In this document: piece by piece, positions 1 through 64,000 of the stretch
How positions within the stretch are numbered: position 1 is the first letter of the stretch
How the letters are laid out: every line of letters begins with the position of its first letter
Source: an uncultured delta proteobacterium
GTDB taxonomy: Bacteria; Desulfobacterota; Syntrophobacteria; BM002
Assembly: GCA_963712115.1 (NCBI GenBank)
Contig: CAVQGX010000020.1
Span: 64,001-128,000, forward strand
Reading direction: 5' to 3'
DNA: 64,000 nt
The notes under the pieces: model-generated
What the model saw: the letters and a program-made list of their open reading frames with translations, nothing else
What the model was told of the DNA's origin: nothing
Database searches by the model: none
Made by a program: the position numbers and the translations under genes

Positions 1-774
1 CTCCTTAACCCTAGACGGTTTCACTTCCAAACTCTCGGACATGTAATCTCCGTGAGCCAGACCGTAAGGCACGACATGGGATTGACTGCTAAGAAAACTA
101 CTGTCTTCGGTAGAGTTGACCCCGAAGACAGCAGGATCTTCCAAGACAGAGAATTTCCGCAACCAGGTGTGGCGAAATACTACCCCCCAGGGAGGTTCCA
201 CAATGAGTATGTATCTGCGGCTCAGTTGACGAAGATGTTGAAGGCTATCGAAGAGGTAAGGAATTGAAAAAATTCGAAGCACTCCCTTCTCGTTTTCTCC
301 TCCAGGAGCCTTCAAAACCTGGCAGAAGTGTCGTACCTTGTATTTTTTTTGCCCCTTTTTTTGCAGTCTCTCCGATCCCTTCTTCCTTTCTTCAGCCAAA
401 AAAGCTTTGACTTCCCCATCATCTGGGTAAAGTTTTTCAACCTTGAACAACCAGGCCCATTGGTTGGGAAAAGGTAAAAAGGAGAGGAAAAGAAGGGCTT
501 GCTGTCGTAGGTGGCTTTTGTCTTCTCCCTCGGCTATTCTCCGAAATATGTCATACCTTTTTCTCAACCCCTCGTAAGGCCAGTTCAACCCTCTAGAAAC
601 TTCCAAAAAAGGGCGCCCCCAGAAGAGCAGGTAGGAAATAGCAGAACGTACTTCTTGGCGAAGTCTCTTGAAAAAAAGATAGTCCTCGCTGGCAAAAAGA
701 GTGGACGAGTCAATGAGAGCAAAAAATCTCTCCATTGTTTTGACAGATTCGGGACCGTTGTTTTGTTGAATCAT
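1..774 (-). CDS. Putative glycosyltransferase-like protein, N-terminal part (runs off the window edge)
   Basis: Hand translation gives an open minus-strand frame from ATG 774 to position 1 with no stop (MIQQNNGP...VLKAPGGENEKGVLRIFS...YILIVEPPWG...LAHGDY). It is missing from the ORF track because it has no stop. The product call is a recollected resemblance only. Confidence 0.65.
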   Translation of the reverse strand, partial: MIQQNNGPESVKTMERFFALIDSSTLFASEDYLFFKRLRQEVRSAISYLLFWGRPFLEVSRGLNWPYEGLRKRYDIFRRIAEGEDKSHLRQQALLFLSFLPFPNQWAWLFKVEKLYPDDGEVKAFLAEERKKGSERLQKKGQKKYKVRHFCQVLKAPGGENEKGVLRIFSIPYLFDSLQHLRQLSRRYILIVEPPWGVVFRHTWLRKFSVLEDPAVFGVNSTEDSSFLSSQSHVVPYGLAHGDYMSESLEVKPSRVKE

Positions 775-962
775 TCCTGATTGCACTTTAGGCTCAACAT
801 GGGGTCAGGTATAACTACTGTAATTGGCGTGAGGCACGGCCTTAAAAGGATAACCTGCTCTTTGGGGAGACAAATAATAGTACCTGGACCCATCTGGCTT
901 TTCTGGATTTACTTGGTTTAGATGATGGAAAGAGCAGCTGAGTATAATATGGTTTCGGCGAG

Positions 963-2366
963 TTAAGATTTTCGCCTGCTCTTGCAAAGATATATTTTCC
1001 GACCGTTGGGCAGCACTTTCTCGCCAACGAAATCGAAAAAGTTGCCAAAACTATGTTTAAATAATTCAAGACTATAGGGTAGATGATCCCCACCTCTATG
1101 CAAGAGCATTTTTTTAACCATTGGGTCACCGGGAGGAACGAACTCCACAAGCAAGTGTTTTGATATACTACTAAACCATTTGGCAATCAAGGGAAGTGGC
1201 ACATAGGAAGAAAAAACAAGATGATGCAAGAGGGCCAGAGCTAGAGTTAGATCTGCAGGCCCCCGATCACGCAAACTCAAACGTTCCCGATTGTCCCAAC
1301 CAAGACCGGGCGAAGGATTGGCCAGGTTCATGGTCAAGGGCAGAATGGTTCCGGTTCCACCCTCTTTGAATATTTTTCGATAAAGAATTTCCGTACAGAC
1401 CGGGTCTCCGTCAATGCTCACCACGAGGGCTCCTTTGGAGGCCGCGAGCAAGGAAAATTCGCCGGTATTCGCACCTAAATCCCACACCATCTGAGGATTT
1501 AGTTCTGCGACAACCCTTTCGACGTAGTCAGATTTTTCAACAATGTCGTCGCTGCTATATGACCTTATATCAGTGTATTTTTCCCAAACTCCATATTTTC
1601 CCTTCCCCCTGATTTTATCGATAGTGCGCCGTAGAGAGCGGACTAGCCCGATTAAGCTGCGGTCACCCACCTTGGGCTTCTTCTGCGGTTTGAGCTTGCC
1701 ACCGTCTCTAGCGCGATCTGCCTGGGTCTGCATGCGAGCATGGAGGGTAAGATGCATGAAAAGCCCTGGTTTATATCGCCGCCAAAAAGGTAGCATACTG
1801 GTTGCCAGATCAAGTGGGTATCCATCTGAGTATTGTCGCCAAAGTGAAAGAGTGCGGATATCAACGTAGGCAGCTAAAGCGATGGGAGCAAGAAAGTGGG
1901 AGCAGAACTGTCCATAGGCAACCCAAGGACTGTCCGGCAGCCTCTGTCCCAGTGATAGGGTGTCTATTAGGCGGAGTCGCCGGCCGTCATATTGGACATT
2001 AAAAGCGCTGGCATCGCGCAGCCAAAAACCCTCAGGTATTAATAATTCCATGGCCTGGAGGTGAATGATAGCAGCATCTTTGAGCATGGAAAGTGGCCAT
2101 TCCCAAGGGTAGCTGATCATTGGTATTCGGGGGTGGTTCAGACAATAGACAGTTCCTTCGGGAGCACTTTCGGGAATCTCGGTCTCTTGGTGGGGAAACA
2201 AGAGGCCCGCCTTGATGAGCTTGTCATAAATACCAGCATCCCTTAATGCCAAAAAATCGTGCACTCCAGGCGAAAAGACCGTTCTTCGCTGTCTATCTGA
2301 GAAAAACGCTGCAAACTTTACATAGATTGTTGCCCCTGTCAACTGACACCATAGCTCCAAATCCAC
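963..2366 (-). CDS. NoeA-like class I SAM-dependent methyltransferase; N-terminus appears damaged
   Basis: Motifs ISYPWEW, LRDASAFNVQ, VWDLGANTGEFS, LALALLHHL and LVEFVP are typical of the NoeA family. The expected N-terminal SFRDP-like motif is not found in frame. Confidence 0.75.
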   Translation of the reverse strand: MDLELWCQLTGATIYVKFAAFFSDRQRRTVFSPGVHDFLALRDAGIYDKLIKAGLLFPHQETEIPESAPEGTVYCLNHPRIPMISYPWEWPLSMLKDAAIIHLQAMELLIPEGFWLRDASAFNVQYDGRRLRLIDTLSLGQRLPDSPWVAYGQFCSHFLAPIALAAYVDIRTLSLWRQYSDGYPLDLATSMLPFWRRYKPGLFMHLTLHARMQTQADRARDGGKLKPQKKPKVGDRSLIGLVRSLRRTIDKIRGKGKYGVWEKYTDIRSYSSDDIVEKSDYVERVVAELNPQMVWDLGANTGEFSLLAASKGALVVSIDGDPVCTEILYRKIFKEGGTGTILPLTMNLANPSPGLGWDNRERLSLRDRGPADLTLALALLHHLVFSSYVPLPLIAKWFSSISKHLLVEFVPPGDPMVKKMLLHRGGDHLPYSLELFKHSFGNFFDFVGEKVLPNGRKIYLCKSRRKS

Positions 2367-4487
2367 CGTCTAATTCACTTATCAGCACTAAAACCAGCGG
2401 CTTACGGAATATCATCACAAGGTATTGATGCAAGCGCGCGGTCGACAGCAATCGTCTACCGCAATTGGCCGCTCTGAAAACATTCTCTGGTAACAAGAGA
2501 GTCCAATCTTGAAACGTCCCAGATTTTAACTCCCACTGGCCAACCTCTTCGCCATTGACCTCAATCAGCACCCGCTGTTTCGGCAATTTCCCAGATGCTA
2601 AAAAAGCCATGAGGTTAACTTTCAGGACCACAGCTGACGGTACTCCGGCAATTGGTATGGTCAATGAGGCACTCTTGCCATCGGTCCAGGTAAAGCCGTC
2701 TTCAGGTAAACTCCAACCATGGGTCTGATAAGGTTGAGCATTACCCATGAAGCCAAATTCAATTTTTCCACCCCAACTGTAGAGTTCGGCAGTCAAATGT
2801 CTTACGGGAAAGTGGGGTCATTCATGCCAGGATTGAAAACTCATAAGCACTGCCAACCACCATGAACACCCGGTCATACACCTTTCCCTATTTGCGGTTG
2901 GATCAAGGGCAAGAGCTGAAATTCCGTCGGTGTGATTCTCCAGCCCTGCCGCTTCCAGTCTGGTTGCTGCCACGTCGGTAACATTACTTTTTGCCAAACA
3001 GAGATGCAGAGGGCCCCTGCTATTTTGTGGTTTGATGCAGAGAAGAGCTACTGCTCTGCCTAAAAGGTGGGGATTTATCGTCTTAGGATTGATATTAGTC
3101 ACCGGTTTATCCACCGTGGCAATGGGAAATCCAGCCCCGTGATCGGCCTGAAGAACGACGAAAGAAGAGTCATAAATATTAAGAGTCTTGAGCTTGTCCA
3201 GCAGACGAATAAATAGCTTAAGAATACATTTAGTTTCATTTTTATAATGATTTCTAGTAGCCGACAAAATTTTACCAGCACATTCACAATTATCCTTAGT
3301 GACGTAAGCTGGATGTGGTGGCATTAAGTGAATTAAATGATAAGATTTATGTAAGCTATTTAAATTTATGTGATCAATGTAGTCAACAAAGAAAGATTTA
3401 TGATGAAAGTTGCCAACTGCAGTCTGCGGAGAAAAGATAGGGAAGATACTCCAGTTTTGAAAGTTATAAACAAATTTTTTTAAAAAATGAGGCAGATGTC
3501 GAGATATATAAATCCATCAAGGAAAAGCGGCCTCGCTCATTCTGGACACATCATTGGACGGTCCACATACAATTCGGATTCTGTAATAATTAGTGGCATA
3601 CTTGGCACGTAACTCTATGCTGGGAACTAGATTTATTTTCTAGCTGCTTGGGACAAGCTTTTGAGAAAGGATTTTTCTGTTAATGCTTCCTGGACATAAG
3701 AACTTAGTAAGACATTATCTTGATAAGATTTACCGCTGAATATAGCTGGGATGGAAAACGTCGTGGTGCTGGAAACGGTTAAATTTTCTTTGAATAGAAC
3801 AAAACCATCCAGAGAGGTTTCCATCTTGTTTTCTCTAACGACTTCTTCAAAAACATCTGTTTGAAGACCGTCAAGTATAATGTGAATTATGTTAAGAGAT
3901 GAAGAATAGCTTACAAGATTTTCCAAAGAAGAAGATATATGTTTTGATTTAGGTACATAAGCTGAAGGTTTTGTAAAATAGCTAAAGAGGAAAAGTGTAG
4001 ATTGTAAAAATATAAGCATTAAAGAGATATACACGGCTCCTCGGTAAATTTTCCGGTTATATTTTGTAATTAATACTAAGAGCAGTAACCAAAGACTTAT
4101 ATCAACCCAACCCTGCCACTTATAGCCTTCCCATTTAATCAAGTTTCCATCGAGCACCCCATAGTCCCAAACTAAGAAATTACCCTGTAACCACAACAAT
4201 AATCCGAGAGCGAAAAGTATCGCCACGTATTTTGTTGTGAGCTTCCTTGGCAGAATAAAACTGAGCAACGTAAGGCCGAGGAAAGCCAGAACAAACGGTT
4301 TGCTGTAAAGCTGAAGTATTTCGACAAAGGTGGTGGAAAACTCCGAAGTGTTCCCTCTAAAGATGGTTGCCGGGCCGAAGAGAAAAAGGTTTCCCAATAC
4401 CAGGAGGGTTGGCGGCAATCCATAGACTATATAAACTTTCGCGGAGTTCCAGCTATTGTTCTGTTGTTCGTCTTTCACCTTCACCAA
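2293..4487 (-). pseudogene. NoeB/sulfatase-like membrane protein split into at least three ORFs
   Basis: 3633-4487 has TM helices plus IIHIILDGLQ and TTTFSIPAIFSG. 2818-3324 has HLMPPHP and LQADHG. 2293-2796 has a GWSxPE-FTWTDG C-terminal domain. Several indels lie between the pieces. Confidence 0.7.
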
Positions 4488-4655
4488 ACCTGTTTTTTTC
4501 GATCATCCCTACCGCTGATCAGTTCAAGATCCATGCCAGAAATTCTGAAATGCAGGTCGGTCTCATGACTAATATACAAGAGCCTTGTGAAGGATCAAAT
4601 CGTTTTTGAATTTCTGACTAGGTAAGGAGCTTCCTCTGGCATGGGTAAATAATTC

Positions 4656-4698
4656 TTGACACAATAGCCCAACCCACCTATGATGACCACCCGGTCAT
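4656..4698 (+). promoter_or_regulatory. sigma70 promoter with overlapping palindromic operator, probably the TetR site
   Basis: TTGACA (4656) - 17 nt - TATGAT (4679), followed by ATGACC-accc-GGTCAT (4683-4698) over the expected start site. Confidence 0.7.
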
Positions 4699-4735
4699 TT
4701 TTCTATCTAAGAACAAGAAACACATTTCAAACAAA

Positions 4736-5395
4736 ATGGAACATAATACATTCGCTCGGCCAACCTTTGCCAAACTCCCCTCTGAAAAGCAGGAAAGGGT
4801 TTTGGATGCTGCCATTGAGGAGTTCTCCCGTTGGGGCTATGACAAGGCTAGCATCAACCGGATGGTTGGACGGCTCGGCATTGCTAAGGGCTCTATTTTC
4901 CAATACTTTGGTAGCAAGAAGAATCTCTATTTTCACATTTTTGAATATGCTGTGGCGCTGGTGAGGCGAAGCCTCAAAGGGGTTAAAGCCGAGACAGAGG
5001 GAGAGGATTTCTTTATCCGTCTTTCCAAGTCATTGCGGGCCGGCATCTATTTCATCCAGCGGTATCCCAGGATCTATCAAATCTACCTCAAAATGCTCTT
5101 CCAGGAGGATTTTCCTTTTAGAGCAGACCTGCTCAGAACTATCCGCTTATTCTCAATGGACTACCTGAGACCAATAGTGGAGGAGGGGATAAAAAGGGGA
5201 GAGCTCCGACAGGATCTCGATCCGGAAGTAGCGGCCTTTTTTCTGGACGCAGTGCTGGATCGGTTTCTTCAGGCCTACTGCATTGCTTATATGGATTCAG
5301 GCTTGGGACTTTTCCAGGCGAATGAAGAAGTTATCCAAGGAAGAATGGAGGATTGCGTCAACATAGTGCGGTTGGGAATGGCCACTTCAGCGTAA
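4736..5395 (+). CDS. TetR/AcrR family transcriptional regulator
   Basis: N-terminal HTH: VLDAAIEEFSRWGYDKASINRMVGRLGIAKGSIFQYFGSK. Confidence 0.92.
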   Translation: MEHNTFARPTFAKLPSEKQERVLDAAIEEFSRWGYDKASINRMVGRLGIAKGSIFQYFGSKKNLYFHIFEYAVALVRRSLKGVKAETEGEDFFIRLSKSLRAGIYFIQRYPRIYQIYLKMLFQEDFPFRADLLRTIRLFSMDYLRPIVEEGIKRGELRQDLDPEVAAFFLDAVLDRFLQAYCIAYMDSGLGLFQANEEVIQGRMEDCVNIVRLGMATSA

Positions 5396-5417
5396 ACGCA
5401 GGTACCGGAGATGCCAG

Positions 5418-5502
5418 ACCACAAAGGTCACGAAGAACACAAAGAAAATATTCGCTGAACTATATAAAACGCCGTTTGTGCTCTTTGATGACTCTATGCG
5501 TT
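5418..5502. repeat. Intergenic imperfect hairpin of 9-nt units (cacaaagNN family)
   Basis: accacaaaggtcacgaagaacacaaag ... tttgtgctctttgatgactctatgcgtt. Related arms at 20740-20768 and 29747-29760. Confidence 0.6.
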
Positions 5503-5597
5503 CCGCATGGTGAAAGGACAGTTTCCATGGCTTCAATCAGAACAAGGATAAAGGCTTTTACCTACTTCGTCGCAACCGATGGGCGAAAAGAAGCGAG

Positions 5598-6734
5598 TTG
5601 GCAGATATCTATGAAAAAGTCGTTGCCGGGCAAAGACTCTCACGGGAAGACGGTCTGAGACTCTTTAAGTCTCAGGACCTTCTTACCATTGGGTTTTTGG
5701 CTAATTTAGTTCGGGAGAGACTCCACGGTCAGAAAACCTATTGGGTCTATAACCAGCATATCAACTACAGCAACATCTGCACCAATGGCTGCAGGTTTTG
5801 CGCCTTTAGCAGGCGTCTAGGTGAGGAAGGAGGGTACGCTCTGACAGTGGACCAGATGGCGCATAAAGTGCGAGAGCGCTTGCAAGAGCCCATAACAGAG
5901 ATTCATGTGGTTGGTGGATGCCATCCTGATCTTCCCTTCTCCTACTATCTGGACCTTGTCAGGACGATCAAAGAAATGAGGCCGGAGGTCACGGTCAAAG
6001 CCTTCACCACTGTGGAGGTTGCCCACCTGGCTGGAAATGAAGGGTTGGCTATTTCCGAGGTATTGCTGGCCCTCAAGGAAGCTGGAGTTGAGGCCTTGCC
6101 CGGTGGGGGGGCTGAGGTGTTCAGTAATCGGGTGCGGCAGCTTCTTTGCCCAGAAAAGCTGAGCAGTAACGGCTGGCTCGAGGTGGCCAAAGAGGCTCAT
6201 CAGTTGGGAATGCGCTCCAATGCCACTCTTTTGTATGGCCATTTGGAGACTGCGGCTGAGCGGGTTGATCACCTGTTGGCTCTGAGAAAGGCTCAAGACG
6301 AAACTGGCGGTTTTATAACCTTCATCCCCCTGGCATTTCAGTCAGCCAACACTGGAATTGCGGCCTTGCAGCAGAGAACCGGCTATACTGACCTGAAAAC
6401 TATTGCAGTATCTCGCCTTCTACTGGACAACTTCGCCCATATCAAGGCTTACTGGATCATGCTCGGGGTAAAAATTGCCCAGACCGCTCTCTATTTTGGG
6501 GCAGATGATCTGGACGGCACCGTCATGGAGGAACGCATCGGGCACATGGCTGGGGCTTCTAGCGCTGAAGCGCTTACACCTGAGGAGTTGGAGACCTTGA
6601 TCCGCGCTGCAGGACACGAGCCAGTGCAGCGAGATACTTTTTTCCGAGCCGTTGCTGCATGGGATGAATCGGTGATGGCGGAGAGACGGGGAGAAGATAT
6701 CTTGAACCGCAGAATATCGAACAAGGAATTTTGA
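5598..6734 (+). CDS. mqnE: Aminofutalosine synthase (radical SAM)
   Basis: HINYSNICTNGCRFCAF, EIHVVGG, VKAFT, PGGGAE and HIKAYW motifs; futalosine cluster context. Confidence 0.9.
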   Translation: MADIYEKVVAGQRLSREDGLRLFKSQDLLTIGFLANLVRERLHGQKTYWVYNQHINYSNICTNGCRFCAFSRRLGEEGGYALTVDQMAHKVRERLQEPITEIHVVGGCHPDLPFSYYLDLVRTIKEMRPEVTVKAFTTVEVAHLAGNEGLAISEVLLALKEAGVEALPGGGAEVFSNRVRQLLCPEKLSSNGWLEVAKEAHQLGMRSNATLLYGHLETAAERVDHLLALRKAQDETGGFITFIPLAFQSANTGIAALQQRTGYTDLKTIAVSRLLLDNFAHIKAYWIMLGVKIAQTALYFGADDLDGTVMEERIGHMAGASSAEALTPEELETLIRAAGHEPVQRDTFFRAVAAWDESVMAERRGEDILNRRISNKEF

Positions 6735-6797
6735 ATATCGAAGTGATCATTCTACATTTCTGCGGTTTTTTGTTCTGCGGTTCGACATTCAATATTC
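6704..6797. repeat. Hairpin of 7-nt units (AANNNNG family), overlapping the mqnE stop
   Basis: aaccgcag aatatcg aacaagg aattttg aatatcg aagt ... ttctgcggttttttgttctgcggttcgacattc. Homologues at 18559-18684 and 36411-36494. Confidence 0.75.
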
Positions 6798-6845
6798 TGG
6801 CTTTGCCGGATTAGGTGGTCCGGATAGTTCTTCTAGAGCTCTGGA

Positions 6846-7922
6846 ATGGATGAAGTGTTGGATACTATAGCCGAAAAAGCTTGGAACGGTGAAAGGCTGA
6901 CGAAAAAAGAGGCCCTCATCCTCTGGGAAAGAGCGGATTTTTATACCCTGGCCACCCTCGCCCACCACCGTCGCCTGACCCTGCATCCCGAGCCCATTGT
7001 AACTTACGTGATAGATCGCAATATCAATTACACCAACATCTGCGTCTCCGGCTGCCGTTTCTGTGCCTTTTATCGTTCCCCTGGAGCAGAGGACGGCTAT
7101 GTGCTCAGTCAAGGGGAACTGGCAAGTAAAATCGAAGAAACTCTATCCCTTGGCGGGACCCAAATCCTGTTGCAGGGTGGTATGCATCCGGACTTGGGCT
7201 TGAGATTCTATGAGGACATGCTGCGATTTATTAAAGAGCGCTTTTCCATTCATATTCATGCCTTTTCGCCACCTGAGATAGTCCACCTGGCGCGCATAGA
7301 AAATTTGGAAGTGGAAGAGGTTTTGCGCAGGCTCCGGCAGAGTGGTCTCGATTCAATTCCGGGAGGGGGCGCAGAGATCCTGGTGGCTGAGGTCCGCAGC
7401 AAGCTTTCTCCAAAGAAATGCAGCAGCAGCGAGTGGTTGGCAGTGATGGAAACCGCTCACACCCTCGGCATGAGAACCACCGCGACCATGATGTTTGGAC
7501 ACATAGAGACCCTTGAGCAGCGTTTGGAGCATCTCCTGAAACTTCGAGAACTCCAAGACCGAACTACCGGTTTCACCGCTTTTATTCCCTGGACTTTTCA
7601 ACCGGATAATACTGGACTCAAGACAAAACCAGCCACAGCTGTGGATTACTTGAGGACCTTGGCCATGAGCCGTTTGGTGCTTGATAACATTCGCAACCTT
7701 CAGGTCTCATGGGTAACCATGGGGTCAGGGGTGGCCCAGGTAGCTTTGCAGTTCGGTGCCAACGACTTTGGCAGCACCATGATCGAGGAAAATGTAGTGG
7801 CAGCTGCAGGAGTAAGACACCGGCTGTCAGTTGAACAAATAAGAGAGATCATTGTGGATGGAGGTTACGAGCCAAGACAGCGCACCATGAGCTATGAGCT
7901 CATTGAAGAGCATAGAGCATAG
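6846..7922 (+). CDS. mqnC: Cyclic dehypoxanthinyl futalosine synthase (radical SAM)
   Basis: TYVIDRNINYTNICVSGCRFCAF, LLQGG, FIPWTFQP and DFGSTMIEENVV motifs. Confidence 0.92.
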   Translation: MDEVLDTIAEKAWNGERLTKKEALILWERADFYTLATLAHHRRLTLHPEPIVTYVIDRNINYTNICVSGCRFCAFYRSPGAEDGYVLSQGELASKIEETLSLGGTQILLQGGMHPDLGLRFYEDMLRFIKERFSIHIHAFSPPEIVHLARIENLEVEEVLRRLRQSGLDSIPGGGAEILVAEVRSKLSPKKCSSSEWLAVMETAHTLGMRTTATMMFGHIETLEQRLEHLLKLRELQDRTTGFTAFIPWTFQPDNTGLKTKPATAVDYLRTLAMSRLVLDNIRNLQVSWVTMGSGVAQVALQFGANDFGSTMIEENVVAAAGVRHRLSVEQIREIIVDGGYEPRQRTMSYELIEEHRA

Positions 7923-8040
7923 CGTCAAGTTCAAAGTTTCAAGTATCAAAATGCGCCTGAGATTAGTCAAAAAAACTTTGAACTTTGAACATGGAACTTT
8001 GAACCTTATCCTGCTGACAGCTGCCTGCTGTCAAGCAGGA
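7908..8040. repeat. Stacked 7-mer repeat elements (gagcata arm; gttcaaa/tttgaac hairpin; ctgctga arm)
   Basis: gagcatagagcatagcg, then tcaagttcaaagtttcaag ... actttgaactttgaacatggaactttgaac, then ctgctgacagctgcctgctg. Confidence 0.65.
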
Positions 8041-8082
8041 GTAGCCTCGCGGCTGTGAGATACTGAGAAACGATAAAGAAGT

Positions 8083-9348
8083 ATGGCCAGAAAACAGATA
8101 AACCTCTATTCTCCCCGTCCCCGCGGCCCCGTGTCTCCGCCTCGGCGTGATTCCCGTCCTATTCTCCACCGGGCCCGCCTGGTCGTTCCCATAACCCAGC
8201 CGGCCATCGAAGATGGCGCAGTGGTTGTTGCCGATGACACGATCCTGGACGTGGGACCCTTTCCGCTCCTCCGCCGCCAATGGCCTGAGGCTCCGGCCCG
8301 GGACCATGATGAGACTGCCTTGCTTCCCGCCTTGGTAAACGGTCACGCCCATCTGGATCTGAGCGCTCTAGCCGGGCAGGTTCAACCAAAGGGAAGTATG
8401 GCTGAGTGGATCAGAAGTCTTCTGGCGACTAAGGAGAAGTTCGATGAGGAGCATCTGGAAAAGGCAAGAGTACTGGCGCTGGATTCTATTCGTACTTTTG
8501 GCACGGGGATCGTGGGAGACATCAATTCCTCAGGGAGTTTTTCAAGAGGGCAGCCCAATGAAGGGGTGATTACTCAAACATTTGTGGAGGTCTTTGGCCT
8601 TCACACCCAAAGCCTGGAAGTAGCTATTGATCAACTTCCTCCAGCCGCCCGCAAGGTCCTGACAGATAATCAAGAGAGCGTCAGTCTGGCGGCCCATGCA
8701 CCCTATACGACCTCGGCAACACTCCTCAGACAAGTAAAAGAGTGGGGTACGGCAAGGGCCAAGATCATTTCAGTACATGCTGCAGAATCTGAGGAGGAGA
8801 TCCATTTTCTCCATTCCGGCCAGGGTCCTCTCCGGGATCTCTTGGAGGAACGGGGGCACGAACCTGATAGGTGGGAGGTCCCTGGCTGTGGCACGGTCAC
8901 TTACCTGGACCGGCTGGGCTTTCTAGATCCACTCACCCTTTGTGTCCATGCTGTCCAGCTGAGCAGGGAGGAAGTGCAAATCTTGCAGCGGTCCGGGGCA
9001 GGAGTCTGCCTCTGTCCGCGAAGCAATCTCTTCATTGGTCATGGTCTGCCACCGGTAAAGCAGCTTTTGGAGGCGCAAATTTCCTGTTCTATCGGCACTG
9101 ACAGTCTGGCAAGCAACGCCGACCTTAACCTGTTTGAGGAGATGGCTGTCCTAATGGAGGAATGTTCGATTAGCCCTGATGTTGTGCTTACCATGGCCAC
9201 TTTGAATGGCGCTTGCAATCTAGGGATGGCATCCCGCTATGGCAGTTTGGAAAAGGGCAAACGCTGGTTGGCCATCCGAGTCGTAGCCATAGATAGCGAA
9301 GGTATTGTTGCAGCTGGGTGTCAAGGAGATTTAGAATGGGTGAGCTAA
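8083..9348 (+). CDS. Amidohydrolase, probable aminodeoxyfutalosine deaminase
   Basis: PALVNGHAHLDLS, HAPYT, HAAES, CPRSN and GTDSLASN motifs; sits between mqnC and mqnA. Confidence 0.8.
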   Translation: MARKQINLYSPRPRGPVSPPRRDSRPILHRARLVVPITQPAIEDGAVVVADDTILDVGPFPLLRRQWPEAPARDHDETALLPALVNGHAHLDLSALAGQVQPKGSMAEWIRSLLATKEKFDEEHLEKARVLALDSIRTFGTGIVGDINSSGSFSRGQPNEGVITQTFVEVFGLHTQSLEVAIDQLPPAARKVLTDNQESVSLAAHAPYTTSATLLRQVKEWGTARAKIISVHAAESEEEIHFLHSGQGPLRDLLEERGHEPDRWEVPGCGTVTYLDRLGFLDPLTLCVHAVQLSREEVQILQRSGAGVCLCPRSNLFIGHGLPPVKQLLEAQISCSIGTDSLASNADLNLFEEMAVLMEECSISPDVVLTMATLNGACNLGMASRYGSLEKGKRWLAIRVVAIDSEGIVAAGCQGDLEWVS

Positions 9349-10310
9349 AATTCGCTGAGAGTCTTAGGGTGGGCAAAGTCAATTTTATCAATACACTGCC
9401 TGTTTTTTATCCTCTGGAAAGCGGCGCCATAGAGCATGATTTCGAAATAATCGCTGACACTCCTGCTGGCCTTAATTCTTTGTTGGCTTCCGACCAAATC
9501 GATCTGGGAGTAGTCTCGTCAATAGAGTATGGACGCAATTTCGATAAGTATTTGTTGTTGCCGGATCTTTCCATAAGCTGCAAAAGCCGTGTCTGTTCGG
9601 TATTGCTTCTTTCCACTGTACCGCTTGAGCAACTGCGTGACCAAGAAATTCTGCTCACCCCCAAATCACACACCTCCATAGCCTTGCTAAAGTTACTGTT
9701 CTCCCGAAGGTTTGAGATAACATCACATTATCGGCTCACGGATTATCATATGGATGGCTCACCCTGGCCGGACGGTGCAAAAGCGGTTTTGGCCATTGGC
9801 GATGATGCTTTGCGACTACAGAAGAGTCCGGTTGTCACTCTAGCGTTGGATTTGGGCGCAGCCTGGTATGAGTGGACAGGACATCCATTTGTCTTTGCAG
9901 TCTGGGCCTTACGTTGCGGGAGCCTGGCTCAGAGAGACGGACAGGTGCATCAGGCCCATGCAACGTTACTGGAAGCGAGAGATTACGGACTCAATCACCT
10001 GGAGGAGATCGCTAAGGCCGTGGACCAGTGTTCCTGGTTTTCCAGACAAGAGTGCTTGCAATATCTGCAGACCATAGAATACGATCTCGATAGTGATAAA
10101 CAGGCCGGTCTTAGGCTTTTTTTCGACATGCTTTACGAAACAGGCGAGTTGAGCAGGCGGGTACCCCTCAATTTTTTGCCAGCATGCACAGAGAGTACAG
10201 AAGTGAGGCGTGGTTCAGGTTTCAGCAGCGAGAAAAACAGAAAGGTGAAACGTACTGAAGACAGAATATCGTATTTCTTAGTGCTAATTGGAATTTTTGG
10301 TTACTACTAG
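9336..10310 (+). CDS. mqnA: Chorismate dehydratase (MqnA/MqnD family) with an unusual C-terminal tail
   Basis: LRVGKVNFINTLP, V-SVLL, IGDDAL and DLGAAW...PFVFAVW motifs; aaggag RBS before ATG 9336. Confidence 0.82.
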   Translation: MGELKFAESLRVGKVNFINTLPVFYPLESGAIEHDFEIIADTPAGLNSLLASDQIDLGVVSSIEYGRNFDKYLLLPDLSISCKSRVCSVLLLSTVPLEQLRDQEILLTPKSHTSIALLKLLFSRRFEITSHYRLTDYHMDGSPWPDGAKAVLAIGDDALRLQKSPVVTLALDLGAAWYEWTGHPFVFAVWALRCGSLAQRDGQVHQAHATLLEARDYGLNHLEEIAKAVDQCSWFSRQECLQYLQTIEYDLDSDKQAGLRLFFDMLYETGELSRRVPLNFLPACTESTEVRRGSGFSSEKNRKVKRTEDRISYFLVLIGIFGYY

Positions 10311-10385
10311 CACTACCGATTACTGCCAGGCGTGTACCGCGAACAGGCAGTCAACGGACCACGGACATCTCCGGATTGGATCATA

Positions 10386-11228
10386 GTGAAAAAGTTATTA
10401 CTCATATTAAGAATGATCAAAATTGAACACACGGTGTTTGCCCTGCCCTTTGCCTTTATGGGAGCCTTTCTTGCTGCTAGAGGCTGGCCAAGCGGTAGAC
10501 AGATTTTCTGGATCCTTGTGGCCATGGTGGGCATCCGTAGTGCTGCCATGGCCTTCAATCGTCTGGTTGACGCCGACTTAGATGCGGCTAACCAGCGAAC
10601 TTGCAAGCGAGAAATACCTCGAGGAGCATTGGAGAAAACCGAAGTTTGGGCCTTCGTAGCGGTTTCTTCTGTGGTGTTCATTTTGGCAGCATATCAACTG
10701 AATCGTCTCTGTTTTATTCTTTCACCTGTAGCCCTGGCAGTGACCTTGTTTTATTCCTTTAGCAAGCGGTTCACCTGGCTGAGCCATCTAATTCTGGGTG
10801 GTGCCATCGGCCTCGCTCCTGTAGGGGGATGGCTGGCCGTTGCCGGCAGCTTCCACCCCATTGCTTTCCTTCTCGGGGCGGCGGTCCTTTTTTGGATCGG
10901 CGGCTTCGATATTGTCTATGCCTGCCAGGACTATGAGTTTGACTGCAACTACATGCTTAAATCCATCCCGCAAAGATGGGGTATTGGCAGAGCACTCAAG
11001 ATCTCGGAATTTTGCCACTTGATTACCTTCGTGCTTTTGGTTACCGTGGGCATAATGGCCGGGCTGGGGTCAGCATACTATCTGGGACTTGTCCTCATCT
11101 TGGCCTTCCTGATAACCCAGCATCTCATTGTTTCAGAAGAGGATCTTTCGAAGGTCAATCTCAGTTTTTTTACCATGAACGGCTTGATCAGCATGGTGAT
11201 TTTCGTGGCTACTATTTTAAGTCTTTGA
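10386..11228 (+). CDS. ubiA: UbiA-family polyprenyltransferase (MqnP type)
   Basis: IKIEHTVFALPF, AMAFNRLVD and GFDIVYACQD motifs; multiple TM helices. Start uncertain (10332/10386/10413). Confidence 0.88.
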   Translation: MKKLLLILRMIKIEHTVFALPFAFMGAFLAARGWPSGRQIFWILVAMVGIRSAAMAFNRLVDADLDAANQRTCKREIPRGALEKTEVWAFVAVSSVVFILAAYQLNRLCFILSPVALAVTLFYSFSKRFTWLSHLILGGAIGLAPVGGWLAVAGSFHPIAFLLGAAVLFWIGGFDIVYACQDYEFDCNYMLKSIPQRWGIGRALKISEFCHLITFVLLVTVGIMAGLGSAYYLGLVLILAFLITQHLIVSEEDLSKVNLSFFTMNGLISMVIFVATILSL

Positions 11229-11301
11229 AGAGTATAAGTTCGCCATAAAGTAGCCAAGAGGACTTTAAGCCCAGAGAAGGCGGAGAGTATAGATCCAGAA
11301 C

Positions 11302-11460
11302 AAATCCGAAATCCTAATATCTAAATCCTAAACAAATTCAAATTTTTCAAATCCAAATGACCAAAACTTTCAATTCATAGATTTATTCGATTTTATTTTG
11401 AACATTGGAAAATTTGACATTGGGATTTGTTTCGTGCTTCGGATTTAGGATTTCGAATTT
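11302..11460. repeat. ~160-bp hairpin of 7-nt units (aaatccg/aaatcct family), copy 1
   Basis: aaatccgaaatcctaatatctaaatcctaaacaaattc...caaatgaccaaaac / ttttgaacattgg...gatttgtttcgtgcttcggatttaggatttcgaattt. Confidence 0.85.
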
Positions 11461-11533
11461 AATTAAAGCTGCGTTGCTCTGCGATTTCTGTAGTTTAAAT
11501 TAAATTTTTGTGACCAATTACTAAGGAGGAATT

Positions 11534-12895
11534 ATGGAGCAGGTAAAGGTATTTTTGGACGAGAGCGATATTCCCCGGCAGTGGTACAATATCTTAGCTG
11601 ATATGCCAACGCCCATGAGCCCACCGCTTCATCCGGGAACCGGACAACCAGTGGGCCCTGATGACCTGGCGCCGGTCTTCCCAATGAACCTCATAGAGCA
11701 GGAGGTCAGCACCGAAAGGTGGATAGACATCCCCGAGGAGGTTTTGGAGAAGTATCTCCTCTGGCGCCCCACACCGCTTTACCGGGCGCGAAATTTTGAG
11801 AAACTGCTGGGTGCACCGGTGCAGATTTACTACAAGAACGAAGGGGTTAGCCCGCCCGGGTCCCACAAGCCCAACACAGCCATTGCCCAGGCTTATTACA
11901 ACAAGGCTTTTGGCATAGAGCGTCTTTCCACCGAGACCGGTGCAGGGCAGTGGGGCAGCGCTCTCAGCATGGCGTGTCAAATGTTCGGCCTCGAATGCCG
12001 GGTATTCATGGTGAGGGTGAGCTATGAACAAAAGCCTTACCGCCGGCTGATGATGATGACCTGGGGCGCCAACTGCGTTCCCAGCCCTAGTGACCTGACC
12101 GCGGCAGGTAGAAAGATACTGGCTGAAAACCCCGATTCCCCTGGCAGTTTGGGCATCGCCATAAGCGAAGCCATTGAAGATGCTGTTGCCGATGAGAAGG
12201 CTCGCTATTCACTGGGGTCCGTTTTGAATCATGTGCTTCTCCATCAAACTATTATCGGGCTCGAGGCAGAGAAACAGTTGGAAAAGATCGGGGTGTATCC
12301 CGACGTGGTCATGGGATGCGCCGGCGGGGGAAGCAACTTTGCCGGGATCGCCCTGCCATTTGTTCGGGATAAGATCCACGGAAAAGATTTGTCCATTGTC
12401 GCTGCTGAGCCCACCTCATGCCCGACAATGACCCGTGGGCCCTTTGCCTATGATTTCGGGGATACTGCCATGACAACACCCCTGTTGCCCATGCATACCC
12501 TCGGCCATGATTTTGTGCCTGCCCCCATCCATGCCGGTGGTCTCAGGTATCATGGAATGGCTCCTGTTGTTAGCCACCTGGTCAAAGGGGGGCTTGTCGA
12601 GCCCAGGGCTTTCAACCAGTTAGAGACCTTTACGGCGGGAGTAAACTGGGCCCGCACAGAGGGATTCATTTCAGCACCGGAGACCAACCATGTAATTGCC
12701 GCGGTTGTCCAGGAAGCGGAACGGGCCAAAGAAGAGGGCAAGGAGAAGGTGATTCTCTTCAACTGGAGCGGTCACGGATTGGTTGACCTGGCGGCATACG
12801 AAGCCTTTCTCTCGGGTCAGCTGACAAACTATGCACTTCCAGAAGAGGAGATCCGCAGGGCCTTACAAACAATTGAACAGTTCCCCAAACCTTAG
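11534..12895 (+). CDS. trpB2: TrpB-like PLP enzyme (tryptophan synthase beta, type 2)
   Basis: [25 protein letters not shown] and HAGGLRYHG motifs; no trpA neighbour. Confidence 0.92.
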
Positions 12896-13074
12896 CCCGG
12901 ATGTTTCATGAGTCGCTTGCTGCGACCCTGGATATGGACGTACTTCCGGGCGTTCTCGGTGTCGGATCCTGCGACGTACCATTCAGGTAGCCTCGGAACC
13001 AACACCCTGCGGTTACCCGGTGGCACGACCATCTCCATGGTCTCGCGACATCAACTCATGGAACATCCGGGCTA
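12893..13074. mobile_element. MITE, copy 1 (~180 bp)
   Basis: Terminal inverted repeats tagcccggatgtttcatgagt / actcatggaacatccgggcta; the interior is homologous to the reverse complement of 34274-34468. Confidence 0.85.
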
Positions 13075-13100
13075 GCCAACTGCTTGCTGCGCTCTGCAGT

Positions 13101-13186
13101 TGGAATATTGGAGCAATGGAAGAGTGGAATAATGCGTGCTATCGTCTTTCCCCAATATTCCATCATTCCACCATTCCATTGTTCCA
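13101..13186. repeat. Hairpin of 8-nt units (tggaatNN / NNattcca family), copy 1
   Basis: tggaatattggagcaatggaagagtggaataatg ... ccaatattccatcattccaccattccattgttcca. Copy 2 at 30853-30915. Confidence 0.75.
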
Positions 13187-13234
13187 GAGAGGCCGACCTT
13201 GGAAGGCTATCTGGCCCTTATGAGGACTAAAGTG

Positions 13235-13507
13235 ATGGAAAACAGGCTCAGTAACCAGCTGGAAATCAGATGCCCCAGGCTTGGGGGTGAGGTATCCCTG
13301 GTGTACTGTTTAAAAGAGGGTGGCGATATCCCCTGTTCGCGAACTATTGTTTGCTGGCAGCCGTACTTTGACGTGGAGGCCCAGCTTCGGGCAAAGCTCA
13401 CGGAGGAACAATGGGATCGTTGTTTTGGGAAGACACCCAAAGAAAAGATCGTCTCTTTAGTTGAGCTGATCGAAGCGGCCAAGAAGCGTAAGCAGACAGA
13501 AGGCTGA
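13235..13507 (+). CDS. Small Cys-containing hypothetical protein
   Basis: RCPRLGGEV...YC...PC...CW pattern; gagga RBS at 13222. The longer ORF-track start lies inside a repeat. Confidence 0.75.
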   Translation: MENRLSNQLEIRCPRLGGEVSLVYCLKEGGDIPCSRTIVCWQPYFDVEAQLRAKLTEEQWDRCFGKTPKEKIVSLVELIEAAKKRKQTEG

Positions 13508-13552
13508 GAGGGCCTAGATTAAGGTTAACCACACAGCATGTTCGAATCGCAG

Positions 13553-13707
13553 AAATTGCGAATATCGAAATCTCGAAACAAATTCGAATTCCAAAATCCA
13601 AATGATCGAAACGGCAGATCAAATCTTATTTGACTATTTACGTTTTGAACATTTGAGACTTAGGATTTTGGATTTGTTTCGTGCTTCGTGCTTCGAATTT
13701 CGCATTT
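13553..13707. repeat. aaatccg-family hairpin, copy 2
   Basis: aatatcgaaatctcgaaacaaattcgaattccaaaatccaaatgatcgaaac ... gttttgaacatttg...gatttgtttcgtgcttcgtgcttcgaatttcgcattt. Confidence 0.85.
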
Positions 13708-13748
13708 GAGCTGCAAACCGCAAAGTCATAAACAGGAAAGGACCATGG

Positions 13749-14315
13749 ATGATGCATCCAAAGCGTATGGTTGTGGGCATCTCAGGTGCGACTGGGGTAA
13801 TCTACGGGCTGGAGATGCTCAAGGCCCTGCAAGACCTTGGCTATGAAAGCCACGTTGTCCTCACAGAACAGGCTCGTCATAATTTTCTCTTGGAAACTGA
13901 CCACTCACTAGAGGAGGTGGAAAAAACAGCCTCCCGAATTTATGATGATCATGATCTCGCCGCGCCCATCTCCAGTGGTTCATTTATTACCAGGGGTATG
14001 GTGGTTATACCTTGCTCCATCAAAAGCCTTTCTGGTATAGCCACTTCCTATGGCGCCAACTTGCTGGTCCGGGCTGCCGACGTCACTCTCAAGGAGCGGC
14101 GGCCTCTGGTTCTGGTGGTGCGGGAGACGCCTCTTCACCGAGGGCACTTGGAACTTATGCTCACTGCTGCCTCTCAAGGTGCGGTTATTCTACCGCCGGT
14201 TCCGGCCTTTTATCACAAGCCTAAGACCATTACAGACCTCATCCACCACACCGTGGGCAAGGTTCTGGACTGCTTCCGCATTCCTCATGACCTATTCCGA
14301 CGCTGGGGTGCATGA
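13749..14315 (+). CDS. ubiX: Flavin prenyltransferase
   Basis: VVGISGATG, APISSGS, PCSIKSL, RAADVTLKERR, RETP and PAFYHKP motifs. Confidence 0.95.
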   Translation: MMHPKRMVVGISGATGVIYGLEMLKALQDLGYESHVVLTEQARHNFLLETDHSLEEVEKTASRIYDDHDLAAPISSGSFITRGMVVIPCSIKSLSGIATSYGANLLVRAADVTLKERRPLVLVVRETPLHRGHLELMLTAASQGAVILPPVPAFYHKPKTITDLIHHTVGKVLDCFRIPHDLFRRWGA

Positions 14316-14322
14316 GACAAAT

Positions 14323-14902
14323 AGACACGGGATGAGACGACACGGGGACGCGAGGAAACGGTGACGCGGCGAATAAACAATAGGATCCCTCGTCCTTGCT
14401 ATACTCAACCCTATGGTCTGCGAATAATCCAACTGTGTGAGTCCATAATCATAGTGACAAGCTGTGATAGTATATGTTCATAACGTTGATCTAGACTCTT
14501 GAAGGTTTCTTCATTGATGTAACCGCATCGGAGTGAAAACTCCAACCACACCTGAGTCTCTGCAGCCTCAGTCTCTGAATCGCTCAACTTGCTCACAAAC
14601 GCTGCCTGGTAGCGCCTTTTTCGCCAGGCTTCGGAGAGGTTGGCACAAACCGAGCGCGAGGATTTCCGGATTTGATCCACAAGAGAATACCTTTCTTCTC
14701 TTGGGAAGTTCTTGCTCAGCCGGAATATCTCCATAGCAAGGTCCATGGCCGCCTGATACACTCTGAGCTCCCTATAGCTCCGAATGTTCTGTTTTGGTGC
14801 CCCCATCTTGTCCCCTCCTTTTTCCAATAATTTGACCTGCAAGCCAATCATGTCCCTGTGTCCCCGCTTCTCCGTGTCCCCGCGTCGCCGTGTCTCTGCG
14901 TC
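14323..14902. mobile_element. Candidate cassette: inverted arms of 8-nt GACRCGGN units (14323-14372, 14851-14902) enclosing a four-helix-bundle gene
   Basis: Left arm gacacggg..gacacggg gacgcgag gaaacggt gacgcggc. Right arm reverse complement gacgcaga gacacggc gacgcggg gacacgga gaagcggg gacacagg. Mobility is inferred, not shown. Confidence 0.6.
14411..14806 (-). CDS. Four-helix-bundle protein (23S rRNA IVS protein / Avd-like family)
   Basis: SYRELRVYQ, FPREERYSLVDQIRKSSRSVCANLSEAW and FVSKLSDSETEAAETQVWL motifs; aaggagg RBS before ATG 14806. Confidence 0.92.
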   Translation of the reverse strand: MGAPKQNIRSYRELRVYQAAMDLAMEIFRLSKNFPREERYSLVDQIRKSSRSVCANLSEAWRKRRYQAAFVSKLSDSETEAAETQVWLEFSLRCGYINEETFKSLDQRYEHILSQLVTMIMDSHSWIIRRP

Positions 14903-16188
14903 TAGTGTTTAAACGCTCGCTGGCCGGTGAAGACCATAGTGGCTCCTGCCTCGTTGCAGGCCTCGATCACCTCGAAGTCTCTCATTGATCCTCCCGGCTG
15001 CACCACCGCGGTGACACCCTCCTTGAGTCCCACGTCTACCCCATCCCGAAAGGGAAAGAAGGCATCCGAGACCATGGTGGAACCAATAAGGCCACCTTTG
15101 GCCTCCTGGGTGGCAGCGTCTATTTCTTCTTTGAGAGCCTGGTCCCGTTCACCCTTGTCTATGGCAAGTTCCAGGTCTTTGTAGGGGATGGAGTGTTTCT
15201 CAAAGCAGAGCCGGTCTGCATATTTAGTGTAGGCCTTGAATACTGCAATCTCGGCGACACCAACCCGGTCCTGCTCTCCGGTGCCAATGCCCACGGTGCA
15301 CTCATCTTTTACATAAATTACTGAATTTGAGGTCACACCCTGCTCTACGCTCCAGCCAAAGAGGAGATCATTGAGTTCCTTCTCTGTTGGTGGCCGCTTG
15401 ATCTTGTAAGTCTTTCCCTCGTAGGTGGTTTCAGCCGGTTTGAAGTCTTTTATGCTAAGGATGGCGTTGAGGGGTGACTGTTGGACAATGATTCCACCGT
15501 CCATCAGAGACTTGAATTCCAGGTAACGTTGCTTGCGGTAATCGGTGAGCCGGTCCATACGGGAGACCTGAACGATCCTGAGGTTGGCGCGCCGTTTGAG
15601 GATCTCAACCGTGCCTGCCTCGTATTCAGGCGCCGCCACAACTTCCAGGTAATTTTCTGCCACCAGCTCGGCGGTGGCCTTGTCCACCGGCTGGTTGAAC
15701 ACCACACAGCCGCCAAAGGCGGCAATGCGGTCAGCCATGTTGGCACGATCGTATGCTTCAGCCAGGCTGCTGCCCTGGGCCGCGCCGCAGGGGTTGTTAT
15801 GCTTCAGAATTACTGCTGCCGGTCGCGCATCCAGATATCTGAGGACATTTAGGCCGTTGTCCAGATCAGTCAGGTTGGTCTTGCCCGGGTGTTTACCGGC
15901 CTGGAGCATTTCCGCTTCTGTAATACTGCTTACCAGGCCCAAACCGGGCTGGATAAAGCGACACTCCCCCAGGGTGAGATTGCCATCCACCAGCTCGTAG
16001 AGGGCGGCCTCTTGCCCGGGATTCTCACCATAACGCAATCCCTTTTCAATAAGCTCGCCACTTTTCTCATCGGGAATCTTCCAGGCGCGCTTGCGATAGG
16101 TGAGGATCTGCTCACCGAAGGCTATGGTCATTGTCTCGGGAAAATGATCATCCATGACCGTGCGGTACATCTCCTTGAGTTCTGCCAT
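14902..16188 (-). CDS. purH: PurH-related protein (AICAR transformylase-like domain, no N-terminal IMPCH/MGS domain)
   Basis: LRYGENP-Q, KHNNPCG, AFGG, SDAFFPFRD, QPGGS-RD and FTGQRAFKH motifs. Confidence 0.8.
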   Translation of the reverse strand: MAELKEMYRTVMDDHFPETMTIAFGEQILTYRKRAWKIPDEKSGELIEKGLRYGENPGQEAALYELVDGNLTLGECRFIQPGLGLVSSITEAEMLQAGKHPGKTNLTDLDNGLNVLRYLDARPAAVILKHNNPCGAAQGSSLAEAYDRANMADRIAAFGGCVVFNQPVDKATAELVAENYLEVVAAPEYEAGTVEILKRRANLRIVQVSRMDRLTDYRKQRYLEFKSLMDGGIIVQQSPLNAILSIKDFKPAETTYEGKTYKIKRPPTEKELNDLLFGWSVEQGVTSNSVIYVKDECTVGIGTGEQDRVGVAEIAVFKAYTKYADRLCFEKHSIPYKDLELAIDKGERDQALKEEIDAATQEAKGGLIGSTMVSDAFFPFRDGVDVGLKEGVTAVVQPGGSMRDFEVIEACNEAGATMVFTGQRAFKH

Positions 16189-16428
16189 ACTTTCCCTCCT
16201 TATGGGATTGCGGAATTCAAAATTGGGAAGAAAGTCTAAATTTTATGCTTTTGTGTTTGAAACCCATTCCTTTCCAGACCATGGAAAGGAATGAAATTGA
16301 GTTACCGTAAATGTAAGCTAGAAAAAGAAAATGGCCAAGGGAAAAATTTGACTTATTTGCCATTATTGCCAAAACTCTCCATCCATGATAGATAGCCCAA
16401 GCACAAAGGGCGCGAAACGCCATTTGAC

Positions 16429-16608
16429 CAGCTGGCAGCTAAAAAGTCTGGAAACGGACCAAAAAGTCATACCGGACGAGACGAAGTCGAGATCCGGTAT
16501 CCAGTAGGTATTGTTTTTTTCTGGATTCCGGACAGTCGTTTCACGACTTCCGGAATGACGGACTTGGTGTTGGCACTCAAGATACCGAGTTTTTCAGCAG
16601 CCTGCTAG
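16429..16608. mobile_element. MITE-like element enclosing a REP-like doublet (16466-16559)
   Basis: Ends cagctggcagctaaaaagtc / gagtttttcagcagcctgctag are imperfect TIRs. Interior gtcataccggac...tccggtatccag / ctggattccgga...tccggaatgac. Confidence 0.65.
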
Positions 16609-16692
16609 TGCCTAGATAGGTATTTTTTCGGTGGAACTTTTGATGACTTGGGCGGTCATTAAGGGTATATTCTCTCAGAGGCGAAAGTAGTA

Positions 16693-18411
16693 ATGAAATA
16701 TATCAGAAAAACCATCTTTTTTTTGGCGGCCATTCCTATTTTATTTGCTGCCGTTGGTTCGGCTGCAGAGGCGGTCAAGAAAGTCGCCATACTCCCCTTC
16801 CAGATGAACGCTCCCCAAGACCTCAACTACCTGAGAGAGGGAATCATGGACATGCTCGCCAGCCGCTTGGCCTGGGAGGGCAAGGTGGAGGTTGTTGAAA
16901 AGCAGGTAGTGAAGGAAGCCCTCGCCGGCCACCAGGGACCTTTAAATGAGTCTGCCGCCCGAAAGGTGGGTTCGAACTTGGGGGTGGACTACGCACTTTT
17001 CGGTAGTCTCACCGTGTTCGGTGAAAGCGTGAGCATCGACGCCAAAATGGTTGCTCTAAAGGAAGATAATCCCCCGGTAACTGTCTATGCCCAGACCAAG
17101 GGGTTGAGCGAAGTCGTTCCCCGGATCAATGATTTCGCCCAGGAGATAAACAACAAGATCTTCGGCCGGGGTACGGCAGCGGTAGCGGCTGCACCTGCTC
17201 AGCCTCGCTTTTCTAAGGCCCACCCGGAAAGCATCATGAGCGGGCCAGCGCCCGGCCCGGCCAAATCTGACGACACTGGCAGCTTTGTCAGCCTTCAATC
17301 CAAAACGACAAGCGATTCGGATGTGTTTCGCAGCCAGAGGCTGAAATTTCCAGTGAATGGCATGGACGTTGGCGATATTGATGGAGACGGCCGCCCGGAA
17401 ATCGTGGTGATCTCCAATTTCAAGGAGGTCTTGGTCTACCAGTGGGATCAGGGCAGGCTAAACAAGCGAGGCTCCTTTGAGGGCAGCACCCGTGATCGCA
17501 TGGTGTGGGTCTGCCTGCTGGATGCCAATCACGACGGCAAGGATGAAATATATGTCAGTAACCTCCGCGGCCAGAGACTGTCCTCCTATGTGCTCGAGTG
17601 GCGAGGGGAGCAACTGAAGGAGCTGGCCTCGGAGGTGGAGTGGTACTTCAACCGCCTCACTGTACCGGGGAAAGATACTATCTTAATGGGACAGAAGAAG
17701 AATCCCGAGGATATTTTCATGGCCGGAGTTTATCGTCTCCAGTTCGCCGGCGGTGGTTACGAACCCTTGGAGGGTATAAGCCTGCCCAGGAGGACAAATG
17801 TTTTCAACTTCGCCCAGGGTGATGTAGACGGCGACGGCAAGGATGAGACGGTTTTCATCGGCGCGGAAGAAAAGCTCCTTTATCTGGTTGATGATGACGG
17901 CACTCGGCTGTGGAACAGCAGGGAATATTATGGCGCAACTTCTAACATCCTTGAGGGCAAAATACCAACCAGTGGCACAACAGCGGTTCCAGGAGGAGGT
18001 GGGGCTACCATAGATGATGAGGTGGAGATCTATTACATCCCCTCACCGATTCTTTTGGTGGACCTTAACAACGATAAGCGGCTGGAGATCCTGGCCAACC
18101 GCAACCTAACAACGACTTCCATGGTTCTCTCCAGACAACGCAATTTTTCTGACGGTGAGGTCCAATCCATGCTTTGGACAGGAGGTGAACTTTTGCCCCA
18201 GTGGAAGACAAGGCCGCTCCGCGGCATGGTGGTGAGTTACCGTCTCGCCGATATGGACGGAGACGGCCAGGATGAGATGGTGGCGGCAGCAGTTCTGGAG
18301 AAGGAAATATTTAAGCAAACAAGAAGTATGATCTATGTGTACGAGCTCGACGGGGCGCGGGCCCTGAGCGGCCAGACCACTGCCCCGGGTATCATAGAGT
18401 CGAATCAGTAA
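16693..18411 (+). CDS. Secreted FG-GAP/VCBS repeat protein with N-terminal CsgG/TolB-N-like domain
   Basis: Signal peptide; KVAILPF domain; repeats GDIDGDGRPEI, DANHDGKDEI, GDVDGDGKDE, DLNNDKRLEI and DMDGDGQDEM. Confidence 0.85.
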   Translation: MKYIRKTIFFLAAIPILFAAVGSAAEAVKKVAILPFQMNAPQDLNYLREGIMDMLASRLAWEGKVEVVEKQVVKEALAGHQGPLNESAARKVGSNLGVDYALFGSLTVFGESVSIDAKMVALKEDNPPVTVYAQTKGLSEVVPRINDFAQEINNKIFGRGTAAVAAAPAQPRFSKAHPESIMSGPAPGPAKSDDTGSFVSLQSKTTSDSDVFRSQRLKFPVNGMDVGDIDGDGRPEIVVISNFKEVLVYQWDQGRLNKRGSFEGSTRDRMVWVCLLDANHDGKDEIYVSNLRGQRLSSYVLEWRGEQLKELASEVEWYFNRLTVPGKDTILMGQKKNPEDIFMAGVYRLQFAGGGYEPLEGISLPRRTNVFNFAQGDVDGDGKDETVFIGAEEKLLYLVDDDGTRLWNSREYYGATSNILEGKIPTSGTTAVPGGGGATIDDEVEIYYIPSPILLVDLNNDKRLEILANRNLTTTSMVLSRQRNFSDGEVQSMLWTGGELLPQWKTRPLRGMVVSYRLADMDGDGQDEMVAAAVLEKEIFKQTRSMIYVYELDGARALSGQTTAPGIIESNQ

Positions 18412-18558
18412 AGGAAATTTAAGATCTTAGATTGTAGACTGCACATTTGAAATTCATACCCTCTTCAATCCCCCAGGTCCCCCTTTAAGAAACTGACCTA
18501 CCATACACTTGGCACAGGCCGTGTTATAAGTCCGGGTGGGTTTTTAAGAAACTCTTTA

Positions 18559-18684
18559 AACCGCAGAATATCGAATCCGCCTCAGGCGGATCGAAGTGAA
18601 CACTTCATAATTCTGCGGTTCCTTGTTCTACCTGCCCGCCATCGCGAGCCGCTCAGGCGAGGCGGGCGGGCCTTCGATATTCAA
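18559..18684. repeat. AANNNNG-family hairpin, copy 2, with two nested GC-rich palindromes
   Basis: aaccgcagaatatcgaa[tccgcctcaggcgga]tcgaagt...acttcataattctgcggttccttgttc[tacctgcccgcc...ggcgggcgggcc]ttcgatattc. Confidence 0.75.
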
Positions 18685-18748
18685 TGGTTTTAATTAGCTG
18701 CAATTATCTCTGAAAATATGCACTGTCTCAGGTGTGGGAAAGGACCAA

Positions 18749-18781
18749 ATAAAAACCCCGGGGAGTTTATCCCCCGGGGTT
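18749..18781 (-). terminator. Intrinsic terminator of the porin gene
   Basis: aaccccgggg stem followed by a T tract on the minus strand, 30 nt after the stop at 18812. Confidence 0.75.
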
Positions 18782-18811
18782 GTGAGTGTCCTTACTAAGG
18801 ATCAAACTTCC

Positions 18812-20093
18812 TTAGTAACTGAAGTCGACGCCGATACCAACCTGAAAGGCATCATCGCCACTGTTTGTAGCAGTAGTACCCGCTACGCCATAGCCGTTTT
18901 CGGCAAGCATGTAGGCACCGGCAAGGCTGAGGGTGAGGTTGTCGTAGATTTTCTGGGCAAGCCTGGCATCGATTTCAATGCCGATCTCGTCTTCCTCACT
19001 GCCGGCGACGGTGCGATCCTCGACCATGCCGATGTAGTACACATCGAGCATAATCGTGGTGGTATCAGTGGGCTTCACAGTGGCGCCGAGACCCACCGCC
19101 CACATGTTGCTGGGGCTGTTGTCGCCACCGATCTGTGACAGATCGGCATTTCTATCATAGGACCAACCATCGCTGATCATCTCAGCCCAGCTGAAGGTTT
19201 CGCCTGCCATTCCCTGGAAGTCGTCGTCGAGATCACCTTCCTTGTCGCCGCTGGCATAGATGAACTGGGCCCTGAGGGTTGCCATATCCAGGGCAAAATC
19301 CACCCCGGCATGGGCCATGTAGCCGTCGTAGTTCCGATCCCCAGCGCCATCGCTTTTTACCTCGCCGAAGTTCTTGCCGAGGATGACGAAGAAGGACACC
19401 ATGTCGAAGCTCATGTTGAACTCACCCATGACCAGGTAGAGGTCGTCGCTCTCGGGTACGTCAGCTGATGGTTAGTAGTCATTCGGTCCCTTCTGGTAAC
19501 CGAAGGTGAGCCGGGCGTCCATGTTCTCGGCCTTGTAGGCGCCGCTGGCCACCAGGTGCCAGACGTCGTTGCTGGAGTCTAGGATCGTTGGCCTCCAGAC
19601 CTGCTGCGCCGGCCCAGTAAGCGGTGACCGTTACAGGGTCGAAGTTCATGTCGAAGCGGGCAGCGGAAACGTCATCATCGATGAACCAGCCGCGGTGCAG
19701 GGCCACACCCTGCAGACCCAGGGTGGCCTTCACCGGGGTGTCCGGAACCATGAACTCCAGGTAGACGTTCTTGGTCTCCAGGTTGACCGAGTCACCGCCC
19801 AGACCACCACCGCTGTTCCTGCTGTTTACAAAGGCTGTATCACCCCACTCCATGTCGATCTCGTTCTTGTAGACCAGCTTGAGATTTTCGCTTGCGATGA
19901 TGTTAAAGTACATGCGCATTCTCTGGGTGACGTACTGGTAGGAATCATCTGAGTCGTCATCGCCATCGTAGTTGTCTTTGGCCCAGGCCTTGGCATTCCA
20001 CAGGCCGCTGATCTTCACCTCAGCCGCATAGGTGGGCATAACCAATGCGAACACGAAGATGAGCGCCAAAAGACAAAATAGTAACCGTTTCAT
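18812..20093 (-). CDS. Outer-membrane beta-barrel porin (deltaproteobacterial major-porin type), interrupted in this sequence
   Basis: Signal peptide, QRMR and EID-WGD motifs, amphipathic strands, C-terminal aromatic FSY. One frameshift near 19583 and an in-frame TAA at 19472-19474. Confidence 0.75.
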
Positions 20094-20411
20094 AGGCTGT
20101 TAACCTCCTTGTCTTGAACTCTTATTCTCCAAATGTTATGGCCCTAAATAAAAGCAAACAATACCTCTCCCCGCACCACCTCCTTTCTTTTTTGAGGGTG
20201 GATCTTGATATGGGTGAAGATAAACTTCCGGCAGATTTACTATTTTGCCCTCCGGATTGTCAAGCAAAAAAAAACATATATACTTGGAAACAGTGTATTT
20301 TTTGCTTTTTCAGTGCACCAATCCGCAAGCAATAATCATACCAAGATTGATTAAAGGATTGCTGGCTGGAGAGTGTTAAGGTGGACTATCGAGGGTTTCC
20401 CACAACATATT

Positions 20412-20520
20412 TCCCCTCCCCTGGCGGGAGGGGATAAAGGGGAGGGGAAATAAATAAATTATTGATAACAATGAATGTTTTGCACCCCCACCTTAACCCT
20501 CCCCCGTCGAGGGGGAGGGA
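20412..20520. repeat. REP-like doublet (cccctcccctggcgggagggg family), copy 1
   Basis: tcccctcccctggcgggaggggataaaggggagggg ... cacccccaccttaaccctcccccgtcgagggggaggg; near-identical to 21758-21865. Confidence 0.85.
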
Positions 20521-20771
20521 ATTATGAGGACATCGGACTCCATTTAGAAAGACGATTCATTTTTCTAATCAGATTTGATTGAGAGATTCGTTAATCCTTC
20601 TCAGACCTTGGCTTTTGAAAAGGCTGAGGAAAGAAACATGGGCCATTGCACAGGGAGAGATGTAGACTATTGTATTCATCAGGGTGAGAAAATCTGCATT
20701 TTCCCCTTCACGCCATGGGGATAGAGGGGATAGAGTTGAACCACAAAGTACACAAAGTACACAAAGAGTAA

Positions 20772-20845
20772 GGTTTCAGAGTTCAGTGTTCAGGTTTCAG
20801 CTTCTATATTTTTTCCCTGACACCTGACACCCGAAACCTGAAACC
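20772..20845. repeat. Hairpin of 7-nt units (gtttcag / ctgaaac family)
   Basis: ggtttcagagttcagtgttcaggtttcag ... ctgacacctgacacccgaaacctgaaacc. Confidence 0.78.
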
Positions 20846-20999
20846 GAATAAGGTAAGGGAGGGGCTTCGGTTGAGGAGTTCGGCTGCCCCTCGCTCTCAG
20901 GCGATCCTTTTACCCCCTCCCGAAAGAGCTAGGTGATAGAGCTTGAAACAATCTTTTTAGGTCTTATAATTAGGCTGTAACGAAACGGGAGAGTGGACC

Positions 21000-21554
21000 A
21001 TGTTGAAAAAGAACTTGCTTGTTATCTTGTTGTTGGTCCTTGTTGCCGGGTGCACAACCTGCAAAGGGGTGAAAACCGCTCAAGATGGCGGCACGCCTCC
21101 AATGATCTTGGATTCCTATGCTGCAGAGTCAGTGAGGCCCGGAGCTACCTGGAGGGTTTTTCTCAAAGCCCGGGACCCGGATGGCGACATGCAATCCATA
21201 ATTGCCGAGCTTTCTCAGCCCGGAATTGGCTATTATCCAGTTGATTTTACTTACATAAAAGGAGCCGACCGGGAAGGTTTTGCCGGGTATCTCATTTTGA
21301 GAACCCCGAGAGATTATAATCTGCTCCAGGAATACGTCGAAGTGAAGCTTACACTCCTGGATTGCGAGGCAAACAAGAGTGAACCCGTCAAGTTCACTCT
21401 CAGGTTTGACCTCAAATCCGGCTATGGTCCGCAGGAAGTACCAGAGAAATGGCAAGCAGCAGCCGAACGTAAGCTGGGTACCATAATGGTAGAGATCAGA
21501 AGTGTAGTAGAAGACAACAAGGAGGGAAACGGCCGGAGGCCTGTCTCCCCATAA
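21000..21554 (+). CDS. Hypothetical lipoprotein
   Basis: MLKK + hydrophobic stretch + lipobox VAGC; ggagag RBS. Confidence 0.75.
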   Translation: MLKKNLLVILLLVLVAGCTTCKGVKTAQDGGTPPMILDSYAAESVRPGATWRVFLKARDPDGDMQSIIAELSQPGIGYYPVDFTYIKGADREGFAGYLILRTPRDYNLLQEYVEVKLTLLDCEANKSEPVKFTLRFDLKSGYGPQEVPEKWQAAAERKLGTIMVEIRSVVEDNKEGNGRRPVSP

Positions 21555-21734
21555 AGTGAGATAGAGTTACTCGCAAGCCCTTACATTCGTTACCCGAGGA
21601 CCCTGGAGAAATAGCTCTTTAATAATCAATTCCCCGTGTACAAAAAAGACCCCCATGCAGCGCCCATCCTGATTGACAAGTCTTGTGAATGATGGTACTT
21701 AGTCAAAAGATTAAATTGCATCTTTTCATATAAA

Positions 21735-21893
21735 AAGAGCCTGCCGGACAAGCCCTGTCCCCTCCCCTGGCGGGAGGGGATAAAGGGGAGGGGGGAATAT
21801 AAAATAGCTGAAAATACACTTTATTTTTTCACCCCCACCCTAACCCTCCCCCGTCAAGGGGGAGGAGATTATAAAGTTATCGCACAGGCTCTT
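21735..21893. mobile_element. MITE-like element enclosing REP-like doublet copy 2
   Basis: Ends aagagcctgccggacaa / ttatcgcacaggctctt are imperfect inverted repeats around the doublet at 21758-21865. Confidence 0.65.
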
Positions 21894-21958
21894 AAATGTT
21901 GTTGGGGACAAGCCCAGCAGAGGATAGGTTTTTTCTTTGGTCGGGAGCGCTAAATTAA

Positions 21959-23539
21959 ATGAAGATCTTGGTGAGTGACCCCCTCCACGAGAAAGGTATT
22001 GATGTCCTGGAAAAAACGGAGGGCTTCGAGGTAGAGGTGGACACCAGCCTCACCCACGAGGAATTATTGGGCATAATAAAGAATTACCATGCCCTGGTTA
22101 TCCGCAGCTCCACCAAGGTTACAGAAGAGGTCATAGAGGCGGCTGACCGGCTCAGAGTAATCGGCCGGGCCGGCATAGGTTTGGACAATGTGGACATCGG
22201 GGCTGCCAGCAAGCGCGGGATCGTAGTGATGAACACCCCTGACGGCAATGTGATCACCACAGCCGAACATGCCGTGGCCATGCTCATGGCCCTCAGCCGC
22301 AACATACCTCAGGCTGTGGCTTCAATGAGATCGCGCAAATGGGAAAAAAAGTTGTTTCGGGGCAAGGAGTTGTTCAACAAAACCTTGGGTGTAATCGGTA
22401 TCGGACGCATTGGCAGAATAGTTGCCGACCGGGCCCGGGGCATGAAAATGAACATTGTTGCCTACGATCCTTACATACCTGCAGAGAGCATAGAGAAAAT
22501 GGGGGTAGAACCGGTTAGCCTCGATGGACTCCTGGCCCGCTCTGACTTTATTACGGTTCACACCCCTTTTACCCAGGAAACGCGCAACCTGATCAACCGT
22601 GAGTGTTTCGCCAAGATGAAGAGGGGCGTTCTCCTGGTGAACTGCGCCCGAGGTGGTATCGTCAACGAGCATGATCTCTACGAGGCGCTGAAGGAGGGTA
22701 TAGTAGCGGGAGCTGCCCTGGATGTATTCGAGAAAGAGCCCCCGGGGGACAACCCTTTGCTGGACCTGGACAATGTTATAGCCACGCCTCACCTTGGGGC
22801 CTCGACAGATGAGGCTCAGGAGAATGTGGCCGTGGCCGTGGCCGGCCAGATCATTGATTACCTCAAGAGAGGTACGGTTCGTAACGCGGTGAATGTCCCG
22901 TCAGTAGATGGGGAGGTGCTGGTCAGGCTCCGCCCCTACCTGACCTTGGCGGAAAGATTGGGCAGCCTACTGGGCCAGATCACCAAAGGGGGTATCTTGG
23001 AGGTGGCCGTTGATTATATCGGTGAACTGGCCAAATATGACACGGTGCCCCTTACGGTGTCACTCACCAAGGGGGTGCTAACACCCGTTGTGGGTGATGA
23101 GGTGAACTTTGTCAACGCCCCGGTGCTCGCCAGGGAGCGGGACATCAAAATAAGTGAATCCAAACGGAGCGAGGCGGAGGATTTCACCAGTCTCATCACC
23201 GTGAGGATGAAGACAACCGAGCGCGAAAACACAGTCTCGGGGACTACCTTCGGCAAACAGGACCCCCGCATTGTGCGGATCAATGATTTTCGCCTGGAGG
23301 CACCCCTTGAGGGGCATCTTTTGTTGATCTACAATATAGACACCCCCGGGACCATAGGTGCAATAGGCACCTGTCTCGGGCAACACCGCATCAACATTGC
23401 AACCATGGATGTGGGTCAGGTCATTGAACAAGGTCAAAACATCATTATGATGCGAACCGATACACCAGTGCCCGTCGAGGTTCAAGAAGAGTTGCTCGGG
23501 TTGGGAAATGTGATGTTTGTCCAGAGACTGGAACTCTAG
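21959..23539 (+). CDS. serA: D-3-phosphoglycerate dehydrogenase (type I, with ASB and ACT domains)
   Basis: RAGIGLDNVD, GIGRIG, NCARGG and TPHLGAST motifs. Confidence 0.97.
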   Translation: MKILVSDPLHEKGIDVLEKTEGFEVEVDTSLTHEELLGIIKNYHALVIRSSTKVTEEVIEAADRLRVIGRAGIGLDNVDIGAASKRGIVVMNTPDGNVITTAEHAVAMLMALSRNIPQAVASMRSRKWEKKLFRGKELFNKTLGVIGIGRIGRIVADRARGMKMNIVAYDPYIPAESIEKMGVEPVSLDGLLARSDFITVHTPFTQETRNLINRECFAKMKRGVLLVNCARGGIVNEHDLYEALKEGIVAGAALDVFEKEPPGDNPLLDLDNVIATPHLGASTDEAQENVAVAVAGQIIDYLKRGTVRNAVNVPSVDGEVLVRLRPYLTLAERLGSLLGQITKGGILEVAVDYIGELAKYDTVPLTVSLTKGVLTPVVGDEVNFVNAPVLARERDIKISESKRSEAEDFTSLITVRMKTTERENTVSGTTFGKQDPRIVRINDFRLEAPLEGHLLLIYNIDTPGTIGAIGTCLGQHRINIATMDVGQVIEQGQNIIMMRTDTPVPVEVQEELLGLGNVMFVQRLEL

Positions 23540-23542
23540 AAA

Positions 23543-23642
23543 GACAGACGCGGAGACACGGAGATACGGAGACACGGGGTGAGACCGAGTGACGGCGAAA
23601 GAAATATTACATACTCTCGCCGCGTCACCCCTTCGCCGTGTC
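23543..23642. repeat. GACRCGGN-family hairpin, empty copy
   Basis: gacgcgga gacacgga gatacgga gacacggg ... tcgccgcgtcaccccttcgccgtgtc, with a short AT-rich loop. Confidence 0.8.
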
Positions 23643-23725
23643 GGTGACAATGGACAGGCAATGGGGAAGGGGAATTAGAATAGCTGCCAGAAGTTTCGAG
23701 ATTGAAACCAAAGGGGTATGAAAAC

Positions 23726-24154
23726 ATGGCTGATGAAGAAATTGAAGGCAAGGGTTTTGTTATAAAGGACCGCCGTCGTTTTACCGAAGAGGGTGAACCA
23801 AAGCAAGAGACGGGTCCCGAAGAACAAGCTGAGGAACCAGAAGCCAGTACCCAGGAGAAAGCTGAGGACAGGGCAAAAGAGGAGGAGAAGGTAACTGAGG
23901 AAATGCCTTTCCCGGAGATAAATTTCTCTACCTTTGTTTTTTCACTTAACACCTCGGCCCTCCTCCACCTGGGCGAGATTCCTGATCCGGCCACGGGCAA
24001 GCAACAAGAAGACCTGGCCATGGCTAAACAGACTATCGACTTGATTGCAATGCTGCAAGAGAAAACCCAGGGCAATCTCGCGCCGGACGAAGAAAATCTG
24101 GTTAAGCACATCCTGTACGATTTACGGCTGCGCTATGTCCAAAAAGCCAAATAG
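23726..24154 (+). CDS. DUF1844 family protein
   Basis: DRRRF, FSTFVFSL, LGEIPDP, AKQTIDL-MLQEKT-GNL and LYDLR motifs. Confidence 0.88.
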   Translation: MADEEIEGKGFVIKDRRRFTEEGEPKQETGPEEQAEEPEASTQEKAEDRAKEEEKVTEEMPFPEINFSTFVFSLNTSALLHLGEIPDPATGKQQEDLAMAKQTIDLIAMLQEKTQGNLAPDEENLVKHILYDLRLRYVQKAK

Positions 24155-25091
24155 CGCTGTCTCGATCATTGCAGAGGCTCCAGCCAAAATAAATCTAGGC
24201 CTGCAAGTTCTGGGTAAACGCCCGGACGGGTATCACAGTTTAGTGTCTCTCATGGTCCCGGTGAGCCTTTGTGATGAGTTGCGGGTCGAATTGAACCCGA
24301 GGGAAATTGAATTACACTGCCCCAACAGTGATCTGCCGACAAACGAAGAGAACCTGGTGTACCGGGCGGCTAAGCTCGCCCTGAATGAGTGTAGGTGGGA
24401 TGGGGGAGTGCGAATTGAGCTGAGCAAAAATATTCCGGAGGGTGCAGGGCTTGGAGGCGGCAGTAGCGACGCGGCTGCAACCCTACTTGCTGTAAACCAA
24501 TTGCTGGGCAGCCCTATGGACCATGCGGATCTGCACCGTCTCGCCGCTAACCTGGGTGCGGATGTTCCATTCTTTCTTCTGGGTCGGTGGGCAGTGGCTG
24601 AAGGGATAGGGGATATTCTCTACCCAGTGGAAAATGTACCGACATTATGGACAGTGCTGCTATATCCTAATTTGCAGATTTCTACCCGTTGGGCTTACGA
24701 GAATTTGACATTGACAAGCAGGGCAAATGGGTCTAAATTCAACATTCTTGGAGACACTTATGCGGGAGAGATGACCGCTTCCCACCAGAAACTTCTAGAT
24801 CGGCAAGGGCTTGCACTAGAGGATATACTTCCTCTGTTGGTCAATGATTTTGAACCACTGGTTTTCGGTCACTATCCACAGCTCCATGACTTAAAGAATT
24901 CTCTGCTGGCGGCGGGTGCCAAGGCAGTCCCCATGACTGGGAGCGGGCCTACTTTGGTTGGCCTTTTCCGCTCTGAGGAAGAGGCCCGTGAGGCCCATTA
25001 TTTGCTGCGGCGCAAAAAAGATATTACAACTTTTGTCGCGCACACTTTGGACACTGCGAAATTGCTGGCGAGCAGAGCGCAAAGAGCATAG
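24135..25091 (+). CDS. ispE: 4-diphosphocytidyl-2-C-methyl-D-erythritol kinase
   Basis: [34 protein letters not shown] and MTGSG motifs. Confidence 0.95.
24711..24739 (+). promoter_or_regulatory. Possible sigma70 promoter inside ispE for prs-rplY-pth
   Basis: TTGACA (24711) - 17 nt - TAAATT (24734). Confidence 0.4.
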
Positions 25092-25161
25092 CGTTGAGAA
25101 GAAGTATTTTTCGCTCAGACTCTTGGCGCTATCGCCATGCGAGATTATTTGGTTTTTGTTT

Positions 25162-26109
25162 ATGATATTGGACCGTCTTAAACTGTTTGGTGGCAATTCC
25201 AATCCTGAGCTGACTGCCAAGATCTGCGAGCACCTGCAGATCCCTCAGGGAAAGTCTGTAGTTAAGACCTTCAGCGACGGTGAAATAATGGTTGAAATCG
25301 GTGAGAACGTCCGTGGCAGGGACGTTTTCGTAATCCAGTCCACCTGCGCACCGGTGAACCACAACCTAATGGAGTTGTTGGTAATAATGGACGCACTGAA
25401 ACGGGCGTCGGCCTGGCGAATTACCCCGGTATTACCCTACTATGGCTACGCCCGCCAGGATACCAAGGTGCTGCCCCGGGTGCCCATTAGCGCCAAACTG
25501 GTTGCTGACCTGATCACGGTTGCGGGTGGCCACAGATTGATTTGTTTGGACTTGCACGCCAATCAGATTCAAGGTTTTTTCAACATCCCAGTGGACAACC
25601 TCTTTGCAGCGCCAGTTCTGCTCGAATACCTAAGACAGCATTTCAACAACGAGCTGGTTATTGTCTCCCCCGATGCTGGCGGGGTGGAAAGGGCCCGAGC
25701 CTTTGCCAAGAGGCTAAATGCCAGCCTGGCCATTATTGACAAACGAAGGGACGAAGGGCAGCAGGAGGTTAAGGCCATGCAGGTGGTTGGTGATGTCAAG
25801 GGCAAGCCGACCATTATCGTGGATGATATGGTGGACACGGGAGGCACCCTTACCGAGGCGGCCAAAGCTCTGACCGAAAACGGGGCTGCTTCTATCAACG
25901 CTTGTTGCACCCACGCGGTCCTGTCAGGAAAAGCAGTCGAGTCCATTGAAAAATCGAATATCGAAAGTTTGATTGTCACTGACAGTATCCCTATCAAGCC
26001 TGAAGCGAAGGGTTGCAAAAAGATCAAGGTACTAACGGTGGCCAACTTGCTTGGGGAGGCGATCAAGCGGGCTCACCTGAATGATTCGGTAAGTTCGCTC
26101 TTTGTTTGA
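25162..26109 (+). CDS. prs: Ribose-phosphate pyrophosphokinase
   Basis: [25 protein letters not shown] and [10 protein letters not shown] motifs. Confidence 0.97.
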
Positions 26110-26113
26110 TTTC

Positions 26114-26244
26114 GTCAAATCGAGAATTAGTCGATTCGTCAAATAGTCATACTTACATTAGTTTGTCTGCACGGTCCTATGAATCCGGTCACTTTGGGCT
26201 TCACCTCTAACTATTTGACTATCTAACGAATTGACAATTTGACT
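26114..26244. repeat. Hairpin of 8-nt units (gtcaaatN / Natttgac family)
   Basis: gtcaaatc gagaatta gtcgattc gtcaaata gtca ... ctaactat ttgactat ctaacgaa ttgacaat ttgact. Confidence 0.7.
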
Positions 26245-26261
26245 AAAAATGGAGGAAATAA

Positions 26262-26933
26262 ATGGCTCACGTAGCGCTCACTGCGCAATCGCGAAAAGGA
26301 ACTGGTAAAGGTGCGGCCCGTACCCTACGGCGCCAGGCCTTGATACCAGCAGTCTTTTATGGTCCTGAGGTCGACCCTGTAAACCTGAGTCTCAAGTATC
26401 GGGATTTGGAGAAGCTAATTAAGACTGGGGCAGGTGAAAACGTTATAATTGATCTAGCAATAGAGACTGGCGAGTCTACTTTAAGCCACAGGGCGATGCT
26501 CAAAGAAATTCAGATGGATCCAGTGAAACAGACTATTCTGCACGTGGATCTCTATGAAATCTCCATGGACAAAAAGATAGAGGTAGAGGTGCCGATAACC
26601 CTAACAGGCACGGCCAAGGGTGTGTCCGACGAGGGCGGCATTCTTCAGCAGGTGAGCAGAACACTCGAGATCTCGTGTCTGCCGGACAATATACCCGATT
26701 CTTTTGAACTGGACGTAACCGACCTTAACATAGGCGACTCTTTGCATGTGAGTGATCTGAAGATTCCCCAAGACATAGAGGTTTTGGTGGAGGGGGAGCT
26801 TACCATTGCCACCGTGGTACCACCCACGAAGGTTGAAGAAATAGAACCAGAGGTTCCAGAAGAAGAGGAAGAACGAGAGGAGGTGGAAGCAGAAGAGGTA
26901 GCCGAAACCGAGGAAGAGGGGGAAAAAGAGTAG
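26262..26933 (+). CDS. rplY: 50S ribosomal protein L25/Ctc
   Basis: GKGAARTLRR-IPAVFYG and HVD motifs; acidic tail; prs-rplY-pth synteny. Confidence 0.96.
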   Translation: MAHVALTAQSRKGTGKGAARTLRRQALIPAVFYGPEVDPVNLSLKYRDLEKLIKTGAGENVIIDLAIETGESTLSHRAMLKEIQMDPVKQTILHVDLYEISMDKKIEVEVPITLTGTAKGVSDEGGILQQVSRTLEISCLPDNIPDSFELDVTDLNIGDSLHVSDLKIPQDIEVLVEGELTIATVVPPTKVEEIEPEVPEEEEEREEVEAEEVAETEEEGEKE

Positions 26934-26973
26934 CCCATGGTAATGGCCGGTTGCACGGCCATGGAGCAAGTTT

Positions 26974-27546
26974 GTGCATCTCGTGGTGGGACTTGGAAAT
27001 CCAGGAAAGACCTACGAGCACACACGCCACAATGTAGGATTCATGGTTGTGGATCGGTTGGCTGGGGCCCACTTCATTACGGTTACGGGGAAACGGTTTT
27101 TCAGCCTCTGGGGCAGAGGTGATATTGCCGGTAACAAGGTGATCCTGGCCAAACCGCAGGCTTTCATGAATCGGAGTGGCCAGGGGGTGCATGCCCTGAT
27201 GGCTTACTTTAAGCTTGCTGTGAAAGACTTGCTGGTAATCCACGATGATTTGGACGTGGATTTCGGTAGAATAAAGATCGTTCACGGCGGCGGAGATGGC
27301 GGACACCGGGGGGTGCAGTCCATTCACCAGGCACTGGGGGAAGACCGTTATGCCAGAGTTAAACTGGGAATTGGCAGGCCGCGATTTGGTGAGGTGGTAG
27401 AGGATTATGTGCTGAGCCCTTGGTACGAGGACCAGAGGGATCAGATAGTCGAGATAGTAGACTCTGCTGCTGCGGCTGTCACTGCCATTTTGGTTAATGG
27501 CCTGGAAAGGGCCATGACCGAGTTCAACTCGAAGCAAGTCCCCTAA
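26974..27546 (+). CDS. pth: Peptidyl-tRNA hydrolase
   Basis: VGLGNPG-Y-TRHNVGF, HDDLD and GGHRG motifs. Confidence 0.97.
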   Translation: MHLVVGLGNPGKTYEHTRHNVGFMVVDRLAGAHFITVTGKRFFSLWGRGDIAGNKVILAKPQAFMNRSGQGVHALMAYFKLAVKDLLVIHDDLDVDFGRIKIVHGGGDGGHRGVQSIHQALGEDRYARVKLGIGRPRFGEVVEDYVLSPWYEDQRDQIVEIVDSAAAAVTAILVNGLERAMTEFNSKQVP

Positions 27547-27616
27547 CCTGCAGTTCAAGTTTTTTTTAAACCACTAATACGTTACTTTTGGCACAAACTA
27601 ATGGGAGGTAACAGGT

Positions 27617-29626
27617 ATGGAAAACTGGGTAAACTATGCACCGTTTTTTGGCGTAGCGGGGGTGATCTTCGCATTTTTCCTGTTCGCCTACGTCAAGTCT
27701 TTTCCCAGCGGCAACGAAGTCATGATAGATCTCGAGGACCAGATCAACAAGGGCGCCATGGCATTCCTGAAAAGGGAATACTCCATCCTGGTGATTTTTA
27801 TTGCCGTGGTTTTCGCGCTCCTCTGGTATGGCATCAACTGGCAGACTGCAGTAGCCTTTGTCACGGGCGCGATCTGCTCGGGCGTTGCCGGCTTTTCCGG
27901 CATGAGCGCTGCCACCCGGGCCAACTCGCGTACGGCCGCGGCAGCCAATGAGTTCGGTATGGCCAAGGCCCTCAACGTCTCCTACTTCGGCGGGGCGGTC
28001 ATGGGTGTGGCGGTGGCCAGCCTGGGGTTGCTGGGTGTGGGCATCTGGTACTATTTCGTCGGCCACAACCCTGCTACCGCAAACATCATCAACGGCTTTG
28101 CCATGGGTGCCAGCTCCATCGCCCTTTTTGCCCGTATGGGGGGCGGTATCTTCACCAAGGCGGCTGACGTGGGTGCCGACCTGGTGGGCAAGGTGGAAGC
28201 CGGCATTCCCGAGGACGACCCCAGAAACCCCGGTGTCATCGCCGACAACGTGGGAGACAACGTGGGTGACATCGCCGGCATGGGCGCCGACATCTTTGAA
28301 TCCTATGTGGGCGCTATCATCGCCACCATCGCCATTGCTGCCACCATGGTGATGCCGGCTGAGTCTGAAAATTTGCGCTCCGCTTACATGGTCTGCCCTC
28401 TGCTGGTGGTCATGGGCGGTCTGGTGGCCTCTTTCTTTGGGATCATGTCCATCAAAATCTTCCAGACCATTTCACCCCAGGCGGCACTGCGCTACACTAC
28501 CTTTGTGGCTGCGGCCATTCTCATTGCCTTGACCTACTACATCGTCAAGACCCTAGGGCTGCCCACCGGGGTTTTCTATGCGGTCATTTCCGGCCTTTTC
28601 TGCGGCATTGTCATCGGGCTATTGGCGGAGTACTACACCTCCATGGGACCGGTGAAGAAGATCGCCGCGCAGTCCGAGACCGGACCGGCCACGGTGCTCA
28701 TTGCCGGCCTGGCTGTGGGCATGGAGAGCACGGCCCTGCCCGTTCTCGGCATCTGCCTTGCTACCTTCATCGCCTACAAGACCGGCGGGATTTACGGTAT
28801 CGGCATTTCCGCCGTGGGCATGCTCTCCACCGTGGGGGCCACCATGACGGTGGATGCTTACGGCCCCATTGCTGACAATGCCGGCGGCATCTCCGAGATG
28901 GCCGGCCTGGGACCTGAGACCCGCAAGATCACCGACACCTTGGATGCCCTGGGCAATACCACCGCCGCCATCGGCAAGGGCTTTGCCATCGGCGCCGCGG
29001 CGCTCACTGCGGTCTCCCTCTTTGTTGCCTATACCCAGGCGGTGGGCCTCGAGATCATCAACATCACCGATCCCATGGTGATCATCGGGGTTTTGATCGG
29101 TGCCATTGTGCCCTTTATCGTAGCGGCGCTCACCATGACCGCGGTGGGTTCTGCCGCCTTTGACATGGTGGAAGAAATCCGCCGCCAGTTCCGGGAAATC
29201 CCCGGGTTGATGGAGGGCGAGGCCAAGCCCGACTCGGCCAGGTGTGTGGATATTGCCACCAAGGGCGCGCTCAAGCGCATGATGCTCCCGGGACTCATCG
29301 GCGTGGCCACGCCTCTGGCGGTGGGAATGCTCATCGGCCCGAGGGCCCTTGGCGGAGTGCTGGTTGGCTGTACGGCAACCGGTGTGTGCATGGCCCTTTT
29401 CATGTCCAATGGCGGTGGCGCCTGGGACAATGCCAAGAAGTATATTGAGGCGGGTCATTACGGCGGCAAGGGTTCGGACAATCACAAGGCTGCTGTTGTG
29501 GGCGACACTGTAGGCGATCCTTTCAAGGATACCTCCGGACCCACCATGAACATCCTGATCAAGTTGGTCTCAGTGGTTTCGCTGGTTAGTGCACCGGTGT
29601 TAATCATGATCCACGGAATCCAGTAG
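27617..29626 (+). CDS. hppA: Membrane-bound K+-dependent pyrophosphatase, probably Na+-translocating
   Basis: [32 protein letters not shown] (Ala of the K+-dependent type) and [10 protein letters not shown] motifs. Confidence 0.93.
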
Positions 29627-29671
29627 TGGGCAGATGACGGGAATCTGATCCCACTATCTGAAGAAAAGTAG

Positions 29672-29705
29672 AAGGGGGCGGCATATCAAGCCGCCCCTTT
29701 TTTTT
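29672..29705 (+). terminator. Intrinsic terminator after hppA
   Basis: ggggcggc-loop-gccgcccc followed by T8. Confidence 0.85.
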
Positions 29706-29734
29706 GCAAGGATGTCAAGGCGGGTTACCACTGA

Positions 29735-30030
29735 GAGCATTATGCACCACAAAGGACACAACTGAGGCATAGAGCATGGTGCCAGGGGCACAAGGCGCAG
29801 GGCGCAAGGCGATTCGGGTCACTACGCGTCGCTGTCATTAGGTCATTACGCTGCGCTGTCATTTATTGTAAGAGGTAGAGGACCAGAATATTTAGGATTG
29901 CGAAACCGGGAACCCGCCCAAAGGGTGGGAGTCCGAAGGACAATTTCGAATTTGGGAATTATGGCGTTGTGATTTGGTCGAGTCCGGCGAAGCCGGATGA
30001 TAGAACGATTTGAGCAACGGACGGCACTGC
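29735..30030. repeat. Composite cluster of repeat half-arms and small palindromes
   Basis: accacaaaggacac; gcatagagcatgg..ggcacaaggcgcagggcgcaaggcg; (ggtcaYtacgc..cgctgtcatt)x2; tttaggattgcgaa[..gggaacccgcccaaagggtgggagtcc..]tttcgaatttggg; tccggcgaagccgga. Confidence 0.6.
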
Positions 30031-30327
30031 CACTTTTGCCTTTGAGGAGACGGCTGATAATGGTATCATTTTATGTTACAATACAGTGAATATATCCCCA
30101 CACCCTTCATTCTGCAAAAGGCGGCCCCTGTCTGGGCCCCAGAGGGGCTTGTGCGGACAAATTTGAGCAATAGAATCGTAACGCCATACAGATCTTTCGC
30201 AAGGGATTATTCATTATAGCTCTGGCCAGACACTCTGCAACGAGATGGTTTGGAGGCTGTCCTCGATTTCTAAGTCCAGGCTTTCTGATCTGCTGGCAGT
30301 TATTTTTGCAGGAGGATTAAACCAGTC

Positions 30328-30810
30328 ATGTTTAAGGTTGGTGACCTAGCTGTGTATCCAGCCCATGGGGTTGGGGTGATCGAGTCCATCGAGAGCAAAT
30401 GGATTTCTGGCAACAAGCAAGAATTCTATATCATGCGCATTCTGGACAACGGCATGATTATCATGATTCCTCTCGATAACGTGAACCACGTGGGGTTGCG
30501 GCAGGTGATAGATGCTGCTCAGGTTCCGAAGATATTCGAGATCTTAAAGGAAAAAGAGGTTGAGCCGGACAACCAGACTTGGAATCGGCGCTATCGTGAA
30601 TATATGGAGAAGATTAAAACCGGTTCTGTTTACGAATTGGCCGAGGTTTTGCGCGATCTCTTTATCCTCCGTGAGGATAAAGAGCTTTCCTTTGGCGAGC
30701 GAAAGATGATGGACACCGCCCGCAGTCTGCTGGTGAAGGAGATATCGATAGCCCAAGATCAAGATGAGAACCAGGTAGAGGAAGACATCCAGGGTATTTT
30801 CGGCTCTTGA
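30328..30810 (+). CDS. carD: CarD family transcriptional regulator
   Basis: FKVGDLAVYPAHGVG, WNRRYRE and LSFGERKM motifs. Confidence 0.95.
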   Translation: MFKVGDLAVYPAHGVGVIESIESKWISGNKQEFYIMRILDNGMIIMIPLDNVNHVGLRQVIDAAQVPKIFEILKEKEVEPDNQTWNRRYREYMEKIKTGSVYELAEVLRDLFILREDKELSFGERKMMDTARSLLVKEISIAQDQDENQVEEDIQGIFGS

Positions 30811-30852
30811 GAGGGGCTCGCACCTGGCGACAATTATGGGTTTCGCTCAGAC

Positions 30853-30933
30853 TGGAATGTTGGAATGATGGAAAGGTAGGGAAAGCCATATTTTTTCCAT
30901 TATTCGAGTATTCCAATTGGGGCGAAGCCCCAA
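30853..30933. repeat. tggaatNN-family hairpin, copy 2, capped by a ttggggcgaagccccaa mini-hairpin
   Basis: tggaatgttggaatgatggaa ... ttccattattcgagtattcca. Confidence 0.7.
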
Positions 30934-30965
30934 GTTAATAAGTTAAGAAAGGAGGTGATTGAAGA

Positions 30966-31997
30966 GTGAGCATTGCCCAGACTATCTTGCGTTTGCTTTT
31001 GGTCGTTGTTTGTTCGGTGAGCGGCTATATACTGGCGTCTTACCTGCAACCTCTGCAGACCTGGGGCATCTGGATCAAATTGGCGGGGACACTTACCGGA
31101 TTCATTTTTGCACTCCTAGCATTATCCATAGAAAAAATAATTAAGAAAGCACCCCTCAAGGTGATCCTGGGCGGTACATTCGGTCTCGTTTTAGGGTTGG
31201 TAATCGCTCAACTGCTCGGCTATATTTTCAGCGGCCTGCAGAATCATGCCATCCGCGTCTCAGCCTCTGTAATCCTGAGTTGTTCCTTCGGTTACATCGG
31301 CTTGGTGTTGGGGGGCAAGAAAATAGAGGAAATCAAGTGGCCGGGTTGGAGCCTCTTTACCAAAGGGTCGCTCAAAAGAAGTGGCGGCAAGATTCTCGAT
31401 ACCAGTGTCATTATAGATGGGCGCATTGCCGACATTTGTGAAACCGATTTTTTGGAAGGGCCACTGGTTGTCCCCCAGTTTGTTCTGCAGGAACTTCAGC
31501 ACATCGCTGATTCCGCTGACAACCTCAAGCGGGCTAGAGGGCGAAGGGGATTGGACATCCTCAATCGCATGCAAAAGGGTGACACTGTGGAGGTGAAAGT
31601 GGTGGATGAGGATTACCCCGAGATAAAAGAGGTGGATACCAAGCTTATTGCCCTGGCCCGTGACATGCATGCCAAGATCATCACTAACGATTTCAACCTT
31701 AACAAAGTGGCACAACTGCAGGGAGTGCCCGTTCTCAACATTAATCAGTTGGCCAACGCCCTCAAACCGATGGTTTTGCCGGGCGAGGTGTTGCACTTGC
31801 AGATTATGCGAGAGGGCAAAGAGCAGGGCCAGGGTGTCGCTTATCTAGACGACGGCACCATGGTTGTGGTTGAGAATGCCAGCAGGCTTCTAGGTCAAGA
31901 TGTGGAAGCCTCTGTTACCAGCATCCTCCAAACCACTGCTGGTCGAATGATTTTTTCCACACTCAAGGAGGAAGCGGGACAGCGCCGCCAGTATTAG
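30966..31997 (+). CDS. PIN/TRAM domain membrane protein (YacL-like)
   Basis: KILDTSVIIDGRI, RGRRGLDIL and YLDDGTMVVVE motifs; carD neighbour. Confidence 0.93.
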   Translation: MSIAQTILRLLLVVVCSVSGYILASYLQPLQTWGIWIKLAGTLTGFIFALLALSIEKIIKKAPLKVILGGTFGLVLGLVIAQLLGYIFSGLQNHAIRVSASVILSCSFGYIGLVLGGKKIEEIKWPGWSLFTKGSLKRSGGKILDTSVIIDGRIADICETDFLEGPLVVPQFVLQELQHIADSADNLKRARGRRGLDILNRMQKGDTVEVKVVDEDYPEIKEVDTKLIALARDMHAKIITNDFNLNKVAQLQGVPVLNINQLANALKPMVLPGEVLHLQIMREGKEQGQGVAYLDDGTMVVVENASRLLGQDVEASVTSILQTTAGRMIFSTLKEEAGQRRQY

Positions 31998-32061
31998 GTG
32001 CGGTGCAGCCATCACCAACCTCTACCTGTCCCGATTAGACAGAAAGAGGCAAGGACAAACA

Positions 32062-32166
32062 GACGACGGCGACACGGTGAAGACGGCGATACGGAGAAAG
32101 AGTAAGCTTGCTATTAAGTATGTCAAATTTTTCTCCGTGTCTCCGCGTCATCCCGTCGCCGTTGTC
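32062..32166. repeat. GACRCGGN-family hairpin, empty copy
   Basis: gacgacggc gacacggt gaagacggc gatacgga gaaa ... ttctccgtgtctccgcgtcatcccgtcgccgttgtc. Confidence 0.78.
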
Positions 32167-32181
32167 GACTGAAGGGGGTTA

Positions 32182-33141
32182 GTGTCTGAATATCGCTTCG
32201 CAGTCTCTCAGAAAGATGCGGGCTCTCGCCTTGATCTTTTCTTGAGCCGCATGAGTCTGGAACTGTCTCGGAATCAGGTTCAGCGTCTAATCGATAACAA
32301 CTGCATCCTGGTTAATGAAAAGCCACAGAAGGCGAGCTACAGACTCAGATCCAAAGATCAGGTTCTGGTCTCTGTTCCTCCACCCCCACTCTCCCAACTC
32401 GAGCCTGAACCGCTCTCTTTAGATGTAGTTTTTGAAGACGACCATTTGATTGCCATCAATAAACCCCCTGGCTTAGTGGTGCATCCTGCCACCAGTCATC
32501 GCACATCCACCCTCGTCCACGGCCTCCTCCATCATTGCGACCATCTGGCTGACCTCGGCGGGCCATTAAGGCCCGGTATAGTTCATCGGCTCGATAAAGA
32601 TACAAGCGGGATTATCGTTGTGGCAAAAGAGAATTCAGCCTATCGCCATCTCAGTCACCAGTTTAAGGAAAAGCTTGTATACAAGGAATATTCCGCCCTT
32701 GTTTATGGGCGCTTGCGGCATTCTTCCGGGCAGTTTACAGATCCTATCCGGAGACATCCGAAAAATCGCAAGAAAATGGGGATAATAGCTGGGGGCCGCG
32801 AGGCCTCCACCTTTTGGTGGCTCGAACTTTTGTTCGGCGAGGTTTCTTTGGTGAAGGTAGTGATCAAGACAGGACGGACACATCAAATCAGAGTGCACTT
32901 TGCCCATGCCCGTCATCCTGTAGTTGGTGACGCCACCTATGGCGGCAAGAAAAGGGTTAAATCTGTGCAAAACCCCCTGATGCGGGCTCGATTGAGCAAA
33001 GTGAAGCGCCAGATGCTCCACGCCCGCAGGTTGGCGCTTGAGCATCCTGCTACTGGCGAAAAACTCGATCTGTCGACCCCGTTGCCTGAAGATATGAGCG
33101 AACTATTGCGATTTTTGCGGAAGTATGGGAGTGAAAAGTAG
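32182..33141 (+). CDS. rluD: RluA-family 23S rRNA pseudouridine synthase
   Basis: S4 domain, NKPPGLVVHP, RPGIVHRLDKDTSG and GRTHQIRVH motifs. Confidence 0.9.
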   Translation: MSEYRFAVSQKDAGSRLDLFLSRMSLELSRNQVQRLIDNNCILVNEKPQKASYRLRSKDQVLVSVPPPPLSQLEPEPLSLDVVFEDDHLIAINKPPGLVVHPATSHRTSTLVHGLLHHCDHLADLGGPLRPGIVHRLDKDTSGIIVVAKENSAYRHLSHQFKEKLVYKEYSALVYGRLRHSSGQFTDPIRRHPKNRKKMGIIAGGREASTFWWLELLFGEVSLVKVVIKTGRTHQIRVHFAHARHPVVGDATYGGKKRVKSVQNPLMRARLSKVKRQMLHARRLALEHPATGEKLDLSTPLPEDMSELLRFLRKYGSEK

Positions 33142-33174
33142 AAAGCAAAGCCCATAGAAAAAATCGGAGTCAGG

Positions 33175-33372
33175 AAATTCGAAATCCTAATACCTAAATC
33201 CTAAACAAATTCAAATTTTCAAAATCCAAATGACCAAAACCTTTAAACTACTGATCTTATCGGTTTTGTTTTGAACATTGGAGAATTTGAAATTCGGATT
33301 TGCCCTTCGACTTGGCTCAGGGTGGTGAGCTGGTCGAACCATTTAGTGCTTCGTGCTTCGGATTCCGGATTT
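33175..33372. repeat. aaatccg-family hairpin, copy 3, with a 39-nt REP-like insert (33303-33341)
   Basis: Arms nearly identical to 11302-11460; insert cccttcgacttggctcagggtggtgagctggtcgaacca splits gatttg|tttagtgcttc. Confidence 0.85.
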
Positions 33373-33443
33373 AGCCGGATCTAATATCCACGTGCTCAAT
33401 CAGATAAATAGCAATCAGCACAGAGAAATGAGGTCGTAACAAC

Positions 33444-34088
33444 ATGCTAAAGGTTGGCCTGACCGGTGGAATAGCTTCCGGGAAAAGCACAGTGTCCAGA
33501 ATCTTTGCCAGTTTTGGGGCAAAGGTTCTCGATGCCGACGAGGTCGCCCGGGAGGTATTGCTACCCGGACAGCCAGCATGGACAAGGCTGCGGCAAGTGT
33601 TTGGGCAGGAATTTTTTCATCCCGACGGCACAGTTAAACGAAAACAACTGCGCAAACTGGTTTTTGCCGATCCAGAAAAGCGAAGCCAGCTAAATGCAAT
33701 TGTGCACCCTGAAGTGATGAAAGAAATAAACCGCAGATCTGAAATCTTGTCCTCCTCAGTTCAGACTGGAGTGCTACTGGTGGATGTGCCTCTTTTGTTG
33801 GAAGTGGGAGTGGCAAACCGTTTTGACAAGGTTATCGTAGTTTATGTTAGTAAGAGTGTCCAGATTAGTCGGCTGCAGCAGCGAGATGGAATCTCGGAAG
33901 AGGAGGCAAAACAGGCATTGAAAGCACAGATGGCTCTCAGCAAGAAGGTGGGGCAGGCCGATTATGTGATCGACAACAGTGGCACACTGGAGGAGACCCT
34001 GGCTCAGGTACGGAAGGTGTGGGAGGAATTGATTAAATTGGCGCGAGAGCTAAGAGGCGGAGAGACGGAGACGGGGGGAAATGAGTGA
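33444..34088 (+). CDS. coaE: Dephospho-CoA kinase
   Basis: VGLTGGIASGKS, DAD, LNAIVHP and DVPLLLE motifs. Confidence 0.96.
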   Translation: MLKVGLTGGIASGKSTVSRIFASFGAKVLDADEVAREVLLPGQPAWTRLRQVFGQEFFHPDGTVKRKQLRKLVFADPEKRSQLNAIVHPEVMKEINRRSEILSSSVQTGVLLVDVPLLLEVGVANRFDKVIVVYVSKSVQISRLQQRDGISEEEAKQALKAQMALSKKVGQADYVIDNSGTLEETLAQVRKVWEELIKLARELRGGETETGGNE

Positions 34089-34272
34089 GATGGGCGAGAC
34101 GGGACTTTAAGCTGGCAGCGGGCAACTGGCAGCTGCCAGAAAACAGATATCTTCTATGCAGAATCATTGCTGTCTGCTGTCAGCTGCAAATTTACTCCAT
34201 GCTCTATGCCCCATGCTCCATGCGCTTTGCGCTATGCTCACAAGGCTGCAACAGACCATTGACAACGGACTC
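34057..34272. repeat. Stacked repeat arms (gagacggN; gcNggca hairpin; tgctcYa arm; caacgga arm)
   Basis: gcggagagacggagacgggg; gctggcagcgggcaactggcag...tgctgtctgctgtcagctgc; ctccatgctctatgccccatgctccatgcgctttgcgc; caacagaccattgacaacggac. Confidence 0.65.
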
Positions 34273-34273
34273 C

Positions 34274-34468
34274 TAGCCCGGATGTTTCATGAATTGGTGT
34301 AACGAGACCACGAAGATGGTCCTACCACCGGGCAACCGTCCCGCGGTACCGCGGGATTGATCCCGAGGCGTACCTGAATGGTACGTCGCAGGGGCCGACA
34401 CCCGAGGACGCACGGAAGGAGGGCCATATCCGTGGTCACAGTAAGCGATTCATGAAAGATCCGGACTA
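34274..34468. mobile_element. MITE, copy 2 (inverted relative to 12893-13074)
   Basis: TIRs tagcccggatgtttcatgaa / ttcatgaaagatccggacta; shared core tacctgaatggtacgtcgcagg; extra palindrome tcccgcggtaccgcggga. Confidence 0.85.
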
Positions 34469-36355
34469 AAGTTCTTGGAGGATTTTTATATCTGATTTTT
34501 CTCTTCTGCCCATAATCCAGCGGCTGAAGGTCTGCTCTTTCTTGGCCAGAAGCAGTTGGCTGGCGAGGCTACCTCTCTGTTTTTGAAACTCCTCTTCAGT
34601 AGCGGGCTGGCGATCTTCCAATTGCAGGATCAGGAACTTGCCATCAACCTCATAAACTTCAGGCGCCACGGGCTGCCCAGGTCTGAGGGCGAATGCGGTG
34701 ATGACCAGATCCCTCTGATTTCCAATAGGCCGCGCCGGAGAAGTGGCGGTGAAGAGACCTGTTGTTTTTGCTTGTAATTTGTTGTTACGGGCAACGTTGG
34801 TAATGGTCCCTTCCTTGCGAGCGGCTTCGATCCACTCTTGCGCCTTTCTGCGGGCCAGGTCTCTACTTTGTTCCGCCAGCCAGTCTTCTCTAACTTCTTT
34901 TTTAGCTTCGTCAAGCTCCTTTAGCCTGGATTCCTGAATTGCAATTAATTGCGCCACCAGCTGATCTTCTCCCAGGGTGAGCACTGGTGAAATCTCCTTC
35001 AATTGCAGAGAAAAGATAGCTTCACTAATCTCAGGATAGGAGCCAAGCAAAGGGATAGGTTCACCGACAGCAAAGAAACCGCTTTCTTTTACTTCCAAAC
35101 TCTTCTCCAGTGCAGCTTTTTGCATATCATCCAAGGAGCGGCTTAGATCTATGAAGGACTCGGCCCGCTGCCAAGCAATTTCACCGGCCTGCTCTTGTTT
35201 GACGCTCTGGATCACACTTTCCTTTACTTCGGCCAGAGGCTTGATCGACTCTTCCTTTATATCCTCAACCTTAATGATGTGGAGACCAAAACGGCTGCGG
35301 ACCAAGTCACTGATCTCACCTTTTTCTAAAGAGAAGGCAGAGTCGGAAAAAGGCTTAACCATATCTTCGCGGGTGAAATAGCCTAAATCTCCCCCTGTGG
35401 AGGCGGTGGAGTCTTCCGAATATCTCCTTGCGAGTTCAGCAAAATCCTCCCCTTTGCGAGCCAGGTCCAGAACCATATCGGCTCTTTTTTGAATTGCTTG
35501 AATATCCGAGGTCTTGGCCTTTGGAGGTATGCGGAAAAGGATGTGGCGAGCCCGCACCTTCTCTGGTTCTTTGTAGTCCTCCTGGTGCAGTCGGTAGAAA
35601 TCTTCTATTTCCATATCTGTGGGCTGGACTTCATCTATATAGTCCCGCGGCCTAAAGCGGACGTAAAGGATGTTACGTTTGACCGGGAGTCGGTAGTTTT
35701 CACGGTGTTTGTCAAAGTAGTCCCTGATAGACTCCTCATCCACTTTCACCTGCGTCTTGAAGTCCTTCGGGTCCACCTGAACGTAGGCCAGATTCACCTT
35801 ATCCTGGGTATGATGAAAGAAGGAGAGCATTTCTGCATCCAGCACCTTGGTGCCCCGGGTGATGAACTGCTGTACTTTACTAATTAGCAGGTCTTCGCGC
35901 TGACTGGCCTCGAACTCCTGAGGAGTGAGCTTGTTTAAACGCAGGATTTGCTGGTAGCGCTGTTGATCAAAGCGGCCGTTGGTCTGGAAAGCAGGATAGG
36001 AGATTATGGCATTTTGAAGTTCTTCCCGTGAAACATCCAGTTCGAGCATTTTGGCCTCTGCCAAAAGCAGTCTGCGGTTAATTAACTGGTCCAGAGCTTG
36101 TCTTTTTAGGTTCAGGGTTTCCGCCAACTCAGGGGAAAATTGTTTGCCGAATTGACGGCGCATCTGCTCCACCAAGTTGTTGTACATGGACTGAAATTCC
36201 AGCATGCCGATGTAGGATCCATTTACCGCGGCAACGCGGCTTGCCTTTTTCTCTGTATAGGAATAACCCCCCCAGAATATGAAAACGATTACGATGGCAA
36301 AGAGGGCCACCTTGATCAGCCACGATGTGGCATGTTTGCGCATAAGTCCGAGCAT
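34466..36355 (-). CDS. ppiD: Periplasmic folding chaperone / peptidyl-prolyl isomerase (SurA-N + parvulin)
   Basis: MLGLMRK-TM anchor, VAAVNG, ARHIL, FAELARRYSED, GGDLG and FGLHIIKV motifs. Confidence 0.9.
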   Translation of the reverse strand: MLGLMRKHATSWLIKVALFAIVIVFIFWGGYSYTEKKASRVAAVNGSYIGMLEFQSMYNNLVEQMRRQFGKQFSPELAETLNLKRQALDQLINRRLLLAEAKMLELDVSREELQNAIISYPAFQTNGRFDQQRYQQILRLNKLTPQEFEASQREDLLISKVQQFITRGTKVLDAEMLSFFHHTQDKVNLAYVQVDPKDFKTQVKVDEESIRDYFDKHRENYRLPVKRNILYVRFRPRDYIDEVQPTDMEIEDFYRLHQEDYKEPEKVRARHILFRIPPKAKTSDIQAIQKRADMVLDLARKGEDFAELARRYSEDSTASTGGDLGYFTREDMVKPFSDSAFSLEKGEISDLVRSRFGLHIIKVEDIKEESIKPLAEVKESVIQSVKQEQAGEIAWQRAESFIDLSRSLDDMQKAALEKSLEVKESGFFAVGEPIPLLGSYPEISEAIFSLQLKEISPVLTLGEDQLVAQLIAIQESRLKELDEAKKEVREDWLAEQSRDLARRKAQEWIEAARKEGTITNVARNNKLQAKTTGLFTATSPARPIGNQRDLVITAFALRPGQPVAPEVYEVDGKFLILQLEDRQPATEEEFQKQRGSLASQLLLAKKEQTFSRWIMGRREKSDIKILQEL

Positions 36356-36410
36356 CTTTTAACCTCGCAATGTAATGCCTTGCATGGACAGTTCGAACCA
36401 TCAAAACCGA

Positions 36411-36494
36411 AATATCGAATATTGAACAGCAGAACAAGGAACCGCAGAACCGCAGAAATATATAACGTTCACTTCGATATTCTGCGGTTCAACA
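36411..36494. repeat. AANNNNG-family hairpin, copy 3
   Basis: aatatcg aatattg aacagcag aacaagg aaccgcag aaccgcag ... acttcgatattctgcggttc. Confidence 0.75.
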
Positions 36495-36738
36495 TACTAT
36501 CTGCCAAGATCTGCGCAAATACTTCTGCGGAAGCGAATCTCCGCCTGAATTGCTTGTTTCGGTTCGCTTGGAAACTAACCAAATTTCAAACCAATTGCAA
36601 GTCCATAATGGAACGACATTCGCAAAGGCCAGAGGAGGGAGACACTGTTAACTCGTCTGGCCAAGGTAAGAATTCTTATACTTCAGGGGAAAACTTTGAA
36701 AATTCGCGTTCACTTTAGTTAACTTCAACCACTTCTTC

Positions 36739-36753
36739 TGACAAATATTGTCA
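36739..36753. promoter_or_regulatory. Palindromic upstream activator site (candidate PilR-type enhancer)
   Basis: TGACAA-ata-TTGTCA about 235 nt upstream of the sigma54 motif, with an AT-rich tract in between. Confidence 0.45.
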
Positions 36754-36985
36754 AAGGGTGACACTAAGTGATGAGAAATAGATCCATCTGGCCGTTTCTC
36801 TTGCCAAAAAATATCTCAAAATTCTGGATTTACCCTATTAATCTACGACCCTTGCCAAGATGTTTCAGAGGAAAGTTAAATTAAATTTATTAATAAAATT
36901 CAATTGTTTAAATGTAATAAAGTTGAAAATCTGAAGTCGGGTTCTAGTCCCTGTTTAGTGCCCCTTCGATAAAGGCGCTCTATAT

Positions 36986-37001
36986 TGGCAAGTAAATTGC
37001 A
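36986..37001 (+). promoter_or_regulatory. sigma54 (-24/-12) promoter of pilA
   Basis: TGGCAagtaaaTTGCA with exact GG-N10-GC spacing, 127 nt upstream of pilA. Confidence 0.8.
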
Positions 37002-37127
37002 GTGTATCCGCACAAAAGAAAAAAAGAATCCAAGAATCCATGGGAGGGGGTGAAACAAGCGAAGGGTAGCATCAAGGAAGTAAATATTTGACAAAATAAA
37101 TAAATTGGAAAAGAAAGGAGAAGGCTA

Positions 37128-37343
37128 ATGCTTACAAAAATCAGAAGAAAGCTCAACAAAAAGGGTTTTACCCTCATTGAGCTGATGATCGTTATCGCCA
37201 TTATCGGTATTCTGGCCGCCATCGCTATTCCGCAGTTTGCTTCATACCGGCAAAAGAGTTACAACTCGGCGTCTCAGAGTGACCTGCGCAACATCAAAAC
37301 CAACCTGGAAGCTTACTACGCCGATTACCAGGAATATTCCTAA
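37128..37343 (+). CDS. pilA: Short type IVa pilin, Geobacter PilA-N type
   Basis: KKG|[24 protein letters not shown] cleavage motif; 58-aa mature protein; aaggag RBS. Confidence 0.95.
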
Positions 37344-37398
37344 ACAGCAGGGATAGAAGCGGCGCATGGTTATTAGAGAATATAAGGAGGAAAATCTC

Positions 37399-37746
37399 AT
37401 GAAGAAAATAATTATTTTCACTCTTTCCGTGGCCATGATTATGGGCTTTGCTTTACCCGTCATGGCCGACTGTACTAATGCCACCGATGTCGTCACTCTG
37501 GGAACGGGCACGACGGGCGCTGAACTTTCGTATGGTGTTTCCCAGAATGTATATGTCACCTATGCGACGACCAACAACTGGCAGGACTATGGTCTTGCTA
37601 CCACTCACAAAGCGGGTAACCGTTTTTACGGGACCACCAACAATACGACCTTGATCTACTACGGTACTAAGAGTACAGGTGATACCACCGTAAGCGCTCC
37701 CACAGCAGGAACTAGCGACCTGAGCGGTTACGGCACGCCACTCTAG
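37399..37746 (+). CDS. Secreted PilA-C-like pilin partner
   Basis: aaggagg RBS, Sec signal peptide, Thr/Gly-rich beta-type sequence with HKAGNRFYG; shares a terminator with pilA. Confidence 0.75.
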   Translation: MKKIIIFTLSVAMIMGFALPVMADCTNATDVVTLGTGTTGAELSYGVSQNVYVTYATTNNWQDYGLATTHKAGNRFYGTTNNTTLIYYGTKSTGDTTVSAPTAGTSDLSGYGTPL

Positions 37747-37772
37747 GAGTCAAGAGTTGCAATACGGACACG

Positions 37773-37804
37773 AGAGGGGTCGGACGCGGACCCCTCTTTT
37801 TTTT
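37773..37804 (+). terminator. Intrinsic terminator after the pilin pair
   Basis: agaggggtc-loop-gacccctct followed by a T run. Confidence 0.85.
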
Positions 37805-37885
37805 AGTTCGAACTACATTATTAGTATGATAGAAATATAGCTTCCTCTGCTTGCTAACCGAGATGCACTAACCTCCAGGGGCCAG

Positions 37886-38695
37886 ATGAAAAGACAGCTT
37901 ATTGCTTTTGTCACCTTATCCATCAAGGGCGGCATTCGGGATCGGGTGCTCGCGGCCATACTGGTTGTGGGGCTTCTGCTACTCCTGACCACTCCGGTAG
38001 TGGCTGTTTTTTCCATGCGCCAGGTAGTGGCCCTGGCAATGAGCTACTCTCTTTCGGTAATAAGCCTGGTGGGCCTAATTCTGACCTTATTCATGGCAAT
38101 GTCACTGCTGGCCAGAGACCTTGAGCAGCGCAGCATTTATACGGTTTGCTCTCTGCCAATTTCCCGCTCATCCTATGTGGTTGGAAAATTTTTGGGGTTT
38201 GCCGTTGTTATCTTTTTTGCTCTTGCCATTCTGGGATGCTTCACTGCAGGCGCCATCTTTGTGCTTGAGCGTATATACCCCTCAGATAGGTTATTCACCT
38301 GGGACGCCTTTCTTGTGGGGCTCTGGTTTCAGTACTGGGTTTTTCTCATCACGGGGGCCATAACTGTCCTCTTCTCCACGGTGGCAACTTCTACCTTTCT
38401 TCCCTTGGCATTGAGTGTCGGCATTTACTTCGGAAGTTACAGTACGGAAGCCGTGCGGTATTTTGTCCAGAGCGCCGGCGGACAGCAACGACTCGATCCA
38501 GTGGTTAGCATGCTTGGCCGCCTGGTGTACTGGATCCTTCCCAATTTCTCTGCCTTTGATCTCAAGTCTCAGATCATTTACGGAGTGGCCATGAACAGCA
38601 AGGCCTTACTGCTGACCCAGTTGTATGGCATCGGATATCTGGGTGTACTAATTGTCTTAGCCATGATCTCTTTTGGCCGGAGAGAGTTTCTCTGA
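37886..38695 (+). CDS. ABC-2 type permease (xap-like, pilin-associated)
   Basis: Six TM helices; RSIYTV-SLPISR-YVVGKFLG, YWILPNFSAFDLK and terminal F-RREF motifs. Confidence 0.85.
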   Translation: MKRQLIAFVTLSIKGGIRDRVLAAILVVGLLLLLTTPVVAVFSMRQVVALAMSYSLSVISLVGLILTLFMAMSLLARDLEQRSIYTVCSLPISRSSYVVGKFLGFAVVIFFALAILGCFTAGAIFVLERIYPSDRLFTWDAFLVGLWFQYWVFLITGAITVLFSTVATSTFLPLALSVGIYFGSYSTEAVRYFVQSAGGQQRLDPVVSMLGRLVYWILPNFSAFDLKSQIIYGVAMNSKALLLTQLYGIGYLGVLIVLAMISFGRREFL

Positions 38696-38701
38696 CGGAA
38701 A

Positions 38702-39604
38702 ATGGTGAAGAGTGAATGGGGAATCTATATGAGATTCCTGGTGACCAGGATGAAACGAGTTTTATCACTTTTGTTTTTTTTGCTTTTGCTGATTGGCACA
38801 CAGGTGCCCCTAACCTCAGTACGCAGTTCGCAACCCCCTGAGGCTAGGATGCCTTTTTTCCCGCCAGCTCCTGTGATCAAGGCTATGAGCGGGGACCAGT
38901 ACCAGTTTCTCTCCCATGTTATCTCACTCCAGTGCCTGTTTTATTTCGGCACTCTCGTGGAAGAGAGGCAGCAGGTGAAGGATTGGAACCGGCTGGAAAG
39001 GGCCTTATACACCTCTACCCGGCTGGATCCTTACAATATGGATGCTTACTATTTTGCTCAAGCAGTCCTTACCTGGGATGCCCGCATGCCACGTCAGGCC
39101 ATAGAGCTTTTGGAATACGGCTTTTCCCACCGAACCTGGGACTGGTATCTGCCATTTTTCCTCTCTTTTGATTACGCTTTCTTTTTGAAGGATTATGCCA
39201 AAGCCGCAGAGCTCATGGCAAAGGTTGCGGAGCTAAAGCCAAATGTTGTTTGGCTGCCCACTCTGGCGGCACGCTACTTCTACGAAGGTGGCGAAACCGC
39301 TTTGGCTCTCGCCTACCTCAAGGAGATGATTGCCACCGCCCGGAATGCGGCGATGAAGAAACATTTGGAGATACGGGCTGAGGCTCTCGAGAAAATTCTG
39401 CAGATGGAAAAGGCTATTCTGATCTACAGAGAGCGTTTCCACAGAGGGCCTGAGAAGCTGGTGGATTTGGTTAGGGTAGGAATTATTGAGCGCATACCTG
39501 AAGATCCCTACGGGGGAACTTTTTATCTGGATAAAGAGGGCAGAGTGCGGACAACCAGTAAGTTAGCCTTTGGAGGTAGATCCAGTGGAGCCCGTAAAAA
39601 TTGA
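38702..39604 (+). CDS. XapA-like TPR protein with a C-terminal IPEDPYGG (pseudopilin-like) motif
   Basis: LDPYNMDAYYFAQA, WYLPFF and LVRVGIIERIPEDPYGGTFY motifs. Confidence 0.75.
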   Translation: MVKSEWGIYMRFLVTRMKRVLSLLFFLLLLIGTQVPLTSVRSSQPPEARMPFFPPAPVIKAMSGDQYQFLSHVISLQCLFYFGTLVEERQQVKDWNRLERALYTSTRLDPYNMDAYYFAQAVLTWDARMPRQAIELLEYGFSHRTWDWYLPFFLSFDYAFFLKDYAKAAELMAKVAELKPNVVWLPTLAARYFYEGGETALALAYLKEMIATARNAAMKKHLEIRAEALEKILQMEKAILIYRERFHRGPEKLVDLVRVGIIERIPEDPYGGTFYLDKEGRVRTTSKLAFGGRSSGARKN

Positions 39605-40503
39605 GGGTTTAGAGAAGGTTTACCTGAAAGGGCTCAGGCGGCAGAGGGTCCTGGCGGTCAATGATCTTCATCTTTCTGTGGCCCATGGAGAGATATTCGG
39701 ATTTTTGGGGCCTAATGGTGCTGGGAAGAGCACCACCATAAAGATCCTTTGCGATCTAATCCGTCCGACTAAAGGGAAGGCAACCATTTTGGGTAAAGAC
39801 GTGAGAAATTCTGAAGCCCGGCGTGAAATGGGATATCTTCCGGAGAATCCAAGCTATTATCCTTTCCTCACCGCCCGGGAACTCCTCCGTTTCCACGGGG
39901 CCATCCATGGGATCAGTGAGTCGACCGTACTTAAGCGTGGAGAGGAGTTGCTCTGATTTGCTGGAGCTCACCGCAGCTGCTAACCGCCCCCTTCGCACTT
40001 ACTCCAAAGGCATGGTACAGCGTTTGGGTATCTCTGCTGCCCTCATTCATGATCCCCGAGTGCTTATCCTGGATGAGCCCATGTCCGGTCTAGACCCCGT
40101 CGGCCGCAAGCTGGTCATGGATCTCATGATTCAGCTGCGCACCCAGGGAAAGAGCATGTTTTTTAGCACCCATATCTTGCACGATGTTGAGATTATCTGT
40201 GATCGCATCGGGATTATTAACAAAGGAGAACTCAAGTTCTGCGGGACTCTAAAGGATATAGCTTCCGAGAGTTTTTCCTCCTACGAGGTCGTCTTCAGAA
40301 ATGTTGAACCCCACCAGGTGCCAACCCTTCAGCAGGAGGGGTTGTCCTCTGAAACACACCAGGACAAGGTACAGGTAGAAGTTGCCAAAGAGGAACTCAC
40401 CAATTTTCTTGAAAACTGTATGCAGCAAGGCATGGAGCCTTATACTGTCGAGCCGAAGCGATTCAGCTTGGAAGATTTCTTTATGGATTTCATTGATGAT
40501 TAA
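39585..40503 (+). CDS. ABC transporter ATP-binding protein (xapD-like), one frameshift near 39954
   Basis: Walker A GPNGAGKST in one frame; YSKGM and LILDEPMSGLDP in the next. Removing one T in ctc(t)gat joins them. Confidence 0.85.
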
Positions 40504-40514
40504 GCCAGGGGAGA

Positions 40515-42983
40515 TTGACCTTTAGGAAAATGAATAATCGTGGGCAAAGATTATCCAGACACCTTAGTCCTGATCTCATCTATATTTTGCTGCTGTTGGT
40601 CCTTGGCTTAACCGCCTATGCAAACAGCTTCTCTGCACCCTTTCATTTTGACGACAACCAAAGAATACTACAAAATGACGCTATTCGCGATCTGACCGAT
40701 ATGGCGCGGATCTTTTCTTATTGTCGGGAGCGCTTCTTAACCTATCTCAGCCTGGCAATTAATTATAGGATCAGTGGATTTGATCCGACGAGCTATCATA
40801 TTGTCAATTTTTTTATCCATTATATAGCTTCCATTTTTCTCTATTTTCTTTTTATAGAAACTTGGAAAACTCCTGCCCTTAAAGATGAAGAATCTAAGAT
40901 TTCCAAGAAGTTAGTGGGTTTTGTTGCTGCTGGAATCTTCTTACTGCATCCCCTCCAGACCCAATCCGTAACTTATATTATCCAGCGAGCCGCAAGCTTG
41001 GCCGGAATGTTTTATCTGGCAACGGTCTATTGGTACTTGAAGGCCAGATTGGCCCCAAAACGGGGTGTTTCGGTGGGGTACTATGTTCTTTTCGCCCTTT
41101 CGGCATTGGGTGCTGTATTTTCCAAAGAAACTGCGGTGACTCTCCCCGTGATAATCGCTCTCTATGAAATTTTCTTTTTCGAAACCTCAATCAAGTCGCT
41201 CATTGGCAATAAGATGTTCCTTTTCCTGATGGTGTCGGCAGGTGTCATTGTTGGCTTCAAACTAAAAGGGTTGGTGCAAAGAGGTTTTGTCAACGATCCA
41301 GGAATTCCATTTACCAGGGGGCAATATCTCCTTACCCAGTTCAGTGTACTCCTAACCTATTTGCGCCTCTTTTTTTGGCCAGTTGGGCAAAATATTGACT
41401 GGGACTATCCAATCGCCAGCAATTTTTTTGAAGTAAAAATAATTTCATCTTTCCTCTTTTTGCTCATGCTCATTGGTCTTGCCGTAATTGCTTATCGAAA
41501 GTTCAGGCTCTTCTCCCTTGGTATCTTTGCTTTTTTTCTAACCCTTATGCCAAGCTCCAGTATTATCCCGATCCTCGATGTAATCTATGAACACCGCATG
41601 TATCTTGCAGTGGCCTTCTTGGCCATGGGGTGTCTGCAGCCCATTATCCACGGAGTAGAAAGACTCAGAGAGATATCGCCCCGAGTGGTATATATTGTCA
41701 TAGTTACCATAATCGTGGCCGTACTACCTTTGCTGACCAGTCTCACCTATGCCAGGAATGAAGTTTGGGCGAGTAGTTTATCATTGTGGGAAGACTCAGT
41801 GAAAAAGTCTCCCAACAAGGCGAGACCCCACAACAACTATGGTAGGGCCCTTTACCTCCTGGGAATGACTATGACCGAAGCGGCAAAAAAGGAGTTTGAA
41901 ATTGCCAAGCGACTCTCTCCGGACTATCCCCTTCCCTACCATAATCTAGCTATGGCCTATTTTATGGAGGGAAACTATCAGAAGGCCATTACCCTGGACC
42001 TGGAAGCGTTAGAGAAAAAGCCTGATTACAAAGAGGCTCTCTACCAGATCGCCAGGAGTTACGGCGAGTTGAACCAGTGGGAAAATGCTCGGATCTATCT
42101 GGAACGGCTAATTGCCTCAGCACCTGTGTCCAGCTATCTACCGGCCTATCTTGATCTTCTCGAGGCATATCTACAGACAGGATACAAAGACAAAGCATCA
42201 GAGCTTGCTGAACGCATGGTCCAGTTACCAGATAGCATGCCTCAAGTGAATTATTATCGGGGCATGGTCTTCTACAGACTGGAGGATTTTGCCAGAGCGA
42301 AATTCTATTTCACCAGACAGGCTGGAACCGAATTCCCGTCGACTAATTCCCTTCTCATGTTAGGGCAGATCCATTATCTGGAGGGAGATTATGAAGAAGC
42401 GGAAGCAGCCTTCCGTCAGGCACTGGAAAAGCAGCCCTGGTCAATAGCTGCCAACTACAATCTTGCCATCATCTTGGAAATGAGAGACCGTTTTCAGGAA
42501 GCCAACATCCATTTTGAAAGAGCAATGGCAGTTGATGTCTTTTCCCTGGCTCCACGGATCCATCTGGTAAAACTCTATGATCATCTTGGCGAATCATCGC
42601 AGCGACTTGATTTAGTCAGGAGAATGTTTGGTTTAAGGCCTGACTCGGAAGAGTTTGCCTTTCTAAAGAGCAATGAAAAGCAAGACTTGAACAGAACCTT
42701 AAGCGGTTATGAGGAAAGATTCCTCTCGGGAAATCCTTCGCCTGGTTCGCTCAGAACCCGAGCCGTCATCGCAACTATGAGAGAAAATTACCCGGAGGCC
42801 ATTAGATTGTATGAGAAACATCTGGAAAATTTGACGGATCAGAACGAAATACAGAGGGTTAAAAAGGAAGTGTTGCGGTTGGAGGGAGTATTGCGATGGC
42901 AAAGAACCTCTTGTAACACCAGCATAGGTTTTGCTCATATAGTTTCTTACCGCAGAGTCCCGGAAAGTACTGAGAGTGATTGA
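40515..42983 (+). CDS. TMTC-like GT-C membrane glycosyltransferase with TPR tail
   Basis: FHFDDN after TM1, YHIVNFFIH, HPLQTQSVTYIIQR, SKE and EHRMYL motifs, then TPRs. The true 3' end may be about 42927. Confidence 0.8.
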   Translation: MTFRKMNNRGQRLSRHLSPDLIYILLLLVLGLTAYANSFSAPFHFDDNQRILQNDAIRDLTDMARIFSYCRERFLTYLSLAINYRISGFDPTSYHIVNFFIHYIASIFLYFLFIETWKTPALKDEESKISKKLVGFVAAGIFLLHPLQTQSVTYIIQRAASLAGMFYLATVYWYLKARLAPKRGVSVGYYVLFALSALGAVFSKETAVTLPVIIALYEIFFFETSIKSLIGNKMFLFLMVSAGVIVGFKLKGLVQRGFVNDPGIPFTRGQYLLTQFSVLLTYLRLFFWPVGQNIDWDYPIASNFFEVKIISSFLFLLMLIGLAVIAYRKFRLFSLGIFAFFLTLMPSSSIIPILDVIYEHRMYLAVAFLAMGCLQPIIHGVERLREISPRVVYIVIVTIIVAVLPLLTSLTYARNEVWASSLSLWEDSVKKSPNKARPHNNYGRALYLLGMTMTEAAKKEFEIAKRLSPDYPLPYHNLAMAYFMEGNYQKAITLDLEALEKKPDYKEALYQIARSYGELNQWENARIYLERLIASAPVSSYLPAYLDLLEAYLQTGYKDKASELAERMVQLPDSMPQVNYYRGMVFYRLEDFARAKFYFTRQAGTEFPSTNSLLMLGQIHYLEGDYEEAEAAFRQALEKQPWSIAANYNLAIILEMRDRFQEANIHFERAMAVDVFSLAPRIHLVKLYDHLGESSQRLDLVRRMFGLRPDSEEFAFLKSNEKQDLNRTLSGYEERFLSGNPSPGSLRTRAVIATMRENYPEAIRLYEKHLENLTDQNEIQRVKKEVLRLEGVLRWQRTSCNTSIGFAHIVSYRRVPESTESD

Positions 42984-43051
42984 TTTTAAAAGTGGTATTT
43001 CCCGGCATTGAAAATGCATATTCTCTCAGCGTCTTCTCTGTCTGTGCAGCG
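42949..43051. repeat. 9-nt-unit hairpin (cgcagagNN family), degenerate
   Basis: accgcagagtcccggaaagtactgagag ... ctctcagcgtcttctctgtctgtgcagcg. Confidence 0.55.
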
Positions 43052-43080
43052 AAAAACGTAAATATAATGAAATTAATGAC

Positions 43081-44565
43081 ATGGCCGATGTTTTCGTACT
43101 CAACCCGCCAGTGGTACAAGATTTCTGCCGCTCAGCCCGCTGGGCCGCCAGATCAAGAGGGCGGGTGCAGCGCCACCCGGATTGGCTGCTCACAGCGGTG
43201 GCCGTCCTTGAGGAGGCGGGATTCACTGTAGACTTCCTGGATGGCCCGGTGTTGAACCTCGAGCGGCAGGAGGTGTTGTCTGCGCTGAAGAAGAGCAGAC
43301 CTGGGCTTGTGGTCCTGCACACCACCACGCCTTCTATAGACTCCGACCTTAGTTACGCATCATTGGCTAAAGAGCTCCTCCCCAACTGCCGAACCGTTGC
43401 CGTGGGCCCTCACGTGACCGCCGAACCGGAAGATACCCTTAAAAGAGCCAACGGCACCCTGGACGCTGTAGTTCGGGGGGAATACGACTATACTTTACGT
43501 GAACTGGTGCAACTGGCGAGCTCCGGCTGGGATTTATCGGAGCTTTCGGAAATTGAGGGCATATCCTATCTTGATCAGGAAAACAAACTTGTGCACACGG
43601 TGTCGAGGCCCTATCTCGATGTGAATGAACTGCCCTTTCCGTCCTGGCAGCATATAGATCCCAAGTGGTATCGGGACGCAGGCAAGCGGTTTCCTTTTAT
43701 CACCCTTATTTCGGGCAGGGGGTGCTTTGGTCGGTGCACATTTTGCAGGGATGTACCCTTGATGGAAGGGAAAAAGCTCAGGATGCGAAATCCTGAGCTG
43801 GTGGTAGATGAGATCGAATACGACTTCTCCCTTTTTCCTTACCTGAGGGAGGTGATGTTTGAGACCGACACCTTTACCGCCTCGCCAAAACATGTAGAGG
43901 GTGTGTGTAGAGAAATTCTTAAGAGAAATCTGAAAATCACTTGGTCATGCAACTGTCGCACTGATGTGGATCTCGAGCTCCTTCCCTTGATGAAGCAGGC
44001 CGGATGCCGCATGCTCATGGTGGGCTTCGAATTCGGCACCCAGGAGGCCTTGGACGCAGTGAGGAAAGGCACGACTCTGGAGCAGTCGGTGCGCTTGGCC
44101 AAAGAAGCGCAAAGACTTGGATTTACGGTGCACGGCTGCTTTATGTTCGGTGCCCCAGGCGAGAACATGGAGTCAGCCCTCAAGACCATAGAGTTCGCCA
44201 AATCACTACCCATGGATACGGTACAGTTCTCCGGAATTTGCGCCTATCCGGGAACCGAGATTTACCAGCAGGCTAGCAAAAATGGTACTCTCGTGCCAAA
44301 CACCTGGCGGGAGTGGGTGGATGAAAACTGGGAACAGGTAACAGTTCTAGACTATCCAGGGCTGAGCAAGGAGGAGATTGATCGGCTCATCGATAGAGGA
44401 CTCAGGGAGTTCTATCTGAGACCAAAACAGATTCTGAAGATGATTTGGGCCACACGCACACCTGATGATCTAAAGCGGAAGCTGTATGGTCTAAAAGGCT
44501 TATTGAAATCGCTCAGAGTGAGTGCAGGCAAAAACATTGGGGGTTCGCAGCAGTGCCTCTATTGA
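43081..44565 (+). CDS. B12-binding radical SAM protein
   Basis: N-terminal cobalamin-type domain (TTTPS, GPHVT, RGEYD); GRGCFGRCTFC; VGFEFG; YPGT. Confidence 0.88.
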   Translation: MADVFVLNPPVVQDFCRSARWAARSRGRVQRHPDWLLTAVAVLEEAGFTVDFLDGPVLNLERQEVLSALKKSRPGLVVLHTTTPSIDSDLSYASLAKELLPNCRTVAVGPHVTAEPEDTLKRANGTLDAVVRGEYDYTLRELVQLASSGWDLSELSEIEGISYLDQENKLVHTVSRPYLDVNELPFPSWQHIDPKWYRDAGKRFPFITLISGRGCFGRCTFCRDVPLMEGKKLRMRNPELVVDEIEYDFSLFPYLREVMFETDTFTASPKHVEGVCREILKRNLKITWSCNCRTDVDLELLPLMKQAGCRMLMVGFEFGTQEALDAVRKGTTLEQSVRLAKEAQRLGFTVHGCFMFGAPGENMESALKTIEFAKSLPMDTVQFSGICAYPGTEIYQQASKNGTLVPNTWREWVDENWEQVTVLDYPGLSKEEIDRLIDRGLREFYLRPKQILKMIWATRTPDDLKRKLYGLKGLLKSLRVSAGKNIGGSQQCLY

Positions 44566-44683
44566 TTCGACTGGATTGGAGATCACACAGTATATGGTAA
44601 AATTCTGTCTGATTCTGGCAGTTTAGGCGATGGCACAAGAACTTACGTAAAGCCTGAACAAGAAAGGTATCAGCAAAATCAAC

Positions 44684-45550
44684 ATGCGACTCGACAAGAG
44701 TGATCAATCAATTGAGATAATCTACACTCCCGACTCCCAGTTGAGACGGCCGGGGCAGTTGTTACGCAGCATGGTACGCGACCTTCTGGCTTCACGCGAG
44801 CTTGCCTGGCGCTTGTTTGTCCGTAACGTCAATGCCATGTATCGACAAACGGTTCTCGGGTATGTTTGGGCTTTTTTGCCACCTGTATTTACTGCCTTCG
44901 TTTTTGTGTTTTTGAATTCCCAGCGAATTCTCAATGTGGGTGCAACGAGCATTCCTTACCCAGCATATGCCTTGATTGGTACAGTGCTATGGCAGACATT
45001 TGCTGATGCGCTAAATAGTCCACTCCGGATGATTAATCAGTCAAAATCTTTTCTCGTTAAAATCAATTTTCCTCGAGAATCTCTTATCTTAGCTGGCATA
45101 GGAGAGGTTTTCTTCAACTTTGCCATCCGGCTGTTTCTGCTGCTATTAGTCTTTTATTGGTATGGACTTCCTATTTCTTTAGGTATTTTGTTAGCCCCTG
45201 TAGGAATTATTTCTCTTGTCGCTTTGGGTTTACTTTTTGGGATCTTCTTGGTTCCTCTAGGGGTACTTTACCAGGATATTGAAAAGGCATTGCCCTTGTT
45301 CACCTCTACCTGGCTTTTGCTGACGCCCGTTGTGTATCCACCTCCCACGAGTTGGCCAGCTTCTCTGATCTCGACCATAAATCCGGTGAGTCCCCTTCTG
45401 GTCACCACCCGCGAGATGCTCACCAAAGGCACTTTGGCACACATGTCTGGTTTTTATGTGGTAATGGGATTGACATTCCTCTTTCTTTTAATGGGCTGGG
45501 TTTTATATCGACTTGCCCTGCCTCATCTGATTGAAAGGATGGGGGCTTAA
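44684..45550 (+). CDS. wzm: Polysaccharide ABC exporter permease
   Basis: YRQTVLGYVWAFL-P, KINFPRE, TPVVYP and NP motifs. Confidence 0.88.
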   Translation: MRLDKSDQSIEIIYTPDSQLRRPGQLLRSMVRDLLASRELAWRLFVRNVNAMYRQTVLGYVWAFLPPVFTAFVFVFLNSQRILNVGATSIPYPAYALIGTVLWQTFADALNSPLRMINQSKSFLVKINFPRESLILAGIGEVFFNFAIRLFLLLLVFYWYGLPISLGILLAPVGIISLVALGLLFGIFLVPLGVLYQDIEKALPLFTSTWLLLTPVVYPPPTSWPASLISTINPVSPLLVTTREMLTKGTLAHMSGFYVVMGLTFLFLLMGWVLYRLALPHLIERMGA

Positions 45551-45706
45551 TGGTTAAAGCCATGCTTATATCTAAGGTCAGCATTAATGATGAAAAATTC
45601 TCACTGTAAAAGCGCAGATCTGACAGCTATTTAGTTCAAGTGAACAGTGGTTGCAGATCTTTGCACCGCAACTACTGCAGAGAGAAGTCTAGGTTTGAGC
45701 AATAAA

Positions 45707-46951
45707 ATGACAGATGAAAACATAGTTGAAGTTAAAGACTTATCCAAGAAATTCTGCCGTGATCTGAGAAGGTCTTTGCGGTATGGAGTTCAGGACATTG
45801 CACGTGAAATGTCAGGTCGAGTGCCGCCGCAGGTTGACTTGCGCCAGAAGGAATTTTGGGCCCTTAAAGGTATCACCTTTCGGCTGAAGCGGGGCGAATG
45901 TCTTGGACTTATCGGCCGTAACGGTGCCGGAAAGAGTACAATATTGAAGTTGCTGCACGGCTTAGTCAAGCCCAATGTAGGGCGCATCGAGATACGTGGC
46001 AGTGTAGGAGCATTGATTGAATTGGGCGCAGGATTCAATCCCATTCTAACGGGCAGAGAAAACATTTATATAAACGCATCTCTGTTGGGCATTTCCAAGA
46101 AAAAAGCAAATAATATTATTGATCAAATCGTTACCTTTGCAGAAATTGATGAATTTATCGATACGCCGGTTCAAAATTATAGTTCCGGAATGCAAGTACG
46201 GCTCGGATTTGCCATTGCAGCACATGTCAATCCCCAGCTACTACTAGTCGATGAGGTGTTGGCAGTAGGAGATATGAAGTTCCAACGTAAATGTTTGCAA
46301 TACATGACAAATTACTTAGAAAATAAAGGATCTATTATTTTGGTGTCTCATAACATGCATTTAATACAATCTATTTGCAGCCAATGTCTAATAATTGATC
46401 AGGGAACTATTAAATTTAGTGGTTCAGTCACTGAAGGAATAAGTACCTATTATAATATGCATAATGCTTCAAGGAATGAATTTATAACTAATTATCAGGA
46501 TGAAATCATAGAAACTCAGGCTCTTGTAATCGAAAAAGTGGATATTAGTACCGCTGAAGGTGGGGAAGTCAAGACGGGTGAAGACGCTTATCTAACGTTA
46601 TACTATCAATCAGCTAAAGACCTCGGCGAGGTAACCTGGGGATTTTCTTTCTGGAGCGCAGATCAACGAACTCGCATTGCAACGTGTACTGCAAAACATT
46701 CGGGTATGGATTGTACACTTCTTAGGGGGAAAGGACGATTACGCTGCAAGCTGCCGAGCCTTCCCTTGGTGGCCGGCGGATACGTGGTTAAGGTCGGAAT
46801 ATACGACATAAAGACATCTTGGCCTATTGCTAGAAAAGGCTGGGAAGACATGCCCGCATATTTTGAGGTCAAGCCGTCTGGGAGTGAAATTGATAATCGC
46901 CGGATGATTGATGGTGATATTGTAGCAATCGATGTTGAGTGGATGGCCTAA
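45707..46951 (+). CDS. wzt: Polysaccharide ABC exporter ATPase with C-terminal carbohydrate-binding domain
   Basis: EFWALK, GRNGAGKST, YSSGM and DEVLAVGD-FQRKC motifs; Wzt_C-type tail. Confidence 0.9.
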   Translation: MTDENIVEVKDLSKKFCRDLRRSLRYGVQDIAREMSGRVPPQVDLRQKEFWALKGITFRLKRGECLGLIGRNGAGKSTILKLLHGLVKPNVGRIEIRGSVGALIELGAGFNPILTGRENIYINASLLGISKKKANNIIDQIVTFAEIDEFIDTPVQNYSSGMQVRLGFAIAAHVNPQLLLVDEVLAVGDMKFQRKCLQYMTNYLENKGSIILVSHNMHLIQSICSQCLIIDQGTIKFSGSVTEGISTYYNMHNASRNEFITNYQDEIIETQALVIEKVDISTAEGGEVKTGEDAYLTLYYQSAKDLGEVTWGFSFWSADQRTRIATCTAKHSGMDCTLLRGKGRLRCKLPSLPLVAGGYVVKVGIYDIKTSWPIARKGWEDMPAYFEVKPSGSEIDNRRMIDGDIVAIDVEWMA

Positions 46952-47105
46952 AATAGATGCTTTCAAGACTCATTCGAAATTTTGTTAGTGATTTTAAGAA
47001 TATTTTAGTCAAAATTTATCAAGTTTAAACGTTAATCGTTACAGGTATCAGAGGAATTGTTTTGATATATAGAATCAATAACTTAGAAGGTCATTTGTCG
47101 AGTCG

Positions 47106-47987
47106 ATGTCTGAGATTAGTATTTTAATTCGCACCTATAATGAAGAGGAATTTCTACCTCTTACAGTCGAAGCACTGTTCGCACAAAGTGAAAAGTCCTT
47201 CGATATAGTGTTGGTAGATTCTGGTTCAACCGATAAGACATTGGAGATTGCCAGAGGCTATGATGGAATAAAGATTATTGAAGTTTCCAAAAAAGACTTT
47301 ACCTATGGCAGAGCTCTGAATATTGGTATGGCAGCGGTTGTGGACCGGGCAAAATATGTTGCTATGCTTAGTGCTCATGCAGTTCCATGTAATGAGAATT
47401 GGTTGAGCGAGCTCTTGCTTCCGGTACGAGGCCATTCCGAAGTGGTGGGTGTGTATGGCAAGCAAGTGCCTTTTCCGGATCATATGTGCAATCCTATTGT
47501 GCGCGCACTGGCTACCGAGGTATATCCAAACTGTTACGGAGACAAGCCTTTCATAACGACTAATTCATATTTCTTTTCTAATGTGAACAGTCTGATTACT
47601 TCTGAAAACTGGCAGCGCCATAAATTTGATGAGTCTCTCGAGTATTGTGAAGACGCGAGTTGGGCTAAAGCAGTGATTGATTCAGGTGGATGGATTGCTT
47701 ATCAGCCAGCTGCTGCAGTTTATCATTCACACGCCGATACCTTTCGCAACTATTTTGTACGTGCTTACTGTGAAGGAAAAGCGTCGCGAAAAATTGATCC
47801 TGTCTCACATCCTCTATTAGGAAGAAGAGAATGCTTGCGAATGCTTAAGAACTTATTCCTCATATATCTACGGCGTTGCCTGCTGGAGCAATCGCTGCGT
47901 GGTTTGCATTGGGATATCTGCCGTTTTCGGGTGGTAAACACACTCGCCACTTATAAAGGACGAAAAGATGCAAGGGTTGGATCATAA
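47106..47987 (+). CDS. GT2 glycosyltransferase (rhamnosyltransferase-like)
   Basis: ISILIRTYNEE, VDSGSTD, F-YGRALN, LSAH, ED-W and VYHSH motifs. Confidence 0.88.
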   Translation: MSEISILIRTYNEEEFLPLTVEALFAQSEKSFDIVLVDSGSTDKTLEIARGYDGIKIIEVSKKDFTYGRALNIGMAAVVDRAKYVAMLSAHAVPCNENWLSELLLPVRGHSEVVGVYGKQVPFPDHMCNPIVRALATEVYPNCYGDKPFITTNSYFFSNVNSLITSENWQRHKFDESLEYCEDASWAKAVIDSGGWIAYQPAAAVYHSHADTFRNYFVRAYCEGKASRKIDPVSHPLLGRRECLRMLKNLFLIYLRRCLLEQSLRGLHWDICRFRVVNTLATYKGRKDARVGS

Positions 47988-49275
47988 AATTTTGTTCATC
48001 CTGTTGGACGCTTTTCGGCACGACTACATCAATTCAGTGGACACCCCTTTCCTATATTCAAAAATATCTCAAGGTTTATATGCAAAAAAGTTGAAAAGTG
48101 TGGCCGGTTTTACTCAGCGAACGGCGATCTACACTGGAACTACTGGAGGGGAGAGTGGAATGTTCACCATGTTCACCTTCGACTCCGAAAAATCTCCATT
48201 CCGTTTCTTACGGGACAATGCAAAACTTGCGAGGTTCTCGTCAAGGAGGCGCTGGTGGGATGCACTTCCTTCATGGCCTGGCCTGGGCCTCGTGAGTGAG
48301 ATTATGAATGGTCGTTTTCAGGACCATTTGAACAGTTTTCGGGAATGGATAACAAAAGAAGCCAAAAAATATGCCTCCAATGCACCTTTGGCGAATATCC
48401 CTCTGACTTTATTGCCAGAGATAGGAGTCTCTGAAGACAACCTTCCTATATATCTGCCGGGAGCTTTTAAACAAGAGAGCATATTTGACGTCTTTCAGCA
48501 AACAGGCATCTTATATGAATATCTAATGTATCCTCTGATAGATTGCCAAGACGACGATGTATTGGAAGCATTTATCGAAAAAAAGGATTCCCAATCCCAC
48601 ATTCTTTTTGGCCAGCTTTCCGACTCTGATATGATTGTCCACCATTGTGGGCCCGAATCGTATGAGCGTCGAAAAGTCGTAGGGGAAATTGATCGCAAGT
48701 TACGCGAAATTTCCACCAACTATGGCGGCAGTACAACTTGGATTATCGTTGGCGACCACGGTATGACAGAAGTGATCGAGGAGATCGACGTTCCCGCTCT
48801 GCTTTCCCCGATTGAGCGCAGATTAGATGTTGAAATGGGCCGTGACTACTTGCTCTTTCTCGATTCAACCATGGCACGTTTTAGGTGGAAGACGGAAGCA
48901 GGAAAAATTTTCCTTGAAGAGGTGAAAAAGCAGGAACGATTATTAAAGAAGGGGTTTTTCGTTAACAAGCAACTAGCCAACGAGTACTCTATTCCTTTTC
49001 CGGATAGACGGTATGGCGACTTAATTTGGTGGGCAAATATTGGAGTGTTGCTCTTCCCGGACTATTTTCATGACCATTACACACATGTCAAAGGCATGCA
49101 CGGCTACAATTCAGCCCACGATGACATGAAGGGGTTTTTCCTTGCATTTGGCCCAGGGATTCAACCAAAAGAGATAGAGGAAGTTCATTTGATTGATGTG
49201 TGTCCTTCAATTTGTGCAGCAGTTGGTGTCCGCCCCACGGGAAATAATCAAGGTACTTGCTTACTGGTGAACTGA
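47968..49275 (+). CDS. Alkaline phosphatase superfamily / nucleotide pyrophosphatase-phosphodiesterase
   Basis: LLDAFRHDY, D-HH-G, GDHGM, DSTMARF and KGMHGY motifs. Confidence 0.85.
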   Translation: MQGLDHKILFILLDAFRHDYINSVDTPFLYSKISQGLYAKKLKSVAGFTQRTAIYTGTTGGESGMFTMFTFDSEKSPFRFLRDNAKLARFSSRRRWWDALPSWPGLGLVSEIMNGRFQDHLNSFREWITKEAKKYASNAPLANIPLTLLPEIGVSEDNLPIYLPGAFKQESIFDVFQQTGILYEYLMYPLIDCQDDDVLEAFIEKKDSQSHILFGQLSDSDMIVHHCGPESYERRKVVGEIDRKLREISTNYGGSTTWIIVGDHGMTEVIEEIDVPALLSPIERRLDVEMGRDYLLFLDSTMARFRWKTEAGKIFLEEVKKQERLLKKGFFVNKQLANEYSIPFPDRRYGDLIWWANIGVLLFPDYFHDHYTHVKGMHGYNSAHDDMKGFFLAFGPGIQPKEIEEVHLIDVCPSICAAVGVRPTGNNQGTCLLVN

Positions 49276-50123
49276 TGTCAAAGTTGACGCTTCACAATCA
49301 GGATGACATTGATAGAGACATACGACAGGACTTGGATCATATTATCAATGGCATTGCAAGTGGTAACTTCGAGTACTCTTCAATCTATTTGATTGGAGCA
49401 TTTGGACGTGGCGAAGGCACAGTACAATTTGATGGCAAGCGATGGCGTGCTGTTAACGATTATGATTTGCTCGTAATAGCACCAAGCTGCCCAAAAATTG
49501 GACCATTTCTAAAAACTCTCAGCAGCAAACTGGCTCAGTCGCTCAAAGTCGATTTTGTTGATCTTGGCTGCGTACAAAGGGAATCTTTACCTTATCTGGA
49601 ATGCACAATACAGAACTATGACTTTAAATATGGAAGCAAACTCTTAGCGGGTGAGGATGTGCTGAGTGAAATCCCCCAATTTCGACCGGAAGCCATCGCG
49701 CCTTATGAAATAGTTCGTCTTATTTGTAACCGTGCGGCTGGTCTTCTTTCTGCATATCTACCGGATAATACCGGCTCTCCGCATTATTACGCAAATCAAT
49801 GCATGAAGGCTTGTATTGCTGTGGGTGACGCAGCAGTGTACCTAGGCAGGGGATATCATCGCTTGTATGAAACACGATTAGAAATGTTCTGTTCTCTCGC
49901 TGCTAACGATGGCCTTCCTTTCTCCCTGCCTCCGAAGGCGATCGATGCTGTGATTGAAGCATATAAAAGGAAACTCGAAGGTCTTCATTCTGTGCCATTT
50001 TCTATTGATGAAGTGTTAATGAAGATTATGATTGGCGAAGTATATTGCGCGATAACGAGACATTGCACGGATAAAGCTTACGTATACCGTTGGTTATTTC
50101 CATTTTCTACCCCCTCCGGATGA
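49275..50123 (+). CDS. Pol-beta-type nucleotidyltransferase-like protein, probably 3'-truncated
   Basis: LIGAFGRGEG...NDYDLLV motif; TGATG coupling with the upstream gene. Confidence 0.7.
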   Translation: MSKLTLHNQDDIDRDIRQDLDHIINGIASGNFEYSSIYLIGAFGRGEGTVQFDGKRWRAVNDYDLLVIAPSCPKIGPFLKTLSSKLAQSLKVDFVDLGCVQRESLPYLECTIQNYDFKYGSKLLAGEDVLSEIPQFRPEAIAPYEIVRLICNRAAGLLSAYLPDNTGSPHYYANQCMKACIAVGDAAVYLGRGYHRLYETRLEMFCSLAANDGLPFSLPPKAIDAVIEAYKRKLEGLHSVPFSIDEVLMKIMIGEVYCAITRHCTDKAYVYRWLFPFSTPSG

Positions 50124-50198
50124 TGCTGGCGGGTACGAACTTGCCTGCATGGAATTGGTGTGTTGTTTCCTTAAAGGATCAGCTTTTCAGGAAGGTTG
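50078..50198 (+). pseudogene. Remnant of a GT4 N-terminus
   Basis: With one indel this reads LVISIFY-PP-DDAGGYELACMELV, a typical GT4 start motif, and then stops. Confidence 0.45.
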
Positions 50199-50365
50199 AT
50201 TAGCTTCGAGGTTTACGCTCTGTGGTTTACAACAGCCAGAGGGTTTTTAACTAGAAAACGTGCAAAATTAAATACTTTTATCCTCAAATATGTTTTGGTG
50301 AATCCAAGGTGGACGAGTAAAAGAATTACTAGTGAGATTGATCACTGAATTGTACAGGCAAAGCA

Positions 50366-51617
50366 ATGGAAGGACCATTTTCCTCAAAAGAAGAGCGAAT
50401 TTTACCTCGAAAGCATGGTAGATCCGTAATACTTTATGTAGACACAAAGAGTAGAGGGGGGGGCGGAAGAACACCTTTTAACTCTAGCTGGTAACCTATC
50501 CCACAGGGGATGGTCGTGTGAGGTATGTTTACCTCGCCATCCTGCACTTGAGGGACTCACTAAGGAAATCCGGGATAGCGGCTCGTCGATTCGCCTGAGG
50601 GATTACATCGATAATGGTAAGCCTCTTCTAGGGGTCTATGGCTGTCGTATTTTCTTAAGTTCGTTGTCTTATTTTGCGGCCTCAAGACCTTCACTCATCC
50701 ATTCCACTCCTCTGCCAGAGCCTGATTTTTCCCGGCTACCTGTCCTTGCTGCAGCAATCGTTGGTATACCTTTCATTATGGCTTTTCACTTGCCGCTGGC
50801 CAAGACAGTACCACCGCTAAATAGAAAAATTTACCATTGGTTGGCGACTAAAAGTTCCTCTTGGCTCGCCCTGTCGAACCACAACAGCAAACTACTTCAG
50901 CAACATTTTTCATCTTCCTGTGGAAAGATTCCAGATTGTTCCCAATGGGATCGATTACGCGAAATTTCATGTTCAAGAAAAAGAGCGTCAAGAGGCGAGA
51001 AAAAAGGTGAGAGCCGAACTTGGATGTACAATAAAGACGCAAGATTAGTCATAGGCATTGGTAGGGTAGAGGAAAGAAAAGGATTCGGTTATCTCGCGGC
51101 AGCAATCCCTAGAGTGATCAATAAACACCCTGACACGATTTTTCTCTGGGCGGGCGAACTGCCGGATCAAGAAAGTTGTGGTCTCCACAATTCTTCTAAG
51201 TTTCAGGGTCTAATTGAAATACTGCGAGAGATAGAGGAACTCTGGCATGGACGGTCTTGCTTTCTCTTGCTAGGGCATCGAAAGGATGTTCCAAGACTCT
51301 TGGCTGCAGCAGATATTTTTGTTCTGCCCTCTCTTATAGAAGGACACCCACTGGCGCTTTTGGAGTCCATGGCTGCAGGATTACCCTGCATAGCAACCAG
51401 GGGACTTGGGCTCTCCGAAGTAATCACCCAGGAAAAGGACGGTCTGCTCGTGCCACCGAGGGACAGCAAGGCTCTGGCTGAATCGATAAGTCGTCTCCTA
51501 GCAGAAAAGAGATTGGCAAAGAGTCTAGGGAGAGCTGCAGCTGAGCGGGCAAAGGAGTTTGATCTGTCTGTCATGCTGGATAAATTGGAGAGTATATACG
51601 AAGAGCTGCTCAGATAG
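50366..51617 (+). CDS. GT4 glycosyltransferase with three apparent frameshifts
   Basis: VILYVD..GG|AEEHL across a G8 run (50456-50463); IVPNGID hidden in an alternate frame at 50935-50955; GRVEERKG and EGHPLALLESMA motifs. Confidence 0.75.
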
Positions 51618-51735
51618 CTTCAAGTGAGCAGAGAGTTAACATTTTTAGATGTATTTTGCCACATTTAAGCCGCCGGATTAAAGTGGTTTTGCCGAAAACA
51701 GCCAGGAACTCGAACGTTTTGCGAGACTTGCAGAG

Positions 51736-52908
51736 ATGCTCATCGCCTTAGACTCCAGGCCTTTACTCAGGCCCCTCACTGGTGTTGGCTATTATACCTA
51801 TTACCTTCTGTGGCATATCCTTGAACAAGACAACCAGAATGACTACCTACTGATGGGACCACTAGGTCTTCGTCGAAACCTTATCGAGGCCAGGCTTCCC
51901 AAAGAAGAGAAGATTCTCAGGCTGAAACAAGCAGCTATTGGCAGGGTTAAGAGGAGGAGTTTATACAAGCGGCTAAAAATGGTTATGCTTTTCGGTCCGA
52001 GTGTTTTTTTTCGGATTTACTACTTGCGACGGAGAGCCAATCTTATCTTCGGCCCAAATTTTCTCGGCTTTTTCTCTTCCAATACCTCAACGGTCATCAC
52101 GGTTCATGACCTAAGCTATCTCATCTATCCGGATTGCATTGCCAAAAAGACTCTGAGAATTCTGCAAAAATACATGCCCAGACATCTTGCCAGAGCAGAC
52201 CGCATAATTGCCGTCTCTAAAAATACACAAAAAGACCTGGTGCGACTTTGCGGGGTACCTGAGGAGAAGATTTCAGTTGTCTATCCTGGTTATAATTCGG
52301 AGTTATTTAGACCGGCGAAGATAGAACACCAAGTACTTTCAGATAAGTTCGATTTGGAGCCGGGGTACATCTTATATGTTGGGACCATAGAGCCTCGCAA
52401 GAACCTTGTCACCCTGCTCGAGGCTTATAGGCTTCTTAGACAAAGAGGGATAACCGCTCCTTTGGTGCTCTGTGGTCCTGTCGGCTGGAAAAGCGAGCCC
52501 TTTTTCGCTACCTTGAGGACTTTGAGATCCGCGAATTCAGTGCGGCTTCTTGGCTATGTGGACGAACAATGGCTTCCTCTGCTTTACAATGGAGCATCAT
52601 GTTTCGTCTTTCCGTCTCTATACGAAGGGTTTGGTTTACCTGTGCTTGAGGCTATGGCCTGTGGCTGCCCAGTGGTCTGTTCAGGTGTCTCGGCCATACC
52701 GGAAGTGGTAGGCGGAGCGGGGCTACAGTTAGAGGATCCTATGAACGTAAAATTGCTGGCCGAGGCAATGTCTCGCATTTTAGAAGATCAAGATCTACGG
52801 GCAGAACTCAGAGCTGAGGGTATACAGCAGGCAAGTAATTTTTCTTGGAGAAAGACCGCCCGAGAGACATTGAAGATATTTGCTGACATGCTTAAGGGGG
52901 AGAGTTAA
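51736..52908 (+). CDS. GT4 glycosyltransferase (MtfB/mannosyltransferase-like)
   Basis: TGVGYY, TVHDL, VGTIEPRKN and YEGFGLPVLEAMACG motifs. Confidence 0.9.
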   Translation: MLIALDSRPLLRPLTGVGYYTYYLLWHILEQDNQNDYLLMGPLGLRRNLIEARLPKEEKILRLKQAAIGRVKRRSLYKRLKMVMLFGPSVFFRIYYLRRRANLIFGPNFLGFFSSNTSTVITVHDLSYLIYPDCIAKKTLRILQKYMPRHLARADRIIAVSKNTQKDLVRLCGVPEEKISVVYPGYNSELFRPAKIEHQVLSDKFDLEPGYILYVGTIEPRKNLVTLLEAYRLLRQRGITAPLVLCGPVGWKSEPFFATLRTLRSANSVRLLGYVDEQWLPLLYNGASCFVFPSLYEGFGLPVLEAMACGCPVVCSGVSAIPEVVGGAGLQLEDPMNVKLLAEAMSRILEDQDLRAELRAEGIQQASNFSWRKTARETLKIFADMLKGES

Positions 52909-52955
52909 TTAAAGGGCAAGCCTTAACTGCGGTTAAAATCCAAAGATTTTCTACA

Positions 52956-54102
52956 TCACTTCAAGAGCACACTAAGGGTCTCACGGGCAGTACTTTCCCA
53001 GGTGAACTTCGCCGCCCGTGCGACTGATGCCCTTGAGAGTCGCTTGTAGTTCTGCTCGGTGCTAAACACCACTTCATCGATGCTCTTTGCCAAGGCCTCC
53101 ACATTCTGGGGATCCACCAGGACCGCCGCCTCCCCAGTCACCTCGCTAAGTGAAGGCACATAAGAAGTGATCACGGGCACACCGCACGCCATTGCTTCCA
53201 GAACTGGCAGACCAAAACCCTCATACAGGGATGGGTAGACAAAGACCTTGGCCATGGAATAGATGGAGGGGAGATCATCGTCGTCGGCGAAACCGGTGAA
53301 CACCACCCTCTCTTCGAGATTCAATCTCTTGACGGTTTCGAATATCTCCTCATATAACCAGCCCTTTTTCCCGGTAATAACAAGCTTTAACCTCTCTCGC
53401 GACTCGAGCATTCCCGTATGCTTCAAGCAGCATGGTAATGTTCTTTCTTGGCTCCAGCGTCCCAGTGAAAAGAAGGTAGGATTCCGGTAGGCCGTATTTT
53501 TCTCTTACCCTTTGATTCTTGGATATGTCATCTATCCTCATGAAACGATCATCTTTTCCCAGCGGAGTTACAGAAATCCGCTTCTCATGTACTCCGAGGT
53601 GATGGACGAGGTCTCTCTTTGTGGTCTCAGAGTTCACCAGGATTTCGTCGTAGGTGTTCAAATGAATTGCTCTGCTTAAACGATAATAATAAAGTGTGTG
53701 TTTGTAGTAGCACTCAGGAAAGAGCAGAGGAATTACATCGTGAATGAATACGAGTTGTCGTTTCGCCAATTTGAGTGGAAGGAGTGGCCAAATACTGCCT
53801 GTGTTGAAAAATAGGTCCACCCCAGTTTTTTTGCACAGATATGGGAGGTATAGGTGCAACCACAATGGAATGAGTATGACATCATTGGGGATGGATTTCT
53901 CCAAAAAATTCTTATCTAAGACCTTAACATTCGGATAGGCAGATAACCTATCAACATCACTTTTGTCGAGTGGGGAGGGACTAAAGAGGAAGTAGTTGTT
54001 ATTATTATCAATTTTGGCTAGATTGAGGGCGAGGTTGAAACCGTACTGACCGACGCCAGTTTTTTTCCCGTGCAGATGTTCAATACTAATACCGATATTC
54101 AT
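52956..54102 (-). CDS. GT4 glycosyltransferase (MtfB-like), frameshift near 53412
   Basis: TGVGQY, IHD and GTLEPRKN in one frame; GKKGW and YEGFGLPVLEAMACG in the next. Confidence 0.82.
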
Positions 54103-54403
54103 GGTTCATCAGACCGTCCCATTGACATTATTTTATCAACCGTGCAAGAGTCATGCACAATTACCTATATACTCGGAATTGAAGAGATCTACAAATCCTC
54201 GATGGGGTGAACACCAAATGCGTATCCAACAATAGTGCTTTGCAGGCAATTTTGTTATAGACTCCATCTGGGCTAACAATTATTGGATCCGTTGGCAACA
54301 TTCTTGCTACTACTGAGTTGAGTCCTCAGATGGAGTATCCATTTGCCCTGTCGACAGAAAAAAGGAGGTTAAAGGTCTTGTTCATTACAGCAGGTGAGCG
54401 CAG

Positions 54404-55381
54404 ATGAAAGTCAGCGTGGTTATCCCCGCATACAATGCTGAGAACACCATTGGTCAAGCCGTGGCCCAAAGTCTTGCCCAGGCAAGAGAGTCATTGGAAG
54501 TTGAAGTCATTGTGGTTGATGACGGCTCTGATGATGATACTGCAAAGTTTGCCGAATCCGCCGGGGCGACGGTTATAAGGCAGGAAAATGCAGGTCCTGC
54601 GGCAGCCCGTAATCAAGGCTGGAAATCTGCCACAGGCCAGGTCATCTGTTTTACCGATTCAGACTGTGTTCCAACGGCGGGTTGGTTGGAAAACCTGCTG
54701 GCCGGCTTCACTGACGGGCAGGTAGGTGCAGTGGCGGGCAGCTATGAAATTGCCAACGCCAGTTCATGGTTGGCCCAATGGGTGCACCAGGAAATAATGG
54801 AAAGACACAAGCGGATGCCCCCCTTTGTCCGGGCTTTTGGCTCCTATAACGTAGCGATTCCACGCTATGTGCTGCAGGCAACCGGGGGATTTGAGCCAAA
54901 ATATCGCCAAGCAAGCGGTGAGGACAATGATCTTTCTTACAAGATCATCAAAAAGGATTGGCGCATAGCTTTCAGGCCTCAGGCAAAGGTTGCTCACTAT
55001 CACCCTGAGAGGGTTTGGAAATACTTGAAGGAGCAGTACCGTCACGGATTCTGGCGGGCAAAGCTCTACCAGGACCATCCTGATATGATCCGTGGAGATG
55101 ATTACACCAGGTTGCGAGACAGGTTGGAGCCGATTTTTGTGCTGGGGATTTGGGCTTGTGCAATATTAGCCGTGTTTGGCATTATTGGCTCCAATTGGCC
55201 GCTGTTGGTTTTACTCGGAGCTTATACGGCCATCCATTTATCCTGGCCAATTAGCTGGTGGCTGGGGGAAGGAAAGGTTGGAGGTTTTCCTTTCGCCGGT
55301 GTAACTTTCTTGCGAGGTTTTGCCCGGACTGCCGGCTTATGCATGGGCATTTTTCAGCTTGGATTCAAGAAGTCAGGCTGA
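54404..55381 (+). CDS. GT2 glycosyltransferase with C-terminal TM helices
   Basis: VSVVIPAYNA, VDDGSDD, GPAAARN, FTDSDC and GEDNDL motifs. Confidence 0.9.
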   Translation: MKVSVVIPAYNAENTIGQAVAQSLAQARESLEVEVIVVDDGSDDDTAKFAESAGATVIRQENAGPAAARNQGWKSATGQVICFTDSDCVPTAGWLENLLAGFTDGQVGAVAGSYEIANASSWLAQWVHQEIMERHKRMPPFVRAFGSYNVAIPRYVLQATGGFEPKYRQASGEDNDLSYKIIKKDWRIAFRPQAKVAHYHPERVWKYLKEQYRHGFWRAKLYQDHPDMIRGDDYTRLRDRLEPIFVLGIWACAILAVFGIIGSNWPLLVLLGAYTAIHLSWPISWWLGEGKVGGFPFAGVTFLRGFARTAGLCMGIFQLGFKKSG

Positions 55382-55446
55382 AATGCTAATGTTTAACCGC
55401 TTATAATAGCTGCCAACAACTGAAAGATAAGAATGTACATCTAGCT

Positions 55447-56163
55447 ATGGATCAAAGACTGTCGAAAAAAACCTTAATTATTGTGCCTGCCTACAATGAA
55501 GACGGCTCAATCGCCCGAGTGGTGGAGCATATCCGCAAAAACGTTCCACAAGCAGATATCCTGGTAGTCGACGACGGTTCCCAGGACAGAACGGCACGGA
55601 GGGCAAGAGAAAGCGGGGCTATGGTTATCAGCCTTCCCTACAACATGGGTATCGGCAGTGCAGTGCAGAGCGGCTTTCTTTTTGCCAAACAAAAAGGCTA
55701 CCACTTCGCCGTTCAAGTAGATGGCGACGGTCAGCACCCGGCAAGTGAGATTCCTCGTTTACTGGCAGCGCTGGAAAATGGTGTGGACATGGCCATCGGC
55801 TCCCGTTTTGTCCAGTTGACCAATTACCGGCCACCATTGTTGCGGGCAGTGGGCATAAAGATTTTTTCCTTCTTGGTCAGCTTAATCGTGGGCAAAAAGG
55901 TATATGATACTACCTCAGGTTTCAGGGCTTGCGGACGAAAGGCGATCGTTCTTCTTACCGAGACCTACCCCCACGACTACCCTGAGGTAGAGGCGTTGAT
56001 AACTTTGCACAGAAACGGGATGAGGTTTGTTGAGGTACCCGTGGAAATGAACTATCGCCAGGAGGGTGAGTCCTCCATATCCGCCAAAGCCGGATTATAC
56101 TACATGTTGAAAGTAACGCTGGCCGTTTTGGTGGCTGTTATCAAGAGGAGGAATGGAGAATGA
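55447..56163 (+). CDS. GT2, DPM1-like polyprenol-phosphate glycosyltransferase
   Basis: PAYNE, VDDGSQD, DGDGQH, IGSRF, DTTSGFR and DYPEVE motifs. Confidence 0.88.
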   Translation: MDQRLSKKTLIIVPAYNEDGSIARVVEHIRKNVPQADILVVDDGSQDRTARRARESGAMVISLPYNMGIGSAVQSGFLFAKQKGYHFAVQVDGDGQHPASEIPRLLAALENGVDMAIGSRFVQLTNYRPPLLRAVGIKIFSFLVSLIVGKKVYDTTSGFRACGRKAIVLLTETYPHDYPEVEALITLHRNGMRFVEVPVEMNYRQEGESSISAKAGLYYMLKVTLAVLVAVIKRRNGE

Positions 56164-56528
56164 TGGAAATCGCCACACATCTGCGGATCATCATAGGTGT
56201 CCTTTGTTTTGCCTTGGTTGGCATCATCATCGAGCTCATTCGACAGAATCGGTTGAAAGAGCACTATGCCATCATCTGGTTGTTGACCGCTGTGAGTATC
56301 TTTGTTTTCGGCATCTGGCCGGACTTGCTCAATCTCATTTCTCGCTTTGTCCGGCTGCACCATTTGACCACCCTATTCATGGTGGCCTTTCTCTTTCTGC
56401 TGGCCATTGTGTTGCATTTTACCCTTGCTATTAGTCAACTTTTCGACCGAAACAAGCGCTTAACCCAGGAGGTGGCATGGTTGAGGTTTGAGCTTGAGCA
56501 GGTGAAGGGTCAGGAACCCCAGGAATAA
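56160..56528 (+). CDS. DUF2304 family small membrane protein
   Basis: Three TMs; LKEHYAIIW and KRLTQEVA motifs; ATGA coupling to the DPM1-like gene, the usual pairing. Confidence 0.85.
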   Translation: MMEIATHLRIIIGVLCFALVGIIIELIRQNRLKEHYAIIWLLTAVSIFVFGIWPDLLNLISRFVRLHHLTTLFMVAFLFLLAIVLHFTLAISQLFDRNKRLTQEVAWLRFELEQVKGQEPQE

Positions 56529-56539
56529 AACTAGAACAG

Positions 56540-58355
56540 ATGGACACGGGAGATAAAATTGTAGGGAGACTTTTTTCAAGGAGCAGTCATCGTCTCCTAA
56601 TATGTTTGGCCCTCTGCATATCAATATTTGCAGTATATTGGCAGGTCTGGGATCACTCATTTGTCAACTACGATGACACCCTCTATGTAACTAAGAATCC
56701 CTATGTGCAGGCCGGACTGACCTCCAGGGGTATCACCTGGTCCTTGACTGCTACCCATGGGGGCAACTGGCATCCTCTGACCTGGCTGTCACACATGCTA
56801 GATTGCCACCTCTTTGGGATGGATCCAGGGTGGCATCATTTTAGCAGTCTGCTTTTTCATACGGCAAACTCTTTGCTGCTTTTTCTGGCACTGAACCGCA
56901 TGACCGGCGGACTGTGGCGGAGTGCTTTTGTCGCCGGCACTCTTTGCCCTCCACCCTCTTCATGTGGAATCGGTCGCTTGGGTGGCGGAGCGCAAGGATG
57001 TACTAAGCACCTTTTTCTTGTTCCTGACACTTTTGAGCTACATTTGGTATGTCGAGCGTCCCGGATTCTACCGTTACCTGTTAATAATTCTATCTTTTGT
57101 CTTGGGCCTTATGGCCAAGCCCATGGTGGTGACACTGCCATTTGTTCTGCTCTTGCTGGACTATTGGCCCCTCGGACGCTTACCAGTTGGCCGCCTGCAA
57201 GGTGCTTCACTCCCACCAACTGATCCACTTGTGAGTTCCAGAAATGTGGTCTCCCAAGCCCGCCCTCTGCTTTGGGAAAAGATTCCACTTTTTGTCGTTG
57301 CGGCAGTTTCGAGCGTCATAACGTATCTGGCCCAAGATAGTCACAATGCCGTTAAGACTCTAATCAAGTTTCCTCTGGAATGCCGTCTTGCCAATGGGCT
57401 GGTTTCCTACACTAATTACCTTGCCAAGATGGTCTGGCCTAAAGATCTGGCGGTTTTCTACCCTCATCCGGGTCAAAGCTTGCCCATTTGGCAGGCTGTC
57501 TTAGCCGGCCTGATATTGCTGATCATATCCATTGCGGTTATCCGATTAGGACGGCGATATCCATATCTGCCAGTGGGTTGGCTTTGGTATGTTGGAACTC
57601 TGGTACCGGTAATTGGACTGGTGCAAGTGGGAGAACAGGCCATGGCCGACCGTTACACCTATGTGCCCCTGATAGGTTTGTTTGTCATCATAGCGTGGGG
57701 TGTTCCCGACCTTGTGTCAGGATGGGCATATGGGAGAACCGCGTTGGCCGTTACCGCAGCCGTTGTTCTTTCTGTTTTAATGGTAAGCACCTGGAAACAA
57801 CTGCATCACTGGAAGAGCAGCACTGCACTTTTTGAACACACCCTTGATGTTACCGGAGGCAACTCTGTGGCGCACTTCGGCTTGGGGAACGCTTTGTTAG
57901 AAGAGGGCAAGACAGCCGAGGCAATCCATCATTATTCTGAGGCCTTGCGTTTAGATCCTGGATATGTGGGAGCACGAATCAATTGGGGAATTGCACTCCT
58001 AGACCAAGGCAGACCGGCTGATGCCATCAACCACTTTTTTGAGGTCCTGAGAATTAATCCTGAAGATGGCCGAGTATACCTCAACCTGGGCGTTGCCTTA
58101 GCAAGAGAGGGCAGGACAGCTGAGGCTATGGACTACTATTTTAAAGCATCACTTCAAGATCCTGTTCACGCTTCTATTGCCTACTACAATATTGCTTGCG
58201 AGTATGCCAAGCAAAACAAAAAGGAGGAATCTATTGTTTGGCTTGAAAAAGCAATAAGGAAAGGTTTTAGGAATTGGAAGCATATCAAAGCTGATAAGGA
58301 TTTGGATAATATTCGAAGTTCTGCACGCTATAAAGAGCTTATTAAAGACCACTGA
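56540..58355 (+). CDS. TMTC-like GT-C/TPR protein, frameshift near 56935
   Basis: FVNYDD-YV and NWHPLTWLSH, then HPLHVESVAWVAERKDVL, AKPM, ADRYTY and TPRs. Confidence 0.82.
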
Positions 58356-58376
58356 ACTAGCCCGCGACACTGCTGA

Positions 58377-60476
58377 CTAATCAGTAAGCTTATTTGCCTC
58401 CTTCAGGGCTAGATCCAGATTTTGGCGTGCTTGCACATATCCCGGTTTTAGCTTCACTGCCTCTGAGAAATGGACTATTGCCTTTTCGAGCATTCCCAGA
58501 CCAGCACAGGTCACTCCCATATTATTGTGGGCTTCGGCGTAATCCGGCTGGATCTCTAGAGCTTGCCCATAGTGGTTGATTGCCCCCTCGAGATTTCCCA
58601 CGCTTGCTAGGGCAACACCCAGATCATTGTGCGCCGTAGCAGAATTGGGCTGAAACCGCACCACTGCAGCGTAGTGCTCAATCGCTTCTTCCATTTTTCC
58701 CAGACGGGATAGGGCAATGGCCAGATTATGATGTATATCTGCCTCGTTCGGCTTGAGCCGCAAAGCTTCCACATATTCGGTAACTGCCTCATTAATCCTT
58801 CCTTGGGTGAAAAGAACATTTCCCAGGTTACTGTGGGCCTCGGCCCAATCCGGCTTCAACCGCACTGCAGCATAAAAATGACCGACCGCTTCCTCCACTT
58901 TTCCCGTTTGTAGGAGCGCAAGGGCTAAATTGTTGTGTGCCGAAGAATACTCCTTCTTTAAGCGAAGTGCCCGGTGGTAATGATCAATAGCCTCTTGGTA
59001 CTTCCCTTGTGAGGCCAGGACAAGACCGAAATTGTTATGAGCCTGGGCATAATCGGGCTTGAGCCGCAAAGCCTCCAAATAATGTCCAATCGCTTCATCC
59101 CGCCTTCCTTTCTCGTCCAGGGCATCTGCCAGATTCTTGTGCGCAATTGGACTATTGGGCGCCTTACTCAGACTGTCCTCCCAGAGGGATAGACTGTTTG
59201 CCCAAACCTTGTTCCGCTGGACGGTGAGGAAAGAAAGCGAAAATACCAAGACAAGTGAAGTTATGATTATAGGTATGGAGGTTCTGCCGAAAAACCTTGC
59301 CGACACTTTATGCACTAACAATGAAAATCCGAGAAATAAGCCTACCCCAGGCAAATAGAGGTAACGATCGGCCATGGTTGTCGATATGGGAATAATATTG
59401 GATACAGGAAACCAGGCGATAAGAAACCAACCGATACAGAAAAGTGCTAGCTTCTCCCCCTTTTTTATCTGCAGGAACAACAGAAGAGCTAAGAAAGTAA
59501 TAAGGCAAAATGAGATGATGACCTTGTATTCAAAAAAAGATAGCGATATATAGTCGACATATCGATTATTAAGCCAGAATGGAAAGAAAATATTTTTTAT
59601 ATAATCATAAAGCACTCTGAACATGGTTAGAAAGGTAAAAAGGGGGTTATCCATATAATGTCGTTTGACTGTTGGATCGGGGCCGGTAGATAATACATTT
59701 GATAGAATAATAAATTGCATAAGGGCCAATAATAGGTAGGGAATGTAGTAGATTAGCCGCTTTTTAAAGCTTTTCCATGGGAAAATGTCACGGTAACGAC
59801 AGTAGTCATACAGCATCAATAAACCAGGCAGGGTTACAGCAAATGGGCTTGAGAGCAGTGCCAAGATACAGGTTAATATAGAAAACAAATAGGGCAGAAG
59901 GCCGAGTTGTGCCTTGACCGAGCTCCTTACGTATAGATAGAAAGAAAGAAAATAAAAGAAAGCCAAGAGCACGTATTTTCTCGAGGCTATCCAGGTAACC
60001 GCTTCCACATTCACCGGATGAACTGAGAAGAGCAGCGCCGTTAAGAGTGAAATAGTCCCATTAGAGTCTCTAAAGTTATCCCCACGTACTTGGTTCAATA
60101 CATTGGCGAGGAGAAGGTAAAGAATAATTGCAGACAATGTGTGCAGAAGGGTATTTGCAAGGTGGTAACCTATCGGATTCAGCTCCCAAATATAATAATC
60201 GAGTGCATAACTCAACACCCTCACCGGTTGGTAAGTTTGGCCGGGTTTGGGAGTAAAGATGCTCAAAAGATTTTTAAAGCCCAGTGATCTTATGGCAACG
60301 TTTTGAATGACGAGAGTTGGATCATCCCAGTTGGTGAAACCATTAGTAAGAGTATTGGCATATACTGTTAGCGACAATAGCACTATGCAGGCGATAGACC
60401 AGAGAGAGAACCTTCTCGTGGCGGCATGATCAAAATTCATATTAAAGATCGGTCTTTTCTTCTCTCTGGTGATCAT
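58377..60476 (-). CDS. TMTC-like GT-C/TPR protein
   Basis: FTNWDD, YQPV, GYHLAN-LH, HPVNVEAVTWIASRK, ADRYLYLP and about seven TPRs; ATG overlaps the upstream stop. Confidence 0.85.
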   Translation of the reverse strand: MITREKKRPIFNMNFDHAATRRFSLWSIACIVLLSLTVYANTLTNGFTNWDDPTLVIQNVAIRSLGFKNLLSIFTPKPGQTYQPVRVLSYALDYYIWELNPIGYHLANTLLHTLSAIILYLLLANVLNQVRGDNFRDSNGTISLLTALLFSVHPVNVEAVTWIASRKYVLLAFFYFLSFYLYVRSSVKAQLGLLPYLFSILTCILALLSSPFAVTLPGLLMLYDYCRYRDIFPWKSFKKRLIYYIPYLLLALMQFIILSNVLSTGPDPTVKRHYMDNPLFTFLTMFRVLYDYIKNIFFPFWLNNRYVDYISLSFFEYKVIISFCLITFLALLLFLQIKKGEKLALFCIGWFLIAWFPVSNIIPISTTMADRYLYLPGVGLFLGFSLLVHKVSARFFGRTSIPIIITSLVLVFSLSFLTVQRNKVWANSLSLWEDSLSKAPNSPIAHKNLADALDEKGRRDEAIGHYLEALRLKPDYAQAHNNFGLVLASQGKYQEAIDHYHRALRLKKEYSSAHNNLALALLQTGKVEEAVGHFYAAVRLKPDWAEAHSNLGNVLFTQGRINEAVTEYVEALRLKPNEADIHHNLAIALSRLGKMEEAIEHYAAVVRFQPNSATAHNDLGVALASVGNLEGAINHYGQALEIQPDYAEAHNNMGVTCAGLGMLEKAIVHFSEAVKLKPGYVQARQNLDLALKEANKLTD

Positions 60477-61408
60477 ATTTTTATTTCTTTGTCGGCTGAT
60501 TTCATCAGCCCATTTACTCCAAGATGCCAGCCAGCCAGCAGTCCCATTAGCAAGGGGAGTAAGGACCATACCAATCTGTCAATGGCAACAAAACCAATAC
60601 TCACCGATGCTGATGCGCCTGCCCGACTTAATAACTCTATAATTGAAACATCCTTGACACCTATACCCATGGGTATGAGAGATAAGAGCCCGGCTAGGTG
60701 TGAGGCAAGGTAGATGAATACGAATTCCATCAGTCTCGTAGTCGCCCCGAGGCCTGTCAACACAATCCAACCGGCGACACCGTTCAAGAGTGCCTTGGCA
60801 GCGGCTATGAGGACACAGTATAAGGTAATCCATGGAGAGATTTTACCCAACTCAGAGAAGAAACGGTCAATCCAGGAGGACCGCTCTGTCCGGGCAGGAT
60901 GCAACTTCTGATAGAGGGCGGCTGAACCGAATAGGCAAGTGAGGGCGACTGCTCCAAGACCGAGCCCCACCAAAGGGTCAATGAAGATCCAGGCTGAAAA
61001 AGAAACGGTCAAAGCCACCATTACAAGAACATCCAGGCCTGTCGTTGCCATTAAGGAGGCTACGCCGGCTGTGTAGGGAATTCCAAGAACGTGTTTGAAT
61101 AGAAATAGTCTTACAGGTATGCCCAATTTCAAAGGACCGGCATAGTTAAATGAGTGTGAAGCAAAAAGAACCTGGGAGAGTTTGAATAGAGAATCAATAT
61201 TACATATCCTGCTGATAATGATATTGAAGTAGTAAATATTAAGCAGCTGAACAAGAAAAAATAGACATATGACCGCCAACCAGCGTTTATATGAAAGGAG
61301 AGAGAAAATACTTAAGTCTATTTCTGGTATTAATTTTGAGAGATATACTATTGTTAGCAAGAACAAAAAGGAAGGAATTAGGATGCGAATTGATTTAGTA
61401 AGATTCAA
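60473..61408 (-). CDS. Flippase-like membrane protein (LPG synthase TM / UPF0104 family)
   Basis: Multi-TM protein with NY-P-KLG-R and IPMGIGVKD motifs. Confidence 0.78.
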   Translation of the reverse strand: MNLTKSIRILIPSFLFLLTIVYLSKLIPEIDLSIFSLLSYKRWLAVICLFFLVQLLNIYYFNIIISRICNIDSLFKLSQVLFASHSFNYAGPLKLGIPVRLFLFKHVLGIPYTAGVASLMATTGLDVLVMVALTVSFSAWIFIDPLVGLGLGAVALTCLFGSAALYQKLHPARTERSSWIDRFFSELGKISPWITLYCVLIAAAKALLNGVAGWIVLTGLGATTRLMEFVFIYLASHLAGLLSLIPMGIGVKDVSIIELLSRAGASASVSIGFVAIDRLVWSLLPLLMGLLAGWHLGVNGLMKSADKEIKI

Positions 61409-61493
61409 AATAATTCCTTGACTTAATGTAGACTAAATTTAAAAGCTCTTAAATAAAAATAACAATTCAATCACTCGGGGTAAATTTTGTCTC

Positions 61494-62684
61494 TTAAAAA
61501 TCTTTTCTCTTGTGTAGTACATCGTGATACACTTTTTCTGTCTGGGAAAGGATTGCATCTCTATTCAGATACTTTTCTGCAAAGCTCCGGCCGTTGACGC
61601 CGAACTGTTTTCTCAACTGGGCGTTTTTCAGCAATGAAATAATTCTATCCGCATATCCCTCCACATCATCCGGCGAGAGCATAAAGCCAGTTTCTCCCTC
61701 GCACACCAAATCCGAAACTCCTCCAACTCCACTGGCTATCACAGGTAGTCCCGCCCCCATTGCTTCCATTATAGCTATGCCCAAGCCTTCGTGTTCACTA
61801 CAATGGACCAACAAGTCTGCGATCCGCAACATCTGCAAAACCTGAGGATGAGGTACTGCACCATGGAAATGAACATGTTTTTTGATGCCGAGTTCTTCTG
61901 CCAACCTTTCTAAGGAAGAACGCAATGTGCCGTCTCCAGCGACCACGAGATGACAATCGCTATGAGTCCTAACCACCTTAACCATCGCCCGAAGAATTGT
62001 ATCAAGTCGTTTTGGGGGGGTTAGGTTGCCAATCCAAAGTAGACATTTACCGTATTTCTCACAGGATGAGACCCTCATCTTAGTCTGGTTTAACGCCTCT
62101 ACGTCGATGCCGACGGGACCAGGGATTATCTTAGCTTTGCCAGGTGGTAATCCTAAATCCAGAGCCAATTGCTCCAAGTATCTGCTTACAGGAAGGAGTA
62201 TATCAATGCGTTTCACCGTCCAGGAGGCAAGCAAACGCACCAACCGCTGTCGCGATGGTACATTAAGATCAGAGCCGGCTGCTGTGGCAACCACAGGTCG
62301 TCCTGTTAACCATCCTGCAATCGAACCAATAAGCCCACCTGGTACCACCCAGTAGGCATGAACCAGGTCAGCATTATGTTTCAAAACAGTTACGATGCAC
62401 TTAAAGATTCCCAGAACAATCAGCGAACCAAGAAGCAGAATCGGTGTTCCTCGCAACTGTCCCAGCTGTGTGCCTTTGCGCCAACCGTAGTACGCGTAGC
62501 GATGGACACAGACGTTATTCAAGAATTCTTCTTTTGCAGTGCCAGGCCGCATAGGGGTTACAACGTGGACTTCATGTCCGCGACGGGCAATTTCCACAGC
62601 CAGATCACGTACAAAGCCTCCCTTGTAGTCTTGCTCACCACGAGGAAAGAGATGTGAAACTATACAAATTCTATGTTTATCCAC
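61494..62684 (-). CDS. GT4 glycosyltransferase
   Basis: FP-GGFV, VHAYW-PGG, GSD and EGLGIAIMEAMGAGLPV motifs. Confidence 0.88.
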   Translation of the reverse strand: MDKHRICIVSHLFPRGEQDYKGGFVRDLAVEIARRGHEVHVVTPMRPGTAKEEFLNNVCVHRYAYYGWRKGTQLGQLRGTPILLLGSLIVLGIFKCIVTVLKHNADLVHAYWVVPGGLIGSIAGWLTGRPVVATAAGSDLNVPSRQRLVRLLASWTVKRIDILLPVSRYLEQLALDLGLPPGKAKIIPGPVGIDVEALNQTKMRVSSCEKYGKCLLWIGNLTPPKRLDTILRAMVKVVRTHSDCHLVVAGDGTLRSSLERLAEELGIKKHVHFHGAVPHPQVLQMLRIADLLVHCSEHEGLGIAIMEAMGAGLPVIASGVGGVSDLVCEGETGFMLSPDDVEGYADRIISLLKNAQLRKQFGVNGRSFAEKYLNRDAILSQTEKVYHDVLHKRKDF

Positions 62685-62807
62685 TATAGAAATCTTTTTC
62701 GTTTTTATTTTTAGACTTTACATGCAGGTATGATTAATTTTTTACCCGCCAAGTGTCTATATTGATTGTATTATTTTTATTAAGTCCCTTACTTTTGACA
62801 GTATTGA

Positions 62808-63812
62808 TCATTCCCTTATTTTGCTTAATAGGTTGATCTGTTTTTGTAATCTATGGACTTCCTTTCTGAGGTTGTTGTTCTGTATTGCTATAAAGGCAAA
62901 ACAGAAGAACTGGCTACCCACTAGCAGGAGTACGACCATCAACGGCAGCAGGGGCCGACTGGGATTCAAAGTGCCGAAATACCTAAGATAGACTATATAG
63001 CAGCCGATCAGAAAACCTGAGAGGATGAAAAAAATGCCGGTGATACCAAAAAGCAGAATAGGTCTTTCGAAAATCGAAAAAAGAAAGTGGGTGACAGACG
63101 TTTTTCTGAGCTCGAATTTCGATTTACCTGTTTTTCTGCTCGTCAGGGTTGCGGGCACTTCCTTCACCCTAAAACCTAAAGCACAAACCTTTGAGAGAAT
63201 CTCCAGATGGATTTCTTTGCCGTCGGATGCCAATTCCAGAGCCTGGAGGACTTCTCTCCTGTAGCCTCGCAGAATACAGGTTGAGGTTTTGAAAGACTGG
63301 GGAAAGGTGTACTCCAGGATTTTGTTGCCGACCTTACTTACCAGGAGACGCCAAGGGCTAACTCCCATAACTCGACCACCAACCATGTAGGCACTTCCCA
63401 AGACCACGTCGTTCATCTGATCTGAATCGTTGAGCTCTGCATAGATTTGTAAGATATGATCTGGGCTATAGGAAAGGTCAAAATCGATAGTGATAACGTA
63501 ACGGCCTCTGGCATGTTCAAATCCTGTTCGCAGAGCTTTTCCACGTCCACAATTTACCGGATAAGAAATAATTCGCAGGTTATCTATCTCTTTTGCCGCT
63601 TTACGAGCTATTTCAAGGGTATTATCGGTACTGCCGTCATCAACTAGCAAAAGTTCCCACGGCTTCTCAAAAGTACTCAATAATTCAGCAATATTTGAAA
63701 TGGTAGAGTTCACATTTTTTGCTTCATTGTACATGGGTGCTATTACTGTGAGTTCAATTTCAGCTGGGGGCCGGGGAGGATCATTCATGGAATTCTTATC
63801 TTGGCGAGTCAT
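62808..63812 (-). CDS. GT2, DPM/ArnC-like polyprenol-phosphate glycosyltransferase with two C-terminal TMs
   Basis: PMYNE, VDDGSTD, GRGKALRTG and DFDLSY motifs. Start uncertain (63788/63812). Confidence 0.85.
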   Translation of the reverse strand: MTRQDKNSMNDPPRPPAEIELTVIAPMYNEAKNVNSTISNIAELLSTFEKPWELLLVDDGSTDNTLEIARKAAKEIDNLRIISYPVNCGRGKALRTGFEHARGRYVITIDFDLSYSPDHILQIYAELNDSDQMNDVVLGSAYMVGGRVMGVSPWRLLVSKVGNKILEYTFPQSFKTSTCILRGYRREVLQALELASDGKEIHLEILSKVCALGFRVKEVPATLTSRKTGKSKFELRKTSVTHFLFSIFERPILLFGITGIFFILSGFLIGCYIVYLRYFGTLNPSRPLLPLMVVLLLVGSQFFCFAFIAIQNNNLRKEVHRLQKQINLLSKIRE

Positions 63813-63888
63813 CTTATTGTCCCTTATTTGAGGGTATTGACAAAAATCTATCATCCTTGACGGACCTATTTTACACTCATCCTGCATC

Positions 63889-64000
63889 CTAGGGTTTAGA
63901 GATAGAGTTTGATGGCGTAACGGTTTTTCCTGCCTGGTATAAAGCAATTTCCAGATTCTTTTGTGCCTGTGGATAGTCAGGCTTGATTTGAAGCGCTTTG
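63889..64000 (-). CDS. C-terminal end of another TPR protein (probably a fourth TMTC-like gene)
   Basis: Hand translation KALQIKPDYPQAQKNLEIALYQAGK...*, resembling the end of 58377-60476 (LKPGYVQARQNLDLAL). Confidence 0.7.
   Translation of the reverse strand, partial: KALQIKPDYPQAQKNLEIALYQAGKTVTPSNSISKP

Follow-up and report, generated by a model that had tools for sequence, protein, structure and literature searches.

The four-helix-bundle gene located between a ubiX-like and a purH-like gene in the window is probably the gene-bearing form of a hairpin-ended element that resembles the intervening sequences (IVS) of rRNA and has gene-less relatives at many places in the genome and elsewhere in the genus. 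The window is a stretch of 64,000 nucleotides (G000:C20:64001-128000) from a source genome of 4.9 Mb that is 94.4% complete (G000). The gene is enclosed by inverted arms of tandem 8-nt words, members of the same protein family lie between arms of this design far more often than control genes, and relatives carry the junction in filled, empty and hairpin-free forms.

The cassette gene (14411..14806, minus strand) encodes a protein of 131 aa, which is the only protein encoded by the element. Its ORF (14411..14851, minus strand) matches PF05635 (23S_rRNA_IVP) with an E-value of 7e-32 and 110.2 bits (cut-off 33.8) and TIGR02436 ('four helix bundle protein') with 101.2 bits (cut-off 24), and thus belongs to this family by both curated cut-offs. 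The ATG at 14806 is the likely start codon and is preceded by GGAGG in the 5' leader (14807..14850, minus strand). The nearest solved structures are 2RLD (E 6e-10) and 2GSC (E 3e-9), both deposited with five chains, and the homolog from X. campestris (Xanthomonas) has been described as a homopentamer of four-helix bundles (PMC4990558). For the cassette protein, a prediction of self-association with four copies (alignment A3) gave a median of 0.32 relative to a mark of 0.42. A basic patch is invariant in the subfamily alignment. Comparison with the orthologs from G001 and G004 yielded pN values of 0.14-0.16 and pS values of 0.75-0.92, and among 19 listed metagenome-contig variants inside the gene, 14 are synonymous and 5 nonsynonymous. 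Its reading frame and substitutions indicate that the cassette gene is intact, functional, and under purifying selection.

We found no known catalytic domain in the cassette protein, and PADLOC matched it to 0 families of defense systems. Avd, a DGR accessory protein, is a basic four-helix bundle that forms pentamers and, jointly with a reverse transcriptase, binds nucleic acid. The kinship with Avd proposed in the initial annotation holds as a distant family likeness between basic four-helix bundles, but identity with Avd had to be rejected: both Avd models scored below their cut-offs (PF22296, 25.3 vs 40; NF033474, 29.4 vs 80), and there are no RVT_1 (reverse transcriptase) matches in the 94.4% complete source genome.

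The cassette is flanked on its left side by the ubiX-like flavoprotein gene (13749..14315, plus strand; PF02441, E 2e-40) and on its right side by the purH-like gene (AICARFT/IMPCHase; 14902..16188, minus strand; PF01808, E 6e-61), which lies upstream of the cassette gene and is co-oriented with it. The left arm, i.e., the 3' arm in gene sense, spans 14322..14372, is built from about six degenerate copies of the 8-nt word GA..CGG and begins 7 nt past the ubiX-like stop codon (14313-14315). The right arm (14851..14902; the 5' arm in gene sense) also comprises about six words, which read as the complement CCGYGTC on the plus strand. It includes four copies at 8-nt spacing starting at 14851 and terminates at the purH-like stop codon (14902-14904). 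Positions 14322-14372 and 14861-14911 are 73% complementary across 51 nt. The coordinates and the complementarity bear out the initial description of a gene placed between inverted 8-mer arms that nearly or directly abut the stop codons of ubiX and purH. In the whole window, GACRCGG occurs 22 times compared to 8.0 ± 2.7 times in shuffled sequences, and none of 100 shuffles reached 22.

The word of the cassette also forms hairpins that do not contain a gene. One of them (23543..23642) lies directly behind the stop codon of the ORF 21959..23539 (plus strand) and a second one (32062..32166) between the co-directional ORFs 30966..31997 and 32182..33141; both enclose an AT-rich loop. In addition, two arrays are one-sided: that at 8110..8150 consists of the complementary, C-rich word, and that at 34052..34105, at the end of the ORF 33444..34088, of degenerate copies of the G-rich word. 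Reading of the sequence therefore agrees with the earlier report of the same arms around AT-rich loops at 23543-23642 and 32062-32166 and of half-arms near 8110 and 34057. The hairpin class is not peculiar to the cassette's word, however, and here the initial annotation needs correction. Using TRF and rotation matching, we identified at least 182 inverted word hairpins with short loops in the source genome, which fall into 29 word families; these counts are lower bounds, as the TRF-based detection missed the cassette locus and 5 other loci of the PF05635 family.

We searched the stretch from ubiX to purH in 40 relatives and then read the junctions. In G003, both stop codons abut and no hairpin is present. 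G017 and G009 contain the same hairpin as the cassette arms, with a loop of ~20 nt and without the gene. Hairpins of other words occupy the junction in G005 and G012, and G007 and G010 carry unrelated genes there (a TPR membrane protein, by reading of the ORF, and a glycosyltransferase-like gene). G008 has a different family member (126 aa) adjoining purH, and its arms consist of the word found in the empty hairpin of G012. In G015, an array of the cassette's word extends over more than 260 nt and reaches the contig end, and G018, which belongs to another genus of the same family, shows a short partial stem of this word. In the filled allele, the word variants of the left arm follow an order identical to that in the empty alleles of G017 and G009. 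Moreover, the ~24 nt past the left arm (14373..14396) align with the short AT-rich loops of these two empty hairpins and of the gene-less hairpin at 23543, and the cassette gene is located between this loop stretch and the right arm. The shared unit order and loop indicate that the arms belong to the site. These alleles support the filled and empty pair of a transposase-free hairpin cassette that had been proposed, with empty forms in G017 and G009 and a hairpin-free form in G003; the contrary expectation, that relatives would never show an empty allele, fails at the former two junctions.

Contigs assembled from metagenomes of estuary and marine sediments represent a relative that is ~93% identical to the window. 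These contigs fit up to 14373 and resume at 14885, with loose ends in between that resemble the loop and arm of G017, and further contigs connect 14331 with 14887 and 14309 with 14898; given the low likeness threshold and the short sides (20-40 nt), they support the genome comparison and are no proof alone. The junctions at another member of the family (G000:C18:8263) agree with this series; this second site is filled in G000 and G014. In G004, the outer flanks of this site are those of G014 and enclose a short perfect palindromic word remainder. G016 and G007 have partial arms at the second site, and G012, G001, and G015 have hairpins of other words. Comparing G003, G017, and G000, we saw no target-site duplication at the ubiX-purH junction, where the periodic ends blur the junctions.

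PF05635 gave 14 matches at 13 loci in the source genome, all of which lie between inverted tandem-word arrays. The word differs among the copies, and the words found include GGTCAGAG, GTCAGCC, GCATGGAG, GCATAGG, GGTCATTA, TGCCTAAAA, and GCGAGACGA. The arms with GGTCAGAG enclose the paralog at G000:C30:124478-124795. We scored the arms by local alignment of the left flank with the reverse complement of the right flank. Family loci scored at least 13.5 in 13/13 cases and at least 15 in 11/13, whereas only 65 of 4059 control ORFs from the same genome reached 15 (99th percentile 16.5; Fisher p 3e-18). The score of the cassette locus is 19.0, and just 33 of the 4059 controls attained 18 or more. 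The high-scoring controls are partly IS elements and the remainder mostly ordinary genes between two intergenic arrays, such as mraY-like, L18, nusA, glpX, and lspA; when 20 high-scoring control proteins were scanned, 18 belonged to housekeeping or ordinary families and 2 had no Pfam match.

The same design recurs beyond this genome. A census of 18 genomes of the genus gave 95 family matches, from which 75 ORFs were analyzed and 72 had full flanks; arm scores were at least 15 at 64 and at least 13.5 at 67 of these 72 loci. Scanning one genome per species, we found 75 loci of the cassette subfamily elsewhere, in Bacteroidota, Verrucomicrobiota, Cyanobacteria, Planctomycetota, Acidobacteriota, Chloroflexota, and others. 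Identity in the best-matching segment was mostly 45-76%, with two distant matches at 30-34%. Carboxylicivirga and Microcoleus strains are among the carriers, and the control genome of Bacteroides thetaiotaomicron also gave a match to the family. After 11 partial or distant matches had been left out, 38 of 64 loci scored at least 15 and 41 at least 13.5. Enrichment of arms around family members, which the initial annotation proposed to check, is therefore strong in the genome, in the genus, and across phyla. Genes of the unrelated small GxxExxY family were found in similar period-9 arms at 3 of 5 loci in the source genome, which shows that the arms are not private to the four-helix-bundle protein.

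For comparisons of word and orientation within the genus, we used the 67 armed loci (score at least 13.5), including those of the source genome. Protein identity and shared arm 6-mers correlate with a Mantel r of 0.68, a value reached by 0/2000 permutations. Arm 6-mers are shared by all 36 pairs with at least 80% identity, including 24/24 pairs with non-homologous outer flanks, and by about 1% of the pairs below 50% identity. AGGTTTC, TGGAGTA, ACTAGGC, GATGTGA, and GATTGCG form common empty hairpins in the source genome, which has no cognate gene for them, and the cognate genes are present in other species of the genus. The orthologs in G001 and G004, which are 74-75% identical to the cassette protein at the aa level, reside at non-syntenic loci, next to tsaD-like and rluD-like genes by reading of the ORFs, and have arms of the same word as the cassette. 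All three orthologs retain GA..CGG despite saturated synonymous sites (pS 0.75-0.92). Within the word, positions G1, A2, C5, G6, and G7 are 88-98% conserved and positions 3, 4, and 8 56-64% (17 arrays, 50 units). Core retention at synonymous saturation and position-specific conservation together suggest that the word is constrained beyond being carried along. Across phyla, the subfamily keeps purine-rich words of period 8, which account for 28 of 41 armed loci compared to 10 of 67 for the whole family in the genus. The number of words per arm has a median of 4.3 and an interquartile range of 3.6-4.6. As judged by these arm comparisons, subfamily-specific words hold at independent sites.

On balance, we favor a mechanism that combines read-through transcription, a processed stem, and a pentameric protein reading its own words. 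The cassette would have no promoter of its own and would be transcribed by read-through from purH. We detected 0 sigma-70-like promoter sites in 14200-15100, and the family gene is co-oriented with its upstream neighbor at 11 of 13 loci in the source genome (binomial p about 0.011); for the 67 armed loci of the genus, 16 are co-oriented, 4 opposed, and 47 undetermined. Promoter absence and co-orientation fit read-through transcription and an IVS-like stem. A 539-nt contig from an RNA library, which may hold DNA, covers 14316-14854 with 2 differences; since the RNA-run data are contigs, ends, strand, and level are unreadable and uncovered parts of the cassette carry no meaning, and this contig, which may end where the assembly broke off at the inverted repeat, is no proof of transcription. 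When the 611-nt sense RNA is folded to minimum energy, the arms pair with each other (z -3.2). They may thus close a stem of roughly 40 bp around the mRNA, which would be an RNase III-type substrate as in rRNA IVS. The protein, presumably a homopentamer as in its solved relatives, would read the tandem words of the element family to which it belongs, with about one word per subunit, and would thereby control whether the hairpins form a stem, are processed, or propagate. To binding of the cassette protein to its word, taken alone, we give somewhat less than an even chance. The gene-less hairpins may be internal-deletion derivatives and could, in addition, be the sites at which the gene lands or recombines.

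Alternatively, the gene could be a passenger without any recognition, an explanation that we regard as rather unlikely. The word hairpins would then be the real dispersed elements that are moved or kept by something else, and a selfish or useful gene with an unrelated protein function would hop between like-word hairpins by homologous recombination or gene conversion. The link between word and subfamily could also arise without recognition, if the gene moves only between such hairpins by homologous recombination. Several of the observations above are in line with a passenger: the unit order that left arm and loop stretch share with the empty alleles, by which the arms belong to the site and did not arrive with the gene, the at least 182 gene-less hairpins compared to 13 filled loci, the GxxExxY genes in arms of the same design, and the remainder at the second site in G004, which is a clean palindromic junction as expected after hairpin excision. 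Words are also abundant in genomes without the cognate gene. A two-word motif of the cassette's word occurs 28, 52, and 110 times in three genomes with the cognate subfamily and 6-113 times in 15 genomes without it (79 in the single-contig genome G013, 113 in G008), i.e., there is no clear difference in word arrays between the two groups. What speaks against a mere passenger is the behavior of the word itself: its core is kept among orthologs with saturated synonymous sites and partly kept across phyla, where the period is fixed at 8, its conservation is position-specific, and arms vary little in their number of words. In addition, RecA-type exchange works poorly on arms of ~50 nt that are 70-85% identical.

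It is quite unlikely that the arms are purely an RNA signal, that is, only a long stem for RNase III excision, mRNA stabilization, or termination, with a periodicity that arose as a side effect of replication slippage and words that no protein reads. Such a role would agree with the pairing of the arms in the predicted fold and with the position of the hairpins, which lie directly behind stop codons and mostly outside called ORFs (165/182, with ORF calls covering 80% of the source genome). It would also agree with cleavage of the IVS stem by RNase III, which has been shown for Coxiella (PMC4990558). The predicted folds of the gene-less hairpins point in both directions: the region 32058-32170 folds far better than shuffled sequences (z -9.2 on the plus and -4.5 on the minus strand), but 23540-23645 only marginally beats them (z about -2). 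Complementarity of the arms in cis, within one hairpin, is 0.54 (n=102) and no better than the 0.58 measured in trans within the same word family (n=862), which shows that compensatory change does not maintain the pairing and that it is the word that is under constraint. A stem alone needs neither a conserved word core nor a subfamily-specific period. Furthermore, the 5' arm is the G-rich one in 138 of the 182 hairpins that lack a gene, in 56 of 67 genus cassettes, and in 40 of 41 cross-phylum cassettes, a bias that stem energy does not explain.

As in MITEs and REP-REPIN systems, a few gene-bearing copies are accompanied by many short, palindromic, non-coding ones that are intergenic and share their ends, site presence or absence varies among relatives, and families persist without a gene-bearing partner. 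Unlike those systems, in which the partner encodes a transposase, the sole protein here is a PF05635 helical bundle of 131 aa without a transposase fold. No target-site duplication was seen, at junctions that are blurred by their periodic ends. The loops of most members of a hairpin family are not conserved, which implies that the copies are not simple copy-and-paste products. We consider it very unlikely that Y1 transposases of the IS200/RAYT type move single-stranded hairpin DNA in trans with the four-helix-bundle gene as cargo. The source genome does contain four PF01797 (Y1_Tnp) genes, at least one of which has REP-like inverted flanks (C20:238078-238593, score 21), and the hairpin families are multi-copy and intergenic. 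However, four Y1 genes face at least 29 word families, we found no Y1 match in the flanks of the 13 family loci (~300 nt per side) or in the nearest neighbor ORFs, and REPs are short palindromes rather than word arrays. That a small gene merely happens to lie between two arrays in a hairpin-saturated genome, as the mraY-like, L18, nusA, glpX, lspA, and other housekeeping genes do, has a negligible probability, as it is contradicted by the enrichment over control ORFs, by the same design in 18 genomes and other phyla, and by cassette arms that are orthologous to one hairpin in relatives and not to two separate hairpins.

The closest known counterparts of the hairpin-ended element are the ORF-bearing IVS in 23S rRNA of Coxiella burnetii (helix 45) and Leptospira. 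These carry the same protein family (S23p, PF05635) in the loop, have complementary ends that form a long stem, lack a transposase and show a sporadic, horizontally spread distribution (PMC4990558). The cassette has an ORF-enclosing stem of complementary ends as well, as seen from the inverted arms and the RNA fold, but it sits between two protein-coding genes and not in an rRNA helix. In place of the unique 28-bp stem of the IVS, it has arms in which a 7-9-nt word is repeated in arrays, and unlike rRNA IVS, it has gene-less copies in the hundreds and an own word for each protein subfamily.

The short tandem heptamer repeats of cyanobacteria are known as STRR. Intergenic arrays with 3-6 copies of a 7-nt word near gene ends, which resemble the arms described here, have been reported as TAACTGA in Beggiatoaceae (PMC4679880) and as heptamers in Nostoc (bioRxiv 10.1101/2022.06.06.494920). 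These sources describe direct repeats upstream of genes, in contrast to gene-enclosing inverted pairs, and report that efforts to identify a binding partner have not succeeded. PMC4679880 contains 0 occurrences of 'intervening sequence', 'four helix', and 'S23'. Our search of the literature outside subscription journals found no description of the four-helix-bundle/IVS protein family within tandem-repeat arms outside rRNA. New here are the empty and absent alleles, the genome-wide arms with their own words, the link between word and subfamily in the genus and across phyla, and the at least 182 gene-less hairpins.

The function of the S23p/IVS protein has been open since the discovery of rRNA IVS, as has the meaning of bacterial heptamer arrays, and the locus makes both testable. 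It offers a natural series of filled, empty, and absent alleles at a single site and a pairing of protein and word that holds at independent sites and past synonymous saturation, and the source genome with its at least 29 word families provides specificity controls. Speculatively, the IVS-protein family could be a large group of ring-shaped proteins that recognize tandem 7-9-nt words in a sequence-specific manner, with one word per subfamily, which together with their hairpins would constitute undescribed transposase-free mobile elements. In the same speculative vein, these elements would fill the stretches that follow genes in many phyla, with the classic IVS of rRNA as one special case. If so, the word-reader family would be the long-sought partner of the heptamer repeats in cyanobacteria and large sulfur bacteria. 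If binding proved specific, the family would represent a natural set of repeat-binding proteins that can be programmed, as well as a novel type of small mobile element.

One further hairpin family deserves mention. We dropped an argument that tied a recent burst of 23 near-identical AGAGGTC hairpins to an intact cognate gene. The AGAGGTC hairpins have common outer flanks, and at least one of them lies directly behind a multi-copy ORF of 431 aa. The shared outer flanks suggest that these hairpins may travel within a larger repeat.

A second small gene family, GxxExxY (TIGR04256), which is unrelated to PF05635, is housed in the same type of hairpin as the four-helix-bundle genes. Inverted word arrays with a period of 9 flank three of the five GxxExxY genes of the source genome, G000 (G000:C46:9413-9763, G000:C31:229313-229663, and G000:C31:167805-168155).

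Among the 13 G000 loci found in the genome-wide PF05635 search, three contain one in-frame stop codon each, the stops being TGA, TAG, and TAA, and may represent decaying copies (G000:C59:7316-7630, G000:C3:31748-32062, and G000:C42:159487-159780). At locus L184 (G000:C14:38250-39250), a family gene is split into two parts by an 84-aa GIY-YIG gene (PF01541, E 3e-15). The N-terminal part lies at 192..359 of L184 and matches PF05635; the C-terminal part was matched in the genome-wide search.

Three family genes at locus L185 (G000:C30:120300-126300) alternate one-for-one with a lexA-like gene, a gene encoding 411 aa and the long gene that follows it, with the entire set on the same strand in the order cassette, lexA, cassette, imuB-like, cassette, dnaE2-like. 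Judged by reading of the ORFs, the 411-aa gene appears to be imuB and its long successor dnaE2, as in an SOS mutagenesis operon.

In the congeneric genome G008 (contig C139), a diverged extra copy of the final ~50 nt of purH adjoins the cassette (L042:40-66 and 590-646). This copy looks like either a duplicated target or an imported flank, and the duplicated purH end could hint at the route by which cassettes arrive. In the congener G015 (contig C95), the GA..CGG. array 3' of ubiX has grown to more than 260 nt, reaching the contig end, and the expanded array contains a higher-order repeat (L044:680-940).

The window also holds gene-less hairpins built from two further word families, AAATCCG (window 11302-11461) and AGGGTTC (window 20771-20845), the former being a form of ~160 nt whose loop is conserved. 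A ~230-nt repeat is located at window 34270-34468 (G000:C20:98270-98468), with another copy at G000:C18:9195-9422; very many copies with 77-92% identity occur across all 18 of 18 genomes of the genus, and one adjoins the one-sided GA..CGG. array at window 34052. A 431-aa ORF, probably an IS element, is present in at least five copies in G000 (C63:13543-14835 and at least four more), whose 24-nt inverted ends are identical or nearly so. Among the near-identical AGAGGTC hairpins of G000, at least one sits directly behind a copy of this ORF.
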